A stretch of 64,000 bases of DNA from a virus: IMG/VR virus record IMGVR_UViG_3300005805_000049, positions 32,001-96,000 of that record. The stretch is one strand, 5' to 3'. The notes beneath the pieces were generated by a model. It made no database searches. It saw nothing but the letters and a program-made list of their open reading frames with translations, and was not told where the DNA came from. The translations under genes were made by a program, and so were the position numbers. Below are positions 1 to 64,000 of the stretch, one piece after another. Positions within the stretch are counted from its first letter, which is position 1; every line of letters starts with the position of its first letter.

Positions 1-732
1 CTAGTATCTCCTCAAAAAGGCGATGTTGTAAACAACGTTGGTCAAGAAGCTGATGCAATCGTGTCGTTCCGCAACAACCTAAGATCGACATCTTATGCTG
101 TACTAGATTCTGGTTACAAGTATATGTACGACCGTTACAATGACATTTACCGTTGGATTCCTCTAAATGGTGATGTTGCTGGTCTTTGCGTTCGCACAGA
201 TTCAACAAACGATGCTTGGTGGTCACCAGCTGGTTACAATCGCGGTCAAATTAAAAATGTTGTTAAACTAGCGTTCAATCCAAGACAATCTGAACGTGAT
301 ACTCTTTATAAGAATGGAATCAACCCAGTAGTGACTTTCCCTGGTCAAGGAACGATTCTATTTGGTGACAAGACGCTGTTAGCAAAGCCATCGGCATTTG
401 ATCGTATCAACGTCCGTCGTCTATTCATTGTTCTCGAAAAAGCAATTTCTCGTGCTTCAAAGTACACACTATTCGAGTTCAACGATGAATTTACACGCTT
501 GCAATTTAAGAATCTAGTTGTTCCATATCTTCGCGACATTCAAGGTCGTCGAGGTATCACAGACTTCTTAGTTGTTTGCGACGGAACAAACAACACGCCA
601 GAAGTAATTGATCGTAATGAGTTTGTTGGTGATATCTACATTAAACCAAACAGAAGCGTGAATTTTATTCAGTTGAACTTCGTAGCAGTCCGTACTGGTA
701 TTGCTTTTTCGGAAGTAATTGGTAGATTTTAG
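1..732 (+). CDS. gp18: Tail sheath protein, C-terminal part (frame open from base 1, 5' truncated)
   Basis: WWSPAGYNRG, LYKNGINPV, FDRINVRRLF, FEFNDEFTR and IYIKPNRS motifs of T4-like gp18; lies upstream of gp19. Confidence 0.97.
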   Translation, partial: LVSPQKGDVVNNVGQEADAIVSFRNNLRSTSYAVLDSGYKYMYDRYNDIYRWIPLNGDVAGLCVRTDSTNDAWWSPAGYNRGQIKNVVKLAFNPRQSERDTLYKNGINPVVTFPGQGTILFGDKTLLAKPSAFDRINVRRLFIVLEKAISRASKYTLFEFNDEFTRLQFKNLVVPYLRDIQGRRGITDFLVVCDGTNNTPEVIDRNEFVGDIYIKPNRSVNFIQLNFVAVRTGIAFSEVIGRF

Positions 733-757
733 AACAAAGCCAAGGAGATGAAACAAA

Positions 758-1606
758 ATGTGTATTATAAATGATCTAAAAAAACAAAGATTAATCAATG
801 ATAATGAAAAAGTTTCTCCTTGGTTAGAACGAAAAATAAGTGAAGATTTAAGAAAAAAAATACTCCGGGAGACTTGTTTCCTGGAGTATAATGCCAAATT
901 GTCAGATCGTATAAAAATTATCCAACTTGGTATAAAGGAGCAGCCTAAATGCAAGTGCGGAAACGTTTTAAAATATGAAAAAACACTTTCTAATTTTACA
1001 GAGTATTGCTCAGTATCATGTGTTTCATTGTATACCATAGAAAAAAAACTTGATACCAATCAAGAACGATATGGCAAGCGTTCTATGTTCGCTACAATAT
1101 CTAAAGAACAAAAAACAATTAACGCTAAAAAAGCAGCAGATATTAGTAAAAAATCAATATTAAAGAAATATGGTGTAACCAACGTCATGTACGTTCCAGA
1201 AGTTAAAAAAAATCATTTAGAAAAAGTTAGAGACCAAAAATTTCAAAACAAACGGATATCCACAAGAAGTAAAACTAATAAACATTATTGTTATGACACG
1301 AACGATTTAAACAGTTATAGAAGAGCAGTATTACATTACACCAGACACTCTGGGTTTGAATCGTTACCCAACCATGATAAAAGAGGACGTAGTGGCACTG
1401 AAGGCGCATATCAGTTGGATCATAAAATTTCTATATTTGAAGGGTTTATTAAAAAAATCGACCCTCAAATTATAGGATCAATTAATAATCTGCAATATAT
1501 TACTTGGCAGGAAAACGTCAAGAAGAGTTGTACATTTGTTATTATAAATAGTACAGACACCATTTTCAACAATAATAAAAATAAGGAGTCACGAAATGGC
1601 TTTTAA
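758..1606 (+). mobile_element. Free-standing HNH-type homing endonuclease
   Basis: C-terminal LDHKIS..NNLQYITWQENVKK HNH-like motif; CKCG/YCSVSC Zn motifs; KYGVTNV repeat; AT-richer than the flanks; inserted between gp18 and gp19. Confidence 0.75.
1543..1550 (+). promoter_or_regulatory. T4-type late promoter TATAAATA for gp19
   Basis: Exact consensus about 45 nt upstream of the gp19 ATG. Confidence 0.8.
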
Positions 1607-2204
1607 TGTTAATGATTTCAGGTCGAATGGGTTGAGCCTCGGTGGCGCTCGTCCATCTCTATTTGAAATTGTTTTTCCTGAATGGCCAGGGTCTGCTGGT
1701 ACTGATGCCAGACAGAAACTTACGCTATTAGCAAAAGCATCGCAAATTCCACCTTCAATCATCGGTCAGGTGGAGATCCCATATTTTGGCCGTCGAATTA
1801 AACTAGTTGGCGATAGAGTTTATACCAACTGGAATGTCACTATTATGAACGACGAAGATTACTCAATTCGTCAAGCAATGGAAGATTGGCATGCTCAGCT
1901 AAATTCTCACGTTGGCAACTTAATGACGACTGATAGTGCACCAAGACCTGGCACATCAACTACCAGTTCTACCTCTGGTTATAAAAGAGATGCCATCGTC
2001 AATCATTATTCAAAAACTGGAACTCTATTAAAGACATACACAATGGTTGGGTTATTTCCTGTAACAATCAGCGAAATGGCACTTGATTGGGAAGCTATTG
2101 ATCAGGTTCAGCAGTTTGATGTTGAGTTTGCTCTAGATTATTGGGTTCCATATGAGATCAATTCAAGTTCCCAACAAGTTGAGACTCAGTTAACTATCGG
2201 ATAA
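1596..2204 (+). CDS. gp19: Tail tube protein
   Basis: GGARPSLFE, IPYFGRRIKLVGDR.Y..W.VT and F.VEFALDYW motifs; synteny. Confidence 0.95.
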   Translation: MAFNVNDFRSNGLSLGGARPSLFEIVFPEWPGSAGTDARQKLTLLAKASQIPPSIIGQVEIPYFGRRIKLVGDRVYTNWNVTIMNDEDYSIRQAMEDWHAQLNSHVGNLMTTDSAPRPGTSTTSSTSGYKRDAIVNHYSKTGTLLKTYTMVGLFPVTISEMALDWEAIDQVQQFDVEFALDYWVPYEINSSSQQVETQLTIG

Positions 2205-2217
2205 GAGATAACAATAG

Positions 2218-3747
2218 ATGAAATTATTTGGCTTTAGAATTGAGCGTGATACAGAAGAAGATATCCAGACCCAGAAATCGTTTGCTGCTGAAGTGACCGA
2301 TGACGGAGCAGTATTAGTTGCTGCTGGAGGCACTTTTGGTACTTATGTGGATTTAGATGGGACAGTTCGCACTGAAGCTGAATTGGTTTCAAAATACCGT
2401 GAAATGGCTTTGCAACCAGAAATTGGCAAAGCGGTCGATGAAGTAACTAACGAAGCAATAGTTATCGAGGACGACGAACCAATCGTTGAAATCGTCCTCG
2501 ATGATATGCCAGTTCAAGACAACCTAAAAAAAGTAATATCACAAGAGTTTGAAAACATTCTGAGCATCATCGATTTCCAAAACGATGCATACGACATGTT
2601 TAAGAGATGGTACATCGATGGACGCAGTTATTATCATGTAATCATCGATGAAAATGCTCTGGACGAAGGGATTAAAGAATTAAGATACGTTGATCCACGT
2701 AAGATTCGAAAGATTAGAGAGATTCAAAAGACTTCGGATCCAGCGACTGGCGTGCCAGTACAGATAACAAAAGCTGAGTATTATATGTATAATGACAGGG
2801 GATTCAACTATTCAAACAGACAAGCGATCCCTGATTCTAGCACTTCAACAGGAATCAGAATCCAGCCAGATTCAATCATTCATGTGACTTCTGGAATTAT
2901 GGATGAGAACAATACAATGGTATTGTCATATCTCCATCCGGCAATTAAACCGTTGAATCAGTTAAGAGCTTTAGAAGATTCATCATTGATTTATCACTTG
3001 TCAAGAGCTCCTGAAAGAAGAATTTTCTATATTGATGTTGGCAATTTGCCAAAAATGAAAGCAGAGCAGTATGTTCGAGAGATGATGGTTAAATATAAAA
3101 ACAAGTTGTCATACAATGCGCAAACCGGCGAAATCAAAGATGATCGCAAATTCATGACGATGCTGGAAGATTATTGGCTTCCAAGACGTGAAGGTGGTAG
3201 AGGCACGGAAATTGATGTGCTTCAAGGAGGTACAGCATTGCCTCAACTTCTTGAGTCTGTTCAATACTTTCAAGACAGATTGTATAGGTCGTTACAAGTT
3301 CCTTTGACCAGAATGAAACCTGATGCTGTATATAATCTTGGTAGGGCGACTGAAATTACAAGAGATGAAGTAAACTTTTCAAAGTTTATCAATCGAGTAA
3401 GATCAAAATTTGCCTATTTATTCATATCAGCGCTCGAGAAACAATTAGTGTTGAAAAGAATCGTTGCGCCGGAAGATTGGGAACAGTTAAAACGCTATCT
3501 GAAGTTTAAGTTTAACAAAGACAATTACTTTGCTGAGCTCAAAGACCTTGAATTGATGAACGATCGGTTCGTTCGTCTTCAAGAAATTGATCAGTATGCT
3601 GGAAAGTACTATTCCCATACCTGGGTACGTAAAAACATTCTTAAACAGACTGACAAAGACATCGAAGAGAACGATCAACAGATCTATCAAGAGTTTGAAA
3701 ACCCACAATTTAATCAAGAGTTATTGCAACAAGAAATAATGCAATAA
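2218..3747 (+). CDS. gp20: Portal vertex protein
   Basis: WYIDGR, RAPERRIFYIDVGNLPKMKAEQY, EDYWLPRREGGRGTEI. Confidence 0.98.
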   Translation: MKLFGFRIERDTEEDIQTQKSFAAEVTDDGAVLVAAGGTFGTYVDLDGTVRTEAELVSKYREMALQPEIGKAVDEVTNEAIVIEDDEPIVEIVLDDMPVQDNLKKVISQEFENILSIIDFQNDAYDMFKRWYIDGRSYYHVIIDENALDEGIKELRYVDPRKIRKIREIQKTSDPATGVPVQITKAEYYMYNDRGFNYSNRQAIPDSSTSTGIRIQPDSIIHVTSGIMDENNTMVLSYLHPAIKPLNQLRALEDSSLIYHLSRAPERRIFYIDVGNLPKMKAEQYVREMMVKYKNKLSYNAQTGEIKDDRKFMTMLEDYWLPRREGGRGTEIDVLQGGTALPQLLESVQYFQDRLYRSLQVPLTRMKPDAVYNLGRATEITRDEVNFSKFINRVRSKFAYLFISALEKQLVLKRIVAPEDWEQLKRYLKFKFNKDNYFAELKDLELMNDRFVRLQEIDQYAGKYYSHTWVRKNILKQTDKDIEENDQQIYQEFENPQFNQELLQQEIMQ

Positions 3748-3772
3748 CAAGCACAAAATCAGGAGACCCCTA

Positions 3773-4045
3773 ATGTCAAACGTAAGTAACCTAATCATCG
3801 AAGCTATCGAAAAAAAGCCATATGACATGAAAGGCACCTTTCATCAGTTAATGGCTAGCAAAATTGAAGAAGCTTTAGAAGCAAAGAAAATTGAAGTCGC
3901 AGAGTCATTCTTCGGTCCAGAAGATCAAGAAGTTGAAGACACGTTCGAAGAAGATCTTGGGGGCAACAAGTCCGAAGACGATTCGTCTGATTCAGACGAA
4001 GAAGATGACACAGATGAAACTGAAGACGAGTCAGAGGACGAATAA
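3773..4045 (+). CDS. Prohead core protein, gp67-like
   Basis: Small, acidic tail, ALEAKKIEVA..FF; directly after the portal gene. Confidence 0.7.
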   Translation: MSNVSNLIIEAIEKKPYDMKGTFHQLMASKIEEALEAKKIEVAESFFGPEDQEVEDTFEEDLGGNKSEDDSSDSDEEDDTDETEDESEDE

Positions 4046-4047
4046 CG

Positions 4048-4425
4048 ATGGGTAAACTGCTAAAAGATTTTCTTGCTGAGTTATACGAACCTCGTTCTCC
4101 AGACGAGAAGAAGTTCGTTGATAAGCACGTAATTACAAAATTCAAGAACATGTATTCCGGAGAAGAGTATGATCCCGTATTCAAAGGATCAAAAGTAGCT
4201 CCAATCGATCGTGAAAAAGAACGTCATGGGTATAGTTCTGGCGCTGATGAAAAAGTATATGAGGAGGTTGAGCCGCTCGATGAGGTTCTAAAAGTTTCTG
4301 ATGGTATCGGTAAGTGGATCTCTGATTTTGTTAAATCAGATAACCCAAAGTTTGCCGGCAAATCTAAGAAAGAACGTCAAAAGCAAGCTATTGCCGCTTT
4401 CTATGCTGCAAAACGTAAAGGTTAA
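4048..4425 (+). CDS. Head-associated protein (gp68 position)
   Basis: SDNPKFAGKSKKER..AIAA motif seen in T4-like head proteins; N-terminus LLKDFLAE resembles a capsid-targeting sequence. Confidence 0.6.
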   Translation: MGKLLKDFLAELYEPRSPDEKKFVDKHVITKFKNMYSGEEYDPVFKGSKVAPIDREKERHGYSSGADEKVYEEVEPLDEVLKVSDGIGKWISDFVKSDNPKFAGKSKKERQKQAIAAFYAAKRKG

Positions 4426-4427
4426 TT

Positions 4428-4802
4428 ATGGCAAGTTCAATCATTCATAACAGAAAAAATCTATCTGTTACTGTGCATGCAACGTCAAATACTACGTTAA
4501 CGATTGCTGGTAACAACTCAGTTTCTAACGTAGCAATTGGTGATGAGGTGTTAACTGGCGCTGCAATTAAGCAAATATGGGCATCTAGTCCTTCGGGCAA
4601 CGGAGCGTATTGGACAGTTAAACGTGGAGCAAATACTGTAGTGGTTATGGACTCTACATCGTGGTTTGATTTTGCGGGCAATGGCAATTTATTAAACAAA
4701 GATTCTTCTGCAACTCTAGTATTGGAGCTTTCCAATGTTGGCGACGATCAAGGTTTCATTATGATCGAATTGCAGAAAGAAGGTACCCCAGTACAGTACT
4801 AA
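4428..4802 (+). CDS. Hypothetical virion protein
   Basis: Beta-rich S/T/N/G composition; tightly packed in the head operon. Confidence 0.55.
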   Translation: MASSIIHNRKNLSVTVHATSNTTLTIAGNNSVSNVAIGDEVLTGAAIKQIWASSPSGNGAYWTVKRGANTVVVMDSTSWFDFAGNGNLLNKDSSATLVLELSNVGDDQGFIMIELQKEGTPVQY

Positions 4803-4813
4803 GGAAAAGCAAA

Positions 4814-5461
4814 ATGAAACTTATTACAGAGTTAATGGAAGGAATTTCTTACATTTCTGAAGCAAGAGAAGACGGTAAGAAAAACCTTTATATTGAAGGA
4901 GTATTCATGCAATATGATACTCCAAATAGAAACGGAAGAATCTACAATCGCTCTATTATGGAACGAGAAGTTAATCGTTATGTCAATGAAGTAGTTTCAC
5001 AAAAAAGAGCTTATGGCGAACTGAACCACCCATCCGGACCCCAAATTAATTTGGATCGTGTTTGCCACATTATCGAGAACTTAGAACTAAGGTCTAATGG
5101 TGAAGTACTTGGTAAAGCCAGAGTAGTTGATACTCCAATGGGTAATATTGTCAAAGGTCTTTTAGAAGGCGGAGCAAACCTTGGTGTTTCTTCACGAGGT
5201 CTCGGATCTTTGAAAGAAGGCAAAAATGGCATTATGGAAGTTCAACAAGACTTCCGCTTGGTCACGGCAGCCGATGTTGTCGCTGATCCATCAGCCCCAA
5301 GAGCTTATATTAATGGAATCATGGAAAACGTTGACTGGGTATTTAATGAAGCAAATGGCGAATGGATTAAACAAACTCAAAAACACATTCACTCACTATC
5401 AAAAACACAATTAGAAGAACAGAAGATTGTTCTTTTCAAAAATTTCTTGAAAACTCTTTAA
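4814..5461 (+). CDS. gp21: Prohead protease
   Basis: NRNGRIY, GELNHP, GVSSRGLGS, DVVADPSAP. Confidence 0.97.
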   Translation: MKLITELMEGISYISEAREDGKKNLYIEGVFMQYDTPNRNGRIYNRSIMEREVNRYVNEVVSQKRAYGELNHPSGPQINLDRVCHIIENLELRSNGEVLGKARVVDTPMGNIVKGLLEGGANLGVSSRGLGSLKEGKNGIMEVQQDFRLVTAADVVADPSAPRAYINGIMENVDWVFNEANGEWIKQTQKHIHSLSKTQLEEQKIVLFKNFLKTL

Positions 5462-5462
5462 A

Positions 5463-5470
5463 TATAAATA
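5463..5470 (+). promoter_or_regulatory. Late promoter TATAAATA for gp22
   Basis: Exact consensus in the intergenic gap. Confidence 0.85.
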
Positions 5471-5499
5471 AACTAAAATATCCCAAAAGGAGACAATAA

Positions 5500-6501
5500 A
5501 TGGCTAAAAAGAAGTTAGAAGAACAAGTTGAAAATGTAGAAATTGATTCTTCTGTTGACGAAACAATTGAAGAAACAACTGCATCAGATTCAATTGAAAT
5601 GCAACCATCAGACGCTTCACGTGCATCGATGATGGCTCAGGCTACCACACAAATGGCTGCAATGGACAAGTCAATGCTTGCTCAAGTACTAGCAATGATG
5701 AACTCCAAAGAGTTTGCCAAAAACATTCCCGACGACGCTGCTGACAAAAACCGTCAGTCAGTTGCAATGAAGGGTGCAATGAAAGAAGACGTTGCTGAGC
5801 TATTCGATGGCGAGCAACTTTCCGAAGAATTTAAAGAAAAGACTGCTGTTCTATTCGAAGCTGCAGTGACAGCTCGTGTAAATCAGATCGAAGTTGAACT
5901 AAAGGAAAAGTTTGATAGCGATCTTGAACAGCAAGTTGGTGAGATTACTGAAACGCTTTCTGAACAAGTCGATCAGTATCTTTCATATGTTGCCGAACAA
6001 TGGGTCAAAGAAAATCAAATTGCGATTGAATCGTCACTTCGCAATGAAATGACCGAAAGCTTCATTGTTGGTCTAAAGGATCTGTTTGAGCAACATTACA
6101 TTCAATTCCCTGAAGACAAAGTAGACGTTGTCGAAGCTCTTGCTGAAAAGGTTGACAACCTCGAAGAACAACTGAATGACCAAATCAATGCGAACCTCGA
6201 ACTAGTCGAAGCTGTTCATGAATATTCAAAGAAACAGCTATTGGACGAAGCTTCTGAAGGACTGGCACTCTCTCAAGTTGAGAAGTTCCATACGCTTGCT
6301 GAGTCAGTAGAGTTTGACTATGACGAAGAAGCTTATAAGAATAAGCTGAATATCATCAAAGAAAAATATTTTGGCGCAAAAGCGAAACCATCTACACTAT
6401 TCGAGTCAGTTGAAGTTGAGAAAACCGAAAGTGAACCAGTGTACTTGGAACCACAAATTGCTAACTATGCCAAAGCGATTTCACGTACCATCAAAAGATA
6501 A
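5500..6501 (+). CDS. gp22: Prohead core scaffold protein
   Basis: LSEEFKEK..LFEAAV, YLSYVAEQW..EN; acidic coiled coil between gp21 and gp23. Confidence 0.95.
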   Translation: MAKKKLEEQVENVEIDSSVDETIEETTASDSIEMQPSDASRASMMAQATTQMAAMDKSMLAQVLAMMNSKEFAKNIPDDAADKNRQSVAMKGAMKEDVAELFDGEQLSEEFKEKTAVLFEAAVTARVNQIEVELKEKFDSDLEQQVGEITETLSEQVDQYLSYVAEQWVKENQIAIESSLRNEMTESFIVGLKDLFEQHYIQFPEDKVDVVEALAEKVDNLEEQLNDQINANLELVEAVHEYSKKQLLDEASEGLALSQVEKFHTLAESVEFDYDEEAYKNKLNIIKEKYFGAKAKPSTLFESVEVEKTESEPVYLEPQIANYAKAISRTIKR

Positions 6502-6508
6502 GTTATTT

Positions 6509-6516
6509 TATAAATA
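6509..6516 (+). promoter_or_regulatory. Late promoter TATAAATA for gp23
   Basis: Exact consensus upstream of a GGGAG RBS. Confidence 0.85.
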
Positions 6517-6554
6517 GTAAATAAACCCAAAAAATAAAAGGGAGAATAATAAAA

Positions 6555-7898
6555 ATGTTATCAGAACAACTAGTTGCAAAGTGGAAGCCAATTCTTGAGC
6601 ATGAAGAACTTTCACCAATTAAAGATCTTCATCGCCGTAATGTAACTGCAGCACTTCTCGAGAACACAGAAAAAGCTCTACGTGAAAACGCTGCTTACTC
6701 TTCACAGTTCCTAGTTGAAACACCAGTCAATGCGATGGGTGCTTCTTCTTCAACTGCAAGCGATGGCTCCATTGACATCTTCGATCCAGTTCTAATTTCT
6801 CTGGTTCGTCGTTCAATGCCAAACCTTATTGCGTATGACATCTGCGGCGTTCAGCCAATGACCGGTCCAACAGGACTAATCTTCGCAATGCGCGCCCGTT
6901 ATGCTAACCAAACTGGCACAGAAACCTTCTATCAAGAAGTTAACACTGCATTCTCTTCAGTCGTTACCGGTGCTAACACACTTGGTCAGAAGCACGTTGG
7001 TGATACACCAGGCAACACAACTGTAACAGCTAACCTTGCTGAAACCGGTCTATACAACTTTGGTTCCGGCATGTCAACAGCTCAAGCTGAAGCTCTTGGC
7101 GATGCTTCAAACGTTGCTTTTGCTCAAATGGCTTTCTCAATCGAGAAGGTTCCAGTAACTGCAAAGTCACGTGCTCTAAAAGCTGAGTACACGATGGAAC
7201 TCGCTCAGGACCTTAAAGCATCTCATGGTCTTGACGCTGAAACCGAACTATCTAACATTCTTTCTAGCGAAATTCTCGCAGAAATCAACCGTGAAGTAGT
7301 TCGTACAATCTACGTAACAGCTCAAAAAGGTGCAACAACCGGCACAACCACAGCTGGTATTTTCGATCTTGATACAGACTCAAACGGCCGCTGGTCAGTT
7401 GAAAAGTTCAAGGGCCTAATGTTCCAAATCGAACGTGAAGCTAACAAGATTGCCAAAGACACCCGTAGAGGTAAGGGTAACGTAATCATCTGCTCTTCAG
7501 ATGTTGCTTCTGCTCTACAAATGGCTGGCATTCTCGATTATGCTCCAGCTCTAAATTCAAATCAGCTAAACGTCGACGATACTGGCAATACATTTGCTGG
7601 TGTTCTCAACGGTCGTATGCGCGTTTACATCGATCCATATGCAACCGGTTCTAACTACATGGTAGTTGGTTATAAGGGTCCTGGTCCATTCGATGCTGGT
7701 CTATTCTACTGCCCATACGTTCCACTACAAATGGTTCGTGCAGTCGATCAGGATTCATTCCATCCAAAGATCGGGTTTAAGACTCGTTATGGCATGGTTG
7801 CAAATCCATTCGCTGAAGGTTCAACAGCTGGTGCTGGTGCTCTAACAAAAGACTCTAACGTATACTACCGCAGAGTGCTTGTTACAAACCTCATGTAA
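6555..7898 (+). CDS. gp23: Major capsid protein
   Basis: GVQPMTGPTGLIFAMR, KSRALKAEYTMELAQDLKA, FYCPYVPL, KIGFKTRYG. Confidence 0.99.
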   Translation: MLSEQLVAKWKPILEHEELSPIKDLHRRNVTAALLENTEKALRENAAYSSQFLVETPVNAMGASSSTASDGSIDIFDPVLISLVRRSMPNLIAYDICGVQPMTGPTGLIFAMRARYANQTGTETFYQEVNTAFSSVVTGANTLGQKHVGDTPGNTTVTANLAETGLYNFGSGMSTAQAEALGDASNVAFAQMAFSIEKVPVTAKSRALKAEYTMELAQDLKASHGLDAETELSNILSSEILAEINREVVRTIYVTAQKGATTGTTTAGIFDLDTDSNGRWSVEKFKGLMFQIEREANKIAKDTRRGKGNVIICSSDVASALQMAGILDYAPALNSNQLNVDDTGNTFAGVLNGRMRVYIDPYATGSNYMVVGYKGPGPFDAGLFYCPYVPLQMVRAVDQDSFHPKIGFKTRYGMVANPFAEGSTAGAGALTKDSNVYYRRVLVTNLM

Positions 7899-7920
7899 GG
7901 TTTGTCAAATAACCAACTAG

Positions 7921-7948
7921 AAAGAGGGGCAGTTGCCCCTCTTTTTTT
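7921..7948 (+). terminator. Intrinsic terminator after gp23 (possibly bidirectional)
   Basis: AAAGAGGGGC-agtt-GCCCCTCTTT followed by a T-tract. Confidence 0.9.
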
Positions 7949-7995
7949 ATGCCAACAGCCATTTAGGAGCATCACGTTTGGTATACTTTATTACC

Positions 7996-8283
7996 TCAAA
8001 CGAGATGCTTGTTCTTGTAAGCATGGACGAGTGCACGTTCAGCTTCATCCTCAACGTTGTTGCGATATATCAACCGTCCATTATAGACCTTTGCAAAAAG
8101 CCGACCTCTTTCATATGCCCACGCTTCTTTGCAACCTGCAATATCGTAATTGAAAGGCTTGTTGGTCAACACGGAATTATATCCCAGCTGAAACCAGCCG
8201 TTTCTGATGATTTGCTTGTAAGTCGTCTTGACAACACGAGTATTTCCCGACTGATACGCCTTGCTCTTGCGAGTGTTAGCCAT
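7996..8283 (-). CDS. Hypothetical protein, early, minus strand
   Basis: AAAGGA RBS 7 nt before the ATG, own sigma70-like promoter, converges on the gp23 terminator. Confidence 0.7.
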   Translation of the reverse strand: MANTRKSKAYQSGNTRVVKTTYKQIIRNGWFQLGYNSVLTNKPFNYDIAGCKEAWAYERGRLFAKVYNGRLIYRNNVEDEAERALVHAYKNKHLV

Positions 8284-8312
8284 GTCGAAGTCCTTTCGAT
8301 TGCTTCAAAGGC

Positions 8313-8340
8313 AACATACACCAATAGTTGAACAGGTCAA
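8313..8340 (-). promoter_or_regulatory. sigma70-like promoter TTGACC-16-TATGTT
   Basis: Same TTGACCTG..TG-TAT pattern as the promoters at 13101(-) and 47438(+). Confidence 0.6.
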
Positions 8341-8370
8341 CAGCTAAATTTGCTAGATGATAAATAATAA

Positions 8371-8476
8371 ATGAGAGATAAGGTGTTGCGTACTCTCAAC
8401 CAAATCCTCTGAATAACGAGAATTAAAAAAACACCAACAGAGGATATCTAAGGGAGCTTTTCAGCTCCCTTTTTTT
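8371..8476 (+). ncRNA. Candidate late small structured RNA (two hairpins with loop-loop pairing)
   Basis: GATAAATA late promoter 8359-8366; stems TGAGAG/CTCTCA and ATCCTCTG/CAGAGGAT; loops GGTGTT/AACACC are complementary; ends in a terminator. Confidence 0.6.
8450..8476 (+). terminator. Intrinsic terminator
   Basis: AAGGGAGC-ttttca-GCTCCCTT plus T-tract. Confidence 0.9.
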
Positions 8477-8512
8477 GTTTTGATAAATACTATCATTTCA
8501 AGGAGATTTGCA

Positions 8513-8902
8513 ATGGCAAGACCTAAAGGCTCACCAAATAAAAACAAATTACAGCTCTCTCCAGACAAACAACTGTCTCCTGATCATGTTGCTGAAGTAA
8601 AACAAAAAGCTAAGGCCGCTCAATCGAAGAGAAAGCCTCGGAAAACAGAAACGGAAAAGATCGAAAATGCGTTAGATACGATCCGTAAAATGATGGGACA
8701 AAAAAGAGCAAAGGCTGCTGTAAAACCATCTGATAATTATGATGTTGGTTACAAATTTGCTGAACCTTTAGCGGGAAAGAGAAAAACTGCAGCTGAACTG
8801 GCAAAGATCGCATTGGAAAAGGATCCTTCACGCGACAGATCGATTGAAACGACTGAAACTTATGCTAAAGCTAGACTAAAAAGAGTAAAAGGGTCACAAT
8901 AA
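8513..8902 (+). CDS. Basic late protein with an AT-hook-like N-terminus
   Basis: AAGGAG RBS, GATAAATA at 8482-8489, MARPKGSPNK motif, Lys-rich. Confidence 0.65.
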   Translation: MARPKGSPNKNKLQLSPDKQLSPDHVAEVKQKAKAAQSKRKPRKTETEKIENALDTIRKMMGQKRAKAAVKPSDNYDVGYKFAEPLAGKRKTAAELAKIALEKDPSRDRSIETTETYAKARLKRVKGSQ

Positions 8903-10183
8903 ATGTTATCGTTTAAGCAATACATTCTAGAACAACAGATTATCCTTGAAGATAGGATATCTTTTATCAAAAAGCAGTTTCCTGGCAATGAACACGTTGT
9001 CGACTTTTTTGCTACAAATGCAGATCCGACACCAAACAAAATCCACACACAGTGGATTATGAATCAGTATAAAAAAGGCAATATTAAACACGAAGACCAC
9101 GAACGAGTTCGAAATGCATTGGAACATTTTGGTAATCCAGCAGTAAAGAGACAATTAAAGGCTGCTGGACACCCAACTGATGTTAATCAGCATAGTTTAT
9201 CTAGCCTAGAATCGGCTATTGCTCCCCACATTGGTGCAAAATCACGCAAGCAACAACAAAAAGAAATTAAAGTTGAAGGTGCTGATTTAGTTCACAACGA
9301 CAAGCAATTAGGGGTTACTGTCCATCACATAAAGACTGAACAGGCTTCTTGTGCGTATGGTGCGAACACAAAATGGTGCACGTCCGGAGAAAAAGACAAT
9401 CAGTTTAAACGTCATGATAAATTGGGCCCTGTTTATGTTGTTCAACATCAAGGAAAGAAATACCAGTTCCACACTGCTACTGCTCAGTTAAAAGACGAAC
9501 AAAACCAAGATGTTTCGTTCAAGGATTTGCACCCAGACATTGCAAAATCATTGGGACAATCGACACATTCAGAAATTGCAAAAGCAAATGTTATGTTTGG
9601 CAATCCTCATGCGGCAGCCGATCACTTGACAAAAGCATTATCGGATAGCGACTCGTTGCTTCGTCAAAAGGCAATCCAACACCCAAATGTTACAGCGGAG
9701 CACATAACAAAGGCTCTAAATGACGATAATTGGAAAGTTCGAGAAGCTGCTATTAAACATCCAAACGCAACGTCAGAACACGTAAGCAAGGCATTAAACG
9801 ATACAGATGCTAAAGTGGTTAAAGCAGCAATTCAACACCCAAAAATGAGTGCAGAACATATTACAACAGCTCTTGAAACTGGAGAATCTCTTACACGACA
9901 TACCGTAATGCAGCACCCAGCAGCTACTGCTGAACATATAACAAAAGCTCTAGCAGATAGAAACTCTAGTGTTCGTGTTATAGCTCTCAGACACCCAAAC
10001 GTCAATATACAACATTTAGAAGTTGCTTCAAAAAGCAATGACCCCTCACTACGTGCTGCAGCGATGTATCATCCAAAAGCAACGATGGAGCAACTAAAAG
10101 TCGGATTAAAAGATCCTGATCCAGTTGTTTCAGATGCTGCATATACAGCACATAAAAGAAAAATAGCAGCAGGAGAAAAGTAA
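8903..10183 (+). CDS. Putative head-internal protein with a PcfJ-like domain and HEAT-like repeats
   Basis: MLSFKQYILE N-terminus; ASCAYGANTKWCTS motif; seven 26-aa repeats. Confidence 0.65.
   Translation: MLSFKQYILEQQIILEDRISFIKKQFPGNEHVVDFFATNADPTPNKIHTQWIMNQYKKGNIKHEDHERVRNALEHFGNPAVKRQLKAAGHPTDVNQHSLSSLESAIAPHIGAKSRKQQQKEIKVEGADLVHNDKQLGVTVHHIKTEQASCAYGANTKWCTSGEKDNQFKRHDKLGPVYVVQHQGKKYQFHTATAQLKDEQNQDVSFKDLHPDIAKSLGQSTHSEIAKANVMFGNPHAAADHLTKALSDSDSLLRQKAIQHPNVTAEHITKALNDDNWKVREAAIKHPNATSEHVSKALNDTDAKVVKAAIQHPKMSAEHITTALETGESLTRHTVMQHPAATAEHITKALADRNSSVRVIALRHPNVNIQHLEVASKSNDPSLRAAAMYHPKATMEQLKVGLKDPDPVVSDAAYTAHKRKIAAGEK
9608..10160 (+). repeat. About 7 x 26-aa helical repeats (A.EHITKAL.D.D..VR.AA..HPN)
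   Basis: Visible in the translation. Confidence 0.85.
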
Positions 10184-10731
10184 TGGATGCAAGATTAGAA
10201 ACTCCTGAATCGATCAATTTCGTTAATCCTCTTCTTTTCAAGTTCCAGATAAAGAAGACTCCGACTACAAATTACTTTGTTCAGAGTGTTAACATTCCCG
10301 GAATCTCGATGAGAGAAGTTGAGCAACCAAACCCTTTCGTCAAAATTCCTTATGGAGGAGACCATCTATTATTTGACGATTTGATGATTAACTATAAAGT
10401 CGATGAAGATCTGAATAACTACTTGGAAATCTACAATTGGATTAAGTCAATGGGATTTCCTGATAACTTTGGACAATATAAGTCTCTTGCTGACTTACCA
10501 AAAACGTCAGGAGAAGGGCTGGTATCAGATATCTCTTTAGTTATTCTTTCTAATGCAAGAATACCAACTTATGAAGTATTGTTCAGAGACGCTTTTCCTG
10601 TTTCAACGTCTTCTCTAATTTTCGATACAACCAAACCAGACGTTGAGTTTCTCGAAGCGTCTGCAACATTTCGTTATACATCGTTTTCAATAAAGTCAGT
10701 AAATGATCCAACAACTGGACAAAGTGGTTGA
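10183..10731 (+). CDS. gp3: Tail completion / tube terminator protein
   Basis: FVQSVNIPGI, VDEDLNNYLEIYNWI, FRDAFPVS, ATFRY. Confidence 0.9.
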   Translation: MDARLETPESINFVNPLLFKFQIKKTPTTNYFVQSVNIPGISMREVEQPNPFVKIPYGGDHLLFDDLMINYKVDEDLNNYLEIYNWIKSMGFPDNFGQYKSLADLPKTSGEGLVSDISLVILSNARIPTYEVLFRDAFPVSTSSLIFDTTKPDVEFLEASATFRYTSFSIKSVNDPTTGQSG

Positions 10732-10755
10732 TTTTTGCTAAATGTAGTGTATATT
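10728..10755 (+). promoter_or_regulatory. sigma70-like promoter for uvsY-uvsW (TTGATT-16-TATATT)
   Basis: At the late-to-early boundary, inside an inverted repeat that covers the uvsY RBS. Confidence 0.5.
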
Positions 10756-10780
10756 AATGAATATTTGTGAGGAGAAATCA

Positions 10781-11212
10781 ATGAAGATTGAACAAATTGA
10801 ACAGCTGTGGTCTGATGATAGCACAATCAACACAACCGATCTAACTAAAGAAACGATCAAGATCCCACAACTGCATGCTAAGTACTATGCAATTTATGTC
10901 AAGCAAAGGCTACTTCTCGTCAAGTTAAAGGCTGCTTATAAACAGTTAAAACTAGAGAAGTATGAATTTCTAATCAATCCTACTGAAGAAAAAGTCAAGG
11001 CTGGGTGGAAAATACCAGCTCAAGGTAAACTGCTAAAGAATGAGGTTGCTCAATACCTTGAAGGCGACCAACAATTAATTGAAATGGAATTGAAGATTGG
11101 AATCCAAGAAGAGAAAGTTGGATATCTAAAGTCGATCATTGATTCGATCAATACTCGCAACTTTCTAATTAAGAACATCTTGGATGACCGTAAATTTATG
11201 AATGGGGGATAA
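10781..11212 (+). CDS. uvsY: Recombination mediator UvsY
   Basis: IPQLHAKY, RNFLIKN..D.RKFMNG; GGAG RBS before ATG 10781. Confidence 0.9.
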   Translation: MKIEQIEQLWSDDSTINTTDLTKETIKIPQLHAKYYAIYVKQRLLLVKLKAAYKQLKLEKYEFLINPTEEKVKAGWKIPAQGKLLKNEVAQYLEGDQQLIEMELKIGIQEEKVGYLKSIIDSINTRNFLIKNILDDRKFMNGG

Positions 11213-12651
11213 TGGACACAGTTTATATTGAATTTTACAATCAGTCACACATTCATGTAACTGGTTCCGATAATGGAATTGAAGGAGAACTCGCAGAGTT
11301 CTTCAAGTTTCGTGTTAAAGGATATCAATATATGCCTGCATACCGAAGAGGTGTGTGGGATGGTTTTGTTAGGTTATACGATACACGAACGAAACTGCTT
11401 TACAGAGGTTTGTTCAATCATGTTGTAGAGTTCTGTCAAAAGCGAAACTATAACATCGACTACCCCAGCGAATTTGCAAACACTCAATTTGCTATGACTG
11501 AAGCGATTGCTGCAATCAAACAGCAAAATCTGCCTATTGAGCCAAGAGATTATCAAATCAAGGCTTTCACGGACTGCATTCGTCAGAATAGAGCTGTCAT
11601 AGTTTCTCCAACTGGTTCTGGCAAGTCTTTAATTATCTACATGCTGTGCAAGTATTACAACCTAAAGACTTTGATCATCGTTCCAACCACTGGTCTTGTT
11701 CACCAAATGAATGACGATTTTGTCAGTTACGGATACGACCAGCCTATACACAAAATTTATTCAGGAAAAGATAAACACTCAGACTGTCAATTCAATGTTA
11801 CCACTTGGCAGTCTATTCATAAAATGCCAAAAGATTGGTACAATCAATTTGACTTGGTAATCTGTGATGAGGCTCATCTTGCAAAAGCAACATCAATTAC
11901 CAAGATAATTTCATCAATGACTAACTGCAAATACAAGTTCGGATTAACTGGTAGCTTGGATGGTAGTCAGGTTTCTGCTTTGCAGTTGACTGGATTATTT
12001 GGCCCAATCATTAAAGTAACGACAACGTCTGAGCTAATTGAACAGAAACACCTATCGGATTTCAAAGTTAAATGCATTGTTCTTCATTATCCACAAGCAG
12101 TGCGTAATGCAGTTCGCTCATTCGATTATTCAAAAGAACTAGAATATATCGTTACAAATGTTGAGCGAAACAAGGTAATCAGCAAACTAGCAGCATCAAC
12201 GGTCGGTAACACTTTAGTGCTGTTTCAATTTGTTGAAAAGCACGGTGAACCGTTGTACCAAATGATAAAACAGATTACTGATCGGCCAGTGTATTTTATA
12301 CACGGAGCAGTAGATGGAGAAGTTCGTAACTCAATTCGATCGGAGATTGAAACGCTAGACAATGCTATTATTGTTGCTAGTGTTCAAGTATTCTCGACTG
12401 GAATAAATATCAAGAACCTGGCTAATGTGATTTTTGCGTCACCTTCCAAGTCACGTGTTCGCACTTTGCAGTCAATTGGTCGTGTTCTACGAAAAAGTGA
12501 TAATAAAACTCAAGCTACGTTATATGATATAGCAGACAATCTATCATGGAACAAGCGACAAAACTATACACTAATCCATTTGTTTGAAAGGATTCGAATT
12601 TACCAGCAAGAACAGTTCCCATACAAAACATACAATGTGGAGATTAAATAA
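11212..12651 (+). CDS. uvsW: SF2 DNA/RNA-DNA helicase UvsW
   Basis: SPTGSGKS, DEAH, GLTGS, LQSIGRVLR. Confidence 0.95.
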   Translation: MDTVYIEFYNQSHIHVTGSDNGIEGELAEFFKFRVKGYQYMPAYRRGVWDGFVRLYDTRTKLLYRGLFNHVVEFCQKRNYNIDYPSEFANTQFAMTEAIAAIKQQNLPIEPRDYQIKAFTDCIRQNRAVIVSPTGSGKSLIIYMLCKYYNLKTLIIVPTTGLVHQMNDDFVSYGYDQPIHKIYSGKDKHSDCQFNVTTWQSIHKMPKDWYNQFDLVICDEAHLAKATSITKIISSMTNCKYKFGLTGSLDGSQVSALQLTGLFGPIIKVTTTSELIEQKHLSDFKVKCIVLHYPQAVRNAVRSFDYSKELEYIVTNVERNKVISKLAASTVGNTLVLFQFVEKHGEPLYQMIKQITDRPVYFIHGAVDGEVRNSIRSEIETLDNAIIVASVQVFSTGINIKNLANVIFASPSKSRVRTLQSIGRVLRKSDNKTQATLYDIADNLSWNKRQNYTLIHLFERIRIYQQEQFPYKTYNVEIK

Positions 12652-13052
12652 TGAGTAACATTCAATACTTCAAACTAATTAATGGAACAGAGTTGATAGC
12701 TGATGTTATCTTTGAGGATGAACAGTTTGTTGAAGTTAAGCAACCTTTAAGTGTTGAGCAAGTGCCATCAGAAGATGGCCGTGACACAATACTATTAATG
12801 CCATATGCACCATTCAATCAGACTGCTTATATTGAAATTAGCAAATCGCATTTGATTGCTAAATATGCAGTCGAACCTGTACTAGAAAACTATTATAAAC
12901 TGTCAGCAGTGTTTACTGATAAACATGAACGACATCTAACTGAAGAGATTGAACAGATCAATCAACGAATGAAAGACTTGATCTATGATAGCCTGGATGA
13001 AGAGATGTTTGATGGTAGAGTATTCAAAACGCAATCAAAGTCAATTAACTAA
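12651..13052 (+). CDS. Conserved T4-like hypothetical protein (Sm-like fold suspected)
   Basis: KLINGTELIA N-terminus typical of the gene between uvsW and gp55. Confidence 0.65.
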   Translation: MSNIQYFKLINGTELIADVIFEDEQFVEVKQPLSVEQVPSEDGRDTILLMPYAPFNQTAYIEISKSHLIAKYAVEPVLENYYKLSAVFTDKHERHLTEEIEQINQRMKDLIYDSLDEEMFDGRVFKTQSKSIN

Positions 13053-13056
13053 TTGC

Positions 13057-13101
13057 TTGATTGTCACAAAGTGATTATACACTCAGTGAAAAACAGGTCA
13101 A
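13057..13101 (-). promoter_or_regulatory. Antisense sigma70-like promoter TTGACC-16-TATAAT, near-copy of the primase promoter
   Basis: 38 of 45 nt identical to 47438-47482 by manual alignment. Confidence 0.7.
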
Positions 13102-13113
13102 GGAGAAAATGCA

Positions 13114-13638
13114 ATGGCCAGTAAAAATTATGTCAATAATGCGACTTTGCTACAACATCTGAAAGTTTACCTAGAGCAGTTGCGTGAAGCAAAACAACAG
13201 CAGTTGCCAGAACCTAAAATTCCCGAATACATTGGCAGTTGTATTTTATTGATCGCAACCCGTCTTGCCAACAAGCCTAATTTTGCGGGGTATTCGTTCA
13301 AGGAAGAAATGATCAGTGATGGAATCGAAAACAGTTTAATGTACCTTCACAATTTCAACCCCGACAAATCTAGCAACCCATTTGCATACTTTACTCAAAT
13401 CATTAAATTTGCGTTCATTCGAAGAATACAGAAGGAAAAAAAGCAACACTATATAAAGGTCAAGAATCTTGAGAATCTTGCTTTTGAGGACATGATTGAG
13501 AATAATGAGCTGAAGCCAGTTGAAGTTAATGAAATAACTCAATCGTTTGTCGATGATTATGAAAGCAAGTTGACAACCAAGAAAAAACCTGCTATATTAG
13601 CAAATACTGTTAGTAAATTCTTCGTAGAGGTAAAATAA
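13114..13638 (+). CDS. gp55: Late transcription sigma factor
   Basis: NYVNN, PNF.GYSFKEEMISDGIEN, KSSNPFAYFTQI..AFIRRI.KEK. Confidence 0.97.
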   Translation: MASKNYVNNATLLQHLKVYLEQLREAKQQQLPEPKIPEYIGSCILLIATRLANKPNFAGYSFKEEMISDGIENSLMYLHNFNPDKSSNPFAYFTQIIKFAFIRRIQKEKKQHYIKVKNLENLAFEDMIENNELKPVEVNEITQSFVDDYESKLTTKKKPAILANTVSKFFVEVK

Positions 13639-13639
13639 A

Positions 13640-13813
13640 ATGAACGAGCAAAAAAGAAATCAATTGCCAGCTATCATCGTTGAATACATTGACAAAATTA
13701 ATGATAATACAAGTCCAAGACATCAGCGAGATATCTATTGTTTGATGTTGGAGAGAGTTCGTGATGCATGCGACGAACAGATTCGTCTATTCAAAAGAAC
13801 TAATCGTCGTTAA
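13640..13813 (+). CDS. Small hypothetical protein (57 aa, below the ORF-track cut-off)
   Basis: GAGG RBS; fills the gap between gp55 and gp47. Confidence 0.55.
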   Translation: MNEQKRNQLPAIIVEYIDKINDNTSPRHQRDIYCLMLERVRDACDEQIRLFKRTNRR

Positions 13814-13833
13814 AACAATGAAAGAACCATTCC

Positions 13834-14904
13834 GTGACAAAAATTGCTATTGTGACCGATACCCATTTTGGGATTAGATCAGATTCGCCTCAGTTCCTAA
13901 AACATCAAGTTCAATTCTTTGAACAAACATTCTTCCCCGAGATTGATTCTCGGGGAATTTCTACTATCATTCACCTCGGCGATCTTGTCGATCGGCGAAA
14001 GTTTATTAACTTCAACACATTGTCTGTACTAAAGCACAATTTCATCGATAAATTGAATCGATATGATTTCCACATTATTGCAGGCAATCATGATGTGTTT
14101 TATAAGTCAACGAACGAGCTAAATGCTTTAGATCTGCTGATTGACAGTAACAATCACAACATTAAAATCTACATCGATCCAGCAGAAGTAAATATCGACG
14201 GAATTCCAATTGTGTTTGTTCCATGGATTAATCAACAAAACTCCGAACAGACTTTTCAGTTGATTGCAAATACCAATAGCCAACTTTGTTTTGGTCATTT
14301 GGAGATTGCTGGGTTCGAGATGTTTAAAGGGTCGGTGTGTGATCATGGGTTGCAACATTCAATTTTTAATAAGTTCGATTGCGTATTAACTGGCCATTTT
14401 CATCACAAATCCAGCAAAGCCAACATCCATTATCTTGGCGCTCCCTATCAAATGACGTGGTCAGATTATGGATATCAACGGGGGTTTCACATCTTTGATT
14501 TAGAAACTCGACAATTGGAATTCATCGTTAACCCTCAAACAATGTTCGTTCGGTTAGTTTATGACGATGCAGAATTTACTATTGAACAGATGCTCGAGCA
14601 GGTTAGCAAGTCAAATCTTGTAGACAAGTTCTGTAAAGTTGACATCATTAACAAGAGTAACCCTTATGGATTTGACTTAATTTTTGATGCAATCGAGCAA
14701 CAGAAACCTTATGACATCAAAATTAACGATTTGCCATCAATTGTTGACGACCAGCAGATTGACTATCATACTCAGGTGCAAGATACTCAGACGTTGATCT
14801 TTAGTGCAGTTGATCGATTGGAGATCAATTGTAACAAGACTGAATTGAAGCAATTAATGGGTGAATTGTACATTCAAGCGTTGGAAGTTGATATAAACAG
14901 TTAA
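13834..14904 (+). CDS. gp47: Mre11/SbcD-like recombination nuclease
   Basis: DTHFG, GDLVDRR, GNHD, GHFH. Confidence 0.95.
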   Translation: MTKIAIVTDTHFGIRSDSPQFLKHQVQFFEQTFFPEIDSRGISTIIHLGDLVDRRKFINFNTLSVLKHNFIDKLNRYDFHIIAGNHDVFYKSTNELNALDLLIDSNNHNIKIYIDPAEVNIDGIPIVFVPWINQQNSEQTFQLIANTNSQLCFGHLEIAGFEMFKGSVCDHGLQHSIFNKFDCVLTGHFHHKSSKANIHYLGAPYQMTWSDYGYQRGFHIFDLETRQLEFIVNPQTMFVRLVYDDAEFTIEQMLEQVSKSNLVDKFCKVDIINKSNPYGFDLIFDAIEQQKPYDIKINDLPSIVDDQQIDYHTQVQDTQTLIFSAVDRLEINCNKTELKQLMGELYIQALEVDINS

Positions 14905-14912
14905 GGACAATA

Positions 14913-16613
14913 ATGATCACGCTTCATAAAATTAGATATCAGAATTTCTTGGCAAGTGGTAATCAGCCAATTGAAATCAAACTTGACAGTGCAAAAACTA
15001 CGCTAATTGTGGGCACCAATGGGGTTGGCAAATCGACAATCAGCGAGGCTCTATGTTTTGCGTTGTATGGTAAACCATTTCGAAACATTAACAAACCTCA
15101 GTTGGTCAACTCAATCACTGGAAAGAATCTACTAGTTGAGTTAGAGTTTACTGCTGATAAGAAAGGATATTTAATTCGGAGAGGATTGAAGCCAACTGTA
15201 TTTGAGATATTTTGTGAGGGTAAGCTGATCGATCAATCTGCTGAAAATAAAGACTATCAGAAGATGATCGACACTTCAATCATGAAAATCAACTACAAAG
15301 CATTCTGTCAAAGAGTAATTCTTGGCTCTGCCAACTTCGTTCCATTTATGCAATTGGCTGCAGCAGCCCGTCGTAATTTCATCGAAGATCTATTGGACAT
15401 TCAGATTTTCACGACGATGAATCAATTGTTAAAGGAAAAGGTTAATGCAAACAAGGCCCAGCTGGTTGAAGTAGACAATCAGATTACGATTTGCAATAAG
15501 TTGCTTGCAGTTAATCGTTCACACAGAGAACAATTAAAGCAGCAGTCTGATCAGACAGTAGACAACAATAACAAACAAATCGAGCAATACACTGCAACGA
15601 TTGCTGAACTACAACAGCAAAATCAGCAGTTAACAGAGAAGATTGACAATCTTCAACAACAATACAGTGCAGTAGTTGAAGTGCAGCAAAAGGCTAGTAA
15701 AGTTAATACAGCTATTAACAAGCTTCAGATAGACAACCAAAAGCATGACAACGAGATGCAATTCTATTCCAACTCATCGTTTTGCTCGACCTGTGAACAG
15801 CCAATAGACCAGCAATTCAAACACAATAGAATTACTCAGCTGCAAGACAAACTGCAATCGAATAAGATTACTTTTGATAAGCTACAACGAATGCAAGATA
15901 AGTTATCAATTGCAATAGATAAGTTTGAGCAGCTGCAAAGTAAAATATCATCATTGCAGCAACAGCAACAGCAAAACAACAACACCATCATGGTAAACAA
16001 CAAGTTGATTTGCAACTTGCAACGGCATAATCAGCAAGTTCAGCAATATCAAGAAGTAGATGACACAGAGTATTTGACGCAACTAGAACAGTTGCAGCAG
16101 CAGAAGAAGATGTTGTTAGAACAACGAGAGTTGAATAACATTGCTTCAGTTCTATTAAAAGATGATGGAATTAAGACACAAGTAATCAAGCAGTATATTC
16201 CAGTGATAAATAATTCGATCAATCGTTACTTGGATCAAATGGGGTTCTTTTGTAAGTTTGAAATCGATTCCAACTTTGATGAGAAGATCAAGTCTCGTTA
16301 TCGTGATGAATTCTCTTACAGTTCATTTTCTGAAGGAGAAAAGACACGAATCGATTTGGCTTTATTGTTCACGTGGAGAGAGATTGCTAAAGTTCGAAAC
16401 TCATCATCAATCAACCTACTAATTCTTGACGAAATCATGGATTCTTCATTGGATTCATCAGGAACAGATGAATTTGTCAATATCATTAGCAAGTTCAGTG
16501 ACAACAACAACGTGATCGTAATAAGCCACAAGACTGAGAACATTATTGATAAGTTCGAAAGGACGATTCAGTTTCATAAAGTGCAAAATTTTAGTCAGAT
16601 AAAGGAGCAATAA
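14913..16613 (+). CDS. gp46: Rad50/SbcC-like recombination ATPase
   Basis: GTNGVGKST, CSTC zinc hook, FSEGE, LILDE, ISH. Confidence 0.96.
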   Translation: MITLHKIRYQNFLASGNQPIEIKLDSAKTTLIVGTNGVGKSTISEALCFALYGKPFRNINKPQLVNSITGKNLLVELEFTADKKGYLIRRGLKPTVFEIFCEGKLIDQSAENKDYQKMIDTSIMKINYKAFCQRVILGSANFVPFMQLAAAARRNFIEDLLDIQIFTTMNQLLKEKVNANKAQLVEVDNQITICNKLLAVNRSHREQLKQQSDQTVDNNNKQIEQYTATIAELQQQNQQLTEKIDNLQQQYSAVVEVQQKASKVNTAINKLQIDNQKHDNEMQFYSNSSFCSTCEQPIDQQFKHNRITQLQDKLQSNKITFDKLQRMQDKLSIAIDKFEQLQSKISSLQQQQQQNNNTIMVNNKLICNLQRHNQQVQQYQEVDDTEYLTQLEQLQQQKKMLLEQRELNNIASVLLKDDGIKTQVIKQYIPVINNSINRYLDQMGFFCKFEIDSNFDEKIKSRYRDEFSYSSFSEGEKTRIDLALLFTWREIAKVRNSSSINLLILDEIMDSSLDSSGTDEFVNIISKFSDNNNVIVISHKTENIIDKFERTIQFHKVQNFSQIKEQ

Positions 16614-17038
16614 TGCCAATCATTATTTCGATGTTAATTGTGCTGATCTCAACAAATGTTGCATTGGCAAAACCAAGAGATTATCCAGTAACTAGAGTGG
16701 TTGATGGAGACACGGTTGAATTTAAAGCGCCATTCTTAATTGAAGAGCTAGGAACAACTTTGAAACTTAGAGTACTAGGAGTTGATACCCCAGAAAAAGG
16801 TAAAGCAGCAAAATGTGACAAAGAAGAACAGATGAGTCTTCGAGCGAAGCTATTCACTGAACAGCAAATTTCTAACGGAAAGAAGATTCAGGTTGAAATC
16901 AAGAAGTGGGACAAGTACGGTGGAAGAGTTCTTGGAGATGTACTTATTGACGGTAAATCTCTAAGCAAGATGTTGATTGACAATAAGTATGCCGTTTCAT
17001 ATAATGGAAAAGGAGCAAAACATGATTGGTGTAAATAA
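16613..17038 (+). CDS. Thermonuclease (SNase family) with signal peptide
   Basis: VVDGDT, RVLGVDTPE, DKYGGRVLG; hydrophobic N-terminus ending ALA. Confidence 0.9.
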   Translation: MPIIISMLIVLISTNVALAKPRDYPVTRVVDGDTVEFKAPFLIEELGTTLKLRVLGVDTPEKGKAAKCDKEEQMSLRAKLFTEQQISNGKKIQVEIKKWDKYGGRVLGDVLIDGKSLSKMLIDNKYAVSYNGKGAKHDWCK

Positions 17039-17504
17039 ATTTGTAATTGTTGTGGTAGCACTGTTTGCGTTTGCTATGTTTTCTCCAGCTAAAGCATACT
17101 GCGAATGGCCATGCTTTGAGTCTACTGAAAAAACAAAAACAGTCAAGACATATAAGAAGAAACCCAAACAAGTATCGTTGAGAAAGCAAATTGAGTCGAT
17201 TCCAGTAATTGGAGATGTCGCGCGACTATTTCAAGCTGGAATAGCTTCATTCTATTGGCAGCCTCAAGCAGTTGCGTGTGGAGGCAGATTCAATCCGAAT
17301 GCTTTAACAGCTGCTCACAAGACACTGAAATGTGGTTCAAAAGTTAGAGTAACCAATAAAAGAAATGGTAAGTCAGTTGTTGTTACGATCAATGATCGAG
17401 GACCTTATATCAAAGGTAGAGTAATTGACCTGTCAAAAGCTGCTGCTCAAAGAATTGGTATGGTTTCTTCAGGATTAGCTCCAGTGACAATCGAGATTCA
17501 ATAA
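17022..17504 (+). CDS. RlpA-like lytic transglycosylase (DPBB domain), secreted
   Basis: GIASFY, LTAAHKTL, VTINDRGP, IDLS.AAA; signal peptide from ATG 17022. Confidence 0.88.
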   Translation: MIGVNKFVIVVVALFAFAMFSPAKAYCEWPCFESTEKTKTVKTYKKKPKQVSLRKQIESIPVIGDVARLFQAGIASFYWQPQAVACGGRFNPNALTAAHKTLKCGSKVRVTNKRNGKSVVVTINDRGPYIKGRVIDLSKAAAQRIGMVSSGLAPVTIEIQ

Positions 17505-18031
17505 TGGAAGATGTTAGTAAGCCATTAATTGCTCATACAGATCCGTCGTTATTGATTAACACTGAGAAGTTTGACTTTTCACAAAGCGATATTGATCCAA
17601 ATCAGCTTGCTCATATTCTTGCTCAAACGATGATTAAGGCAAACTGCTTTAGTCTATCAGCTCCGCAAATTGGATTGCCGTATAGAGCGTTCATTATCGC
17701 TGGAACACCAATGATTTGTTGTTTCAATCCAGTAATTGTTGACCAAACAACAGAGACAGAGTATCTTGAAGAGGTCTGTTGCAGCTACCCATCGCTCGTT
17801 CTGAAGAAAAAGCGGCCGAAGAACATTAAAGTTCGGTATACTCAACCAAACGGTGAAGTTATTACTCGAAAGTTGATCGGGCTATCATCTCGGCTATTTC
17901 AACATGAATTGGATCATTTGAATGGTGTACCATTCCACAGTGGACATACACGGCTTTCACTAGAAATAGCATTCCGTAAAGCTAAAGCTGCCGGACACCA
18001 TTACAAACATAGTGACTTCAAAGGAGAATGA
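17504..18031 (+). CDS. def: Peptide deformylase-like protein with degenerate motifs
   Basis: LSAPQIG, EVCCS in place of EGCLS, QHELDHLNG. Confidence 0.8.
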   Translation: MEDVSKPLIAHTDPSLLINTEKFDFSQSDIDPNQLAHILAQTMIKANCFSLSAPQIGLPYRAFIIAGTPMICCFNPVIVDQTTETEYLEEVCCSYPSLVLKKKRPKNIKVRYTQPNGEVITRKLIGLSSRLFQHELDHLNGVPFHSGHTRLSLEIAFRKAKAAGHHYKHSDFKGE

Positions 18032-18074
18032 ATCACGTTTTCAAGGGAAAAATTATTAAATTGACAGTTTTTAA

Positions 18075-18112
18075 CCTCCGTAGTTTTATAAATACTGTAA
18101 AAACTACGGAGG
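18075..18112 (+). promoter_or_regulatory. RBS-sequestering hairpin containing a late promoter
   Basis: 13-bp perfect stem CCTCCGTAGTTTT/AAAACTACGGAGG; TATAAATA at 18087-18094. Confidence 0.85.
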
Positions 18113-18118
18113 GTTACA

Positions 18119-18943
18119 ATGTACTATTTAATGATAAAAGAGATCGAGCAAACAGGCATGAAGTACTTGTGTAAGAGAAAGTTTAATCCCGCTGACGAAA
18201 ACGACCATTTAAATTACAAAGGATCTGGGGTTTTATGGCGTAGGATTTTGAAAGCTCATCCTGAATATACGATTAAAACTACCGTTCTAGGACTTTTTTC
18301 AAAAGAGCAATTAAAGATACAAGGGTTGTACTACAGTGAACTATACAATATTGTAGAAGACTCTCAGTGGGCAAATTTCATTAACGAAGTTGGCGATGGA
18401 GGTGACACGTCAAAAACCCCCGGATACATTGAAGCGATGAAAAATAGGGTTCCAGATCCTTTGAATGGAAAAAGAAAAACGATCCATCACCCAGCAACAG
18501 GAGAAGTGAGAAGAATTCTTCCAGACACACCATTGCCTGAAGGGTTTGTTTGGGGTAACTGTAAAGGGAAAGGGTTTGGGCCGCGTAAAGGCAGTACTGT
18601 AGTTTATCATAACGGCACTCAAAAAATTTACGTACCAAAGGGCGAGTCCCCGCCACCTGGGTTTAAGAAAGGGCTTCACTATGAAGGAACAACAAAGGGC
18701 AAGATCGGCTATTTTAATCCTGAAACTGGGCACAAAACATACCTCCAGGAAAGTGATGTGCCACCACAAGGATATGTTAAAGGTCTACCGCCAACAACAG
18801 GAAAGTTGATTCGGACCCCGCATGGGGTGTATAATTCAGTGCAGCAGTGTATGAGATCATTAAATCTTACACGCTATCAAGTTGAGCAAAATATCAAGTA
18901 TAAAGAAGGATGGAAATATGAATCAATCACCAAGAGCTTATAA
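18119..18943 (+). mobile_element. Seg-like GIY-YIG homing endonuclease with repeated C-terminal DNA-binding modules
   Basis: YYLMIK..TGMKYLC..YKGSG; three P.G(F/Y)..G repeats; overlaps the queD start. Confidence 0.75.
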
Positions 18944-19427
18944 ATGGGTAAGTACCAAGGAATATGTTGATGCTTTTCCTGTAGCATACCGTCAACATAA
19001 GGCGGACAGTCATTGCAATTTAATTCATGGGTATTCGTTTAGTATGAAGTTTTGGTTTGGTTGCGATACGCTCGATGCTCGAAACTGGTGTAGTGATTAC
19101 GGCGGCTTGAAGGAACTAAAAAATATGCTGGAAAGTCTGTTTGACCACACTCTACTGGTCGCTGAAGATGATCCAGAAATTGAAACATTTCTGTTGCTAC
19201 GAGACAAGAAGATGGCTAAGCTAACGATCCTTCCGAAGCTTGGTTGCGAGAGTCTTGCAGATTATCTGTATAAGTATGTTAATGGCGTATACATCCCTGA
19301 CATGTGGGGGCCAAGCGAAGCCCTGCGTCTATGGTGCTTCAGAGTAGAGGTTCGAGAGACTCAAGCTAATATGGCATTTCGTGAAGGCCACAGAGAGTGG
19401 AACGAAGACCTTTTTGAAGGAGTTTGA
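18918..19427 (+). CDS. queD: 6-carboxytetrahydropterin synthase
   Basis: SHCNLIHGY, FDHTLL, GCESLA, VEVRET T-fold motifs; adjacent to queE. Confidence 0.85.
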   Translation: MNQSPRAYKWVSTKEYVDAFPVAYRQHKADSHCNLIHGYSFSMKFWFGCDTLDARNWCSDYGGLKELKNMLESLFDHTLLVAEDDPEIETFLLLRDKKMAKLTILPKLGCESLADYLYKYVNGVYIPDMWGPSEALRLWCFRVEVRETQANMAFREGHREWNEDLFEGV

Positions 19428-20314
19428 CAGTGTTTGGCAAAAACGAAATTATTGGACAGAAGTATTTTAATGATGTTAAAGACAATCAGCTGTTCGTCAC
19501 ATCGATGTTCTTTACCCTGCAAGGAGAAGGAGTTTATGCTGGCAAACCAGCACTGTTTATTCGTCTAGCAAAATGCAACCTTGCATGCAGTTTTTGCGAT
19601 ACGTTCTTTGATGACGGTGACTGGATGACGTTTGATCAAGTAGAAATGAAGATCGAACAAACAATTGATGACCACTTTGCAAAGCAAAAGATCGATCGTC
19701 CTGATTGGACGAGACACGGTCCTCTAATCTCTTATAAGAAGAAAATGGTACTAGTTATTACTGGTGGAGAACCAACTTTGCAGAAAAACATTGGTCCATT
19801 TCTCAATAAGATGAAAGATATCTTTCAACACACGCAGATTGAGACTAATGGAATTGTGTTTCAGCCATCAATTCCATTGGAAACGACGCTTGTGGTTTCA
19901 CCAAAGTGTCTGGAAAAGGATGGTAAGCCAGTTCGATACACCAAGCCAAATCAGCAGGTGTTGGATAGAGCGAAATGCTTGAAGTTTGTTGTTACAGCAG
20001 ATAAAGATAGCCCTTACCATACAATTCCTGAATGGGCATTTCAGTGGACAAATAGAGGGTCAAAGCCAATCTTTATTAGTCCAATGAATGTTTATAACGA
20101 TCAGCCAAAGAAGTCTAAACTACTGCGACAGTCAGGAGTCAATAGGATTGATATCGATCAAAGATCGACAGTTGACGAAATAATTTCGTTCTGGGAACCT
20201 GGATTGTTGAATATGCAAGCAAATCAACGTAATCATGAGTATGCAGCTGAATATTGTGTCAACAATGGGTTTACAATGAATCTACAAATGCATTTGTATG
20301 CTAGCCTTGCTTAA
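19424..20314 (+). CDS. queE: 7-carboxy-7-deazaguanine synthase (radical SAM)
   Basis: FTLQGEG, CNLACSFCDT, ITGGEP, IETNG, QMH. Confidence 0.92.
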   Translation: MTVFGKNEIIGQKYFNDVKDNQLFVTSMFFTLQGEGVYAGKPALFIRLAKCNLACSFCDTFFDDGDWMTFDQVEMKIEQTIDDHFAKQKIDRPDWTRHGPLISYKKKMVLVITGGEPTLQKNIGPFLNKMKDIFQHTQIETNGIVFQPSIPLETTLVVSPKCLEKDGKPVRYTKPNQQVLDRAKCLKFVVTADKDSPYHTIPEWAFQWTNRGSKPIFISPMNVYNDQPKKSKLLRQSGVNRIDIDQRSTVDEIISFWEPGLLNMQANQRNHEYAAEYCVNNGFTMNLQMHLYASLA

Positions 20315-20323
20315 GGAGGAATA

Positions 20324-20746
20324 ATGATATTTTCTTATGAAAGAACAGTTCGGTCAATTGAGCTGTTATCTGCTGAAATTGCACAGTCAGATACCAAATA
20401 CGACTATATCTGTGCATTAGTGCGCGGGGGAACAATTCCAGCAACAATGCTATCACATAAACTGAACATTCCAATGTTTACGATCAACTGTTCTCTACGT
20501 GATCATAAGATGTTGGATGCATCAAATCAGGTACATTGGTTTTTGCAAACGAAGAAAGTTTTAGTCGTTGACGACATCATTGATTCAGGAGAGTCTGCCC
20601 TAGCTGTTCGGCGAATGGCTGAACCTGCAAAGGTAGATTTTTGTGCTTTGGTGTACAATCAAGAAAGTGGGATCGAATGTAAACACTATGCGTTGCCAAT
20701 ACGTCGTTCGGTCGACAAACAATGGGTTGAATTTTTCTGGGAGTAA
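20324..20746 (+). CDS. Purine phosphoribosyltransferase (type I PRTase)
   Basis: RGG.IPA..LSH, VLVVDDIIDSG PRPP-binding motif, W..FFWE. Confidence 0.85.
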   Translation: MIFSYERTVRSIELLSAEIAQSDTKYDYICALVRGGTIPATMLSHKLNIPMFTINCSLRDHKMLDASNQVHWFLQTKKVLVVDDIIDSGESALAVRRMAEPAKVDFCALVYNQESGIECKHYALPIRRSVDKQWVEFFWE

Positions 20747-20749
20747 ATA

Positions 20750-21445
20750 ATGGCTATTTCTGAAGTTATCAAGGCTAGGTTGAAAGATGCTGGCGTTCGT
20801 TATTTTGCTAATGACAACATTAGCAAATATATTCTCGAAGACGAAAGAGCAATGCTTGTAGATGAATTGACTGGTAAGTTTGAACATGTGTTGCAGTCTA
20901 TGGTGATTGATACAGTTAACGATCCCAATTCAGCGGAAACTGCTCGGCGTCTTGCAAAGATGTATGTGTATGAGTTATTCGAAGGTCGTTACTTTCCCCC
21001 TCCAGAAGTTACTGCATTTCCAAATGACGGATCGGCTGGTACTAAACCGTATCATGGACTATTGACAATTCGAGCAGAATTAAAGTCTATCTGTTCCCAT
21101 CACCACCAAACAGTTTCTGGAGTAGCATATATTGGAATTATTCCGAAGACCAAAGTAATTGGCCTTTCTAAGTATGTTCGTCTTGCTCAGCACTGCGCTC
21201 GACGAGGAACACTGCAGGAAGAACTGTGCAATGATATTGCTGAAACTATTATGCTAGCGACCGAATCGGAAAACGTTGCAGTGCACGTTGCAGCTGAACA
21301 TGGATGTTGCACCAATAGAGGCGTAATGGCAAAGTCGTCATTGACTCAAACCACAGTACTTCACGGAATGTTCTATATTAATTCTGTTAAGCAAGAGTTT
21401 TTTGATAACATCAAAATGCAGAGTCGGTTAGACGCTGTAGGCTGA
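20750..21445 (+). CDS. folE: GTP cyclohydrolase I
   Basis: TARRLAKMY, SICSHH, IGLSK, LQEEL, HGC..RGV. Confidence 0.95.
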   Translation: MAISEVIKARLKDAGVRYFANDNISKYILEDERAMLVDELTGKFEHVLQSMVIDTVNDPNSAETARRLAKMYVYELFEGRYFPPPEVTAFPNDGSAGTKPYHGLLTIRAELKSICSHHHQTVSGVAYIGIIPKTKVIGLSKYVRLAQHCARRGTLQEELCNDIAETIMLATESENVAVHVAAEHGCCTNRGVMAKSSLTQTTVLHGMFYINSVKQEFFDNIKMQSRLDAVG

Positions 21446-21450
21446 TGCTG

Positions 21451-21479
21451 TTGACTTGTTATTATTATTGTAGTATGAT
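21451..21479 (+). promoter_or_regulatory. sigma70-like promoter TTGACT-17-TATGAT inside a 16-bp inverted repeat
   Basis: Near consensus; arms 21455-21470 and 21484-21499. Confidence 0.8.
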
Positions 21480-21508
21480 CGTTCAATCATGATAACAAGG
21501 AGACTGCA

Positions 21509-21721
21509 ATGAATGATCTAACAAAGTATGCCAAAGCTGTTGACCAAGCTGCAAACTTGGTAGAAGCTCAACAGGCAATGGAAGTTCTGCTTAACCAGTT
21601 CAAGCATAAGAGTAAAGTCAAACTGTTTGAAAAGTACACACAGATGAAAGGTTCCAAGTCTCGTTTACAGAAATGGGCTTGGGACCTTGTTCTTGTTGGC
21701 TTCAATGAAAGGGTGATCTGA
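21509..21721 (+). CDS. Hypothetical protein
   Basis: AAGGAG RBS, directly downstream of the promoter. Confidence 0.7.
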   Translation: MNDLTKYAKAVDQAANLVEAQQAMEVLLNQFKHKSKVKLFEKYTQMKGSKSRLQKWAWDLVLVGFNERVI

Positions 21722-21722
21722 C

Positions 21723-22211
21723 ATGTCTAAGCGCTTGACTAACAAATGGACTGCCACTACTACCGAAGCTTTTGGAGACAACGAACAGACCAGAAAGGGT
21801 AACCTCGCTGAGTTGATGTACTACAAGTATGCAATTCCTCTATATGACCAAGTTCAGCATTTTCCCAGCGATCGGCAGAAGCAATTGCAGGGAGCTGACA
21901 TCGTTCTTTATCAGAACCACTGGTCTCGTCCATATACTGTGGACGTCAAAGCGAATATGATGAACAGAGGGTTGTTTTTTGTAGACACTTCTCCAGATGG
22001 TTGGCTTTTCAATCCAAGGAAGACCAATGACCGAGTTTGCCATGTTTGTGTAGAGACTGCATGGGCAATCGAGTATGATGCCAACGAGATGCGAAAGTTT
22101 ATTCGTAAGCAGAAGGCGAAAGGTCCGTTGATTGCATTTGATGCATTCAAGACCAAGTTTCCGTTCAAGGTACGTAAATTCAAGATGGAGAATGTTAATG
22201 CACAAGCATAA
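21723..22211 (+). CDS. PD-(D/E)XK-like nuclease
   Basis: G.LAE helix, GADIVL, VDVK. Confidence 0.55.
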   Translation: MSKRLTNKWTATTTEAFGDNEQTRKGNLAELMYYKYAIPLYDQVQHFPSDRQKQLQGADIVLYQNHWSRPYTVDVKANMMNRGLFFVDTSPDGWLFNPRKTNDRVCHVCVETAWAIEYDANEMRKFIRKQKAKGPLIAFDAFKTKFPFKVRKFKMENVNAQA

Positions 22212-22563
22212 AATGATTTGGGTTCGCTTTCAGAAAGAAGGAATTCATAAGTATCCTCAAGCTCTAACCGATCCAAGGTTAGAGCAAGTTAGTTTCCTTG
22301 GTTATCCTCATCGTCATATGTTTCATATCAAGGTTTCGATCGAAGTATTTCATGATGATAGGGAGATTGAATTCATTCTATTCAAGAGAGAACTGGAGTC
22401 ATTGTATGGCAACGGTACTCTGCAGCTGGATTATAAGTCATGTGAAATGATTTGTGACGATCTATATAAATACCTAAATAGTAAATATCCTGGCAGAGAT
22501 TGTGTAATTGAAGTTTCTGAAGATGGTGAAAATGGTGCAATCTGCCACTATCCAAAGGAGTAA
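22198..22563 (+). CDS. QueD paralog, DpdL-like (predicted CDG decarboxylase)
   Basis: T-fold with LGYPHRHMF (LxxxHRHxF), REIEFI, KSCEMI, VSEDGENGA. Confidence 0.72.
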   Translation: MHKHKMIWVRFQKEGIHKYPQALTDPRLEQVSFLGYPHRHMFHIKVSIEVFHDDREIEFILFKRELESLYGNGTLQLDYKSCEMICDDLYKYLNSKYPGRDCVIEVSEDGENGAICHYPKE

Positions 22564-22567
22564 GTAA

Positions 22568-22891
22568 ATGGAAGACAAAGATTTTCTAGCGTTGGTTAAG
22601 AAGGTGCTGGAAGAGCAAACAAAGCCAAAACAAGTGCCAGTCGAGCAAGAGTTAAAAAAGTGGAAAAAAGCTGGATATACCCACACTGCAGAAACGAAGA
22701 ATACCCACGTTCTGCAGAAAAAGAAAGGTAAAGATCTTCATCAGATAACAATCCATCACAAGGATGGGATGGTTACTCACAATGAGCCTTTAACGTTGAT
22801 ACGTAAGCCGTCTGAAGAAATGAAAAAAGATGTTGAACACGCACGTAAAACCGTAGAAGCAATCAAGAGTAAGCGTAGAAAAATGAACTAA
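22568..22891 (+). CDS. Basic hypothetical protein, probably late
   Basis: TATAAATA at 22465-22472; K/H-rich. Confidence 0.6.
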   Translation: MEDKDFLALVKKVLEEQTKPKQVPVEQELKKWKKAGYTHTAETKNTHVLQKKKGKDLHQITIHHKDGMVTHNEPLTLIRKPSEEMKKDVEHARKTVEAIKSKRRKMN

Positions 22892-22911
22892 CTGCTTGAG
22901 AAGGATATATA

Positions 22912-23742
22912 ATGGATTTTTGTCATATTTCGCCTACCAAATATCTAACTACATTTTGTTCCAATCAACGCAGCCATCTTCTACTAGCCCATCTAGTAGA
23001 AGATGATCCTGTTTATAGGCAATGGTATATCGATAACAAGAACGCTAACCCAGAGACCACTTACATACTTGATAATAGTGCTTTTGAACTGTTTAAGCAA
23101 GGTAAGCCGATGTACAAATCGTCGAAACTTATTGAGATGGGCAAAGCAGTTGGTGCAGATTACATCGTGATGTCTGATTATCCAAATGAACCCTGGGAAA
23201 AGACTCGTGACGCTGCTGAACTACTCGGTCCACAATTCAAGGATGCTGGATTTGGTACATTCTATTGCCCTCAATCAACTATCGGTAATCTAAAGGAATT
23301 GATTCGCTCGTATTGGTGGGCTGCAAAGTCTCCACTAGTGGATTATATCGGGTTCTCTATTCTAGCAATTCCTAATGCATATTCTGTTGAACGAGACAAC
23401 AAACTACAGCGATTCTGTGCTCGATGGAAGTTTATGCTAACTTGTTCAGAGATTGGATTGTTACAAAAGATCTATGCAAACAAGAAGAAAGTGCATATGC
23501 TGGGAATGGTCGATGGACCAAATGAAATCTTACTGCTTGGCCGTTGGCACAAGATGATAGATACTTGGGACTCTTCTGCTGCTGTGTGGGCTGGGTTAAA
23601 CAACATCTCATTTGATCAGTCGCCAACTGGACTGATTAATGGTAAGTTTGAGACTCATGTAGACTTTAATCATAGCACAGCAACCGATCAGCAGATCGAA
23701 CTAGCCAAGCTAAACATCAACTACATTGATAGCCTATTCTAA
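22912..23742 (+). CDS. dpdA: DNA-guanine transglycosylase, DpdA-like (TGT fold)
   Basis: ILDNSAFE, HMLG and TWDSS motifs of TGT-fold proteins; inside the que/folE cluster. Confidence 0.72.
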   Translation: MDFCHISPTKYLTTFCSNQRSHLLLAHLVEDDPVYRQWYIDNKNANPETTYILDNSAFELFKQGKPMYKSSKLIEMGKAVGADYIVMSDYPNEPWEKTRDAAELLGPQFKDAGFGTFYCPQSTIGNLKELIRSYWWAAKSPLVDYIGFSILAIPNAYSVERDNKLQRFCARWKFMLTCSEIGLLQKIYANKKKVHMLGMVDGPNEILLLGRWHKMIDTWDSSAAVWAGLNNISFDQSPTGLINGKFETHVDFNHSTATDQQIELAKLNINYIDSLF

Positions 23743-23745
23743 GGA

Positions 23746-24024
23746 GTGATCATGTTTAAATATGATGAAGACAAGACACTTGATCAGTGTCTGGAATACA
23801 TTCAATCAACATATAAGCAGCATTATGTCAATGACAAGGGCGTTCAGTTAATGGACCTATTCTTCAGTGATCCTGAAGAAGGTGTGGTATTTTGTAAGAC
23901 CAATGCTATTAAGTATCTGACGCGTTTTGGTAAGAAGGAAGGAAACAATAAGAAAGATCTATTGAAAGCGATGCACTACATTGTGCTATTAACACATTGT
24001 ATCAATAAAATGGAGCAACAATAA
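23746..24024 (+). CDS. DUF3310-like protein (T7 gp1.7 nucleotide-kinase related)
   Basis: QHY, NAIKYL.R.GKK.G....DL.KA.HY. Confidence 0.8.
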   Translation: MIMFKYDEDKTLDQCLEYIQSTYKQHYVNDKGVQLMDLFFSDPEEGVVFCKTNAIKYLTRFGKKEGNNKKDLLKAMHYIVLLTHCINKMEQQ

Positions 24025-24518
24025 TGTCAATGATTCATATTAATGGAACATCGGATAGCAAGTTGTCGGTAGTTGATTCAGATCAGATTCAACCAAATGC
24101 CACGGACGTTCGTCTACACAAGGTGTTTAAAGTTAATGACGGAATGATGATTCTGGAAGACAACTATAAGCAACACCGATCAACAATTGAGGTTAAGCCT
24201 GATATTCAGGGATATTGGATTCTTCAGCCAGGTACATATGAAGTTGTAATGGAAGGCACTGTTACGATTGCTGAAGGAGAAGCTGGGTGGATTATTACTC
24301 GATCAACCTTGAACCGCAATGGAATTTTCATAACTTCTGGATTGTACGACAGTGGGTATTCTGGAGTAATGGCTGGGGCAATGCATGTTGGCGTTGGTCC
24401 TCTAAAGATTAAGCAGGGAACCAGAGTTGGCCAGTTCTTGCTATTCAATTCTGAGACGTTGCATAAGTACAATGGTTCGTATGGTACAGCCAGTGAACAT
24501 GATAAAAAATACAAATAA
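24024..24518 (+). CDS. dUTPase / dCTP deaminase family protein
   Basis: IQPNATD, RSTLNRNG, YDSGYSG, RVGQ, YNGSY. Confidence 0.85.
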   Translation: MSMIHINGTSDSKLSVVDSDQIQPNATDVRLHKVFKVNDGMMILEDNYKQHRSTIEVKPDIQGYWILQPGTYEVVMEGTVTIAEGEAGWIITRSTLNRNGIFITSGLYDSGYSGVMAGAMHVGVGPLKIKQGTRVGQFLLFNSETLHKYNGSYGTASEHDKKYK

Positions 24519-24532
24519 CAATGGAGTAAATT

Positions 24533-25393
24533 ATGGCTATTGAAATTAAAGTTCCGATGGAACAACTTAGAAAGAATAAGCTATTTCTCGCTGTTCCAAT
24601 GTATGGCGGAATGTGTGCAGGAATGTTTACTCGTTCGATTGCTGATCTATCGGCATTATGCGTTCGTTATGGCATTGAACTGAAGATGTATTTTCTGTTC
24701 AACGAATCGTTAATTCCTCGCGCAAGAAATTATTGTTGTGACGAATTCATGCGATCTGATTGTACGCATTTTATGTTTATTGATGCTGACATCGGGTTCA
24801 ATCCAAACGACGTAATTGCATTGATGGCGTTGCAGTCCGACGATTCGCCATACGATGTTATCGGAGGTCCTTATCCAAAGAAATGTATCTCTTGGGAAAA
24901 AATCAAGCTTGCTGTGGATAAAGGAATGGCTGACGAAGATCCAAATATTCTTGACAGATACGTTGGTGATTATGTATTTAATCCAAAAGGGGGTCAGCGA
25001 GAAATTCCATTGGGTGAACCGGTGGAGGTTCTAGAAATTGGTACAGGCTTCATGATGGTTCGCCGTCGAACATTTGAGACGTTTATTGAGAAGTTCCCTC
25101 AGTATTCGTATAAGCCAGACCACGTTCGAACAGAACATTTCGATGGGTCACGTGAAATCATGATGTACTTCCAATCAGAGATTGACCCGAAGTCAAAGCG
25201 CTATCTGTCAGAAGACTATTGGTTCTGCCAAAAAATTCAAGAAGCTGAGATGAAAACGTGGATTTGTCCGTGGATGAAACTGCAACACGTCGGTACAATG
25301 ATCTTTGGCGGATCATTAGTCGATCTTGCGCAGATTGGAGCATCTGCTACAGCTGATGCAGGTCAATTGAAGAAGAAAAAGCAGAACTCTTAA
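24533..25393 (+). CDS. GT-A fold glycosyltransferase-like protein
   Basis: ESLIPRARN, FIDADI, GTGFM, YLSEDYWFC; conserved upstream of gp45 in T4-like phages. Confidence 0.7.
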   Translation: MAIEIKVPMEQLRKNKLFLAVPMYGGMCAGMFTRSIADLSALCVRYGIELKMYFLFNESLIPRARNYCCDEFMRSDCTHFMFIDADIGFNPNDVIALMALQSDDSPYDVIGGPYPKKCISWEKIKLAVDKGMADEDPNILDRYVGDYVFNPKGGQREIPLGEPVEVLEIGTGFMMVRRRTFETFIEKFPQYSYKPDHVRTEHFDGSREIMMYFQSEIDPKSKRYLSEDYWFCQKIQEAEMKTWICPWMKLQHVGTMIFGGSLVDLAQIGASATADAGQLKKKKQNS

Positions 25394-25411
25394 TTATTGA
25401 GGTGTTATAAT

Positions 25412-26071
25412 ATGAAGCTAGCGAATGAAACCATTACAGTGCTACAAAACTTCCAATCTATCAATCCATCAATCGTGATTAGTTCGGGCAATGTTGTCCG
25501 AACTATTTCGGAAACTGAAACGATTTTCGCCAAAGCAGTAGTTGCAGATAACTTTCCAATCAAGTTTGGCATTTATGATCTGTCGAAGTTCTTGGGAATC
25601 TTATCTCTGAACAAGAACTCTGAGATTCAGTTTGAACCCAATCATATGGTGATCACACAGGATCGCAGTAAAGTTCGTTATACGTACTGCAACGTCGAAC
25701 TAATCAAAACACCACCAGAAGACAAGGAAATTGTTCTACCATCAATTGATGTCTGCTTTGAACTGAAGGCCGATGTTCTAAAAGAAGTGCTGAAAGCAAT
25801 GGCAATTCTTGGGTTCAATGAAATTTGTTTCAGTGGTTCGGATGGAGTGTTGTCAGTTCAGGCAATCAACACTAAGAATGAAAGCTCTGATCTGTTTTCA
25901 ACGGAGATTGGAACGACAGACAGTCAGTTTTCAGTAGTGATTGAAGCTGACAAGTTGAAGATGATTCCCGCAGATTATACGGTATCGATCACCAAGCAGG
26001 GAATTGCACATTTCCGATCGTCCACTGTCGAGTACTGGGTTGGAATCTCTACAAAGTCTCAGTTTGCTTGA
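25412..26071 (+). CDS. gp45: Sliding clamp
   Basis: LQNFQSINPSI, FGIYDL..FL; synteny with gp44 and gp62. Confidence 0.93.
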   Translation: MKLANETITVLQNFQSINPSIVISSGNVVRTISETETIFAKAVVADNFPIKFGIYDLSKFLGILSLNKNSEIQFEPNHMVITQDRSKVRYTYCNVELIKTPPEDKEIVLPSIDVCFELKADVLKEVLKAMAILGFNEICFSGSDGVLSVQAINTKNESSDLFSTEIGTTDSQFSVVIEADKLKMIPADYTVSITKQGIAHFRSSTVEYWVGISTKSQFA

Positions 26072-26093
26072 TAGCCAGTGAAAAAGGAACTAT

Positions 26094-27026
26094 ATGATGG
26101 AAGAATTTCTATTCGTCGAAAAGTATCGTCCTTCAACAATCGATCAAACAATCCTTCCTGATCGATACAAACAAATGTTCAATCAGTACATCGAACAGAA
26201 AAATGTTCCAAACCTGATCCTGGCCGGTCGACCTGGGATTGGAAAGACTACAGTTGCAAGAGCAATGCTTGAGCAGCTTGGATGCTCTTATATGATGATT
26301 AACGGTTCGTTGGATGGCAATAAGGACACTCTGCGAACTCAAATCAAGGACTTTGCTTCATCAGTATCGATTAAGGGAGGTCGTAAATACGTCATCCTTG
26401 ATGAGGCAGATGCGTTGACTCATCATATGCAGCCAGCTCTTCGTAACTTCATGGAAGAGTTCTCAATCAATTGTGGATTCATTCTGACATGCAACTACAA
26501 GCATAAGATCATCGAGCCATTGCATTCTCGTTGTTCGTTGATTGAGTTTAAGTTTACTCAGGCAGATAAGCCAGTCTTAGCAAAGGCTATCTTTGAGCGC
26601 GTTCAGCAGATCTTGAACAGCGAATCGATTGAATATGACAAGAAAGTGTTAGTTCAATTGATTGCAAAGTTCTTTCCCGATTTCCGTAAGATCATTAATG
26701 AATTGCAGAAGTATGCAATTAATGGGCGAATCGATTCAGGAATCTTAACAGACTTTGATGAGATCTCGATCTCTAAGCTGATTGAAGCAGTCAAGCAAAA
26801 GAACTTTAACTCAATGCGCGACTGGGTAACCAACAATGACTATGATGAAACAGATGTTTATCGCAAGTTGTATGACAATGCGAATAAGTTCTTGAAACCA
26901 GCATCGATTGCGCAGTTAGTGCTAATCATTGCTAAGTATCAATATCAAGCAGCTTTTTCGGTCGACAGCGAGATCAATCTGATGGCTGCTCTCGTTGAAA
27001 TGGCAATTGAATTGGAGTGGCAATAA
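26094..27026 (+). CDS. gp44: Clamp loader large subunit
   Basis: EKYRP, GRPGIGKTT, ILDEAD, PLHSRC. Confidence 0.96.
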   Translation: MMEEFLFVEKYRPSTIDQTILPDRYKQMFNQYIEQKNVPNLILAGRPGIGKTTVARAMLEQLGCSYMMINGSLDGNKDTLRTQIKDFASSVSIKGGRKYVILDEADALTHHMQPALRNFMEEFSINCGFILTCNYKHKIIEPLHSRCSLIEFKFTQADKPVLAKAIFERVQQILNSESIEYDKKVLVQLIAKFFPDFRKIINELQKYAINGRIDSGILTDFDEISISKLIEAVKQKNFNSMRDWVTNNDYDETDVYRKLYDNANKFLKPASIAQLVLIIAKYQYQAAFSVDSEINLMAALVEMAIELEWQ

Positions 27027-27403
27027 TGACCCCGTTTGATTTTATCAAATCTATCAATCAACACAACTACTCAATTGATCCTCTTGTCGAGGATCAATTC
27101 AACGGCTTTTTGACTAATCGAAACTTCTCGCTATTTCCTGATACGATTCTTCAAGCGAATGAAATGAATATTAATAGTCATCTGGACAATAAGTTGCAGT
27201 ATGATTATATGTTCAACACAATTCAGAAGAAGAATAGATTCAAGCAATGGCCAAAGAAAGCAAAAGTTAATAACGATAATATTCAGTTAATTTGTCATAT
27301 TTATAAATATAATGTTCAAAAAGCTAAACAAGTACTTTCAGTGTTAACTGAAAAGCAAATTGAAATGATCAAGAAACAACAAGAAACAGGTGGAGTTAAA
27401 TGA
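27017..27403 (+). CDS. gp62: Clamp loader small subunit
   Basis: PFDF..SIN, ANEMN, QYDY, GG C-terminus. Confidence 0.92.
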   Translation: MAIMTPFDFIKSINQHNYSIDPLVEDQFNGFLTNRNFSLFPDTILQANEMNINSHLDNKLQYDYMFNTIQKKNRFKQWPKKAKVNNDNIQLICHIYKYNVQKAKQVLSVLTEKQIEMIKKQQETGGVK

Positions 27404-27792
27404 TTGATACATTTATTAAAGTTACTGTCAAAGAAGATCAAGACTTTCTAAAAATTAAAGAAACATTAACACGAATTGGAATTGCTTCACGAAAAGAAAA
27501 GAAATTGTGGCAATCGTGCCACATTCTTCATAAAAGAGGTAATTACTACATTGTGCATTTTAAAGAACTGTTTGCATTAGATGGAAAGCAAACTGATTTT
27601 ACTGAAGATGATTTGGCAAGAAGAAATACCATTGCAAATCTTTTAGCTGAATGGAATCTATATACGATCGACAATCCAACAATATGTGAAACCCCTCGAG
27701 CTCCAATGTCACATATTAAAATTCTACCGTATAAAGAAAAAGCTGAATGGGAATTGTGTTCTAAGTACACCATCGGACGAAAAAAAGTTTAA
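27400..27792 (+). CDS. regA: Translational repressor RegA
   Basis: DFLKIKETLTRIGIA, QSCHILHKRG.YYIVHFKELF. Confidence 0.97.
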   Translation: MIDTFIKVTVKEDQDFLKIKETLTRIGIASRKEKKLWQSCHILHKRGNYYIVHFKELFALDGKQTDFTEDDLARRNTIANLLAEWNLYTIDNPTICETPRAPMSHIKILPYKEKAEWELCSKYTIGRKKV

Positions 27793-27809
27793 TTTTTCAA
27801 AAAAACCAG

Positions 27810-27838
27810 TTGACCCTGTTGGCACGTTCGTCTATAAC
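27810..27838 (+). promoter_or_regulatory. Early promoter TTGACC-17-TATAAC
   Basis: Near consensus with an A-rich upstream element. Confidence 0.75.
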
Positions 27839-27856
27839 TAGCTCATCAACAAACGG

Positions 27857-28069
27857 ATGGAGATGCAAATGGGTTGGGATCGCACTGGTCAAATTATCCG
27901 AGGCGTTTACCTGAACGAATTTTCCTACATGGGCAAGGTGGTCGATTCCCGTGTAAAATATGGGGGAGATGTTCAGCATACAGTAGAACTGTTTTCTCCG
28001 ATTGTAGTGCATGGTCAGAGCCGCAATCGGCTCCTGGTTAATGAGAACCAGCCTTTCGCAATTCTATGA
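27857..28069 (+). CDS. Hypothetical early protein
   Basis: GGAG RBS after the promoter; true start may be 27863 or 27869. Confidence 0.65.
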   Translation: MEMQMGWDRTGQIIRGVYLNEFSYMGKVVDSRVKYGGDVQHTVELFSPIVVHGQSRNRLLVNENQPFAIL

Positions 28070-28078
28070 GCAGCTGCT

Positions 28079-28222
28079 ATGAAGAAACAACAACTACCTG
28101 TCGCTCGCCGATCTTTGGCTATCGTGTTTACAAAGCATGATAGCCCTTTCAAACCAAAGAAAATTTCCTCAAAGAAGAAATATTCCAGAAAAATCAAGCA
28201 CGTAAAAAAGACAGATTTTTAA
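28079..28222 (+). CDS. 47-aa basic peptide resembling ribosome rescue factor ArfA
   Basis: KHDSPFKPKKISSKKKYSRKIKH versus E. coli ArfA [26 protein letters not shown] (recalled sequence). Confidence 0.55.
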   Translation: MKKQQLPVARRSLAIVFTKHDSPFKPKKISSKKKYSRKIKHVKKTDF

Positions 28223-28231
28223 TTTTAACAG

Positions 28232-28260
28232 TTGACTTCTGTTCTTGCTGGTGGTATAAC
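28232..28260 (+). promoter_or_regulatory. Early promoter TTGACT-17-TATAAC
   Basis: Near consensus. Confidence 0.75.
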
Positions 28261-28291
28261 TACCATATTGATCAACTGAAGGAGACGCCTG

Positions 28292-28912
28292 ATGACGATG
28301 ATCGCCCCTGACTTCCTGATCTCACGGATGTCCGTTTCGATCTCTAGCATTGTTTCTGCTTTGATCGACAGCGCTCCGCGCAGCGTCAACGAAGTTGCTT
28401 CCAGTATCGGAGCGGTCGTTGACCGTCAAGGCAGACTGCATGCTCCGCATGATGGTTTTGTGTTTGAGGGAATTGTGTATCGTGGTGGAGAGTACTTGCC
28501 GGTCGAGCATGCGAATCTGACCAATCAGCGGGAAAGCCTGCGACTAAAGATGACTGTTGAGCAGGCTGATAAGACGATTGCGATGCTGGAACAGGCAAAG
28601 CTCGACTGCTCTGCTAGCAAGGGCAAGGAGTTCGACGGTAAAGTGTATTTGTACATCAATCAAATTACTGCGAAGCAGAAGTCTGAGGTGCTTGGATTGA
28701 TGCCTCAGGACAACATTAAGATCCTGCTGTCCGTTGAACAGGCAAAGCAGCATCGTGTAACCGGTCTGCTCGGAAAAACTTTTAAATATTCTCACAAGAA
28801 AAAGCTCGCTAATATGCAGTATACTGGTAACTATCATAACTGGGTAATCGGCGAGTGTGAACAAAACCATGGTAAGATCTGTGGTTATCTGTACCAGCGG
28901 ATCGTCGACTAA
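28292..28912 (+). CDS. Hypothetical early protein
   Basis: AAGGAG RBS; GRLHAP.DG...Y.GGEYLP motif. Confidence 0.7.
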   Translation: MTMIAPDFLISRMSVSISSIVSALIDSAPRSVNEVASSIGAVVDRQGRLHAPHDGFVFEGIVYRGGEYLPVEHANLTNQRESLRLKMTVEQADKTIAMLEQAKLDCSASKGKEFDGKVYLYINQITAKQKSEVLGLMPQDNIKILLSVEQAKQHRVTGLLGKTFKYSHKKKLANMQYTGNYHNWVIGECEQNHGKICGYLYQRIVD

Positions 28913-28923
28913 GGAGATATATT

Positions 28924-29397
28924 ATGAGCAATGTAATTGAACTGCCGCGACCGATTATGCCTCCAGTACCAACTGTACTGCGAGGCTTTAACAAAGATAA
29001 ACGAGTAATCGACATGCTTTCGAAAGTTGCAGTCGCCGTTGAGCCTGTTGCAAACGCTCGACTGGCGGCTGCGTTAGTTTATAAGAACGAAATCATTTCG
29101 TTTGGAATAAATAAAAAAAAGACTCATCCTTTTCAAGCAAAGTATGGTAAGAATAAAGATTCGATATTTCTGCATGCTGAAAATGATTGCATTAAAAATG
29201 CTCTACGAATAATTACAGTAGATCAGCTTTCGAAATGTACTTTGTATATCTGCAGAGTAAAATTTAGCAACAACATTGATAAAAGATTTGTTTATGGAAT
29301 GGCAAAGCCGTGTCCCGGTTGCGCCAGAGCAATTGCTGCTTTTGATATTAAAAATGTGATTTATTCAACAGACGACAATTCAATAGAAAAGTTGTAA
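28924..29397 (+). CDS. Cytidine/dCMP deaminase-family protein
   Basis: LHAE and KPCPGC zinc motifs. Confidence 0.85.
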   Translation: MSNVIELPRPIMPPVPTVLRGFNKDKRVIDMLSKVAVAVEPVANARLAAALVYKNEIISFGINKKKTHPFQAKYGKNKDSIFLHAENDCIKNALRIITVDQLSKCTLYICRVKFSNNIDKRFVYGMAKPCPGCARAIAAFDIKNVIYSTDDNSIEKL

Positions 29398-29486
29398 CCA
29401 TTTTCAGCCATCACTAAAAGGAATAGCTGATATTTTTTTCAGTGTTTTGGTTGATTTTTATTGTGGTTTGATGATATATACCTACG

Positions 29487-29549
29487 TTGGTTGGCCGTGT
29501 GGCAACCAAATAGCATAACAACCTTGCTTTTTTAAGGAGGATAACAATG
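29487..29549 (+). promoter_or_regulatory. ROSE-like RNA thermometer in the hsp20 5' UTR
   Basis: CCTTGCTT (29522-29529) pairs with AAGGAGG (29534-29540) with a bulged G; upstream hairpin 29487-29509. Confidence 0.7.
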
Positions 29550-29972
29550 AACTACTTTCCAGATAACTACCGCGCTTTTTCTGTTGGTTTTGATGAAGCT
29601 GTCAAGCAACTTGAGGCTTTTACTAAAAATACAGCAAAATTGGCGGCAGGTTACCCACCATATAACATCGTCAAGATTGATGAGAACAAATACGTGATCG
29701 AGATTGCTGTTGCTGGATTTGCAAAGCAAGATCTCGAAGTGGAAATCAAAGAAGATTCTTTGATCGTTTCTGGTAAACTATCTCACGGTTCTGACGAACC
29801 CACACAATATCTTTATAAAGGAATTGCCGACAGAGCTTTTTCTCGAAAGTTTAATCTTGCAGACACAATCGAAGTGAAGAATACCAAACTAATTAATGGA
29901 ATGCTAAAGGTGTTTCTCGAGAACGTAATTCCAGAACATAAGAAACCAAAAAAGTTAGAAATTGAGGAGTAA
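29547..29972 (+). CDS. Small heat shock protein (Hsp20/IbpA-like)
   Basis: YPPYNI, IEIAVAGF, YLYKGIA.RAF.R.F.L, NGML. Confidence 0.96.
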   Translation: MNYFPDNYRAFSVGFDEAVKQLEAFTKNTAKLAAGYPPYNIVKIDENKYVIEIAVAGFAKQDLEVEIKEDSLIVSGKLSHGSDEPTQYLYKGIADRAFSRKFNLADTIEVKNTKLINGMLKVFLENVIPEHKKPKKLEIEE

Positions 29973-29975
29973 CAA

Positions 29976-30137
29976 ATGGCAACAACGGTTGCAAGTGCAA
30001 CGTCTGGGATTGCAGACGTCGCAAAATCTATGCTTGGCACTATCAAAAAAGCAATTGTCAAGGGATTTGTTAAAATCCAAGAAGGCCAGATTCGTCGAGC
30101 AAGACGAATGATCGAAAACAAGACCTATCCGTTCTAA
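29976..30137 (+). CDS. 53-aa hypothetical protein co-transcribed with hsp20
   Basis: GAGGAG RBS; ends just before the terminator. Confidence 0.6.
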   Translation: MATTVASATSGIADVAKSMLGTIKKAIVKGFVKIQEGQIRRARRMIENKTYPF

Positions 30138-30142
30138 TAAAT

Positions 30143-30170
30143 AAACGGGGGGAGAAATCCCCCCGTTTTT
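30143..30170 (+). terminator. Intrinsic terminator
   Basis: AAACGGGGGGA-gaaa-TCCCCCCGTTT TT. Confidence 0.9.
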
Positions 30171-30172
30171 CG

Positions 30173-30201
30173 TTGACAATTCTCTTTCCTGCAATTACAA
30201 T
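30173..30201 (+). promoter_or_regulatory. Promoter TTGACA-17-TACAAT for the DNA polymerase
   Basis: Near-perfect sigma70 consensus. Confidence 0.8.
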
Positions 30202-30235
30202 CTCTAACATTGAAGCAACTGATGAGGCGATCTCT

Positions 30236-32731
30236 ATGCATTTTTATACCAGCGCCACACAGCGAGGGAACAACATTCTTGTCTGTGGATACAATGATGG
30301 AAAGCGATATAAACAAAAGGTTCGTTACAAGCCATATCTATTCGTTCCAACAAACCAGTACAGTAAATACAAAACGATTGGCGGCAAGTCTGTCGGACGG
30401 ATGGACTTTGATTCAATTGCTGACGCTCGTAACTTCGTTGAGCAATACAAAGAAGTTGATAACTTTGAAGTGTATGGGTCGACCAACTATCAATATGTCT
30501 ATCTACACGACACTTTTAAACAAACTAAGTATGACTCTCGTCTGATTAAGACTGTAGTGTTGGACATCGAAGTTTCTACTGAGGATGGGTATCCAGACAT
30601 CCAGACTGCTCAATCTGCAATTACTGCAATCACCATGATGTATGACGATATTACTTTTGTGCTTGGCTATGGAGAATTTAACACTTCTGATACGACGATC
30701 AAGTACATCAAATGTGCTGATGAGCAAGAGTTATTGAATCGATTTATTAAGCTATTTTCCCATGATGTGTATCGACCTGACGTGATTACAGGATGGAACG
30801 TTGAAATGTTTGATATTCCATACTGCGTCAATCGGATCACTAATGTGTTAGGAGAAGCTTATGCAAAAAAGCTTTCTCCTTTTGAAGTATTGGACCAACG
30901 AACGATTGAGTATATGGGGCACGAGAATGTTGCTTTCACTCCTGTTGGTGTGAACATTCTTGATTATTTGCATCTGTACAAAAAGTTTACTTATTCGCAA
31001 CAAGAGTCTTATAAGCTAGACCATATTGCGTTCGTTGAACTTGGAGAACGTAAACTGGACTACTCTGAGTATGGATCATTGCATAACTTATACGTCAATG
31101 ACCATCAGAAGTTTATTGAGTATAACATTCGAGATTGTGGTCTAGTTCGCCGTCTGGATAATAAGATGAAGCTGTTGGATTTGGTCTACACGATTGCTTA
31201 CGATTCAACTACCAACTATATCGATTCATTGGCAACGGTTCGATCATGGGATGTTGTAATTCACAACTACCTCATTGACCAGAACATCGTTGTTCCAAAC
31301 CCAAAGAAGTCAGAAGTTAATAGACAACCTGTTGGAGCCCACGTTAAGAATCCTCAGACCGGGGCATTTGATTGGGTGGTGTCGTTCGATTTGACAAGTT
31401 TGTATCCTCACTTAATCATGTCATACAACATTTCGCCAGATACTATTCGGGGTAAAGTTCCAAATCAATTGTCAATCGATCAATTATTGGACGGCAAATC
31501 TGATATCTATCATAAGTATCTTGATGTTAATAACTATTCAATGGCTGCAAGTGGATGTGTATTTACCAAAGATAAACAAGGTTTCTTACCAGCATTGATG
31601 AAACAATTGTTTGACAAACGTAAACAATTTAAAGATGAGATGCTCAAGCTGAAGAAGCAGTATGAGAAAAACAAGACTACAGAGCTTGAGTACCTGATTG
31701 CAAAATACGACAATCTTCAGATGGCAATGAAGATTCGATTGAACTCTGCGTACGGAGCGCTTGCGAATCCGTACTTCAGGTGGTTTGATCTTCGCTATGC
31801 GGAATCGATTACAATGTCTGGGCAGCTAACGATTCGATGGGCTGAAAAGCATATTAATCAGTGGATGAACGATAAGCTCGGGACTACCGATGTTGACTAT
31901 GTAATTGCATCTGATACTGATTCGTTGTATATCAACATGGGTGATTTGGTTAAACAGCTACATCCAAACAAAGATAAATTGTCGACCGTTCAGTTTATCG
32001 ATCAACTATGTGAACAACAAATTCAGCCATTCCTCAACCAGATTTACCAACAACTGTCAGACTCGATGAGATGTTATTGGCAAGGAATGCATATGAAGCG
32101 AGAAGGGATCTCTGACCGTGGAATATTTGTTGCAAAGAAACGATACATTCTCAATGTGTACAATAACGAGGGCGTTCAGTTCGAAACGCCGAAGCTGAAA
32201 GTGATGGGCATTGAGGCAGTTCGTTCGTCTACACCAGCATGTTGCCGGCAATCGCTGAAAGATGCGTTGAAAGTTATTCTACAAGGAACTGAGCAGCAAA
32301 CGGTCGACTTCATTGAGCAGTTCAGACAACAGTTCAACAAGCTACCTTTCGAAGAAGTTGCGTTTCCTAGAGGAGTAAATGGGCTTGACAAATACCACGA
32401 TTCAGGTACAATATACAAGAAAGCAACGCCGATCCATGTGCGTGGAGCGTTGTTGTTCAATCACAAATTGAAGCAAATGCGTTTGAACACGAAGTATCAG
32501 CAGATCTTCGACAAAGAGAAGATCAAGTTCTGCTACTTGAAGATGCCAAACCCTTTGCGAGAGAATGTGATATCTTCGCCGGGCAAACTTCCAACTGAAT
32601 TCGGTCTCGACAAGTACATTGATTATGAGGCACAGTTTAACAAAGCATTCATTGAACCGATCAAGACGATTCTTGATGCTATTGGTTGGAAAGTAGAACA
32701 GACTAACACCGTTTCGTTATTCTTCAGATAA
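30236..32731 (+). CDS. gp43: Family B DNA polymerase
   Basis: DIE exonuclease motif, GWNVE.FD, SFDLTSLYP, K..LNSAYG, SDTDS, KKRY; ATG 30236 follows GAGG. Confidence 0.98.
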   Translation: MHFYTSATQRGNNILVCGYNDGKRYKQKVRYKPYLFVPTNQYSKYKTIGGKSVGRMDFDSIADARNFVEQYKEVDNFEVYGSTNYQYVYLHDTFKQTKYDSRLIKTVVLDIEVSTEDGYPDIQTAQSAITAITMMYDDITFVLGYGEFNTSDTTIKYIKCADEQELLNRFIKLFSHDVYRPDVITGWNVEMFDIPYCVNRITNVLGEAYAKKLSPFEVLDQRTIEYMGHENVAFTPVGVNILDYLHLYKKFTYSQQESYKLDHIAFVELGERKLDYSEYGSLHNLYVNDHQKFIEYNIRDCGLVRRLDNKMKLLDLVYTIAYDSTTNYIDSLATVRSWDVVIHNYLIDQNIVVPNPKKSEVNRQPVGAHVKNPQTGAFDWVVSFDLTSLYPHLIMSYNISPDTIRGKVPNQLSIDQLLDGKSDIYHKYLDVNNYSMAASGCVFTKDKQGFLPALMKQLFDKRKQFKDEMLKLKKQYEKNKTTELEYLIAKYDNLQMAMKIRLNSAYGALANPYFRWFDLRYAESITMSGQLTIRWAEKHINQWMNDKLGTTDVDYVIASDTDSLYINMGDLVKQLHPNKDKLSTVQFIDQLCEQQIQPFLNQIYQQLSDSMRCYWQGMHMKREGISDRGIFVAKKRYILNVYNNEGVQFETPKLKVMGIEAVRSSTPACCRQSLKDALKVILQGTEQQTVDFIEQFRQQFNKLPFEEVAFPRGVNGLDKYHDSGTIYKKATPIHVRGALLFNHKLKQMRLNTKYQQIFDKEKIKFCYLKMPNPLRENVISSPGKLPTEFGLDKYIDYEAQFNKAFIEPIKTILDAIGWKVEQTNTVSLFFR

Positions 32732-32738
32732 AGGACAA

Positions 32739-33800
32739 ATGTTAATGAGCTTAAAAGACAAACTACTGAAAAACTCAACAATCAAAGAGACTGCTGTGTT
32801 ATCGCAGTCTAAATTGTTTACTAAAAAGGACATGATTCCTACATCAATTCCAATGATCAACGTTGCGTTTTCTGGATCGATTGATGGGGGATTCACGCCT
32901 GGGTTAACCACCTTAGCGGGTCCTTCAAAGCACTTTAAGACGGGATTCACTCTTCTTTTGGTTAAGTCGTTTTTGACCAAGTATCCTGACGGCATTGTAC
33001 TGTTCTATGATTCAGAATTTGGTACTCCTCAGCAGTACTTCCAGTCATTCAATATCAATGTCGACAATGTCATTCACACTCCAATCGTTGACGTTGAGCA
33101 ATTGAAATTCGATGTAATGAAGCAGCTGCAAGAACTAGACCGAGAAGACAATGTAATGATTGTCATTGACTCAATCGGCAATCTTGCATCGAAGAAAGAA
33201 GTTGAGGACACTCTGAACGAGAAGTCTGTTGCAGATATGTCTCGAGCGAAGCAATTGAAGTCGTTGTTTCGGATGGTTACCCCTCATCTAACATTAAAAA
33301 ACATTCCGATGGTTGTCGTTAACCACACGTACAAAGAGCTATCGATGTTTCCAAAAGATATCGTTTCTGGGGGCACAGGAAGTTATTATTCTTCAGATAC
33401 TATTTGGATTCTCGGAAGACAGCAGGATAAAGACGGTAAGGAAATTCAAGGGTACCACTTTATTATCAACGTTGAAAAATCTCGCTACGTCAAAGAAAAG
33501 TCCAAGATTCCAATCTCAATTTCATGGCAAGGAGGAATCAACAAATGGTCTGGTCTACTAGAACTTGCTCTGGAGCACAAGTCTGTTGTAAAGACTAAGC
33601 CAGGCTGGTACGCTGCATGTGATAAGGATGGAGTAGTTGTTTCTGATAGTTATCGAGAAATTGACGTGATTAACAATAAGCAATTTTGGATCGACCGATT
33701 AAAGAACACCGATCTCGCTGAGTTTATCAAGCAAAAATATCAAGCATCGCATCAAGGAGGAATGTTAGACGATAACGAAGAGGGCACAGATGAAGTATAA
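32739..33800 (+). CDS. uvsX: RecA-like recombinase
   Basis: GPSKHFKT, YDSEFG, DSIGNLAS, SGGTG. Confidence 0.96.
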   Translation: MLMSLKDKLLKNSTIKETAVLSQSKLFTKKDMIPTSIPMINVAFSGSIDGGFTPGLTTLAGPSKHFKTGFTLLLVKSFLTKYPDGIVLFYDSEFGTPQQYFQSFNINVDNVIHTPIVDVEQLKFDVMKQLQELDREDNVMIVIDSIGNLASKKEVEDTLNEKSVADMSRAKQLKSLFRMVTPHLTLKNIPMVVVNHTYKELSMFPKDIVSGGTGSYYSSDTIWILGRQQDKDGKEIQGYHFIINVEKSRYVKEKSKIPISISWQGGINKWSGLLELALEHKSVVKTKPGWYAACDKDGVVVSDSYREIDVINNKQFWIDRLKNTDLAEFIKQKYQASHQGGMLDDNEEGTDEV

Positions 33801-34026
33801 TATTGTGATTAAAGAGAATGATGACATTGAACTCCAAGAAACTACTTGTCGCAAACCGCTTGGTTGTCAGTGTATCATTGATAGTTCTGATCCATGTGGC
33901 TATGATAGATATATGATTCAGCAAAAGGTAATTGAGTATTATAAGCATAGAGCTAAGTCGATTGCTGATATGACCAACGAACAATTCCTACAGTGCTATG
34001 GATTTTATTATGATAAGGGAGAATAA
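33790..34026 (+). CDS. Hypothetical protein
   Basis: Translationally coupled between uvsX and gp41. Confidence 0.6.
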   Translation: MKYNIVIKENDDIELQETTCRKPLGCQCIIDSSDPCGYDRYMIQQKVIEYYKHRAKSIADMTNEQFLQCYGFYYDKGE

Positions 34027-35414
34027 TGGAACACACGATACTTGCTAACCTAATTGACAATGAACCTTATGGCAGGAAGGTGATTGCATTTCTAAAGGAT
34101 GAGTATTTTCACGATCAGGCAGACAGGCAACTGTTTTGCCTGATCGACAGCCACCTAAAGAAGTACAACACGTTCCCAACAAAGGAAATTTTGTACATCG
34201 ACCTTCAAAACGTCGACAATTTATCTGAGCAGCAATACTCTCAGACGAAGAACCTGATTGCAGGGTTATCCACTGATAAAACCACTGATGTAAATTGGTT
34301 GATCGACAAGACCGAACAATTTTGTCAGGATAAAGCAGTATATAATGCTATCAGACAATCTATCAAGATTATCGATGATGACAGCCAGTTAACGAAGGCA
34401 GCAATTCCAAAGATTCTTCAGGATGCATTGCAAGTCAGTTTTGATAGTAATATCGGCCATAGTTTCCTTGATGATGCAGATGATCGATATGATAGTTACC
34501 ACACCAAAGAGAAACGAATCGACTTTAACATCGAGTATCTGAACAAAATTACCCAAGGAGGGTTGCCTCAAAAGACTTTAAACTGCCTTCTGGCTGGTAC
34601 GGGTGTAGGAAAAAGTCTCGCGATGTGCCATATGGCATCTCATAACTTATTGTGCAATAGAAACGTTTTGTACATCACTCTTGAAATGGCTGAAGAACGA
34701 ATTGCACAGCGAATTGATGCTAACTTGCTAGATGTTACAATCTCCGAATTAATCGCTTTATCTAAAGTAGATTATCTAAAGAAAGTTGACAGACTAAAAC
34801 AAACAACACGAGGAAAACTGATCATCAAGGAGTATCCAACTGCATCTGCTGGGTCAGCTCACTTTCGACATTTGCTCAATGAACTACGAATAAAAAAGAA
34901 CTTCGTTCCTGATATCATCTACATCGATTACCTTAACCTTTGCGTCTCTGCTAGGATTAAAAATGGCGCTCAGGCAAATACATATACGTATATTAAATCG
35001 ATTGCAGAGGAATTAAGAGGGCTTGCTGTAGAATTCAATTTACCTATTGTTACCGCAACGCAGGCAAATAGATCTGCACTAAATTCTTCTGATATGGGAT
35101 TGGAAAACACATCAGATTCAATCGGTCTTCCAATGACAGTTGATTTCATGATTGCAATGATTTCAACTGAAGAATTGGATCAATTGGGCCAGATCATGTT
35201 TAAGCAATTGAAGAACAGGTACGGAGATCCTTCTCTATACAAACGTTTTGTTGTTGGAGTTGACAAGTCGAAAATGAGATTATATGATGTTGATGCTTCC
35301 CAACAAGAAGAAATTGATGAAGGGCCTGTGATGGACAGTGGACATTTCATGGAAGAAGAAACGGAACGAGGTAAAAAGGTATTCGATCGTTCAAAGTTTA
35401 GAGGATTTAATTGA
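34026..35414 (+). CDS. gp41: Replicative helicase (DnaB-like)
   Basis: AGTGVGKS, LEMAEE, IKEYPT, IDYL, ATQ.NR. Confidence 0.97.
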   Translation: MEHTILANLIDNEPYGRKVIAFLKDEYFHDQADRQLFCLIDSHLKKYNTFPTKEILYIDLQNVDNLSEQQYSQTKNLIAGLSTDKTTDVNWLIDKTEQFCQDKAVYNAIRQSIKIIDDDSQLTKAAIPKILQDALQVSFDSNIGHSFLDDADDRYDSYHTKEKRIDFNIEYLNKITQGGLPQKTLNCLLAGTGVGKSLAMCHMASHNLLCNRNVLYITLEMAEERIAQRIDANLLDVTISELIALSKVDYLKKVDRLKQTTRGKLIIKEYPTASAGSAHFRHLLNELRIKKNFVPDIIYIDYLNLCVSARIKNGAQANTYTYIKSIAEELRGLAVEFNLPIVTATQANRSALNSSDMGLENTSDSIGLPMTVDFMIAMISTEELDQLGQIMFKQLKNRYGDPSLYKRFVVGVDKSKMRLYDVDASQQEEIDEGPVMDSGHFMEEETERGKKVFDRSKFRGFN

Positions 35415-35629
35415 TGGTCAACGGAAAAATTACTACCATTAACAGAAGGTTAATTCATCTTCAACAGTTGCATCAAACTGTTGATTTTGTGCTAGAAAGT
35501 GAGTACTTTGACAGCGATGAAAGGATGGAGCTTGTTGATGGTCTGAAGAAAGAAATCACAACTGCATTGAATTCTATCGTTCACGATCTTAACACAGCGA
35601 GGAAATTGAATGAAGTATCAAGTGGTTAA
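35414..35629 (+). CDS. Hypothetical protein
   Basis: Start overlaps the gp41 stop. Confidence 0.6.
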   Translation: MVNGKITTINRRLIHLQQLHQTVDFVLESEYFDSDERMELVDGLKKEITTALNSIVHDLNTARKLNEVSSG

Positions 35630-35801
35630 GCACTCTAACCGATATAACGTGATTGAAGTTGCAACCGGTCATCTGATTCGTCAGTTTGACCGATCATACC
35701 AGGCATACCATCATGTCAATCACTTGAACTCAGTTTCAGTAGGTTTTGATGGATGGACGCCAGAATTCTTCCTCAAAAATCGAGGTATTATAAATAGCTA
35801 A
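35610..35801 (+). CDS. Conserved small T4-like protein
   Basis: LN...GFDGWTPEFFL motif commonly found after gp41. Confidence 0.65.
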   Translation: MKYQVVKHSNRYNVIEVATGHLIRQFDRSYQAYHHVNHLNSVSVGFDGWTPEFFLKNRGIINS

Positions 35802-35920
35802 GCTAAATCGTGTCTATAGCTCAAGCTATAAGAGGCAAGTGGATTATTAGACTAAATCCCAAGGAAGTGACGAGGTCAGAGGTGGGGTTCCTCTCGTCCG
35901 CGATTTTCTGCAAGCATTAG
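35798..35920 (+). ncRNA. Candidate late structured RNA (multi-branch junction, about 120 nt)
   Basis: TATAAATA 35789-35796; closing stem AAATCGTG/CGCGATTT with three internal hairpins; terminator follows. Confidence 0.65.
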
Positions 35921-35954
35921 AAACAGAGAGAGGTGGCAGCCTCTCTGTTTTTTT
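35921..35954. terminator. Intrinsic terminator between convergent units
   Basis: AAACAGAGAG-loop-CTCTCTGTTT plus T-tract. Confidence 0.85.
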
Positions 35955-36558
35955 AGTTGTACCATTTAGAGTATGGCTTAATTAACGGTGGCTTTCCATT
36001 ATCGCCAACACCAGAATCGATTGCAAAAAGCACGCCAGTCTGGCGATCTTTAATTACTGCAGCATAATGAGTCCACTTGAACAATCCGCCTTTCCAGTTT
36101 GGTGCCATGATATCATGAAACTTTAATGCGCCAATTTTATTCAGAATAATTAGATAAGAAGTGGAATTGGTTGCTTCATCTACACAATCCATTTGTGAAG
36201 GATCACCAGCTCCAAACGCGCCAAGCGACGCTCTATCTTTATCCGTACCAGTTGCTGTGCCAACATTCTGCTCAATTACTGCAATTGCTTTGCGAAGAGC
36301 AGCTCTTTCTTGTTCGGCATCATTGACGCTAACGAACATCGCCTTTAACTGTTCAATGAATTTGAAATCAAACGTAAATTCGTGAATTGTTGAACAGCCA
36401 TGACCCGAACACACATACACCGTTCGACCAGTTGGATACTGAGCTTTATTGTACTTAGAAATATGGGATTTGATATTGTCGGTATCGACTTTAACTGCAG
36501 CGGTTGCAGGCGTGAATAAAAATGGAATGGCTAGTAACGCAAGTTTGGCAGATTTCAT
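35953..36558 (-). CDS. Secreted transglutaminase/papain-like cysteine protease
   Basis: Signal peptide MKSAKLALLAIPFLFTPATAA; MDCVDE, HYAAVI and AIDS give a putative Cys-His-Asp triad; GGAG RBS. Confidence 0.65.
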   Translation of the reverse strand: MKSAKLALLAIPFLFTPATAAVKVDTDNIKSHISKYNKAQYPTGRTVYVCSGHGCSTIHEFTFDFKFIEQLKAMFVSVNDAEQERAALRKAIAVIEQNVGTATGTDKDRASLGAFGAGDPSQMDCVDEATNSTSYLIILNKIGALKFHDIMAPNWKGGLFKWTHYAAVIKDRQTGVLFAIDSGVGDNGKPPLIKPYSKWYN

Positions 36559-36590
36559 ATAAGTCTCCATCGTGTTTGTTGTCTTGATGG

Positions 36591-36641
36591 TATTTATAAA
36601 GATAGAGTTTTCAACAACTGCGTATAGTTTTATTATAAATA
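36591..36641. promoter_or_regulatory. Divergent late promoters (TATAAATA on - at 36591-36598 and on + at 36634-36641)
   Basis: Both are exact consensus matches in a divergent intergenic region. Confidence 0.8.
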
Positions 36642-36674
36642 CATAGAAACTCAATTTCATTTCAGGAAAAAATA

Positions 36675-37907
36675 ATGCTAACCTTTCATCAGTTCTTGAT
36701 AGAATCAGTAAAAAGAGCAGAGTCTGCAGCTCTAGTTAACACCCGGGGATTTATTAGCGAGTATGCGCTTAAACATAGTTTGGATCACTATCACAACAAA
36801 AGACGTGAAGGAATGGATCACGAAGAAGCCCTGAAAAGTGTGGCTCGCAGCCGCAACAAAATAACGAAACAGACCGCCAACGTGCCAGAAGTGCAACAAA
36901 TTTCTCATCAAATTTCTCCAGCAGAATTCAACAAAACGGTTGAGGATACTCACGACCATGCCTTGCATTTAATTCAACATTTGCATGACAATGAAGGAGG
37001 AATATCAGGTCCAAGCGTTGCCACTGGAGGAATGCAATCACAAACCATCAAAGCGCATTTTGGCCAAGAAACCGCTGCTGACGTGTTAGTTCCAGTAAAC
37101 AAAGGTCCGCATACTCATGTTGGAGTCAGTTTAAAATACTCGACGTCCTCAAAACCAGCTATTATTAAAGTTAATACACCAGGGGCTGGGATAGTTCACG
37201 AGCACCTTCAAGATCTACATCAAAAAGTATTTGGCAAGCGCAACGCCGAACTGCAATCGGCATGGGAAAGTTTTTCGCCTAAATTAAAAGGGTCCGTTGC
37301 CGACCCGAAATCCTCCAAATTCATTGAGCATCTAAAAGGTGTGTGGAAGACTACTCAATCTACAACAAAAGTTCCTCCCGTTCGCAGTTTGTTGCGAAAA
37401 GCAAGTAGAGGACAGTTAGGGGATCAATATAAATTTGACTACACCAAGCCGGACCAAAAGGCTGCTACTAAATTTGGAGAACAGGCCCGACAAGCATATA
37501 ATCAAGCTTATTCTGTTAAAAGCGACAAAGATTTTGTGGCGTATTCTGGGTTGGCTGAGCAACATTTACAGAAAGTATTTGACCGTGTAGCTAAAAGCAA
37601 TAATCCAGCCCACGTTCAGGCAGTTCACGACTTCATTCATAAAATTACAAACACTCACCCTGAAGAACCTAAAATAAAAACTGTGTTGATGTCAATCCAC
37701 AGAGATGCTATTCCTCAAGCACCAGTTCACACCGGTTCCGCAATTGCATCGAAACTGCGCGAAGCAGGCAATAAGTTTTCAGTATCTCGTAAGTCCCATT
37801 CCACTACAATCAATGTTGCTGGAATGAAGATAACCTGGGCTCGAAACGATCCTGCTCGAGGTAACCCAGTAAATATCTCATATTCTCACCTTAAAGGAAA
37901 TAATTGA
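36675..37907 (+). CDS. Putative head-internal restriction-endonuclease-like protein
   Basis: MLTFHQFLIE N-terminus; G..SE helix, ADVLV, VGVSLK motif. Confidence 0.5.
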   Translation: MLTFHQFLIESVKRAESAALVNTRGFISEYALKHSLDHYHNKRREGMDHEEALKSVARSRNKITKQTANVPEVQQISHQISPAEFNKTVEDTHDHALHLIQHLHDNEGGISGPSVATGGMQSQTIKAHFGQETAADVLVPVNKGPHTHVGVSLKYSTSSKPAIIKVNTPGAGIVHEHLQDLHQKVFGKRNAELQSAWESFSPKLKGSVADPKSSKFIEHLKGVWKTTQSTTKVPPVRSLLRKASRGQLGDQYKFDYTKPDQKAATKFGEQARQAYNQAYSVKSDKDFVAYSGLAEQHLQKVFDRVAKSNNPAHVQAVHDFIHKITNTHPEEPKIKTVLMSIHRDAIPQAPVHTGSAIASKLREAGNKFSVSRKSHSTTINVAGMKITWARNDPARGNPVNISYSHLKGNN

Positions 37908-39031
37908 TGCTTCGGTTCTCTCAGTTCATTCAAGAACAGTTGATTGTAGAAGGCGGAGGGCTTGGAATCTTTAAGCCTCAGCAAGGAAAGATTGTCGCTC
38001 ACTCGATGCCTAAAAAAGATGAAAGAGAAGGTAATCTTAGCAGTGAACCTTTACCTCTTGAGCACAAGGAAGACATCCATCACGCTCTTGCATCGGTAGC
38101 ACAGATATTTAAAAAACACACTGGCGATCATTTGTTTGGCAATAAGGACCAATCTCTACACAACCACCAAGCATATGCGGGATCAACTCGCCATGTAATG
38201 GGTACCGACCCAAAAACAGTTCGCCATTGGTTCGGTCTTCAAGGAAAGAAAGGACCGAGTGCTGAAAGCATCGGAGATTTCGATGTTCATGGAAACACTT
38301 CTGTGATTGCCAAACACGGGTTAGACAATATATTTGACACTAACCAGAAGTTGGGTAAAGGAAATGTTCGAATGGTTGGAATGATCAAAGCTGGATCGGG
38401 CCATCATTTATTGTTCGAGCACACTGATCATACAGGTCAAAAAAGACACGTTCAAGTAGACTTACTGCACACCAAATACGATGGAAATGCTCCAAATAAA
38501 GACCGAGCAATTGGAACTGGATCAGAAGTCGATGATCTCAAACAAGGAATTAAAGGAGTTTCTCGACAAGAACTAGCCAGTGCTATGGTAAAGGTTGTTG
38601 GAGGCAAAGCTGAAGGTAAAAGGTTTGTTAGTGAAAAAACAGGTAAGCCTGTAAAACTTTCAGACAGAGACCAGTATAATTATCGTATGGGATCTGAATC
38701 TAACAAGGTCAGAGCTGGCATATTACCTCATCCGGGAGGTCAACCAAATGATGTTCATGTTACTTCATATGATCACGTTCGGTCTGGTCAAGTAAAGGAA
38801 GAAGCTTTACACGACTTCATTAATAGGCATTTTGGGACGAAATATAAGCACGAAGACGTTGCGTCGTTTACTGGACTTGCAAAGATAGCAAAAAAACATA
38901 TGAAACCACAAGATCATAAGAGCTTAACCAAAATGTGGTATGATAAAATCATACAGCAACATCCTGGCGATGATGGAAAAGGTGCGCAGCATGTATTGAA
39001 TGCAAAACGAGTGCTAGAAGGAACAGCTTAA
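37907..39031 (+). CDS. Putative head-internal Pol-beta-superfamily nucleotidyltransferase
   Basis: MLRFSQFIQE; AGS, GDFD, VQVDL catalytic pattern. Confidence 0.65.
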   Translation: MLRFSQFIQEQLIVEGGGLGIFKPQQGKIVAHSMPKKDEREGNLSSEPLPLEHKEDIHHALASVAQIFKKHTGDHLFGNKDQSLHNHQAYAGSTRHVMGTDPKTVRHWFGLQGKKGPSAESIGDFDVHGNTSVIAKHGLDNIFDTNQKLGKGNVRMVGMIKAGSGHHLLFEHTDHTGQKRHVQVDLLHTKYDGNAPNKDRAIGTGSEVDDLKQGIKGVSRQELASAMVKVVGGKAEGKRFVSEKTGKPVKLSDRDQYNYRMGSESNKVRAGILPHPGGQPNDVHVTSYDHVRSGQVKEEALHDFINRHFGTKYKHEDVASFTGLAKIAKKHMKPQDHKSLTKMWYDKIIQQHPGDDGKGAQHVLNAKRVLEGTA

Positions 39032-40629
39032 TGAAAAGATTTGCTCAATTCATTCGAGAACAAGAAGAGAAGGTTCGTACCGCAGTATTACACGCAAATC
39101 CTTTCAAGCCAGACGGGTCAATGCGTTCTAACTCAATTGTTGCAAAGAAAACCACTGCACACAAAGACCTTTCAAATTTACTAGGAGACAGTGACCAACA
39201 TACAACATTCTCAGTACATGCAAAGTCCGATGGAATCCCTTCAGCAATTGGGCACGACGAGCATGGACCTTATATTGAAGTTGGTAAGCATGGCAAACTA
39301 AGATCTGCAGCAGACGTTAATGCCCTTCGTCCCGCAATGTTAGAAAAAGATAAGACTGGCGGGGCATTCACCGAACAAAGAATTGGTGGATTACATGAAG
39401 TCGTTGACCATTTCCTTACAAAGCCTCATCCACTAACTGAGATGGTTAATAAGCGCGGAACTGGTACTCGTCTGCATGGCGAGTTATTCTGGAATTCACT
39501 TGCCAAAGGCGAAACGCCTGATGAACCAGGCAGCCCCGGCGTTCGTACATATGTAATGACTCCTTACTCGAAAGAAAAGACTGCAGGGACAAAAGGCGGA
39601 TTTGCAGTATATTCAGGCCAGTTAAACAAAGGATTCTCTGAAAAAGAAATCAGCAAAATGCCTGAGCACTCCACCTCTGAAGTTAAGATTACACATGACA
39701 TCCTTCCAACTAAACACAGAGAGCTGTCTGTTCCAGCTGATGATTTGCGTAAACAACTGAAACAAACAGATCCGAAAGATCATCAAGCGATTGCTGAAAT
39801 TGCAGACCAGTTTCATAAGCGAGCGAGAGGACTACTAGAGAAATCTGGATATAAAGACCCATGGTCCCATCAGCATATCCAACCATGGGGAGAAGGTGTA
39901 GTGCTTCGTAAGAAAACGGATCCTCAAACTGCTATAAAGATTACATCACCAGAGCATCAACAGGGGATGTATGATCAGTTGTATAATAAACGAGTTGCAA
40001 CTGCTCGAAAGCAAAACCCTGAAATTGCCAATCAAGATGTTCACCATCATGTGACTATAGGAAGCATGTCTGTACCAACTGTCGGTCACGGAGGAATGGT
40101 CCGACATATGGTAAATGCTGCAAACAAGATTGGCAATGTTGGCAAAGTTGTTGTTGGAATGATGAGATCGTCAAAAACGTCTCCGTCTCCTCTATCTCAA
40201 GAAGAAAGAGAAATGATGCTTCGTCACACAGCCGGCAATCCTTCAAACGTTGAAGTTGCTCATGTAAGCGGAATTGGTGGGGCATTGCACCCAATTCTCA
40301 ACCATGTTTTAGAAAATGCAGGTCCAAAGCAGCATTTACACATTCACATTGGTCCAGACGATAAAGATAAAGCTGAAGACATCAAGAAGCAAGTTGAAAG
40401 CGGCAGCATGATGTTTCCTCGTGGCACTTTCCATTCGATAACAATTCATACAGCAGAATCTCGAGAACTGGTCGATGGAAAGAAAGTATCTGGTACCAGA
40501 GCTCGCGAAGCAATCGCCAGCAAAAATGAACCAGAAGCTGCTAAATTGATTGGAATGCAAAACCATCCAAAGTGGAAAACAATATGGAGCAAGCTATCTT
40601 CTGGCGGAATAAAGGTCAAAAGAGGGTAA
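39031..40629 (+). CDS. Putative head-internal fusion of an ATP-dependent ligase-like domain and a HIGH cytidylyltransferase-like domain
   Basis: MKRFAQFIRE; KSDG, LHGELF, GEGVV, IKI ligase motifs; PTVGH, PLS.EER, SGT.AR. Confidence 0.65.
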   Translation: MKRFAQFIREQEEKVRTAVLHANPFKPDGSMRSNSIVAKKTTAHKDLSNLLGDSDQHTTFSVHAKSDGIPSAIGHDEHGPYIEVGKHGKLRSAADVNALRPAMLEKDKTGGAFTEQRIGGLHEVVDHFLTKPHPLTEMVNKRGTGTRLHGELFWNSLAKGETPDEPGSPGVRTYVMTPYSKEKTAGTKGGFAVYSGQLNKGFSEKEISKMPEHSTSEVKITHDILPTKHRELSVPADDLRKQLKQTDPKDHQAIAEIADQFHKRARGLLEKSGYKDPWSHQHIQPWGEGVVLRKKTDPQTAIKITSPEHQQGMYDQLYNKRVATARKQNPEIANQDVHHHVTIGSMSVPTVGHGGMVRHMVNAANKIGNVGKVVVGMMRSSKTSPSPLSQEEREMMLRHTAGNPSNVEVAHVSGIGGALHPILNHVLENAGPKQHLHIHIGPDDKDKAEDIKKQVESGSMMFPRGTFHSITIHTAESRELVDGKKVSGTRAREAIASKNEPEAAKLIGMQNHPKWKTIWSKLSSGGIKVKRG

Positions 40630-40634
40630 ATTTA

Positions 40635-41072
40635 ATGTTATCATTTTCTCAGTTCATCGTTGAATCATCGAACTATAATAACCTAAGACGAGATGCTAAG
40701 AAAATGAGCATCGACGATTTCATGTCAAAGTATTCCGTGGAGGGGGAACATATCAAAAATCAACAACATTTAGCGCCCCATCACCATTTCGATATTAGTC
40801 AACTGGACCCGTCGGAACACGACTCGTGGGAACACCCCGACCTATCTGCTCGTGGAGAACAAACAGTGAAACAACACATTGAAACACTTAAATCTGGTGG
40901 TCATTTAACGCCTGTAATCGTTTCGGGAACGCCGGACAATAAGAAATACAGACCGATGGTGTGGGATGGGCATCACCGAACGATTGCTGCTTATAGAGCC
41001 GGTAACAAAACTATACCCGGATGGTTTGATGACAAGACTTTGAAACAAATTCACAAACAACAAAACGGGTAA
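40635..41072 (+). CDS. Putative head-internal ParB/Srx-like domain protein
   Basis: MLSFSQFIVE; PVIV..VWDGHHR..AA. Confidence 0.7.
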   Translation: MLSFSQFIVESSNYNNLRRDAKKMSIDDFMSKYSVEGEHIKNQQHLAPHHHFDISQLDPSEHDSWEHPDLSARGEQTVKQHIETLKSGGHLTPVIVSGTPDNKKYRPMVWDGHHRTIAAYRAGNKTIPGWFDDKTLKQIHKQQNG

Positions 41073-41102
41073 GCATCTTATATCAATAGGAATAAAATAG
41101 CT

Positions 41103-42404
41103 ATGGCACAATTTAGAAAAGATACTCACCAATATTTACCAGATGGAAAGACCATATTTGAGGCAGTTATGCTTGCTGATCAATATGGAAATTTAGTTGG
41201 TGCAGCAAATCCATCAGGAATGGCAGTCGATGCTTTTGGTAGAGCCAGAGTATCAACACCTTTAACTCTATTTGATTCACAACACAGATACGATCCTAAT
41301 CAGAAATTTCACACAGCAAATACTTCTGGTGGCACATACTCATTCAATGCAAATTCTGCTGCATATAACATGATAGTTGATACTACTTCTGGTGCAGAGG
41401 TTATCAGAGAATCAAAAAGAGTATTTGCATATCAACCAGGAAAGAGCCTACAGATACTACAGACATTTGTGATGAATCCTGCTAAAGAAGGATTGAGACA
41501 AAGAACTGGATATTTTGATACTAACAATGGTATTTTTTTACAGTTAGATGGTTCAACACTATCTTTTGTTAAAAGAAGCAATTCAACTTCTACACCAACT
41601 GACACTGTAGTAAATCAGGCAGATTGGAATATGGATGTATTAGATGGAACTGGTCCATCTGGATTGACTTTAGATATTACTAAAGCACAAATTTTGTTTA
41701 TAGATATTGAATGGTTAGGTCTCGGAACTGTTAGATGTGGATTTGTTATTAATGGGCAACTAATTCATTGTCATTCATTCCATCATGCCAATATTGTTGA
41801 TGGTCCTTACATGACAACTGCTTGTTTACCTGTTAGATTAGAAATTAAAAACACTTCAGGAACAGCAAATTCATCTACTCTAAAACAAGTATGTTCATCA
41901 GTTATTTCAGAAGGTGGATATAATTTGACTGGCAAACCAAGGTCTGTTGGAACACCAGCAAACTCTGTTATTGTTATGACTACTGCTGGAGTATGGTATC
42001 CAGTCGTTTCTATAAGACTCAAATCAGATCAATTAGACTCAATCGTTGTTCCAACAAACATATCATTTCTTGCTGAAGGAAATAATGGTAGAGCAAAATA
42101 TGCTCTTATTTCAGGTGGAACTCTTGGTGGAAATACAACATTTGTTTCTGCTGGTTCAGACTCTCCCGTAGAATATAATATAACTGCAAATTCTATATCT
42201 GGAGGAACTGTAATTCAACAAGGGTTAGTTGGAATTACCAATCAAACTGCTGCAATGATTACACTAGGAAAAGACACATTATTTAAATATCAATTATCAA
42301 GAAATGGTCTAACTAATGTTCCAGAGATATTAACTCTTGCTGGAATGGCCGGAACTGCTGGTGACGATGCTTCAGGAACAATAGATTGGGAAGAAGTGAC
42401 CTGA
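41103..42404 (+). CDS. Conserved phage structural-type protein
   Basis: DAFGRARVS.P.TLFD, YQPGKS, EWLG.G motifs; beta-rich; A-rich codon usage. Confidence 0.65.
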   Translation: MAQFRKDTHQYLPDGKTIFEAVMLADQYGNLVGAANPSGMAVDAFGRARVSTPLTLFDSQHRYDPNQKFHTANTSGGTYSFNANSAAYNMIVDTTSGAEVIRESKRVFAYQPGKSLQILQTFVMNPAKEGLRQRTGYFDTNNGIFLQLDGSTLSFVKRSNSTSTPTDTVVNQADWNMDVLDGTGPSGLTLDITKAQILFIDIEWLGLGTVRCGFVINGQLIHCHSFHHANIVDGPYMTTACLPVRLEIKNTSGTANSSTLKQVCSSVISEGGYNLTGKPRSVGTPANSVIVMTTAGVWYPVVSIRLKSDQLDSIVVPTNISFLAEGNNGRAKYALISGGTLGGNTTFVSAGSDSPVEYNITANSISGGTVIQQGLVGITNQTAAMITLGKDTLFKYQLSRNGLTNVPEILTLAGMAGTAGDDASGTIDWEEVT

Positions 42405-42437
42405 TAAATAGGTAAAAAAACAAACTTGGAAAAAGTA

Positions 42438-43445
42438 ATGGATCAACTACAAGAAAAAGTAGGTTACGAACAACGCAGGGCAAGAGCTCGCAAGATGCAT
42501 TCAATGACGAAGAAAATGGTTCGTCAAAAGAAGCTGCTTGCGGGTAAATTTGCGTCTGAGGATAGGTTGAAGAACCGTGCTCAGAAACTTGCCAGGGAAT
42601 TGCTTCGAAAGAAAGTAGCCGGATCACGAGGAGTTAATTACCATCAGCTGTCTACTTCTCAGAGAATAGAAATCGATCGAATGATTGATGCTCTTCCAAA
42701 AAGCTTGCATAAGTCTCTTACAACACGACTAATTCCATATGTTAAACGCGCAGAAGTTGCAAGAATCTCTAAACGTAATACCAGAAGATTGAGAGAACAA
42801 ACTGAATTATTTGAAGATTCACTACGAACAATCCTTCATCGAAGAGTAAAAGGCGAGCAGTTTGATAAAGTAGTTCGCAAGCTCGGTCAAATGATTCGTC
42901 GTAATAGAGACTCGACGAAAGGGGCAAAACACAGAGCGGCTTCTGCTCAAGTATTAAAGCAAGTGGATAAGCGTTCCGGACTTCGTCCCGGTAAAACCAC
43001 ATATCAGAAACATGCAAGACGTCATTTCAGACTTGGGCCAAACGCTGATTCAGTTAGGTCAAAAGTATTACAAGTAATTGGCAGAGCAGTCAAGGAAAAA
43101 CTTTCCCATAAAGATCTTAATAATCTAGTTAAAGGCGTTAAGAGAGACTTGTCAGGTGGTCGTTTGCAATTAGCTCACAATGACATTGACGTTGATGATC
43201 TTGGTCTGATCTTATTTGAGGCAGATTGGTCCAAATTAGATAAGTTGATGCTAAACGGATTAGTTGATAAAGATAAGATTGTGTATTACAAAAGAATTTT
43301 AAGAGACATCAATCGGTCTATTAAGTATAAAGCATACCAAAAAGATATTGGAGATTTGTTAGATAAGATGTTGGACATGATAACCAAGGATGATGTGCTT
43401 TATCGTCGATTAAGATTTGATGTTCTTCGGAAACAAAAGAAATGA
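42438..43445 (+). CDS. Highly basic late protein
   Basis: GATAAATA at 42403-42410; R/K-rich. Confidence 0.65.
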   Translation: MDQLQEKVGYEQRRARARKMHSMTKKMVRQKKLLAGKFASEDRLKNRAQKLARELLRKKVAGSRGVNYHQLSTSQRIEIDRMIDALPKSLHKSLTTRLIPYVKRAEVARISKRNTRRLREQTELFEDSLRTILHRRVKGEQFDKVVRKLGQMIRRNRDSTKGAKHRAASAQVLKQVDKRSGLRPGKTTYQKHARRHFRLGPNADSVRSKVLQVIGRAVKEKLSHKDLNNLVKGVKRDLSGGRLQLAHNDIDVDDLGLILFEADWSKLDKLMLNGLVDKDKIVYYKRILRDINRSIKYKAYQKDIGDLLDKMLDMITKDDVLYRRLRFDVLRKQKK

Positions 43446-43864
43446 AGCCATTAGATCAAGGTACAACAGAACTAACAAGAAGGTATAAAAAAATGACGCC
43501 TGGTCAAAAAACACTTGATATTATTAAAACAGTGGTATCAGAAACAATCTTGAGTGGCGCTCGTCCTGGGTCAACAATGAAAAGGCGGCAGTCAACTGTT
43601 GGAATGACGGCAAGAAAGAAGAAAGTTGGCGTGGGAGCCAAGACTTCAAAAGGTCGTCCGGGCGGATTACATCCGTTACAAACTTCTAAAGCTCGTTCTG
43701 GCCAGAAAAAACTAACTTCTCTTCAGCGTAAAGGGACGTCATTGGTTAAAAAAACTGCTTCTACTGTGCTGTCAAGAGCAAGAGAAACTGCTCAACGAGT
43801 TCGATTAGCTGCACAGAGAAGCTCTGAAATACAAAGAACCCAAAAGCAAGTTAATCCTCGATAA
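43442..43864 (+). CDS. Basic late protein
   Basis: GT.EL...Y...TPGQ motif common in T4-like head proteins. Confidence 0.6.
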   Translation: MKPLDQGTTELTRRYKKMTPGQKTLDIIKTVVSETILSGARPGSTMKRRQSTVGMTARKKKVGVGAKTSKGRPGGLHPLQTSKARSGQKKLTSLQRKGTSLVKKTASTVLSRARETAQRVRLAAQRSSEIQRTQKQVNPR

Positions 43865-43875
43865 GGAGACCTCAG

Positions 43876-44343
43876 ATGTCAATTAAAACTTTACCACCTT
43901 CATTGATCGAAGCCGTCAAAAACGTTCTCAAAGAAAAAACAGCAAAGCCTGACTTTCTTGATGTCGATAAAGATGGCAACAAACAAGAACCAATGAAAGA
44001 CGCTATTAAAGACAACAAAAAGGCCAAACCGTCAGACGATGGCAAAAAAGGCAAACACCCATTCGTCAAAATGGCAAATGAATCAATGGACGACAAGGAA
44101 GATTCCCCTGGTGTTGCAAAAGGCGCAGTCGATAAGCACAACTGTGCAACTCATGTGTATAGCGAGCAGTTTGGGGAAGGGACAACTCTATATTCCCAGC
44201 ATGCTGAACCAGATGACAATGGCAACATTGCGTGGTATGATGTGATGTTTGACCATGGAATTGAAAAGAAAGTAATGGTTGAAGATCTACAAATTCTGCA
44301 GATGGAAAGCCACATGAACCACAAGAAGAAGAAAAAAGGCTAA
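43876..44343 (+). CDS. Late protein with an EF-hand-like DxDKDG motif
   Basis: DFLDVDKDGNK.EPMK; HNCATHV..WYDVMF.HG. Confidence 0.65.
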   Translation: MSIKTLPPSLIEAVKNVLKEKTAKPDFLDVDKDGNKQEPMKDAIKDNKKAKPSDDGKKGKHPFVKMANESMDDKEDSPGVAKGAVDKHNCATHVYSEQFGEGTTLYSQHAEPDDNGNIAWYDVMFDHGIEKKVMVEDLQILQMESHMNHKKKKKG

Positions 44344-44346
44344 AAA

Positions 44347-44784
44347 ATGGATGAACTAGTTAATAGAATGAAAGTGGTGCTTGCGACCACATTTGCTTTT
44401 TATCTCAAAGCACAAAACTTTCATTGGAACGTGGAGGGGATTAATTTTCCACAGTATCATGACTTTTTTGGTAAACTATATGAAGAAGTACATGGAGCGG
44501 TCGATCCGATTGCAGAGCAAATTCGTGCTCTGGACGCGTATGCACCGGGCGCATTGCAAAGATTCAAAGAACTATCTTCCATTACAGATGAAAATACTAT
44601 TCCCTCCGCAATGATTATGTGTCAACGATTAATGGACGACAACGACAAAGTAATTTCTGATCTGATGTTTGCATACAATGAAGCAGAAAAACAAAAACAG
44701 CTCGGTCTTGCCAATTTTCTTCAAGACCGAATCGATATACACAAGAAGCATCGTTGGATGCTGAAAGCTGTACAAAAGGGCTAA
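44347..44784 (+). CDS. dps: Dps/ferritin-like DNA protection protein
   Basis: FHWNVEG.NF..YH..F..LYE, D.IAE.IR, H.K..WML. Confidence 0.93.
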   Translation: MDELVNRMKVVLATTFAFYLKAQNFHWNVEGINFPQYHDFFGKLYEEVHGAVDPIAEQIRALDAYAPGALQRFKELSSITDENTIPSAMIMCQRLMDDNDKVISDLMFAYNEAEKQKQLGLANFLQDRIDIHKKHRWMLKAVQKG

Positions 44785-44787
44785 TAA

Positions 44788-45441
44788 ATGTCAAGATCTT
44801 TAGAAAACACTATCCGGTTTATGTTCGTTGAAAAGGTACATAATCCTTCTCATCCAAAAGGAGAGAAGGATATGAACGATCAGGTATTTGCTGGTACGTA
44901 TAGATCGCAGCATTTTGAGGTGTCGCCAGACGCTCAACGGATTTATTCTGATATTTCTAAAGAAACAAATCCTGATAAAGTGGAGCGATCAGTCAAGTTG
45001 CATGACATGTTGTTCAATATTGTTAAGCAAGTAGACTCAACTGGGTACTCAACAGCTCAACAATTAAATGCTGCAAAAGACATTGCAACCAAGATTCACC
45101 ACAATGTCGCTGAATTTGGCGTAGATATTGATCACTCTCACGTTGATAAGTTCCTTAAGCATATTGAGGACAAAGTGAAAGATACCTCTGAGCCAGTCGA
45201 AGCCGACAAAGTCGAGGACGAAGTCAAGCAAAGGACAGCAAGTCCGGAAGACAATTATGTCCATGTTGAGAAACAATCTGATGCTGACATTGACAATGTC
45301 AAAAATTTCAGAGTTACTAGAGCAAAAGCTGCTGCTAAACAACGCTTTCTTAATCTTGGTATCGATGAACAACACGATCCTGAAGCGATCGAAAAGCTGT
45401 TGAACAAAGCAGTTAAATTCTTGAAAAAGAAAAAGAAATAA
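44788..45441 (+). CDS. Hypothetical late protein
   Basis: Tightly packed in the late operon; SLE.TIR N-terminus. Confidence 0.6.
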   Translation: MSRSLENTIRFMFVEKVHNPSHPKGEKDMNDQVFAGTYRSQHFEVSPDAQRIYSDISKETNPDKVERSVKLHDMLFNIVKQVDSTGYSTAQQLNAAKDIATKIHHNVAEFGVDIDHSHVDKFLKHIEDKVKDTSEPVEADKVEDEVKQRTASPEDNYVHVEKQSDADIDNVKNFRVTRAKAAAKQRFLNLGIDEQHDPEAIEKLLNKAVKFLKKKKK

Positions 45442-45480
45442 ATAGTACAACTATCAATCACTTGTAAAGGATTTCCAAAA

Positions 45481-46104
45481 ATGAGTCAATGGAAAAACGA
45501 CGATTCAGCAGCAAATTCTGTATTGTGGGCAGTGTCCCAATACAACAAACCTGCTAATTCAACAACGCAATCAGCTTTCTTTGGCAACACAACTGCCGAT
45601 GCTTACACAACTGGTGTAACAGTTGGCCAATTTGGTGTTGACACAAATGAGCAAGCAGCTGCGCGTCAAGCTGGATCAAGACCAGCTCATGCCGGTTGGG
45701 TTATTAAAACAACTGGTTCAGGCGGTCGTGCTGGTAGAGTTCAATACGAGACTCTAGTTGCAATGGGTTCAATGTCCGGCGATGCCGAAGATGCAGTATT
45801 CCCTGACAAAACAATCGTAATTTCAGTACAGCCAGCAAATGCATCTGCAAACTCTTCAGCTGATGAACAAGCCGAATTTACAGTTACAGCAGCAACTGTC
45901 CCAGCAGGTGGCTCGTTAACTTATCAGTGGACATATGCAAATGGCGATGCTCTCGGAGTTTCCGGTTATGCTGGCGATACGACAGCAACACTAACCGTCG
46001 ATGCAAATACCGTTTCGAACGGTGAGTCTTATGTCGTTGAAATTTCAACAACTGGTGCAGCTAATGTAACGTCTACTGCTGCAACAATCACAATTACAAC
46101 CTAA
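45481..46104 (+). CDS. Virion decoration protein with a C-terminal Ig-like domain
   Basis: HAGWV..GSGGRAGRVQYETLVAM; QP...F.VTA...LTYQW..Y.V Ig pattern; AATAAATA upstream. Confidence 0.75.
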   Translation: MSQWKNDDSAANSVLWAVSQYNKPANSTTQSAFFGNTTADAYTTGVTVGQFGVDTNEQAAARQAGSRPAHAGWVIKTTGSGGRAGRVQYETLVAMGSMSGDAEDAVFPDKTIVISVQPANASANSSADEQAEFTVTAATVPAGGSLTYQWTYANGDALGVSGYAGDTTATLTVDANTVSNGESYVVEISTTGAANVTSTAATITITT

Positions 46105-46113
46105 TAGGTTATT

Positions 46114-46419
46114 ATGGCTGATAGATCAAAAGCTATTTCTGAACTACCAGTATTAACAGCACCAGCAGGAGAAGACCTGCTGGTGATCGTTGATAGTCCA
46201 TCAGGAACCGCAAATACCAAACAAGTGACAGTAACTAACTTGTTTGGTAACACAACCAACTTAACTGTAGTTTGTAATACATTGATAACAGAGAACAAAC
46301 AGACCCCAGCAAGTTCTTCTGTTACAGTGCGAAAAGGTACAATTCTTTTCGATGATACGTACCTATACATTGCAACTGCAAACAATACTTTAAAAAGAGT
46401 TACTCTAGAAAGTTTCTAA
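46114..46419 (+). CDS. Fibre/decoration-like structural protein
   Basis: KAISELP..D.LVIVD; G.I.FD..YLYIA. Confidence 0.65.
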   Translation: MADRSKAISELPVLTAPAGEDLLVIVDSPSGTANTKQVTVTNLFGNTTNLTVVCNTLITENKQTPASSSVTVRKGTILFDDTYLYIATANNTLKRVTLESF

Positions 46420-46425
46420 TCAGTA

Positions 46426-46815
46426 ATGGATGAATGGTTAAGTGAATCTAATTTTATTTTGTATTGTGCTCGACATTATGATGGCAGATACTGTTCATCA
46501 ATTAATGATTTTCATGAAGACCTAAAACGTATTCGATATATAAAAAAGCTTTTGACTCGTTATGAAAAGAATAAAGACTTAAAAGAACGGTTGATTCTCA
46601 ATCATATCATTATTCTGAATAATTTGTTTGGGCCAACCGTTACTTGTCGAATACTATATTTTAAACTGAAGAAGCATTTCAAATATATCAAACCTTTTTT
46701 GGTTTTGCTACAAATATTACCGACGAGATTGTATAATATAAATACTGAAAAGGTAATAGATTTGGACATGATACCGATGGACCAACAGATTGTTGAGGCA
46801 TTAAGACGAATATGA
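46426..46815 (+). CDS. Conserved T4-like hypothetical protein
   Basis: F.EDLKR..YIKKL..Y...LKERLILNHIIIL.N.FG. Confidence 0.75.
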   Translation: MDEWLSESNFILYCARHYDGRYCSSINDFHEDLKRIRYIKKLLTRYEKNKDLKERLILNHIIILNNLFGPTVTCRILYFKLKKHFKYIKPFLVLLQILPTRLYNINTEKVIDLDMIPMDQQIVEALRRI

Positions 46816-46973
46816 AGTTAAAAGAAGAAGTTCCTGCGAATGCTATTGGTACTGGTAACATAGCGAAGATTGATCCTCTTTTGTTTCGTGCTGCAGGTGT
46901 AAAGAAGTTGTTAGATAGAGCTACGAAATTGTTAAAGAGGAAATATGGCACCGATAGATCAAACTCTAGTTAA
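46812..46973 (+). CDS. 53-aa conserved hypothetical protein (missed by the ORF track)
   Basis: ATGA overlap; EEVPAN..G.G.IA motif. Confidence 0.55.
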   Translation: MKLKEEVPANAIGTGNIAKIDPLLFRAAGVKKLLDRATKLLKRKYGTDRSNSS

Positions 46974-47424
46974 AGAATTATACGAAATCAAGTCTAATGT
47001 TGCTCAGCTGGATACGATAGTCGATCGTTTAGATAAAACGATAGTCGAACTAGCAACGGTGTCAAAAAACATTTCTCAGTTAATAGCGGTTCAAGATAAC
47101 CGTCTTTCTACTCAAGAAAAATTTACTACACATTTACTTTCAATGGTCGAGACAGAAAAAATTAATACTGCCAATTCAGACCGAGAATTGGAAAACGCTA
47201 TCAGAAAATTAGAAGCAGACATTGATAATGATCTAGATGAGATGAAAACATCTATTCTTAACGAAATCAAATCAATGAAGGCAGAAGCTGCTAACAGTCA
47301 CAACGATCTTCTGAAAAAAGTGACACAACTAGAGAAGTTGGTGTGGATTGCAACTGGTGGTGGTATGGTGATCGCGTTTATCATCTCTAAGATGTCTGGA
47401 CCGCTTCTAAAATTGTTCCAATAA
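46945..47424 (+). CDS. Coiled-coil protein with a C-terminal transmembrane helix (possible lysis/membrane protein)
   Basis: LEK.VWIATGGGMVIAFII hydrophobic tail. Confidence 0.6.
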   Translation: MAPIDQTLVKELYEIKSNVAQLDTIVDRLDKTIVELATVSKNISQLIAVQDNRLSTQEKFTTHLLSMVETEKINTANSDRELENAIRKLEADIDNDLDEMKTSILNEIKSMKAEAANSHNDLLKKVTQLEKLVWIATGGGMVIAFIISKMSGPLLKLFQ

Positions 47425-47437
47425 CAACAGTTTACTG

Positions 47438-47465
47438 TTGACCTGGTTTTGGTTGGCTGTATAAT
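47438..47465 (+). promoter_or_regulatory. Promoter TTGACC-16-TATAAT for primase
   Basis: At the late-to-early boundary; inside an inverted repeat reaching the RBS. Confidence 0.75.
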
Positions 47466-47498
47466 CACTTTGTGCCAATCAAATAACAGGGTAATTAG

Positions 47499-48557
47499 AT
47501 GATTAATACGTTATGGTTAGACGTTAAGTATATTAATCTACTATCAAGTTCATTACGAAACTTCAAACAAAAAGATGGTACGCTGTACAACTTCTCATGT
47601 CCAATATGTGGAGATTCGCAGCAATCAAAAACAAAGGCCAGAGGATTTCTAATCCAGAGATCTGGTAAGTTCTTTTTCTACTGTCACAACTGCAATCAAT
47701 CGTTGGTATTTAGCAAGCTTCTTCAGCTAGTTAATCCTATTCTATACGATGAATACTTGTTGGAAAAGGTTTCCGATAGCAAGCAACCAGCAGTTGCTCA
47801 GCCTACTATTATGGAAAAGTTCTCAATTCCAAAGCAACAAATCAAGTTGCCAAAAGTCTCTCAGTTGCCAAGTACACATAAATGTAAGCAGTACGTGGTG
47901 CAGCGACAAATACCGAGTTATTTTCACAGTCAGCTGTATTATTGCAAACAGTTCAAGCATTGGATTAACAGTATTAAGCCTGATAGTTTTGAAGACGTGT
48001 CTTACGATCAACCAAGATTGATTATTCCATTGATCGATCAGACAAAGACAGTGTTTGGTGTTCAAGGTAGAGCTATTGGTGATTATACACCAAGATATAT
48101 AACAATCATACTTGATAAGACCCGTGATCACCTTCCAAGTATCTATGGAATTGACAGAGTGAATTTTAATACAAAGTACTACGTGTTTGAAGGTCCGATA
48201 GATTCGATGTTTATTCCAAATTCGATAGCATGTCTTTGCAGCGGTCTGCACAGTGAACTCGCGAAGTTAAACAAACCGACAGACAATGCAGTGCTTGTGT
48301 TTGACAATGAGCCGAGGAACAAACAAATAGTGGAAACGATGTTGACTGCAGCTTCGCAGCGATATAAGATCTGTGTTTGGCCTGACAACATCACAGACAA
48401 AGATATCAACCAGATGATACTTCGAAAAGTGTCTGGGTCATACTGTAAAACGGAATTGATTGAAAAGGCAGCTAAATGGATTCAACAAGTAATAGACGAC
48501 AACACGTTTCAAGGGCTGCAAGCAGAACTAGCGATCCGCCAGTGGAAAAAGATTTAG
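47499..48557 (+). CDS. gp61: DNA primase
   Basis: CPICGDS..CHNC zinc finger, EGPIDS, FDNEPRN, KDIN. Confidence 0.96.
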   Translation: MINTLWLDVKYINLLSSSLRNFKQKDGTLYNFSCPICGDSQQSKTKARGFLIQRSGKFFFYCHNCNQSLVFSKLLQLVNPILYDEYLLEKVSDSKQPAVAQPTIMEKFSIPKQQIKLPKVSQLPSTHKCKQYVVQRQIPSYFHSQLYYCKQFKHWINSIKPDSFEDVSYDQPRLIIPLIDQTKTVFGVQGRAIGDYTPRYITIILDKTRDHLPSIYGIDRVNFNTKYYVFEGPIDSMFIPNSIACLCSGLHSELAKLNKPTDNAVLVFDNEPRNKQIVETMLTAASQRYKICVWPDNITDKDINQMILRKVSGSYCKTELIEKAAKWIQQVIDDNTFQGLQAELAIRQWKKI

Positions 48558-48742
48558 CGCAATATGCTTATTTGGACGGTAAACATTGGGCTGAACAATA
48601 CCTGGATCGCTATCCAGATGCTGATCAATTCAATGTAGTATTCCACTTATTGCAGTTGTTAGCTAAAGAACGCTATCCAAACAATGTTAGAGATTTCATG
48701 AGAGGAGTAGATCAATGTATGATTATCAGAAGGTTCGGTTAA
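48476..48742 (+). CDS. Hypothetical protein (true start probably near 48542)
   Basis: Fills the gap between primase and thyX. Confidence 0.45.
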   Translation: MDSTSNRRQHVSRAASRTSDPPVEKDLAQYAYLDGKHWAEQYLDRYPDADQFNVVFHLLQLLAKERYPNNVRDFMRGVDQCMIIRRFG

Positions 48743-49383
48743 TTGGAATTACACAACCAGTAGCAGAAGAGTTCATTTGCGACAATGATGCAGAGAACTT
48801 GATATCATATTGCGCAAGAGTGTCTAACCCATCCAATCAAAGCAACTTTGATACGGCTAGTAAATTGTTAAAGTATTGTATTAAACACAATCACTGGTCA
48901 ATTTTCGAAATGGTTAACTTGACGATGGAGATCGAGACGACCAGAGACATTGCTCGACAGATTCTTCGACACCGTTCATTTTCATTTCAGGAGTTTAGCC
49001 AGAGATATGCTGAGGTAAATACCGACACGTTTGTCACAAGAGAAGCTAGACTACAAGACAAATCCAATAGACAAAATTCAATTGATACAGACAACAAAGC
49101 ATTGAATAGTGCTTGGCAACAAATGCAACAAGATGTATTGTATCATGCGAGACATGCGTATAAGTGGGCAATTGACAATGGAATTGCGAAAGAGCAAGCA
49201 AGAGCCGTATTGCCCGAAGGATTAACGATTTCTCGCATGTACATGCAAGGCAGTTTAAGATCATGGCTTCACTACACTGACTTGAGATCAGACAATGCAA
49301 CTCAAAAAGAGCACCGTGATATTGCAATTAAATGTCGTCAAGTAATTGAACGGCACTTCCCTTTCCTTAATTCCGTAAACTAA
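48715..49383 (+). CDS. thyX: Flavin-dependent thymidylate synthase
   Basis: H.SIFE, RQILRHRSFSFQEFSQRY. Confidence 0.96.
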   Translation: MYDYQKVRLIGITQPVAEEFICDNDAENLISYCARVSNPSNQSNFDTASKLLKYCIKHNHWSIFEMVNLTMEIETTRDIARQILRHRSFSFQEFSQRYAEVNTDTFVTREARLQDKSNRQNSIDTDNKALNSAWQQMQQDVLYHARHAYKWAIDNGIAKEQARAVLPEGLTISRMYMQGSLRSWLHYTDLRSDNATQKEHRDIAIKCRQVIERHFPFLNSVN

Positions 49384-49393
49384 AGAGGTATCG

Positions 49394-51613
49394 ATGTATA
49401 AAGACACAAGAAAACTACTATCCGAAGCAAAGTTCTACGAAGGGTATGCCCGTTGGGACGACAATCTCAACCGTTATGAGACATGGGACGAAGCAGTTGA
49501 TCGTGTGATGGACATGCATCGTCAATACTATAAGGAAAAGCACAGCGATCAGCTAGCAGCTGCTTTACAAATTGCAACTGAAGCGTATAAGAACAAACTA
49601 GTGCTTGGCGCTCAGCGCGCATTGCAATTTGGCGGTCAGCAACTATTGAAGCACGAAATGAAGATGTATAACTGCACATCTTCTTATGCCGACCGTGCTG
49701 AATTTTTTGGAGAGTTCTTCTACATTCTGCTTTGCGGTGCTGGAGCTGGGTTTTCTGTTCAATATCATCACATCGACAAATTGCCAAATGTTGGTCCTCG
49801 AAACAAGCAGCCAAAGACTCACGTTGTTGAGGACTCAATTGAGGGGTGGGCAACTGCTCTGGACGTATTGATGTCTTCTTACTTTGCTACTGGCGGTAAG
49901 TATCCTGAATACCAGGGAAGAAAAGTGTATTTTGACTTGTCGCAGATTCGTCCAAAGGGCGCAATGATCTTCGGAGGATTTAAGGCTCCTGGGCCAGATG
50001 CTCTTCGTAGATCATTGGATCGAATTGAGTATCTACTGCAGGGTCTGGTTCTTAAAGATCAAAGCAATCGTCTTCGCCCAATCCATGTTTATGATATTTG
50101 TATGCACACCGCGGATGCAGTTCTTGCTGGAGGCGTTCGTCGTTCTGCAACAATTTGTCTATTCTCTCCTGAGGACAGTGAAATGGCTAGTGCGAAGACT
50201 GGCAACTGGTTTATCGATAATCCTCAACGTGCAAGGTCAAACAATTCTGCAGTAATTGATCGGACGAAGATTACTAAGCAGCAGTTCAGCGAACTAATGA
50301 CATCGATTAAACAGTTTGGTGAGCCAGGATTCTTCTTTGTTGACGATAAAGATGTTACTACTAATCCTTGTGTTGAAATTGGAATGTTTCCTCAGCTAGA
50401 TGGCAAATCTGGTTGGCAAGGGTGCAATCTAACTGAAATTAATGGCGGAATGTGCAACGACGAGCAGACGTTTTATGCTGCTTGTGAAGCAGCTGCTATT
50501 CTCGGAACTCTACAGGCCGGATACACCAATTTCAAATTCTTGAATCAAACAACCAAGGAAATCTTCGACAGAGAAGCTCTACTTGGTGTATCAATTACTG
50601 GATGGATGAACAATCCAACAGTTCTGTTTGATTCAGCAATTTTAGAAAATGGTGCAAAGCTGGTAAAGGAAACCAACAAGCGAATTGCAAAGCTACTGGG
50701 AATCAATCCTGCAGCAAGAACTACCTGTGTTAAACCATCAGGTAATGCATCGGTAATTCTAATGACTGCTTCAGGTATTCATGCAGACCATTCACCAATG
50801 TACATTCGCAACATTCAGCTAAACAAAGAAACGGAAGTTGCTCAGCTAATTAAACGACTGAATCCTTACATGGTTGAAGAGTCTGTATGGTCTGCTGGAC
50901 GGACAGATTACGTTGTTTCGTTCCCTGTGATTCCAAATAAAGATTCTCTGTTTAAAGATTATCTATTGGGAATCAAGCATCTGGAACTAGTAAAAAAGGC
51001 TCAGCAACACTGGGTCAATGCAGGAACTGATCTCGATCTATGCGTTAATAAGACCGTTCGTCATAATGTTTCTAACACTATTATCGCTGATGATTGGGAT
51101 GCCATTGAACAGTATGTGTTTGATAACAAACAGTACTTTGCTGGAATTTCATTCTTGCCAATGACTGGCGATAAAGACTTTAATCAAGCACCAAACACCA
51201 AAGTTATTGATGCTGAACAAATTGTTCAAACGTATGGAACAGGGGCAGTGTTTGCATCAGGTCTTGTCGTTGACGGTCTTCAAGCATTTGATACACTATG
51301 GGAAGCATGTGCAACAGCAAACGGCTATGGAGAAGATCTCAGCGGAGATGATCACGGTAAGTTGTTGAAAAAAGACTGGGTTCGGAGGTTCAATTCGTTT
51401 GCAGTCAACTATTTTGAAGGTGACAGAAAGAAGACTGAGTATTGTCTGAAATATGTTTACTTGCTGCATAAGTGGGAGAAGATTCAGCAGAACCTAGTGG
51501 ACATCGACTGGGCATCGCAGCTGAAAGAAAAGAAGTACATTGACGTCGATACTCTCGGAGCTGCTGCTTGTATTGGCGTATCAGAGACTGGCGAATCCGC
51601 TTGTATGGTGTAA
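49394..51613 (+). CDS. nrdJ: Ribonucleotide reductase, probably class II (B12-dependent, monomeric type)
   Basis: YNC, TNPCVEI, GCNL.E, TCVKPSG, C-terminal Cys pair; no adjacent nrdB. Confidence 0.82.
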   Translation: MYKDTRKLLSEAKFYEGYARWDDNLNRYETWDEAVDRVMDMHRQYYKEKHSDQLAAALQIATEAYKNKLVLGAQRALQFGGQQLLKHEMKMYNCTSSYADRAEFFGEFFYILLCGAGAGFSVQYHHIDKLPNVGPRNKQPKTHVVEDSIEGWATALDVLMSSYFATGGKYPEYQGRKVYFDLSQIRPKGAMIFGGFKAPGPDALRRSLDRIEYLLQGLVLKDQSNRLRPIHVYDICMHTADAVLAGGVRRSATICLFSPEDSEMASAKTGNWFIDNPQRARSNNSAVIDRTKITKQQFSELMTSIKQFGEPGFFFVDDKDVTTNPCVEIGMFPQLDGKSGWQGCNLTEINGGMCNDEQTFYAACEAAAILGTLQAGYTNFKFLNQTTKEIFDREALLGVSITGWMNNPTVLFDSAILENGAKLVKETNKRIAKLLGINPAARTTCVKPSGNASVILMTASGIHADHSPMYIRNIQLNKETEVAQLIKRLNPYMVEESVWSAGRTDYVVSFPVIPNKDSLFKDYLLGIKHLELVKKAQQHWVNAGTDLDLCVNKTVRHNVSNTIIADDWDAIEQYVFDNKQYFAGISFLPMTGDKDFNQAPNTKVIDAEQIVQTYGTGAVFASGLVVDGLQAFDTLWEACATANGYGEDLSGDDHGKLLKKDWVRRFNSFAVNYFEGDRKKTEYCLKYVYLLHKWEKIQQNLVDIDWASQLKEKKYIDVDTLGAAACIGVSETGESACMV

Positions 51614-51614
51614 T

Positions 51615-52241
51615 ATGGCATATCTCAATCATAACTTACCAACGTTTACTTGTTTTATTCGTAATCAATACCTATATAATCACACGAAAGGGCAGGGGGA
51701 TTTCACCCCCTGCGACGTCCATGCGGTTGCGTCAATCGAAAAACGCGTTCCATTGTTTGAAGCTCTGCTAGATAATGGAGTTAATTGGACCCGTAGACCA
51801 ATTACTGCATTTTGTTGGAAAACTGATAGCGAACCAGTTCAATTAGAACAAGCGATGTACTGGGACTGTTTCTCGCCATATATCGATGTGCAAATTCGTA
51901 ATCGGTTAGTTGGATTGCAAGCAGAACTTATAACTCCATCAAACGAAAAGCATAAAGGAACGTATATGTTCACGCTTGATTGGTCGTGGGAGAATAAAGC
52001 AATTCTCGATTGCAATTTTTCAGAAACGCCAGAACATAAGTGCGGGCATTTCTTTAAGATGGACAATGGCAATTACTATTGTTATCCAAACAATCAAATC
52101 ATCTGGTTTGATGATGCGTGGATTGAAAATAGAATTAGTAAGAATCCCGGATACTTGATCGACACGACAGTATACTCAGTGGAAAATAAGAGAAAGTTAA
52201 AAGTAGACAACCAATACATTTACGGAGTAGACGACCAATGA
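51615..52241 (+). CDS. Conserved phage hypothetical protein
   Basis: MAYLNHNLP, WDCFS, YMFTLDW, EHKC.H, PNN motifs. Confidence 0.7.
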   Translation: MAYLNHNLPTFTCFIRNQYLYNHTKGQGDFTPCDVHAVASIEKRVPLFEALLDNGVNWTRRPITAFCWKTDSEPVQLEQAMYWDCFSPYIDVQIRNRLVGLQAELITPSNEKHKGTYMFTLDWSWENKAILDCNFSETPEHKCGHFFKMDNGNYYCYPNNQIIWFDDAWIENRISKNPGYLIDTTVYSVENKRKLKVDNQYIYGVDDQ

Positions 52242-52444
52242 GTTGGAATAGAGGCTCATCAATCTTCGAGCAGATTATCGAAGCACTTTTAGATGCTGAT
52301 GTTTCAAAAAACCAAAGAATAGAGATCTATCAACATCTAATTGAAACGTTTATTGACAATGATTGTGATACGCTGTATGAACTAAAAGGAATGGATGAAT
52401 GCTTCGATCAGACTTTGAAATTGTTTGAAGACGAAGATGATTAA
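52238..52444 (+). CDS. Small acidic hypothetical protein
   Basis: ATGA overlap; W..GS, DCDTL.E. Confidence 0.65.
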   Translation: MSWNRGSSIFEQIIEALLDADVSKNQRIEIYQHLIETFIDNDCDTLYELKGMDECFDQTLKLFEDEDD

Positions 52445-52448
52445 ATAA

Positions 52449-52481
52449 ATACTAGCATTCCAGACAAAGGGGTGCTAGTAT
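52449..52481 (+). promoter_or_regulatory. Hairpin sequestering RBS and start codon, overlapped by a late-promoter-like AATAAATA
   Basis: 13-bp stem with 2 G-U pairs, ATACTAGCATTCC/GGGGTGCTAGTAT. Confidence 0.75.
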
Positions 52482-52881
52482 GTGGATATATAATGGCGAA
52501 CAATTTACCGAAGATATGATTGGTGATAGTGTTGGTTTTGTGTACATTATCACCAATCTTGTTAATAACAAACAGTATATTGGAAAGAAGTTATTTACTA
52601 AGTCTAAGTCTTTTCAAAAAAACAAAAAGAAAAAACGAAAAAGAGTTTTATCAGATTGGGTAGATTATACAGGATCAAATGATCAATTAAACGATGATAT
52701 TAAAAAAGGCGATTTAGTAAAAAAAGAAATCTTGTTGTTGTGTAAATCTAAATCTGAACTGAATTACATGGAATTGAAATATCAAGTACAATTTGATGTT
52801 TTATTTCAACCAGAACGGTATTACAATAGTTATATTGGAACAAGAGTAAATCGTAAACAACTGAGGATTAAAGACAAATGA
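52480..52881 (+). CDS. GIY-YIG endonuclease
   Basis: GFVYIITN..N.KQYIGKK, W..YTGS, conserved E, YN. Confidence 0.85.
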   Translation: MWIYNGEQFTEDMIGDSVGFVYIITNLVNNKQYIGKKLFTKSKSFQKNKKKKRKRVLSDWVDYTGSNDQLNDDIKKGDLVKKEILLLCKSKSELNYMELKYQVQFDVLFQPERYYNSYIGTRVNRKQLRIKDK

Positions 52882-52970
52882 TCGATACAATCGTAAAGTT
52901 TGTTTCAGTTATCATGCTTATTTCAAGCCTTTGTTTTATTACAGCGCTTGTGTTCGATGTAGTCAAATAA
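52878..52970 (+). CDS. 30-aa single-TM micropeptide
   Basis: ATGA overlap with the upstream gene; hydrophobic. Confidence 0.5.
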   Translation: MIDTIVKFVSVIMLISSLCFITALVFDVVK

Positions 52971-52974
52971 GCTG

Positions 52975-53003
52975 TTGACCTTGCTGCCAGTTGGCATTAA
53001 GGT
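52975..53003 (+). promoter_or_regulatory. Early promoter TTGACC-17-TAAGGT
   Basis: GTTGAC motif at the start of the early region. Confidence 0.5.
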
Positions 53004-53025
53004 GCAGCTAACAATGGAGAGATAA

Positions 53026-53121
53026 ATGGACCCAGCCACAGTTGCCTTGATCATCATCGCAGGAAATCTGCTGCAGATTGCTCCTCTATTTTTTTTCTTC
53101 GATGGTAAAAAAGCTAGTTGA
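53026..53121 (+). CDS. 31-aa single-TM micropeptide
   Basis: GGAGA RBS; hydrophobic. Confidence 0.55.
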   Translation: MDPATVALIIIAGNLLQIAPLFFFFDGKKAS

Positions 53122-53175
53122 CCTTATCAAATAAGTAGAAGATGATCCTTAAACAGTTGGATATGGAGAGCTCAG

Positions 53176-53511
53176 ATGGCTAAGCTTGAAATCGAACGTC
53201 GTGATCGGGAATTGGACTACTCTTACCGTAATGGCTCGAAGGAATACTGGTCGAATGCTCGAATCTACTTCTTCGTTAAGGACGAATCTATCCTCGATAA
53301 TTTGATCAATCGTCGGTCTCGTCCGATGACCGAGTATCGCAAGCTTCTGCCTTCTGTCTTCGCTAAGGCTGGGCTACCAACAGACACTAAAGTCAAGTGG
53401 CGGCAGTCTGCTGGTTGCTCTTGTGGTTGTTCGCCGGGATTTATCATTGACAACATGTCACGGTTTGACGTGTTTGTCACGATCCATCCGGACGATGGAG
53501 ATGCCCAATGA
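53176..53511 (+). CDS. Hypothetical early protein with an AGCSCGCSPGF motif
   Basis: GGAG RBS; Cys motif. Confidence 0.7.
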   Translation: MAKLEIERRDRELDYSYRNGSKEYWSNARIYFFVKDESILDNLINRRSRPMTEYRKLLPSVFAKAGLPTDTKVKWRQSAGCSCGCSPGFIIDNMSRFDVFVTIHPDDGDAQ

Positions 53512-53714
53512 CCATTGAACAAAAGATTGAATACATTCGTGATTTCTTCGACCATGTCGAAGCTGTTGATCTAAATTCTCAGTTTTATCAGACAATTCGA
53601 CAGTGCATTACCTCCTGTTCAATTGCCCAGCTAGAAGAAATTAAAGCAGAGAACATTCGAATTCTGTCTGAGCTAGCAAAAAACCGTATTGACTTTCTTC
53701 GCTCTTACCACTAA
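53508..53714 (+). CDS. Hypothetical protein
   Basis: ATGA overlap, GGAG RBS. Confidence 0.65.
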   Translation: MTIEQKIEYIRDFFDHVEAVDLNSQFYQTIRQCITSCSIAQLEEIKAENIRILSELAKNRIDFLRSYH

Positions 53715-53733
53715 AACAACAAGGAGACCAACG

Positions 53734-53928
53734 ATGTATCGATGCTATCTGGCGAACTTTGGTTGGTTTCTTGAAGGGCAGTTCAACTCAGTAAAAGAAG
53801 CTGTTGACTTTGGTCGTTCGAAGGGGTATGAATTCATCGTATACAAAGACAAGGAAATCATTGGCCATTGCTGCGGAGTTGCGTTGCAATGGTTTGTTGT
53901 GAACTCTGACTTTGGAGATCTGCAATGA
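53734..53928 (+). CDS. Hypothetical protein
   Basis: AAGGAG RBS. Confidence 0.65.
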   Translation: MYRCYLANFGWFLEGQFNSVKEAVDFGRSKGYEFIVYKDKEIIGHCCGVALQWFVVNSDFGDLQ

Positions 53929-54194
53929 ATACCGATGATGTGGTTGACTCTTTGATCAAATCAATAGATGTTCTTTGCAAGGAGCGCGAGATGACTAATA
54001 GTCAGGCATACGCGTACAAGGCAGGAGCGCTTGAAACTATAGTTCGGACACTTTTGCGTGGTGGTAATGCGAGAATGCACATGAGCGTCGCTAGTTTTAC
54101 TGAACACTATGATATGTTGACTGCTGGCATTCGAGCGATTGAAAATGGCATTGAGCCGATCGGCGTAGACCCAGGAGATTGCAATGTTCGATGA
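53925..54194 (+). CDS. Hypothetical protein
   Basis: ATGA overlap, GGAG RBS. Confidence 0.65.
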   Translation: MNTDDVVDSLIKSIDVLCKEREMTNSQAYAYKAGALETIVRTLLRGGNARMHMSVASFTEHYDMLTAGIRAIENGIEPIGVDPGDCNVR

Positions 54195-54444
54195 CCGTTT
54201 GAAGCAGCTGAATCGTTTAATCGTTGAGCATTATCAGCCAACGATCTGTGATGAGTCGTCTAATGGTAAAGGCGAACGGTGGACCAGGGGAGATATTGAG
54301 TCTCTTGGTTATGGAACGACGAGTAGAGCAAGAGGATGGAATTCAGATGACTGTCGGTTGAATCGGTGGTATACTGGTCCAGCTGAAATCAGATTGCAGC
54401 CATGGAATCTGGTGATGCGTAAAGGCGATGTCTACAGCGACTGA
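54184..54444 (+). CDS. Hypothetical protein
   Basis: AGGAG RBS. Confidence 0.65.
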   Translation: MFDDRLKQLNRLIVEHYQPTICDESSNGKGERWTRGDIESLGYGTTSRARGWNSDDCRLNRWYTGPAEIRLQPWNLVMRKGDVYSD

Positions 54445-54449
54445 GGTGT

Positions 54450-54671
54450 ATGATGCAACGTCCCGGAAAAATGAAACCCGCTACTCTTCGTGACCCTTCT
54501 GATCAGATTTCGCTTGTCTCTTTGATTAGATTCCTAGATAAGGCTGAAAAGGAACTGCGGGATTCAGGAGAGCAAGAATCAGCAGATCGGTTTGAGATTT
54601 TTCGTCAGTACTTGCTCGAAGATTTTCGGGGCAGTTACTTGGAATACAAACATCGGGCGATTGGGTTGTAA
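54450..54671 (+). CDS. Hypothetical protein
   Basis: GAGG RBS. Confidence 0.65.
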   Translation: MMQRPGKMKPATLRDPSDQISLVSLIRFLDKAEKELRDSGEQESADRFEIFRQYLLEDFRGSYLEYKHRAIGL

Positions 54672-54673
54672 TT

Positions 54674-54750
54674 GGTCACGTAGCTCAGCTGGATAGAGCA
54701 TCTGCCTTCTAAGCAGATGGTCGCAGGTTCGAGTCCTGCCGTGATCGCCA
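54674..54750 (+). tRNA. tRNA-Arg(UCU)
   Basis: Cloverleaf, anticodon TCT 54708-54710, GTTCGAGTC, encoded CCA. Confidence 0.97.
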
Positions 54751-54770
54751 CTAACTTGAAAGGATATATA

Positions 54771-55070
54771 ATGATAGCTATTGATCTTCGAGACTCTATT
54801 GTATATGAACAATACTTAGAATCGATGAAACGGTTTGCTGATCTTCATATGTACGAGATGATGAGAATGGACCGTAACACAAGAATGCATTATTTATCTT
54901 CTGAAATTGAGAAACTTGTTTCGCCAGAGTTTATCAATGCGCATATTTGTAAGCGTGAGGAATTTCTAGATACAATGGACAGTGTTGTTGGGTCTCTTGA
55001 AGAAGATGTCCGTCAACATTTTACTGCAAAAGCAGAAGCGTTTATTAAAACTTATATAAACAGTAAGTGA
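54771..55070 (+). CDS. Hypothetical protein between tRNAs
   Basis: AAGGA RBS before ATG 54771. Confidence 0.65.
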   Translation: MIAIDLRDSIVYEQYLESMKRFADLHMYEMMRMDRNTRMHYLSSEIEKLVSPEFINAHICKREEFLDTMDSVVGSLEEDVRQHFTAKAEAFIKTYINSK

Positions 55071-55075
55071 TCTTT

Positions 55076-55150
55076 TCCAGCGTAGCTCAATGGTAGAGCA
55101 ACCGGCTGTTAACCGGTTGGTTGTAGGTTCGAGTCCTGCCGCTGGAGCCA
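55076..55150 (+). tRNA. tRNA-Asn(GUU)
   Basis: Cloverleaf ACCGG-CTGTTAA-CCGGT, encoded CCA. Confidence 0.97.
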
Positions 55151-55156
55151 AAGTTT

Positions 55157-55234
55157 CTGGGTGTAGCTCAATTTGCGTAGAGCGCTTGGTTTGGGACCAA
55201 GAGGCTGGAGGTTCGAATCCTCTCACCTAGACCA
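55157..55234 (+). tRNA. tRNA-Pro(UGG)
   Basis: CTTGG-TTTGGGA-CCAAG, GTTCGAATC, encoded CCA; D-loop has GCG rather than GG. Confidence 0.93.
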
Positions 55235-55238
55235 AAAT

Positions 55239-55313
55239 TGGGGATTAGTTTAATTGGCAGAACGCTGGACTTTGGATCCGGTAGTCTTGGTTCGAATCCA
55301 AGATCCCCAGCCA
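55239..55313 (+). tRNA. tRNA-Gln(UUG)
   Basis: U1-A72, CTGGA-CTTTGGA-TCCGG, encoded CCA. Confidence 0.95.
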
Positions 55314-55330
55314 AAAATTGGAGAAGTTTA

Positions 55331-55482
55331 ATGCATCTACTAATCGGCGTTATCATTCTATCCAACCTAATTCAAATTTGCATGGTGTTCCTATGAAATT
55401 CAACGAGCTAATTGTACTAAGAATTTTGATTGTAATGTTGACGATCTCTCTAATCCTTGATACAATCAGGTATCATCTATAA
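55331..55482 (+). CDS. Two overlapping TM micropeptides (55331-55396, 21 aa; 55393-55482, 29 aa)
   Basis: GGAG RBS, ATGA overlap, both hydrophobic. Confidence 0.5.
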
Positions 55483-55490
55483 TCAAAAAT

Positions 55491-55566
55491 AGACCTGTAG
55501 CATAATGGTGAATGCCAGTCGCTCATAACGGCTCAGATGGGGGTTCGAGTCCCTCCAGGTCTACCA
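55491..55566 (+). tRNA. tRNA with CAU anticodon (Ile2 or elongator Met)
   Basis: AGTCG-CTCATAA-CGGCT; paired 1-72 so not an initiator; C4-G69 and C5-G68 favour Ile2. Confidence 0.92.
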
Positions 55567-55585
55567 CCAACCAATCGAGGTCACG

Positions 55586-55819
55586 ATGCTTCTGATCCCC
55601 TTCATCCTTTGTTGTATTGGTCTTGTTTTCTTCATTATCACCCGCGATTTAATTGGAGTAATGTTAACCGCTGCAGGGATCTTTCTTTTCTCAGTAATAG
55701 CTTCAGAACATGCTGGAAATATCTCCAAGCTAGATATTGAATGCCGAAATAAAAACGGCACTCTTGTCGCATATCAGACATGCGTTAGCAATACAATAAT
55801 CATTCCGTTGTCGAGGTAA
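55586..55819 (+). CDS. Membrane protein, two TM segments
   Basis: GAGG RBS; hydrophobic. Confidence 0.6.
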   Translation: MLLIPFILCCIGLVFFIITRDLIGVMLTAAGIFLFSVIASEHAGNISKLDIECRNKNGTLVAYQTCVSNTIIIPLSR

Positions 55820-55821
55820 AA

Positions 55822-56224
55822 ATGCTAGCTAAGCTTTATCAACTGCTAATCGTTCCCATAGTCAATCTGTTATATACTATCATAGCGTTGCTTCGAACGA
55901 TCACTGTCATCCAAATGTTGACATTGGTCGTTCTTTTGTTTATTCTACTTGCTATGGTTATTACATGAATCTAGAAAAGTATGACAAGGCTGTGAAACTT
56001 CTCAAGGACATTGAAAATCATACGCTTGACAAAGAGCAAAAAGACCTGCTAAGATTGGCTCGTGTGATTATTGAAGAACATATCTACGATAGACTAGAAA
56101 AGAGGTTGTGATGTTTCGAGAAATCGCTACACTAATTGGATACCTAGCATATGCTGTTTATATTCTAGGTTTCTTTGGACTTGTCACTGTAATGATTCTC
56201 CTTAGTCATGGATACGTGCTATGA
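55822..56224 (+). CDS. Three coupled small ORFs (55822-55968 TM; 55965-56111; 56111-56224 TM)
   Basis: ATGA/TGATG overlaps, GAGG RBS. Confidence 0.55.
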
Positions 56225-56592
56225 AAACAATTGCTATTATTCTTTCACTTGCTCTTGCTGGTTGTTCATTTAAGGTGGTTCGTCAAGAACCATTTATTCA
56301 TTCGGAAACTGAATACCATCTGAATAAACAAAAGATGGCGTTCATTGAGTTTCATCAATTCTTTATTCAGAACCAGAATATGCCAAACTCTGAAGTGCTC
56401 AAGAATCGTGCAACAGAGATGATGTTTAATGCTGGTCTGTATCATGCTTGCCATAAGAAGTCTGGGTGTTATCTGGTCTATGGTGATAAAAAGATTAGGT
56501 TTGAAAAAGATATGATTTCTGTCGAAAGTTATGGCACATTCACTTCTGTTGATGATGCTCGTGTAGCAGCAAACGTGATTTATGGAGAATGA
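56221..56592 (+). CDS. Putative lipoprotein
   Basis: LAGC lipobox after a hydrophobic stretch. Confidence 0.7.
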   Translation: MKTIAIILSLALAGCSFKVVRQEPFIHSETEYHLNKQKMAFIEFHQFFIQNQNMPNSEVLKNRATEMMFNAGLYHACHKKSGCYLVYGDKKIRFEKDMISVESYGTFTSVDDARVAANVIYGE

Positions 56593-56593
56593 G

Positions 56594-57493
56594 ATGAACA
56601 ATCTGTTTCTGAGAACTTGTAAACCAAATGGGAAATCTTATGGGGGGTTCCAATGGAATATAGAAATTGGTGGAATCACTGAAGCACCAGATTGGAATCC
56701 AGAACCAGTCTGTGGTGGTGGTCTTCATGGCCTTCTTCATGGTAAAGGTGATGGATCATACTTTGATTGGCGTAGAGATGTTTTATGGATGGTTTGTGAA
56801 GCATTGGGGCCAATCGTTGATATTGACCATAAGATTAAAACATCTAAAGCCAAGACCTTGTTTGTTGGTGATCGTAAAGGTGCAACTGATTTCTTGATTG
56901 CTGCTGGCTGCAACCCATCAGAAGTTGTTGGTGCTTTTATTACTTGTGGTGATGGTTCAACTGTCACTGGTGGAAATTGGTCGATTATTATTGCAGACAA
57001 TTATACATTCGTGAATGGTGGTGATTACTCAACTGTAACTGGTGGTAATTATACAATAGTGAATTGTGGTAATTGCTCAACTGTAACTGGTGGGCATAGT
57101 TCAACTGTAACTGCTGGTTATTGGTCAACTGTAACTGGTGGTGTTCATTCAACTTTAACAGGTGGTAATTGGTCAACTTTAAAGGGTGGTGATTATTCAA
57201 TCGTAACTGGTGGTGATTATTCAATTATAACGGGTGGTAATTGGTCAACTTTAAAGGGTGGTCATTGGTCAACTGTAACTGGTGGTGAATATTCAACTGT
57301 AACTGGTGGTGATTATTCAACTGTAACTGGTGGCGATCGTTCAACTGTAACTGGTGGCGATGGTTCAATTCTATCACTCAAATGGTTTGATGGCAAAAGA
57401 ACCAGAATTGTCACTGCCTATGTCGGTGAAGATGGTATTGAACCAAATGTACCATATAAACTAGACGATAACGGTAAATTCGTGAGGGCTTGA
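56594..57493 (+). CDS. Octapeptide-repeat beta-solenoid protein (ice-nucleation-like repeats)
   Basis: N-terminal CGGGLHG domain; about 18 x GGxxSTVT; C-terminal YVGEDGIEPN..Y.LD..G. Confidence 0.8.
   Translation: MNNLFLRTCKPNGKSYGGFQWNIEIGGITEAPDWNPEPVCGGGLHGLLHGKGDGSYFDWRRDVLWMVCEALGPIVDIDHKIKTSKAKTLFVGDRKGATDFLIAAGCNPSEVVGAFITCGDGSTVTGGNWSIIIADNYTFVNGGDYSTVTGGNYTIVNCGNCSTVTGGHSSTVTAGYWSTVTGGVHSTLTGGNWSTLKGGDYSIVTGGDYSIITGGNWSTLKGGHWSTVTGGEYSTVTGGDYSTVTGGDRSTVTGGDGSILSLKWFDGKRTRIVTAYVGEDGIEPNVPYKLDDNGKFVRA
56945..57376 (+). repeat. 24-nt tandem coding repeat (GGTGGTnnnnnnTCAACTGTAACT) x about 18
   Basis: Visible in DNA and protein. Confidence 0.9.
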
Positions 57494-57495
57494 AG

Positions 57496-57777
57496 ATGAA
57501 GAAGACACTTATTTTTATCACTACCATTTCTACACTGTTTCTTGCAGGATGTGAAAATTGGTTGGCAAGATCAGGATTAGGAACTGCTTATATTGAAATT
57601 CCATGTGGAAATAAGTTTATTCATGCTTCTTGGAAGGACCAAGACAATTCCATCTGGTTTTCACACAGACCTGCAAAACCAGATGAAACATTTGATGAGC
57701 AAATTGTTTATCAACAATCATCACCTCTTGGTGTGATGCAAGGCAAAGTAATATTTCGTGAAAGGAAGTGTTTCTAA
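57496..57777 (+). CDS. Putative lipoprotein
   Basis: LAGC lipobox. Confidence 0.7.
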   Translation: MKKTLIFITTISTLFLAGCENWLARSGLGTAYIEIPCGNKFIHASWKDQDNSIWFSHRPAKPDETFDEQIVYQQSSPLGVMQGKVIFRERKCF

Positions 57778-58226
57778 TGTATGATGATCCAATCTCAACT
57801 CTAGCCAAGTCTTTGGCTTCTGCTCAATATCAGGACTTACCGAAGGTAAAAGATTCCAGACGGAAAGTAGATAGTAAATCATTCTCTGGGGACAGAATGA
57901 ATACTGAAAGTTATAATAAATGGAAAGAATCTGCATATGAAACATTTGAACGAAATCATTTTGAAAATGAAATGTACGTCCATTCTATGACCCTTCAAAT
58001 GTGGGGTTCTACTGCTCTTGGTTTTGGGGGAATGGGCGGTTCGGCAATGACTAAGGCATACACTATTATCATTGGTTCTCGTTTCCATCTTGTTTTGTGT
58101 GTATATTTTGGTGGACATTTTGCATATTCTCTTGATATGGACAAAAATGATATTGTCAAGTTGAACGAAGATATTGCAAAATATAATATTGCATCTGTTG
58201 CTGAAAAGCATAGGTATTTGGTATGA
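57768..58226 (+). CDS. Hypothetical protein
   Basis: QMWGSTALGFGG.GG.AMT.AYT motif. Confidence 0.65.
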   Translation: MFLMYDDPISTLAKSLASAQYQDLPKVKDSRRKVDSKSFSGDRMNTESYNKWKESAYETFERNHFENEMYVHSMTLQMWGSTALGFGGMGGSAMTKAYTIIIGSRFHLVLCVYFGGHFAYSLDMDKNDIVKLNEDIAKYNIASVAEKHRYLV

Positions 58227-58726
58227 AAATATTATTTCTTGATGTGGATGGACCACTAATACCATTAAGGATTCATGTCAAATCTAGTGAATTTGTGTAT
58301 GATTATGATAGATATGATGATATGTCATATGTATACGATAAAAATTTTATCAAGGAATTGAATGAGCATTGTCCCCCACAAAATATTCAGATTGTTTTTA
58401 ATACTGCACATAATGATAACCAAGGAGTTATTGATGTTAAGCATTGTGCCATTAAAAATGGTCTGAATCCAAATCTGATTCATCCAAACTATAAAACAAA
58501 GTTTCCATCGATTATTCCTGATAGACTATATGCAATCAGAGATTGGTTGATGAATAATGTCCCTGAAAATCAGGAATGCAAATGGATTGTTGTTGATGAC
58601 ATTCCATTAAAATGTGGTAAACATTTAGAGAATGTTGATTTGAAACAAGGAGTGACAGATAAACATATAATTAGTATTTTCGGAAAATTTTTACATGAAA
58701 AAGAAATCATCTACTGTAGAAAATGA
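58223..58726 (+). CDS. HAD-family phosphatase (RNA-repair type)
   Basis: ILFLDVDGPL, IVVDD. Confidence 0.75.
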   Translation: MKILFLDVDGPLIPLRIHVKSSEFVYDYDRYDDMSYVYDKNFIKELNEHCPPQNIQIVFNTAHNDNQGVIDVKHCAIKNGLNPNLIHPNYKTKFPSIIPDRLYAIRDWLMNNVPENQECKWIVVDDIPLKCGKHLENVDLKQGVTDKHIISIFGKFLHEKEIIYCRK

Positions 58727-58898
58727 AATTTACACAGTAATTCAATGCAAACATTGTAAATGGAAATCTAATCCTTTAAACAGAGAAGAATTGCGAGAAC
58801 TTGGAGTTCCTTGGTATTGTGATAATTGTGGTAAAAAGGCCACTTATATTCATGAAGGAACTTTAGATGAATTAAAAAAGTTCTTGACAACAACATGA
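58695..58898 (+). CDS. Small zinc-ribbon protein
   Basis: CKHC..CDNC. Confidence 0.55.
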   Translation: MKKKSSTVENEIYTVIQCKHCKWKSNPLNREELRELGVPWYCDNCGKKATYIHEGTLDELKKFLTTT

Positions 58899-58912
58899 TT
58901 CTGGGGTATAAT
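58884..58912 (+). promoter_or_regulatory. Consensus sigma70 promoter TTGACA-17-TATAAT with the -10 in a hairpin loop
   Basis: Perfect consensus; arms 58896-58906 and 58915-58925. Confidence 0.9.
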
Positions 58913-58938
58913 GACTCCAGAATCAAAGGAGAATCGTC

Positions 58939-59802
58939 ATGAAAGTTGCATATCTCTCAGACATACATGCGGAGTTTTTGAACTATCCTAATCTTCATGC
59001 TGATAAGGGTGGTGATATTCTTTTGTTGGCTGGTGATATTTTCACTGCCAATATGGTTGCACCTCATCGTACAGATGCAGATTCTAAGAAGCTGAAGAAG
59101 TGGCTGAATGGACCATTCAAGGAGTTTACTTCTAAGTACGATCAGGTTCTTTATGTATTTGGGAACCATGAGCATTATAATTCCATCTACAAAAATACTC
59201 ATCTTGGTATTATGAAATTTCTGCAATCTAATGGTTTTAACAATGTTTTTGTGATGGAAAATGATTATATTGATATTGATGGTGTTCGTTTTATTGGGGC
59301 TACTCTATGGACTGATTATAATAAGGGCAATCCTCTAACAATGGAGATCGTTGAGAGGGGAATGAATGATTATAAAATGATTGGTCTTCATGATGTTTCT
59401 GACATGAACTATTTTAATCGTAGGCATAACCGTAAGATTAATCCACAGTTTTTGCTTGACGTTCATTTGGAGTCGGTATCGTATATCTATGAGAAGGCAC
59501 ATGATACTGATTTGCCAGTAGTGGTTCTTACTCATCATGCACCTAGTTTTCAGTCTGTAGACCCTGATCATGTTTCTGGTGGTCCATATGGTTATGATTC
59601 TCTAAATGGTGCTTATGCTTCAGACTTATCTTCGGTGATTCTTGATTCACCAAATATCAAGTTCTGGGTGCATGGTCACACTCATCATACTATCGACTAT
59701 CCAATTGGACAGTGCCGTATTTTGAGCAACCAACGTGGATATTCGTTTGAAGCATGTGCTCGACATTTTGAGGGCACAAAGAGTTTTGAGATTGGCAGTT
59801 GA
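58939..59802 (+). CDS. Metallophosphoesterase (calcineurin-like)
   Basis: SDIH, AGDI, GNHE, THHAP, HGHTH. Confidence 0.92.
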   Translation: MKVAYLSDIHAEFLNYPNLHADKGGDILLLAGDIFTANMVAPHRTDADSKKLKKWLNGPFKEFTSKYDQVLYVFGNHEHYNSIYKNTHLGIMKFLQSNGFNNVFVMENDYIDIDGVRFIGATLWTDYNKGNPLTMEIVERGMNDYKMIGLHDVSDMNYFNRRHNRKINPQFLLDVHLESVSYIYEKAHDTDLPVVVLTHHAPSFQSVDPDHVSGGPYGYDSLNGAYASDLSSVILDSPNIKFWVHGHTHHTIDYPIGQCRILSNQRGYSFEACARHFEGTKSFEIGS

Positions 59803-59827
59803 CATCCTCGTTGGTGTGAGGTATGGT
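59799..59827 (+). promoter_or_regulatory. Early promoter TTGACA-17-TATGGT
   Basis: Near consensus. Confidence 0.7.
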
Positions 59828-59856
59828 ACTTTTAAATCAACGAATGGAGCCTTGCA

Positions 59857-60843
59857 ATGAAGTATGTGAACAATGTGGACGAAGCATTCGACTTTGTTAA
59901 ATCAGAGATTAGCAAGCTGGAGACGAAGCTTGCTAATCTTACCAACGTGATTCCTAAACAACCTGCTTTGCAAGAGTATGATTGTAAGCAGATCAAAGAA
60001 CTTTCCAATATGTATTCTTATCAAGACAGTGCCAGGAAAATCTTGTCTGGTTATACTGGAGAATACCAGTATAACCGAGCTTTAGAATTGATTGCCCAGG
60101 CATATAAGCATGTCGAACAAGTGTCTAAGCACAATGATGTTATCCTAGAGAATAACCGTAAGATCGTGGCATCAATCACTGAATTGATGACTTTTTATGG
60201 TATTCCTAAAACATATAGAGTGCTTGATTCCAAGTCTCGTGCTCGATTTCCTAAAAGTATTGAAAAGACTTCTGGTTGGGTTGTTGATTTGCAGATGCAT
60301 GTCAAAACCGATGATGGTCGAAACAATGTGATTAAAAAAATCAAAGGATTTGAAGAAACGATTAATACCATTAGAGCACAGATTGTTGAGAATGAGAAAA
60401 AACTAAAAGAGGAAAAGCAGAAAGAATTGGATGAAATGGCGGCTGAGGAAAACCGTCAGGTTTTCTTGATTCAGATGATCAAAAAGTATGACTTGGCACC
60501 AAATACTTCTGCCTCTAATCTTTTTGATTTCTTCATGAAAAACAACAAGTATCTTGCTCTTGCAAGAAGTTTGGAGAAGAATAGACTTGACTGGTCTGAT
60601 GGGTATGAATATGCTCAGGACGGATTAGACAAGTTCTGTGTTCTCGTTGAAAATGAAATGGATGATCGAATCATTAAAAATATTCAAAATGCAATTGACG
60701 ATTGGGATGGAGATGGTAGAGTATTCAGAGACATCGAGTGGTCATATGGCTCATTGTACGACTATGTGCAAACTCATTGGCCATCATTGTACAACGATTA
60801 TCTTGAGTTTATAAAGACTTTTCCTAACAGTCGGTATTATTGA
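59857..60843 (+). CDS. Hypothetical coiled-coil protein
   Basis: GGAG RBS; C-terminal R.DWSDG..WDGDGRVFRD motif. Confidence 0.7.
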   Translation: MKYVNNVDEAFDFVKSEISKLETKLANLTNVIPKQPALQEYDCKQIKELSNMYSYQDSARKILSGYTGEYQYNRALELIAQAYKHVEQVSKHNDVILENNRKIVASITELMTFYGIPKTYRVLDSKSRARFPKSIEKTSGWVVDLQMHVKTDDGRNNVIKKIKGFEETINTIRAQIVENEKKLKEEKQKELDEMAAEENRQVFLIQMIKKYDLAPNTSASNLFDFFMKNNKYLALARSLEKNRLDWSDGYEYAQDGLDKFCVLVENEMDDRIIKNIQNAIDDWDGDGRVFRDIEWSYGSLYDYVQTHWPSLYNDYLEFIKTFPNSRYY

Positions 60844-60847
60844 GAGG

Positions 60848-60876
60848 TTGACAAATGAAACTTGCTTGGCTATGCT
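60848..60876 (+). promoter_or_regulatory. Early promoter TTGACA-17-TATGCT
   Basis: Near consensus. Confidence 0.65.
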
Positions 60877-61012
60877 ATGAACATGATTATGAATATGATG
60901 ATAGAGAGGGCGGCGACTACTATCCAACCAAAGTAATAATTTTATTTTCTCAACCATACGAATCTTGGAAATATGCCAAGGTTGTTCCAATCGTTTATTC
61001 GGAGATTAAACA

Positions 61013-61387
61013 GTGAAACCATACATTCATGCAAAATCTTCTGCTCGTAAGTATGGCGGAAAGTATGAAGACTATTTGGACATCCATGAGTTTATGGATT
61101 CTTCCAAAGCAACTCTTGGAGATGTAAGACACAGAGCAATTCTACATTCTACTTTCGGCTGTTATATCGTTCAGCAAATGTTTGGAAATGTTCGTATCAA
61201 TTCTGATGGAAAGGAATATTCAACGAGAGATGTTGCTGAAGATCATTGTATGGAAGACCTTGGATTCATCCCAACAGTTGAACATTGGCTTGGTAACATG
61301 AAGATTCAACAGTGGATGGGTGGTCCTGCTAACAAGAACGAACGAGAGAAACGTAAATTTATCTCAATGGAGACACAAAATGCTTGA
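61013..61387 (+). CDS. Conserved His-rich hypothetical protein (DUF6915-like, from memory)
   Basis: HA.SSA.KYGG..DY..IH..D.SK, RHRA.LH, AE.H..EDLG. Confidence 0.7.
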   Translation: MKPYIHAKSSARKYGGKYEDYLDIHEFMDSSKATLGDVRHRAILHSTFGCYIVQQMFGNVRINSDGKEYSTRDVAEDHCMEDLGFIPTVEHWLGNMKIQQWMGGPANKNEREKRKFISMETQNA

Positions 61388-61856
61388 TATGAAACAGATC
61401 AGACTAAATCAAAAGAAGATGAAAGAAGAATTTGAAGCAATTCAAAAAGATTATCGGGAGAAATCACAAAAGATTTTCAAAGAAGGTTTCTCTGCTTTTT
61501 TTGAGCAAGTGCCATTGATTAAGGCAGTTTCTTGGACTCAATACACTCCTTATTTTAATGATGGTGAGGCTTGTGTATTCAGTGTAGGAGATGTGTGTTT
61601 TCTAACTGAAAAGGGACTGGAAGACTTTATTGAAGATGGGGGAGGATATGCAGAAGAATATGCAGCAGGAGATAAGTCATGTTATGAAGAAGTTTATCAT
61701 GTGGGACTGACAGTAGAAGATTTTGACAAAATTAAAGATTTCAAACATTTTCTATCTGGCATTCCCGAAGACGTTTATGAGCATATTTTTGGTGATCATG
61801 TATATGTTATTGCAACCAAAGATGGTTTTGAGGTAGAAGAATACAGTCATGACTAA
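61380..61856 (+). CDS. Conserved hypothetical protein
   Basis: WTQYTPYFNDGE.C.F, FGDH, EEYSHD. Confidence 0.7.
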   Translation: MLDMKQIRLNQKKMKEEFEAIQKDYREKSQKIFKEGFSAFFEQVPLIKAVSWTQYTPYFNDGEACVFSVGDVCFLTEKGLEDFIEDGGGYAEEYAAGDKSCYEEVYHVGLTVEDFDKIKDFKHFLSGIPEDVYEHIFGDHVYVIATKDGFEVEEYSHD

Positions 61857-62040
61857 AAAGATCGTAGCCTTAACAGAACGTGAATTGATGGAACTATATA
61901 CTGTTTGTCTAAAGTTTGTTGTACAAAACAAAATATATTGTCCCGAAGATATTTACCAAACAGACGAAATTTCTGAAAATTCATTAGAATTTATTGAAGA
62001 TATTTGCAACATCGTTGGGTATGAAGATGGACAAACGTAA
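61849..62040 (+). CDS. Small acidic hypothetical protein
   Basis: Coupled ORF. Confidence 0.55.
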   Translation: MTKKIVALTERELMELYTVCLKFVVQNKIYCPEDIYQTDEISENSLEFIEDICNIVGYEDGQT

Positions 62041-62236
62041 ACAAACAAAATATGGTTATATGTGTAAAACAGATTATCTATTTTTGATGGCTTCACGAGG
62101 CCCACCACCTGAAATTTATAATTCATTAGAAGAAATGAAAGAACTGACTGATTGTTGGGAGGAGTGTGGAATTGTAAAGGTGAAATTAGAATATGTAGAA
62201 CAGATTGAAAAAGGTTCTTTGTGGGAAGATGTTTGA
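62027..62236 (+). CDS. Hypothetical protein
   Basis: YGYMC, C.EECGIVKV motif; start approximate. Confidence 0.55.
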   Translation: MDKRKQTKYGYMCKTDYLFLMASRGPPPEIYNSLEEMKELTDCWEECGIVKVKLEYVEQIEKGSLWEDV

Positions 62237-62348
62237 ACTGATAAAAGATATGTTGAATCAACTTAAAGACGTAACTCCAGAAGGTTACGTCTTTTTTGTC
62301 ATGATTATACTCCTCTGTGTGCTGCTGATCATCGAACTTTTTTCATAA
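62229..62348 (+). CDS. 39-aa single-TM micropeptide
   Basis: Overlapping start; hydrophobic C-terminal half. Confidence 0.5.
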   Translation: MFELIKDMLNQLKDVTPEGYVFFVMIILLCVLLIIELFS

Positions 62349-62356
62349 AATCGTTG

Positions 62357-62385
62357 TTGACATGCTCGGAAGGGTGTGGTAAGAT
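62357..62385 (+). promoter_or_regulatory. Early promoter TTGACA-17-TAAGAT
   Basis: Near consensus. Confidence 0.7.
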
Positions 62386-62418
62386 GTAGTCAAGATCGGA
62401 AATCGAGAGGATTTGAAC

Positions 62419-62829
62419 ATGAACGGTCAAGACAATGCTATCATTACTCATGATGACAACTCAACTGTAACTGGTGGTCATTGGTCAACTTTAACGGGTG
62501 GTAGTTGCTCAACTGTAACTGGTGGTGATTATTCAACTGTAACTGGTGGCGATTATTCAACTGTAACTGGTGGCGATTATTCAACTGTAACGGGTGGTGA
62601 TTATTCAACTGTTAATGGTGGCGATAATTCAATCGTAACTGGTGGTGATAATTCAATCATAACTGGTGGATATCGTTCATTTGTAACTGGTGGTGACAAC
62701 TCATCGTTGTCTATATCATGGTATGATGGCAACACGCTCAGAATTTCTATTGCCTATGTTGGTGAAGATGGAATTGAACCTAATGTTGCTTATATGTTGG
62801 ACGAAAATGGTAAATTCGTGAGGGCTTGA
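62419..62829 (+). CDS. Short paralog of the octapeptide-repeat protein lacking the N-terminal domain
   Basis: About 12 x GGxxSTVT and a near-identical C-terminus ending GKFVRA. Confidence 0.75.
   Translation: MNGQDNAIITHDDNSTVTGGHWSTLTGGSCSTVTGGDYSTVTGGDYSTVTGGDYSTVTGGDYSTVNGGDNSIVTGGDNSIITGGYRSFVTGGDNSSLSISWYDGNTLRISIAYVGEDGIEPNVAYMLDENGKFVRA
62425..62712 (+). repeat. 24-nt tandem coding repeat x about 12
   Basis: Same unit as 56945-57376. Confidence 0.88.
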
Positions 62830-62831
62830 CA

Positions 62832-63191
62832 ATGAAACTTGTAATCAATAATTGTTATGGGGGTTTCTCACTTTCTCGTGAAGCGGTTTTGTTGGCACGT
62901 AGTTTGACTGATGATCCTGCTTGGAGAGAAGTTTATATCAAAGGGGATCGTTACCCTGACGGTGTTATTGTGGATTATGATTATGGATATATTCATGATT
63001 CAATTCAACGAGATGACCCTATTCTAGTGCAAGTAGTGGAACAACTGGGGTCAGAAAAAGCATCTGGAAACTGTGCAAAATTAGTAGTAGAAGAACTTAG
63101 TAAAGGAACTGTTTTTAGAATTAAAGAACATGATGGCTGGGAACGTATTGAAGTTTCGAATTTATTTTATAATTGGAAGGTAGCAACATAA
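62832..63191 (+). CDS. Conserved phage hypothetical protein
   Basis: VIN.CYGGF.LS, R.DP.LVQVVE.LG, I.E.DG.E. Confidence 0.75.
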   Translation: MKLVINNCYGGFSLSREAVLLARSLTDDPAWREVYIKGDRYPDGVIVDYDYGYIHDSIQRDDPILVQVVEQLGSEKASGNCAKLVVEELSKGTVFRIKEHDGWERIEVSNLFYNWKVAT

Positions 63192-63704
63192 ATGTTCGTA
63201 ATCTCAGATACACATTTCTCTCATAAAAACATCCTTGTTTTCACGAACAAGGATGGTGAAAAGATTCGTCCTTTCACTTGTCTGGATGAAATGAATGAAA
63301 CGATAATTGATAACTGGAATAAAACAGTTAAGCCAAATGATATTGTCTATCATCTTGGCGACTTCACATTTGGCGGTAAACAAAATATTGCCAAGTTTGC
63401 TTCTCGCCTTATTGGACGAAAGAGACTGATTCTTGGTAATCATGATTATGATGCCAAAGACTATGTTGAACATTTTGAAAAGGTAATGTCGTTTCATGAG
63501 ATGAAGAAACTACGTGTTCCTGTTGTGATGTGTCACTTTCCCTTGCATCTTTCTTCGTTTCAGTATAGAGTGGGTGACAATGGAATCAATCTTCATGGTC
63601 ATATTCATGACAAGACAATTGGCGATCCACGATGGGTGAATATGTGTGTAGAACATACAAACTACACTCCGGTTCATATCGAGGATATTCTGAAAGGACG
63701 ATGA
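63192..63704 (+). CDS. Calcineurin-like phosphoesterase
   Basis: SDTHF.H, HLGDF, GNHD, HFP, HGHIH. Confidence 0.92.
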   Translation: MFVISDTHFSHKNILVFTNKDGEKIRPFTCLDEMNETIIDNWNKTVKPNDIVYHLGDFTFGGKQNIAKFASRLIGRKRLILGNHDYDAKDYVEHFEKVMSFHEMKKLRVPVVMCHFPLHLSSFQYRVGDNGINLHGHIHDKTIGDPRWVNMCVEHTNYTPVHIEDILKGR

Positions 63705-63705
63705 A

Positions 63706-64000
63706 ATGAAATATCAATTCCCGGTGATCACTAACATCGATCAAGCACGACTTGCAATTAAAGACCGTCCTGAATTTGTGGAAGCAGTTCGTGATGGTTA
63801 CACTGTTTTCAATTACAATCTGTCAAAGGAAGACTCGTTCGATTGTCATATTCGTAGGGAGTGCCGGGGATTGATCTTCTGTAATCAAACCGGCAAAGTT
63901 CTTGCTCGTAGGCTTCATAAATTCTTCAACATGAACGAACGTGAAGAAACTTTGCAGGATAATATTGATTGGGATGTTCCTCATATTGTGTTGGATAAGT
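63706..64000 (+). CDS. rnlA: RNA ligase 1 (RnlA-like), N-terminal part, 3' truncated
   Basis: VFNY, RECRGLIF, RRLHKFFN..E. Confidence 0.85.
   Translation, partial: MKYQFPVITNIDQARLAIKDRPEFVEAVRDGYTVFNYNLSKEDSFDCHIRRECRGLIFCNQTGKVLARRLHKFFNMNEREETLQDNIDWDVPHIVLDK

What the first reader, a model, noticed from the sequence alone, without database searches (positions are those of the whole stretch)
8359..8476. Stand-alone late small RNA with a kissing-loop/pseudoknot
Seen: late promoter GATAAATA (8359-8366). Hairpin 1 is TGAGAG 8372-8377 / CTCTCA 8393-8398 and hairpin 2 is ATCCTCTG 8404-8411 / CAGAGGAT 8438-8445. Loop GGTGTT (8382-8387) is complementary to loop AACACC (8430-8435), which follows an A7 run. 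A strong terminator comes next, and the downstream gene has its own late promoter (8482). Inference: an independent ~105-nt RNA that could be an antitoxin mimic, a protein decoy or a virion-associated RNA. A leaderless 13-aa ORF (8371-8412) is an alternative reading. I do not recognise the family.
Basis: partly seen in the sequence, partly recalled or inferred. Interest (0 to 1): 0.75.

Follow-up and report, generated by a model that had tools for sequence, protein, structure and literature searches.

The report
Orphan late promoter beside displaced capsid-gene terminator
The supposed new small RNA gene of this uncultured T4-like lake phage is most likely a seam left by gene shuffling behind the capsid gene, where a late-promoter-like motif and one private hairpin sit next to the clade's usual end-of-capsid-mRNA hairpin and terminator.

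Summary
The + strand folds better than shuffles (z -2.76), and no Rfam family reaches its threshold.

The unit is a composite, not a conserved RNA gene.
- **Right part (HP2, terminator, second late promoter; 8404-8512):** this is the module that follows gp23 directly in relatives. A model of HP2 plus terminator hit 43 places in 80 related loci, and 35 of them lie at the gp23 stop.
- **Left part (GATAAATA and HP1):** it has no homolog in any collection I could search.
- **Kissing loop:** the loop-loop pairing is within chance (6.3% of shuffles).
- **Targets:** none in the phage beats shuffled controls.
- **Strain variants:** those listed break no stem but are too few to test covariation.

A late RNA of about 105 nt may well be made, but nothing shows it is selected. 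Expression could not be tested. This scan noted similar orphan late-promoter-to-terminator units behind gp23 on other phage DNA. Interest is low to moderate.

The parts
6555..7898 (+). gp23 major capsid protein gene, the upstream landmark
   Evidence: Pfam Gp23 E 1.6e-152; PHROG major head protein
7921..7950 (+). Term1: terminator hairpin directly after gp23 (arms 7921-7931 / 7934-7944) plus a T run. No late promoter follows it.
   Evidence: Inverted repeat I4, 11 nt, 100% complementary; sequence; 82% similar over 39 nt to the terminator of a unit in L079
7996..8283 (-). ORF95: a real small gene on the opposite strand, function unknown
   Evidence: Homologs at 58% (P0002) and 39% (L082) identity with 27 invariant columns; AAAGGA ribosome-binding site before the ATG; AlphaFold2 mean pLDDT 79
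8313..8340 (-). Sigma70-type (early) promoter of ORF95: TTGACC, 16 nt, TATGTT, with TG before the -10 box
   Evidence: Pattern scan; shares the TTGACCTG start and the TG before the -10 box with other promoter-like sites of this genome, e.g. at 47438 and 13101
8359..8366 (+). PL1: late-promoter-like octamer GATAAATA. It lies 18 bp beyond the -35 box of the ORF95 promoter, back to back with it.
   Evidence: The 12 nt at 8358-8369 match 8481-8492 (PL2) at 11 of 12 (D3). A strain variant A>G at 8367 makes the 13 nt from 8360 equal to the gp23 promoter at 6510-6522.
8372..8398 (+). HP1: 6-bp stem with a 15-nt loop, private to this lineage. On the minus strand it is followed by a T-rich run.
   Evidence: No match to the HP1 pattern in viral contigs. 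Model R1 found nothing in 83 loci or in the phage's own genome.
8404..8445 (+). HP2: 8-bp stem with a 26-nt A-rich loop. It is the counterpart of the hairpin that precedes the gp23 terminator in relatives.
   Evidence: The loop is 18 of 21 identical to the loop of the L048 hairpin. Same position and A-rich loop in L029, L048, L051, L041 and L042, with different stems. In the model-fitted alignment, 85% of helix cells are paired.
8450..8476 (+). Term2: strong intrinsic terminator, 9-bp stem, 4-nt loop, T run
   Evidence: Blastn to the gp23 terminator/promoter junction of L041 (83% over 48 nt, E 4e-6) and of L029 (78% over 64 nt). 98.7% of cells paired across 42 distinct rows.
8482..8489 (+). 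PL2: late promoter of the ORF129-HEAT426-tail tube operon
   Evidence: Lies 24 nt before the ORF129 start region, with an AAGGAG ribosome-binding site. Same layout of T run, then ATAAATA, then start in 31 of 35 compact relatives.
8513..8902 (+). ORF129: basic protein with no known family, first gene after the element
   Evidence: no relative in viral contigs

Best explanation
The stretch is a seam between two transcription modules at a gene-insertion hot spot behind the capsid gene. It is not a conserved RNA gene. The right part (8404-8512) is the clade's normal end-of-gp23-mRNA module: a hairpin with an A-rich loop, a strong terminator, a T run, and then the late promoter of the next gene. 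An early-gene cassette now separates this module from gp23. The cassette holds ORF95 on the opposite strand with a host-type promoter and an AT-rich upstream zone, and gp23 keeps a second terminator, Term1. The left part (8341-8403), with the GATAAATA octamer and HP1, lies in that upstream zone. Read on the minus strand, it is a stem-loop with a T-rich tail ahead of an AT-rich region and a -35/-10 promoter, which is the layout of PeSL-type cassettes. T4-type late promoters need little beyond the octamer, so PL1 probably does fire late. If so, it yields an RNA of about 100-105 nt from about 8372 to about 8474-8478, made of HP1 plus the displaced 3' module. I read that RNA as a by-product. HP2 and Term2 keep their old job of stopping rightward late transcription before PL2 restarts it. 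Shown: the motifs, the folds, the match of the right part to the gp23 3' ends of relatives, the lack of homologs for the left part, the reality of ORF95, and its promoter motif. Inferred: the insertion history, the firing of PL1, and the lack of selected function.
For: (1) In 54 relatives that have both the gp23 end and the tail-tube gene, 35 have a compact junction under 150 nt and 19 carry insertions of 252-3776 nt. ORF95, ORF129 and HEAT426 have no counterpart in the 80 loci. This spot is therefore a hot spot and the island is lineage-specific. (2) Only 8444-8506 of the intergenic region matches relatives by blastn or nhmmer, and it matches their gp23 terminator-promoter junction. (3) Model R2 (HP2 plus Term2) gave 43 hits at E<=1 in 502 kb; 35 of them are on the + strand and start within -20 to +120 nt of the gp23 stop. 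(4) 25 of 35 compact junctions fold into two or more hairpins before the late promoter. L029, L048, L051, L041 and L042 have a long A-rich-loop hairpin before the terminator, as HP2 does, with different stems and a similar loop. (5) L029, L028 and L040 have two terminators after gp23 with no cassette between them. That is the layout of the window minus ORF95. (6) Model R1 (HP1 plus HP2) found no paralog in the 126-kb genome (self, then E 2.2) and nothing better than E 3.3 in 83 loci. Exact-stem patterns found 0 stretches in viral contigs. (7) The ORF95 promoter resembles other sigma70-like sites of this genome. (8) The loop-loop pairing is within chance, and no phage ribosome-binding region pairs better than with shuffled loops (fractions 0.33, 0.55 and 0.33).
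Against: The octamer is a good late-promoter candidate. It is 11 of 12 identical to PL2. In related strains the 13 nt from 8360 equal the gp23 promoter. ATAAATA is not common: 22 copies in 64 kb against 15.9 expected, and 18 of the 22 are on the gene strand. The predicted start falls on the first base of a 5' hairpin, and the unit ends in a strong terminator, as a stable small RNA would. The + strand folds better than the minus strand (z -2.76 against -1.36). The listed strain variants (8367, 8401, 8402, 8404) break no stem, and 8404 A>G keeps a G-U pair on the + strand only. HP1 is a weak stem for a PeSL-type terminator, with 6 bp and a 15-nt loop, and it is not a repeated motif in this genome. 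Sequence similarity of HP2 to relatives is confined to the loop. Only 1 of the 35 local alignments of 8368-8449 beat most shuffles (L040, z 2.9).
Confidence: 0.55

Rival explanations
1. A genuine, selected late small RNA of about 105 nt, transcribed from PL1 and ended at Term2. It would act in trans on a host or phage RNA or protein, possibly with a loop-loop tertiary contact.
For: Promoter-like octamer of the same type as PL2 and of late promoters in relatives. The predicted start lies at the base of a 5' hairpin (passage in PMC1524935). Strong terminator. No ORF of 30 aa or more across 8332-8460. The + strand fold has z -2.76. Listed strain variants spare the stems and both loop hexamers. 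No Rfam match at threshold, so it would be new.
Against: No homolog of the whole unit or of HP1 was found in 83 loci, the phage's own genome, IMG/VR pattern scans or isolated phages. Two thirds of the RNA is the ordinary gp23 3' module. The kissing loop is within chance. No phage target is better than shuffles. Strain divergence is about 1.6% (8 differences in 480 nt of one contig), too low to show selection, and only 40 of 351 differences were listed.
Confidence: 0.2
2. A regulatory leader. Transcripts from PL1 read HP1 and HP2 and then either stop at Term2 or pass it into ORF129-HEAT426-tail tube. This would be an attenuator or an RNA-based antitermination element, similar in layout to a promoter-proximal terminated leader.
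For: The order is promoter, two hairpins, terminator, then an operon on the same strand. The A7 run in the HP2 loop is partly complementary to the T run of Term2 (72% over 18 nt, I2), which could give an alternative pairing.
Against: The operon has its own late promoter 6 nt after the T run, as in relatives without any leader. No alternative fold appears in the minimum-energy or centroid structures. No Rfam cis-regulatory family matched. The terminator is strong and canonical.
Confidence: 0.1
3. A leaderless 13-residue peptide gene at 8371-8412.
For: An ATG lies at 8371, about where a late transcript would start.
Against: There is no ribosome-binding site. The variants at 8401-8402 and 8404 change two of the 13 codons to other residues (read). 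Such short frames are expected by chance. The pattern with the ATG found 13 stretches in IMG/VR with no similarity downstream: 9-22 of 60 bases identical.
Confidence: 0.02

Closest known systems
PeSL (promoter-early stem-loop) cassettes of T4-type phages (Arbiol et al. 2010, PMC2839356: abstract and section 13 read; Comeau et al. 2014, PMC4122927: abstract read)
   Same: A sigma70-like promoter with an AT-rich zone upstream of -35 and a nearby stem-loop, placed in front of an ORFan. It sits in a variable spot, here inside the virion module, where such cassettes are said to occur occasionally and to mark sites of indels.
   Different: PeSLs are repeated motifs (about 50 per genome) with strong, often G/C-tract stems that were shown to terminate. 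HP1 is weak, single-copy and 31 nt from the -35 box. The other half of the seam is a late-type terminator-promoter junction, not an early one.
The gp23 3' end / next-gene junction of this phage clade (defined here from 35 compact relatives; I know of no name for it)
   Same: HP2, Term2, the T run and PL2 match its order, spacing, A-rich loop and terminator.
   Different: In the window it lies 506 nt after the gp23 stop instead of directly behind it. It is preceded by a promoter-like octamer and an extra hairpin. HP2 has a longer stem and loop than most relatives.
Orphan late-promoter-to-terminator units behind gp23 noted by this scan on other phages (e1-5823020, e1-5823030; AI notes, not checked here)
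   Same: Same place (between gp23 and the next tail gene) and same logic: a late promoter running into a terminator with no ORF.
   Different: Different sequences. One of those was reported as conserved in a clade with anti-Shine-Dalgarno motifs. Here the 5' part is private to one lineage. In my relatives, the two look-alike units (L001, L079) have the octamer inside or at the stop of an inserted endonuclease-like ORF.
3'-UTR-derived bacterial small RNAs with their own promoter (recalled class, e.g. DapZ-type; not looked up here)
   Same: If the RNA is made, its body and terminator come from the 3' end of an mRNA.
   Different: In the recalled class the promoter lies inside the upstream gene and the seed is conserved. 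Here the module was cut off from its gene, and no seed or target is evident.

Membership tests
Any Rfam 15 family | Covariance-model score at or above the family's gathering score | tested here: not met
   23 matches at E<=10 in 7800-9000, all far below gathering. The best ones over the element are STnc50 (24.8 against 55 bits) and sraA (22.3 against 56 bits), both on the terminator and on the minus strand.
T4-type late promoter | TATAAATA-like octamer (first base variable in many T4-like phages) | tested here: met
   GATAAATA at 8359-8366. The same octamer is at PL2 and before the gene after gp23 in L005, L007, L008, L012 and L041. In 19 promoter-like sites of this genome the preceding base is T 9, A 7, G 3. 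The rule comes from a passage in PMC1524935.
T4-type late promoter | Lies about 20-50 nt upstream of a late gene's start | tested here: not met
   No ribosome-binding site or ORF follows; the next real start is at 8513, behind a terminator.
T4-type late promoter | Late transcripts start 6 nt downstream of the octamer | not testable with these tools
   Only assembled contigs of public runs could be laid, and no RNA contig lay on 8372-8470.
Intrinsic terminator | G+C-rich stem, short loop, followed by a T run | tested here: met
   9 pairs, 5 of them G-C, loop of 4, tail TTTTTGTTTT at 8450-8471 and beyond. It was the only such site in 7700-8800.
gp23 3'-end junction module of this clade | Upstream hairpin, terminator, T run and ATAAATA just before the next gene | tested here: met
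   Alignment A3. R2 hits at the gp23 stop in 35 of 43 cases. 93.8% of cells paired against 37.7-59.4% with slid partners, on a model-fitted alignment that leans towards the structure.
gp23 3'-end junction module of this clade | Directly follows the gp23 stop codon | tested here: not met
   HP2 starts 506 nt after the stop. Term1, ORF95 and its promoter lie between.
PeSL cassette | Sigma70-like promoter with an AT-rich region upstream of -35, in front of an ORFan | tested here: met
   TTGACC-16-TATGTT at 8340 to 8313; AT-rich 8341-8371; ORF95 has no Pfam or PHROG family.
PeSL cassette | Stable stem-loop that acts as a terminator or attenuator within or next to the promoter | tested here: inconclusive
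   On the minus strand HP1 is followed by a T-rich run, but it has only 6 bp and a 15-nt loop. The minus-strand fold is not better than shuffles (z -1.36).
PeSL cassette | Member of a repeated motif family within the genome | tested here: not met
   The 171-nt stretch is single-copy in the 126-kb record. Only the promoter core resembles other promoter-like sites.
Trans-acting small RNA with a seed | Unpaired segment with better-than-chance complementarity to target translation-initiation regions | tested here: inconclusive
   Against 260 candidate start regions of the phage, the best duplexes of loop 1, loop 2 and the linker were matched or beaten by 33%, 55% and 33% of shuffled queries. The host is unknown, so host targets could not be tested.

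The most novel reading that the evidence does not exclude
A small RNA caught at birth. A gene insertion cut the structured 3' end of the capsid mRNA loose from its gene. A new late promoter, placed back to back with the inserted gene's early promoter, then captured it. The phage would now make a free-standing late RNA of about 105 nt with a new 5' hairpin whose loop can pair with the old A-rich loop.
Probability: 0.15. Interest if true: 0.6.

Novelty: new member of a known kind. Interest (0 to 1): 0.25.

Why it matters
The result is mainly a caution and a map. In uncultured T4-like phages, the short late-promoter motif and the strong terminators at gene junctions readily produce units that look like small RNA genes when cassettes are shuffled. 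Here two thirds of the candidate is the ordinary tail of the capsid mRNA. The work also documents three things:
- The site behind gp23 is an insertion hot spot, occupied in 19 of 54 relatives.
- The clade keeps a two-hairpin end on its most abundant late mRNA.
- A small conserved early gene (ORF95) sits antisense inside the late module.

If the RNA were shown to be made and kept, it would be a dated example of how a phage small RNA arises from a 3' UTR.

Tried and rejected
**Searches for homologs of the element**
- Blastn of 7900-9000 against isolated phages found no match.
- Blastn of the 141-nt element found only 8 records, all covering the terminator part, at E 0.01-0.4.
- Blastn and nhmmer against 80 gp23 loci matched only the terminator/PL2 part.
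- Model R1 found nothing in the phage's own genome or in 83 loci.
- Exact-stem patterns for HP2 and HP1 found 0 stretches in viral contigs.
- The octamer plus the start of HP1 found 13 stretches. None has further similarity, so they are chance matches.

**Routes through the neighbouring genes**
- ORF95 gave one relative in viral contigs (39% identity) and three in metagenome contigs (33-39%). I read the upstream DNA only of the viral contigs locus L082 and saw no similar element there. I did not read L084 or L085. Model R1 scanned L082, L084 and L085 without a hit.
- ORF129 and HEAT426 have no relatives in viral contigs.
- The most useful relative is the contig encoding P0002 (58% identity to ORF95).

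**Expression**
- The two RNA runs hold only a tenth of the sampled words.
- The one I laid, X19, gave contigs on gp23 and on 8472-8508 / 8735-8770 of a relative. It gave none on 8372-8470. That is no evidence either way.

**Other checks**
- Target search within the phage found nothing above shuffles.
- The idea that 8341-8403 is a remnant of a duplicated gp23 3' end has no detectable similarity behind it.
- ORF95 function: AlphaFold2 model with pLDDT 79; Foldseek against the PDB found nothing at E<=0.001; VIA-align wide gave a best Z of 3.6, with ribosome modulation factor at Z 3.1; the Atlas hints were all below 0.9. I treat the ribosome-modulation-factor resemblance as a weak lead only.
- Other intergenic regions of this genome that hold ATAAATA (22466, -16760, 30137) showed no second orphan unit. 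The one at 30137 is a stop-codon region followed by a terminator and an early promoter.
- Supplementary files of the papers were not opened. The promoter lists in them might refine the late-promoter rule.

Full report
**What the window is.** The window is bases 32001-96000 of a 126,217-base IMG/VR virus record, estimated 74% complete. It is 38.7% G+C. Around the finding lie the T4-type prohead protease, scaffold and major capsid genes: gp21 4814-5461, gp22 5500-6501, gp23 6555-7898. The nearest isolated phages by gp23 are only 65-71% identical: Stenotrophomonas DLP_6, Sinorhizobium phiM12 and phiN3, pelagiphage Mosig and cyanophages. Public runs that hold the stretch are lake, aquatic, marine, estuary and wastewater metagenomes.

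**Check of the observation.**
- GATAAATA at 8359-8366;
- HP1 at 8372-8377 / 8393-8398;
- HP2 at 8404-8411 / 8438-8445;
- GGTGTT at 8382-8387 and AACACC at 8430-8435;
- a terminator at 8450-8471 with a T run;
- a second GATAAATA at 8482.

RNAfold returns exactly these three hairpins. Without the terminator, the + strand of 8371-8449 has z -2.76 (2 of 200 shuffles as good). The minus strand has z -1.36 (21 of 200). No Rfam family comes near its gathering score.

The kissing loop is weak evidence. Six contiguous Watson-Crick pairs between loops of these sizes and compositions occur in 6.3% of 20,000 shuffles. The duplex energy is reached by 40 of 3,000 loop shuffles and by 229 of 3,000 genome-sampled pairs.

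The element does not simply follow gp23.
- After gp23 comes a first terminator, Term1 (7921-7944 plus a T run).
- Next comes a 95-codon gene on the minus strand, 7996-8283. This ORF95 is real. It has a 58% identical homolog (P0002) and more distant ones, with 27 invariant columns, and a ribosome-binding site.
- A sigma70-type promoter (TTGACC, 16 nt, TATGTT) lies on the minus strand at 8340 to 8313. It shares its TTGACCTG start and the TG before the -10 box with other promoter-like sites of this genome.
- The late-promoter-like octamer therefore lies only 18 bp beyond the -35 box of a divergent early promoter, in its AT-rich upstream zone.

**Comparative evidence.** I fetched 80 loci around gp23 relatives, 66-90% identical.
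- In 54 loci both the gp23 end and the next conserved gene, a tail-tube-like gene (10183-10731 in the window), are present.
- 35 of these have a compact junction under 150 nt, and 31 of the 35 have ATAAATA shortly before the next start.
- 19 carry insertions of 252-3776 nt. These include GIY-YIG-like and other endonuclease-like genes.
- ORF95, ORF129 and the HEAT-repeat protein of the window have no counterpart in any of the 80 loci.
- So the site is an insertion hot spot and the 2.3-kb island of the window is lineage-specific.

**The right part is the standard gp23 3' module.**
- Of the window's intergenic region, only 8444-8506 (Term2 and PL2) matches relatives. It matches their gp23 terminator/late-promoter junction: L041 83% over 48 nt, E 4e-6; L029 78% over 64 nt.
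- Most compact junctions (25 of 35) fold into a small hairpin followed by the terminator.
- Five relatives (L029, L048, L051, L041, L042) have a hairpin with a long A-rich loop just before the terminator, like HP2. Their stems differ from HP2. The loop is similar: 18 of 21 identical between the window and L048.
- A covariance model of HP2 plus Term2 (R2) gave 43 hits at E<=1 in 502 kb. 35 of them are on the + strand and start within -20 to +120 nt of the gp23 stop.
- On the model-fitted alignment, the HP2-equivalent helix is paired in 85% of cells and the terminator helix in 98.7%. Overall 93.8% of cells are paired, against 37.7-59.4% when partners are slid. That alignment leans towards the structure, and 8-22 of the 42 distinct rows are gapped in the first helix.
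- L029, L028 and L040 have two terminators after gp23 with only a short spacer. That is the window's layout without the ORF95 cassette.

**The left part is private.**
- A model of HP1 plus HP2 without the terminator (R1) found only itself in the 126-kb genome (next hit E 2.2) and nothing better than E 3.3 in 83 loci.
- Patterns for the HP2 stems with AACACC, and for the HP1 stems with GGTGTT, found no stretch in IMG/VR.
- The octamer plus the first bases of HP1 found 13 stretches, all without further similarity.

**Look-alike units elsewhere.** Two relatives have an apparent promoter-hairpin-terminator-promoter unit (L001 and L079). In both, the first octamer overlaps the stop codon or the last codons of an inserted endonuclease-like ORF. 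The hairpin and terminator of L001 are the same sequence that directly follows gp23 in L002. These show how such units arise from shuffling.

**Strain variation.** Contigs of three DNA runs that hold 41-61% of the stretch's sampled words carry ORF95 and the element. The listed differences inside 8359-8476 are:
- 8367 A>G (all three runs);
- 8401 C>A and 8402 A>T (all three, in the linker);
- 8404 A>G (one run; keeps a G-U pair on the + strand);
- 8463 A>G and small deletions in the terminator loop and T run (one run).

None breaks a stem. However, divergence is about 8 differences in 480 nt, and only 40 of 351 differences were listed, so this is not a test of covariation. The 8367 variant makes the 13 nt from 8360 identical to the gp23 promoter at 6510-6522. 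This speaks for PL1 being a usable late promoter.

**Is an RNA made?** The T4 late promoter is an octamer at -13 to -6, with a poorly conserved first base in many T4-like phages (passage in PMC1524935). This puts the start at about 8372, the first base of HP1. ATAAATA is only mildly enriched in the window (22 copies against 15.9 expected), but it is strongly biased to the gene strand, 18 of 22. In 19 promoter-like sites, the base after the motif is mostly G or C (15 of 19). The window has A there. I judge it more likely than not that some late transcription starts here and ends at Term2. I could not test this: the RNA run I laid gave no contig on the element, which proves nothing.

**Function.** No start region of the phage pairs with the loops or the linker better than with shuffled versions. 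The 13-codon frame has no ribosome-binding site, and two of its codons change residue between strains. ORF95 gave no clue that would tie it to an RNA: no Pfam or PHROG family, no PDB fold above Z 3.6, and Atlas hints below 0.9.

**Reading.** The best account is a seam with two halves.
- 8404-8512 is the clade's end-of-capsid-mRNA module, displaced by insertion of an early-gene cassette.
- 8341-8403 is the upstream zone of that cassette's promoter. On the minus strand it has the PeSL-like order of stem-loop, T/A-rich zone, -35 and -10 (PMC2839356, abstract and section 13; PMC4122927, abstract). It does not meet the PeSL criteria of a strong stem and a repeated motif.

A late RNA of about 105 nt is probably a by-product (confidence 0.55). 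The alternatives are a selected small RNA (0.2), a leader or attenuator for the ORF129 operon (0.1) and a micropeptide (0.02). The remaining probability is unassigned.

**Earlier notes of this scan.** The scan described similar orphan late-promoter-to-terminator units behind gp23 on other phage DNA, with mixed verdicts. I did not check those.

**Novelty and interest.** This is no new RNA family. It is another example of promoter/terminator junction shuffling in T4-like phages. There is a small chance that it shows a small RNA arising from a 3' UTR. Interest 0.25.

Noticed in passing
window 7996-8283 (minus strand): ORF95 is a conserved small phage protein (invariant W..YERGRLF stretch; homologs at 58%, 39% and 33% identity) with a sigma70-type promoter. 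It sits antisense inside the late capsid/tail module. There is no Pfam or PHROG family and no solved fold above Z 3.6. A faint resemblance to ribosome modulation factor appears in two tools (Atlas row TM 0.41; 4v8g_AV Z 3.1).
   Followed up: partly
window 7899-10182; loci L001-L080 after gp23: The gap between gp23 and the tail-tube-like gene is an insertion hot spot. 19 of 54 relatives carry 252-3776 nt of unrelated cargo there, including GIY-YIG-like (L003, L079) and a 526-aa endonuclease-like gene (L001).
   Followed up: partly
gp23 3' ends of L004-L080 (35 compact loci): The clade keeps a two-hairpin end on the capsid mRNA: a variable small hairpin, in five loci with a long A-rich loop, followed by the terminator. 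Many stem changes occur on both sides. This may be a conserved mRNA-stability element worth its own covariation test.
   Followed up: partly
window 8903-10183: The HEAT-repeat protein begins MLSFKQYILE. Earlier notes of this scan read that as a T4 internal-protein capsid-targeting leader. Its stop overlaps the start of the tail-tube-like gene by one base, so the three genes share PL2.
   Followed up: no
window 30137-30200: A stop-codon region with ATAAATA is followed by a G6/C6 terminator, and 8 nt later by TTGACA-17-TACAAT. This is a textbook PeSL-like terminator/early-promoter composite in this genome.
   Followed up: no
window 79465-79492: A sigma70-like promoter has a perfect 6-bp inverted repeat (ACAGCT / AGCTGT) between its -35 and -10 boxes, another PeSL-like layout.
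   Followed up: no
window 54674-55566: Cluster of five tRNA genes: Arg-TCT, Asn, Pro, Gln and Met.
   Followed up: no
RNA run X19, contig of 510 nt laid on 8472-8508 and 8735-8770: A metatranscriptome contig of a related phage matches PL2 and part of ORF129 but has 207 other letters between them. A relative with a different first gene after the junction therefore appears in an RNA library.
   Followed up: no

What the first reader, a model, noticed from the sequence alone, without database searches (positions are those of the whole stretch)
35789..35954. Second stand-alone late RNA: compact multi-branch fold beside the injected-enzyme operon
Seen: TATAAATA (35789-35796) and a basal pairing CTAAGCT 35798-35804 / AGC-A-TTAG 35913-35920. 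The closing stem is AAATCGTG 35805-35812 / CGCGATTT 35899-35906. It encloses three hairpins: TATAGC-tcaa-GCTATA, GGATT..AATCC and GACGAG..AGG-tggggtt-CCT-CTCGTC, joined by purine-rich linkers (GGCAAG, AAGGAAG). Loop GGGGTT could alternatively pair with AATCCC. A terminator follows and no credible ORF is present. Inference: a ~120-nt structured RNA of unknown class (ribozyme, tRNA-like decoy, or partner/substrate of the neighbouring NTase and ligase).
Basis: partly seen in the sequence, partly recalled or inferred. Interest (0 to 1): 0.8.

Follow-up and report, generated by a model that had tools for sequence, protein, structure and literature searches.

The report
New late structured RNA, T4-like phages
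Just after its DNA helicase gene, this uncultured T4-like phage carries a small gene, with its own late promoter and terminator, for a folded non-coding RNA that about a hundred related uncultured phages also keep, that matches no described RNA family, and whose job is still unknown.

Summary
Window 35789-35954 is a self-contained unit: TATAAATA, a ~105-nt four-way-junction core and an intrinsic terminator.

It is a real RNA family. My covariance models match 129 loci (100 distinct cores) among the 201 sources scanned, all of them uncultured viral contigs. Pairing is kept by compensatory changes: 88.6-89.4% of cells are paired against 62-64% when shuffled, 0 of 500 shuffles reach the covariation score, and two helices are 100% paired. 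G-U pairs fix the strand.

- Invariant parts: G-GGCA, GGAA and the loop G-UGGGGUU-C.
- Promoter: 81 of 81 distinct members have TAAATA upstream, 63 of them the full TATAAATA. A terminator follows in 75 of 81.
- Position: always just 3' of gp41.
- Databases: no match in Rfam, INPHARED, T4 or 185,579 cellular genomes.

Function is inferred only. I read it as a trans-acting late RNA that binds a partner through its invariant purine-rich core. This scan met the same family before on other genomes.

The parts
35789..35796 (+). T4-type late promoter box TATAAATA. It overlaps the last codons of the upstream 63-aa gene.
   Evidence: Read. Of 81 distinct family members, 63 have exact TATAAATA and the other 18 have TAAATA within 60 nt upstream. 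The box ends 2-12 nt before model position 1 in 58 of the 63.
35805..35812 (+). P1, 5' strand (AAATCGTG). It pairs with 35899-35906.
   Evidence: All 8 pairs show changes on both sides. 94.1% of cells are paired in A3 and 91.1% in A6.
35815..35830 (+). P2 hairpin (TATAGC-tcaa-GCTATA). It sits 2 nt after P1.
   Evidence: All 6 pairs show changes on both sides. 93.0% and 88.1% of cells are paired. The loop sequence is not conserved.
35831..35840 (+). J2/3, a conserved purine-rich junction strand (AGAGGCAAGT). The family consensus is a-G-n-G-G-C-A-n-g.
   Evidence: G..GGCA is at least 97% conserved in 50 and 56 distinct rows. It is invariant in the 28-sequence MAFFT alignment.
35841..35859 (+). 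P3, a hairpin of variable length (GGATT-attagacta-AATCC).
   Evidence: The segment between the GGCA and GGAA motifs is 10-32 nt long. It folds into a hairpin of 2 or more pairs in 70 of 78 distinct cores, with mean z -2.5 against shuffles. In the model alignments only 50-61% of cells are paired because the register varies.
35860..35868 (+). J3/4, a conserved junction strand (CAAGGAAGT) with invariant GGAA.
35869..35898 (+). P4, made of:
- P4a: GACGAG with CTCGTC;
- a 5-nt 5' bulge;
- P4b: AGG with CCT;
- the invariant heptaloop TGGGGTT.
   Evidence: P4a and P4b are 100% paired in both sets. The two P4b pairs next to the invariant G-C loop-closing pair are paired in 99 of 99 distinct cores. Pair types: inner GC 85, AU 7, CG 6, UA 1; outer AU 46, CG 42, UA 9, GC 2. 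The loop UGGGGUU with its closing G-C never varies.
35899..35906 (+). P1, 3' strand (CGCGATTT). It directly abuts P4a.
35921..35954 (+). Intrinsic terminator: AAACAGAGAGAGG-tggc-AGCCTCTCTGTTT followed by a T-run. It is also scored on the minus strand, where the convergent 235-aa gene ends at 35953.
   Evidence: A hairpin plus a run of at least four U follows the core in 75 of 81 distinct members; the median distance from the core end to the U-run is 29 nt.
35610..35801 (+). Neighbour, not shown to be part of the RNA's function: a 63-aa protein of a conserved small family. The motif is LN-GGGFDGWTP-FF near the C-terminus.
   Evidence: A relative lies directly beside the RNA in 88 of 99 distinct loci, or 92 of 102 loci. 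There is no Pfam match. It gives weak hits to two PHROGs of unknown function, the better being phrog_29065 at E 5e-5.

Best explanation
This is a stand-alone RNA gene.

Shown:
- A late promoter box sits 8 nt before the closing helix, and a strong terminator begins about 15 nt after it.
- Between them, about 105 nt fold into a four-way junction: P1, P2, a variable P3, and a bent P4.
- The paired positions drift by compensatory change, while about 20 unpaired nucleotides never change: G-GGCA in J2/3, GGAA in J3/4, and the loop G-UGGGGUU-C.
- The gene is single-copy.
- It has been inherited for a long time at one place, just 3' of the gp41 helicase gene, in a large clade of uncultured T4-like phages.

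Inferred:
- The phage's late RNA polymerase makes a primary transcript of about 150 nt, from about 35802 to about 35954. Its 5' end lies at the foot of P1, and the terminator hairpin protects its 3' end.
- The RNA acts in trans late in infection.
- It works through its folded core. The two invariant purine-rich junction strands and the G-rich P4 loop probably pack into one tertiary pocket that binds a conserved partner. I think a protein is most likely (a small RNP, or a decoy for a host or phage factor) and a small ligand less likely.
- It probably does not work by long antisense pairing or as a cis riboswitch.
For: Transcription unit:
- Promoter and terminator are present in the window.
- Across the family, 81 of 81 distinct members have TAAATA upstream, 63 of them the full TATAAATA, and 75 of 81 have a terminator.

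Structure:
- In A3 (37 distinct rows), 89.4% of cells are paired against 63.7% when shuffled. 25 of 28 pairs show double changes. The covariation score is 0.669 against 0.201, reached by 0 of 500 shuffles. Slid controls give 39-48% paired.
- A6 (56 distinct rows, seeded by a DNA pattern and not by gp41) gives 88.6% against 61.6%, and 0.751 against 0.231, with 0 of 500 shuffles.

Strand: many G-U pairs, for example GU in 18 and 12 rows in P1 and in 8 rows twice in P4a. These would be A-C mismatches on the other strand.

Not coding: each of the three frames is open in only 12-14 of 78 cores.

Not a cis switch:
- Duplex energy between the aptamer 3' part and the terminator 5' arm has mean z 0.01 over 74 members, and 1 of 74 is below -2.
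- Downstream genes differ between loci, and are convergent in the window and at least 3 other loci.
- In one clade of 15 rows (SH-aLRT 99) the RNA alone is inverted in place.

Not antisense to this phage: complements of the loop and of J2/3 are not enriched in the window. Counts are 5 against 4.2 expected, and 7 against 12 expected.

A core of invariant unpaired bases set in covarying helices is the pattern seen in RNAs that bind something. That last point is my inference from general knowledge of aptamers and RNP RNAs.

Single copy in the 126-kb record.
Against: - There is no expression data of any kind for this RNA.
- No partner has been identified.
- The only constant neighbour besides gp41, the small 63-aa-type protein, is not obligatory either way. 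10 of 102 RNA loci lack it at E <= 1e-3 yet keep the invariant bases. One locus (L028) keeps the protein but has lost the RNA.
- The protein's model gives no RNA-binding fold. Mean pLDDT is 79, the best structural match has Z 5.2, and Foldseek finds nothing at E <= 0.001.
- About 20 invariant bases would suit a ribozyme or a ligand aptamer as well as a protein site.
- In 30 of 79 loci, genes with T4-like capsid-targeting N-termini follow on the same strand, several starting 70-116 nt after the core. A leader role by read-through therefore cannot be excluded for those loci.
- Short seed pairing to host RNAs could not be tested, because the host is unknown.
Confidence: 0.55

Rival explanations
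1. tRNA-like mimic or decoy. The RNA copies the cloverleaf layout: a closing helix, then a 2-nt linker starting with U, three arms, the last arm abutting the closing helix, and a 7-nt loop on that arm. It would be taken by a tRNA-handling enzyme or a tRNA-targeting host defence.
For: - Topology: P1 of 8 bp, a J1/2 of 2 nt whose first base is mostly U, three hairpins, and 0-1 nt between P4 and P1.
- L4 has 7 nt.
- The 11-mer GGUGGGGUUCC (the invariant loop and its closing G-C, with the commonest form of the next pair, held by 85 of 99 cores) equals the first 11 nt of E. coli tRNA-Tyr, as printed in the methods of PMC13416341 and a table of PMC7695249 (passages seen).
- The window carries five tRNA genes.
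Against: - ARAGORN finds nothing here.
- The Rfam tRNA model does not match, even at E <= 10.
- The J2/3 and J3/4 linkers are 9-10 nt, where I recall a tRNA having 1 and 4-5 nt.
- The loop UGGGGUU does not fit the T-loop consensus as I recall it.
- No CCA follows P1.
- The 11-mer match was found post hoc by a text search. In the tRNA those bases form the acceptor strand plus positions 8-11, not a hairpin loop. No other stretch is alike.
Confidence: 0.1
2. Cis-acting leader or attenuator of the late genes that follow, often genes with capsid-targeting-like N-termini. The late promoter would serve the operon, and the terminator would be read through under some condition sensed by the fold.
For: - The first ORF of 50 aa or more on the RNA's strand starts within about 250 nt of the core end in most non-inverted loci.
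- CTS-like N-termini occur within 3 kb downstream in 30 of 79 distinct loci.
- The architecture of aptamer-like core followed by a terminator resembles terminating riboswitches.
Against: - No conserved antiterminator: mean z 0.01, n = 74.
- The downstream genes are not one family. The largest downstream cluster covers 21 of 99 loci.
- In the window and L002 the next gene is convergent.
- In a 15-row clade the RNA points back towards gp41.
- The window's downstream operon starts about 720 nt away, beyond a minus-strand gene.
Confidence: 0.12
3. Base-pairing small RNA of the Hfq type. A short seed in J2/3 or in the G-rich loop would target host or phage mRNAs, and the junction would serve only as a scaffold.
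For: - A strong terminator with a long U-tail, and an A/U-rich spacer before it in many members.
- Exposed conserved single strands.
Against: - Complements of the two conserved single strands are not enriched in the window.
- In my experience base-pairing sRNAs seldom keep four covarying helices and 20 invariant bases at gp41 divergences down to about 55% identity.
- The conserved strands are purine-rich and would need an equally invariant pyrimidine target in unknown and probably diverse hosts.
Confidence: 0.1
4. Catalytic RNA: a new self-cleaving or otherwise reactive ribozyme.
For: A compact multi-helix junction with invariant unpaired purines.
Against: - No match to any ribozyme family of Rfam 15.
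- It is single-copy and strictly syntenic. As I recall, known small self-cleavers tend to be scattered and often multi-copy.
- Nothing in the sequence points to a cleavage site.
Confidence: 0.06
5. Not an RNA at all: a DNA-level element such as an origin or a protein binding site, a chance fold, or merely the 3' end of the helicase operon.
For: - Fixed position beside replication genes.
- The single-sequence folding z-score is only -1.8 on either strand.
Against: - Strand-specific G-U pairs and compensatory changes.
- Its own promoter box in 81 of 81 members and a terminator in 75 of 81.
- The unit keeps promoter and terminator when inverted.
Confidence: 0.02

Closest known systems
T4 rnaC and rnaD (species 1 and 2 small stable RNAs)
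   Same: Small, ORF-free, structured RNAs of about 120-140 nt, encoded by a T4-type phage, with function still unknown. They are annotated in NC_000866.4 as misc_RNA.
   Different: - No homology: model R1 finds nothing in the whole T4 record at E <= 1.
- The T4 RNAs lie inside the tRNA cluster, and rnaC carries a tRNA-type T-arm sequence.
- This RNA has its own late promoter and terminator, and sits beside gp41.
Four-way-junction riboswitch aptamers followed by a terminator (SAM-I type; the class name is recalled, not from a call)
   Same: About 100 nt. P1 closes a multi-helix junction. The invariant bases are concentrated in the junction strands and one loop. An intrinsic terminator follows a few nt after P1.
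   Different: - No Rfam riboswitch model matches.
- No competing antiterminator.
- No conserved downstream gene, and convergent or inverted arrangements occur.
Orphan structured RNA candidates from comparative genomics of phages and metagenomes: Weinberg et al. 2010, PMC2864571 (search listing and abstract only), and Fremin et al. 2023, PMC10690425 (abstract and passages)
   Same: Found only by conservation and covariation, in uncultured viral sequence, with no assigned function. 1,241 of the 8,495 IMG/VR candidates of Fremin et al. include a terminator.
   Different: - The motifs of the 2010 paper that entered Rfam do not match.
- The main text of the 2023 paper contains none of the words helicase, T4-like, Myoviridae or DnaB.
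- Whether this RNA is one of its unnamed candidates cannot be told, because the supplementary tables are closed.
tRNA
   Same: Cloverleaf-like order of helices, a 2-nt linker after the closing helix, and a 7-nt loop on the last arm.
   Different: Not recognised by ARAGORN or the tRNA covariance model. It has long purine-rich linkers, no T-loop, no anticodon-type loop and no CCA.

Membership tests
Any Rfam 15 family (4227 models) | Covariance-model match at the family's gathering score | tested here: not met
   - The whole window gives only 5 tRNAs, all elsewhere.
- A permissive scan of 35500-36200 gives 3 hits with E 1.3-6.6 and 12-18 bits, against cut-offs of 49-55.
- 19 member loci give 0 hits.
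tRNA / tRNA-like | Detection by tRNA finders | tested here: not met
   ARAGORN finds 0 genes in 35000-36500. No RF00005 match there.
tRNA / tRNA-like | Cloverleaf four-helix topology, with a 2-nt linker after the closing helix and none before its 3' strand | tested here: met
   Structure used for R1 and the consensus of A6 and A7.
tRNA / tRNA-like | T-loop and 3' CCA | tested here: not met
   Read directly. The loop is UGGGGUU in all 99 cores, and TTTTCTG follows P1. The T-loop consensus itself is recalled.
Transcription-terminating riboswitch | Conserved aptamer directly followed by an intrinsic terminator | tested here: met
   A terminator is present in 75 of 81 members. The median gap from the core end to the stem start is 7 nt.
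Transcription-terminating riboswitch | Mutually exclusive antiterminator pairing between the aptamer 3' part and the terminator 5' arm | tested here: not met
   Duplex energies against shuffled arms: mean z 0.01, median 0.03, and 1 of 74 below -2.
Transcription-terminating riboswitch | A consistent regulated gene downstream on the same strand | tested here: not met
   - Downstream genes are heterogeneous.
- The next gene is convergent in the window.
- The RNA is inverted in a 15-row clade.
T4 rnaC / rnaD | Sequence and structure homology | tested here: not met
   R1 gives 0 matches at E <= 1 in NC_000866.4, all 168,903 bases.
Small self-cleaving ribozymes | Match to a known class | tested here: not met
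   No Rfam match.
Small self-cleaving ribozymes | Site-specific self-cleavage | not testable with these tools
   Needs an in-vitro transcript.
T4-type late transcription unit | TATAAATA box shortly before the start, no -35 element needed | tested here: met
   Present at 35789-35796. Exact in 63 of 81 members, and TAAATA in the other 18. The spacing from the box to the start site is recalled knowledge about T4.
csRNA catalogue of Fremin et al. 2023 | Listed among the 8,495 IMG/VR candidates | not testable with these tools
   The supplementary tables are closed. The main text has no mention of helicase or T4-like.

The most novel reading that the evidence does not exclude
The RNA is a free-standing aptamer: a riboswitch-like ligand- or protein-binding pocket with no expression platform. 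It would be made in bulk late in infection to soak up a small molecule or a host factor, as an RNA 'sponge' or decoy. A bolder variant: it is loaded into the head together with the capsid-targeted proteins encoded next to it in many members, and is delivered to the next cell with the DNA. The evidence excludes neither variant. There is an invariant purine pocket, no cis platform, and late timing. Capsid-targeting-type N-termini follow on the RNA's strand in 30 of 79 loci.
Probability: 0.1. Interest if true: 0.9.

Novelty: new variant of a known kind. Interest (0 to 1): 0.6.

Why it matters
T4-like phages are among the best-studied viruses. Yet apart from tRNAs and the unexplained rnaC and rnaD, I know of almost no stand-alone structured RNAs described for them.

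This RNA has about 20 invariant bases. It has been kept at one genomic position while the neighbouring helicase diverged to about 55% identity. It is present in at least 100 distinct uncultured aquatic phage sequences. That degree of constraint implies a function that matters to the phage late in infection.

The family is now defined well enough to test:
- a model and a consensus;
- transcript boundaries predicted to within a few bases;
- the list of bases to mutate.

If the partner turns out to be a host defence or translation factor, this would be a new RNA-based counter-measure. If it is a ligand, it would be a trans-acting natural aptamer.

Tried and rejected
**Riboswitch platform.** Rejected; there is no antiterminator signal.

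**GGAA x UUCC pseudoknot or alternative helix.** I noticed this, and other first readers noted it too.
- Flanking positions do not extend it: 31% paired against 47% shuffled for the next pair, and 6% against 5% for the one after.
- When the base after UUC changes, it covaries with P4b and not with GGAA.
- The 3-bp core joins invariant bases, so it cannot be tested by covariation.

Not conserved.

**Coding.** Rejected.

**Antisense targets in the phage.** Not enriched.

**Homology to T4 rnaC/rnaD, or presence in cultured relatives.**
- R1 finds nothing in the whole records of T4, Stenotrophomonas phage DLP6, Methylophilales phage Melnitz-3 and Synechococcus phage DSL-LC03.
- blastn of three members against INPHARED gave nothing except a 25-nt chance match at E = 1.

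**Cellular genomes.**
- The strict pattern gives 0 hits in 185,579 species genomes. That pattern catches 21 of 37 gp41-seeded distinct members.
0 of those 120 pass R2.
- The looser scan is therefore incomplete, and divergent members could be missed.

**Small upstream protein as partner.**
- The association is strong, but not obligatory in either direction.
- Its fold is uninformative.
- tblastn of a member against INPHARED found nothing.
- The search for related loci with the window's own 63-aa protein found no relative. That tool needs near-exact peptide words; the relatives came from profile searches of the loci.

**First alignment.** MAFFT plus RNAalifold on 28 sequences recovered only P4a. 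The 5' half needed a structure-aware alignment.

**Expression.** The look-up of sequencing runs, kind rna: no RNA holder was listed.

**Literature.**
- Searches found no description of this RNA. I also read passages of PMC3037559 and PMC10690425.
- Supplements, which may list it as an unnamed candidate, could not be seen.

**Rows dropped.**
- L102 and L140: R1 hits at E 0.13 and 0.24, not at the pattern site.
- L059, cut at its 3' end, was dropped from the flank statistics.
- L104 was left out of both R2 calls by my slip and is counted on its R1 hit.
- The script printed 78 and 74 of 78 because the word 'window' sorted into the pattern-seeded group. The true figures are 77 of 120 and 73 of 77.
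- In the tree, identical gp41 rows and hits shorter than 400 residues were dropped. 14 rows are of unknown RNA state.
Full report
**What is in the window.**
The window is bases 32001-96000 of a 126,217-base uncultured viral record estimated to be 74% complete. Around the finding the genes run as follows:
- DNA polymerase gp43, 30173-32731;
- UvsX, 32739-33800;
- a 78-aa ORF;
- gp41 helicase, 34026-35414;
- a 72-aa ORF;
- a 63-aa ORF, 35610-35801.

The last ORF ends inside the box TATAAATA (35789-35796). A 151-nt gap without a credible ORF follows. It ends in a terminator whose T-run overlaps the stop codon of a convergent 235-aa gene at 35953-36660.

**Chance or not.**
The single sequence does not decide this.
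- The MFE is -48.7 kcal/mol with z -1.82, and 12 of 200 shuffles fold as well.
- The reverse strand scores the same.

Comparative evidence decides it. I fetched 80 loci around relatives of gp41 from viral contigs. A plain nhmmer/blastn search then found the element downstream of gp41 in about 40 of them. The 11-mer GGTGGGGTTCC stands downstream of gp41 on the gp41 strand in 44 of the 80. The raw sequences already show the helices changing in step while GGCAAG, GGAA and GGTGGGGTTCC stay fixed.

MAFFT plus RNAalifold recovered only P4a. R1 matched the window and 51 of the 80 loci.

On that alignment (37 distinct rows):
- 89.4% of cells pair, against 63.7% when shuffled.
- 25 of 28 pairs carry changes on both sides.
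- The covariation score is 0.669 against 0.201, reached by 0 of 500 shuffles.
- Sliding the partners by 1-3 columns drops pairing to 39-48%.

These counts lean towards the structure, because the alignment was fitted to it.

**An independent set.**
A family-wide model R2 matched 63 of 100 and 65 of 100 sources. With L104, an R1 hit that I left out of both R2 calls by a slip, the totals are (corrected as explained under Tried and rejected):
- 129 loci including the window, with 100 distinct cores;
- 51 of 80 gp41-seeded loci;
- 77 of 120 pattern-seeded loci.

The alignment of matches in loci L105-L204, all pattern-seeded (56 distinct rows), gives 88.6% paired against 61.6%, and a score of 0.751 against 0.231, with 0 of 500 shuffles. 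P4a and P4b are 100% paired. Cores are 55-82% identical to the window's.

P3 is a hairpin of variable length and register (70 of 78 cores, mean z -2.5). This is why it scores only 50-61% in the model alignments.

The two P4b pairs next to the invariant G-C loop-closing pair are paired in 99 of 99 cores, each with four pair types.

**Anatomy and consensus.**
In order along the RNA:
1. P1, 8 bp.
2. A 2-nt linker, mostly starting with U.
3. P2, 6 bp, with a free loop.
4. J2/3: a-G-n-G-G-C-A-n-g.
5. Variable P3.
6. J3/4: n-n-n-G-G-A-A-n-a.
7. P4a, 6 bp.
8. A 4-7-nt, mostly A-rich, 5' bulge. In some members a small extra hairpin sits here.
9. P4b, 3 bp.
10. Loop UGGGGUU.
11. 0-1 nt.
12. The P1 3' strand.

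G-U pairs are frequent, so the folded strand is the one that the promoter reads.

**Transcription signals.**
- Among 81 distinct members with enough flank, 63 have exact TATAAATA and 18 have TAAATA within 60 nt upstream.
- The box ends 2-12 nt before model position 1 in 58 of the 63.
- 75 of 81 have a hairpin of -7 kcal/mol or better plus a run of at least four U within 90 nt. The six misses also show GC-rich hairpins, but their U-runs are interrupted, short or absent.
- From what I recall of T4 late promoters, where the start lies about 6-7 nt after the box, the window's transcript should begin near 35802. That is at the foot of P1. It should end in the U-run at 35948-35954, giving about 150 nt.
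- This is inference. No RNA data could be obtained.

**Genomic setting.**
The RNA always lies just 3' of gp41.
- 73 of the 77 pattern-seeded members have gp41 in the same locus, at a median gap of about 290 nt.
- Of the four exceptions, two are cut within about 400 nt of the RNA on the gp41 side, one about 1.1 kb from it, and the fourth (L116) has the RNA about 650 nt from the locus start.

On a gp41 tree of 95 rows (quick IQ-TREE, midpoint root for drawing only):
- RNA-positive rows are spread over the whole tree.
- Absences are scattered, with at least 7 forced changes.
- The 15 rows with the RNA on the opposite strand form one clade (SH-aLRT 99).

This fits an old gene, one in-place inversion and several losses.

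Cultured relatives reach at most 56.5% gp41 identity. The three that I checked whole, and T4, lack the RNA.

Downstream genes are heterogeneous. The window's 235-aa convergent gene is shared only with L002. Relatives of the 410-, 375- and 532-aa proteins occur in 0, 2 and 1 of the 49 RNA loci with at least 3 kb beyond the RNA.

**A new constant neighbour.**
The 63-aa ORF belongs to a family of about 56-90-aa proteins. The alignment of 44 sequences has invariant E16, F46, G48, P51 and F53, and the motif LN-GGGFDGWTP-FF.
- Its gene ends at the RNA's promoter in 73 distinct loci. In 15 more it lies on the opposite strand, convergent with the RNA in 14 of them. That makes 88 of 99 distinct loci, or 92 of 102 loci.
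- In the gp41-seeded set the table reads: RNA+ protein+ 51; RNA+ protein- 0; RNA- protein+ 7; RNA- protein- 22.
- Against a functional link: 10 RNA loci of the other set lack it, and L028 keeps it while a terminator replaces the RNA.
- It has no Pfam match, and only weak hits to two PHROGs of unknown function, the better being phrog_29065 at E 5e-5.
- It has no relative in INPHARED by tblastn.
- AlphaFold gives a three-stranded sheet plus a helix for residues 1-41 (block pLDDT 89-92), and a poorly defined conserved tail.
- Fold searches give nothing above Z 5.2.

I record it as a lead, not as the partner.

**Hypotheses tested.**
- Riboswitch with terminator: no competing antiterminator. Mean z is 0.01 for n = 74, and the window itself is the single member below -2. 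There is no common downstream gene.
- Pseudoknot GGAA/UUCC: not extended by covariation, and the base after UUC follows P4b.
- Basal helix: mean z 0.0 for n = 91.
- Coding: no conserved open frame.
- Antisense to the phage: no enrichment.
- tRNA: not detected. The helix order is cloverleaf-like. The 11-mer GGUGGGGUUCC (the invariant loop and its closing G-C, with the commonest form of the next pair) equals the first 11 nt of E. coli tRNA-Tyr as printed in two papers. I found that match post hoc by text search and treat it as probably coincidental.
- rnaC/rnaD: no homology.
- Cellular genomes: none found, within the limits stated under Tried and rejected.

**Interpretation.**
What is shown is a stand-alone, single-copy, anciently conserved RNA gene with late-type signals and a four-way-junction core. 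Its unpaired purine-rich strands and G-rich loop are invariant.

How it works is inferred. I favour a trans-acting late RNA that binds a conserved partner through a tertiary pocket formed by J2/3, J3/4 and L4. A protein is the likeliest partner. The rivals are a tRNA-like decoy, a leader for the following late genes, a seed-pairing sRNA, and a ribozyme. None is excluded, and each has a simple experimental test.

**Known or new.**
- It is not in Rfam 15.
- My four literature searches and two partial readings found no description.
- It may be an unnamed entry in the IMG/VR candidate list of PMC10690425, whose supplements I could not open.
- Within this scan the same family was met before on other genomes. 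First-reader notes share words with members L067 and L018. Six follow-up summaries describe a late structured RNA downstream of gp41 of unknown function, and a seventh was found by sequence. A further one, on a Y-shaped RNA of about 170 nt in the same position, may be related. I did not see their sequences.

My own additions are:
- the association with the small protein;
- the single-clade inversion;
- the negative antiterminator, pseudoknot-flank, basal-helix, NTase/ligase-linkage and cellular-genome tests;
- the tRNA-Tyr 11-mer coincidence.

Noticed in passing
window 35610-35801 (+): A family of small proteins (about 56-90 aa) with a beta-beta-beta-alpha N-terminal part and the conserved tail LN-GGGFDGWTP-FF. 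Its gene lies between gp41 and the RNA in most members. It has no Pfam match, only weak hits to two PHROGs of unknown function, and no relative in cultured phages by tblastn. The aromatic tail near the C-terminus might be a docking peptide for another replication protein; that is my speculation only.
   Followed up: partly
window 36675-41072 (+); loci such as L016, L018, L020, L088, L092, L105: Genes following the RNA often begin with a T4-like capsid-targeting-type N-terminus of the form M-x-x-F-x-x-F/Y-I/L-x-E. A regular expression for this pattern matches an ORF within 3 kb downstream on the RNA strand in 30 of 79 distinct loci. The window's 410-aa and 375-aa proteins are among them. The proteins themselves are mostly unrelated.
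   Followed up: partly
window 35953-36660 (-): A convergent 235-aa gene is wedged between the RNA and the downstream operon. Among the 128 other RNA loci, only L002 has a relative (85% identity over 209 residues). It shares the RNA's terminator, which scores on both strands.
   Followed up: partly
loci L074, L075, L087, L089, L096, L098, L109, L112, L121, L123, L134, L143, L146, L150, L152, L153, L156, L157, L161: In one gp41 clade (15 distinct rows, SH-aLRT 99) the RNA unit, with its promoter and terminator, is inverted in place. It is then convergent with the small protein gene.
   Followed up: yes
L028:1670-2000: A relative in which the small protein gene is followed directly by a terminator and then by a gene with a capsid-targeting-like start. 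The RNA has been lost cleanly.
   Followed up: partly
window 54674-55566 (+): A cluster of five tRNA genes: Arg-tct, Asn-gtt, Pro-tgg, Gln-ttg and Met-cat.
   Followed up: no
R1 and R2 do not match it, so it is not a second copy of this family. I did not examine it further.
   Followed up: no
window 35881-35891: The 11-mer GGTGGGGTTCC (the invariant loop and its closing G-C, with the commonest form of the next pair) is identical to the first 11 nt of E. coli tRNA-Tyr as printed in PMC13416341 and PMC7695249. It occurs once in the window, with 0.26 expected at up to 1 mismatch.
   Followed up: partly
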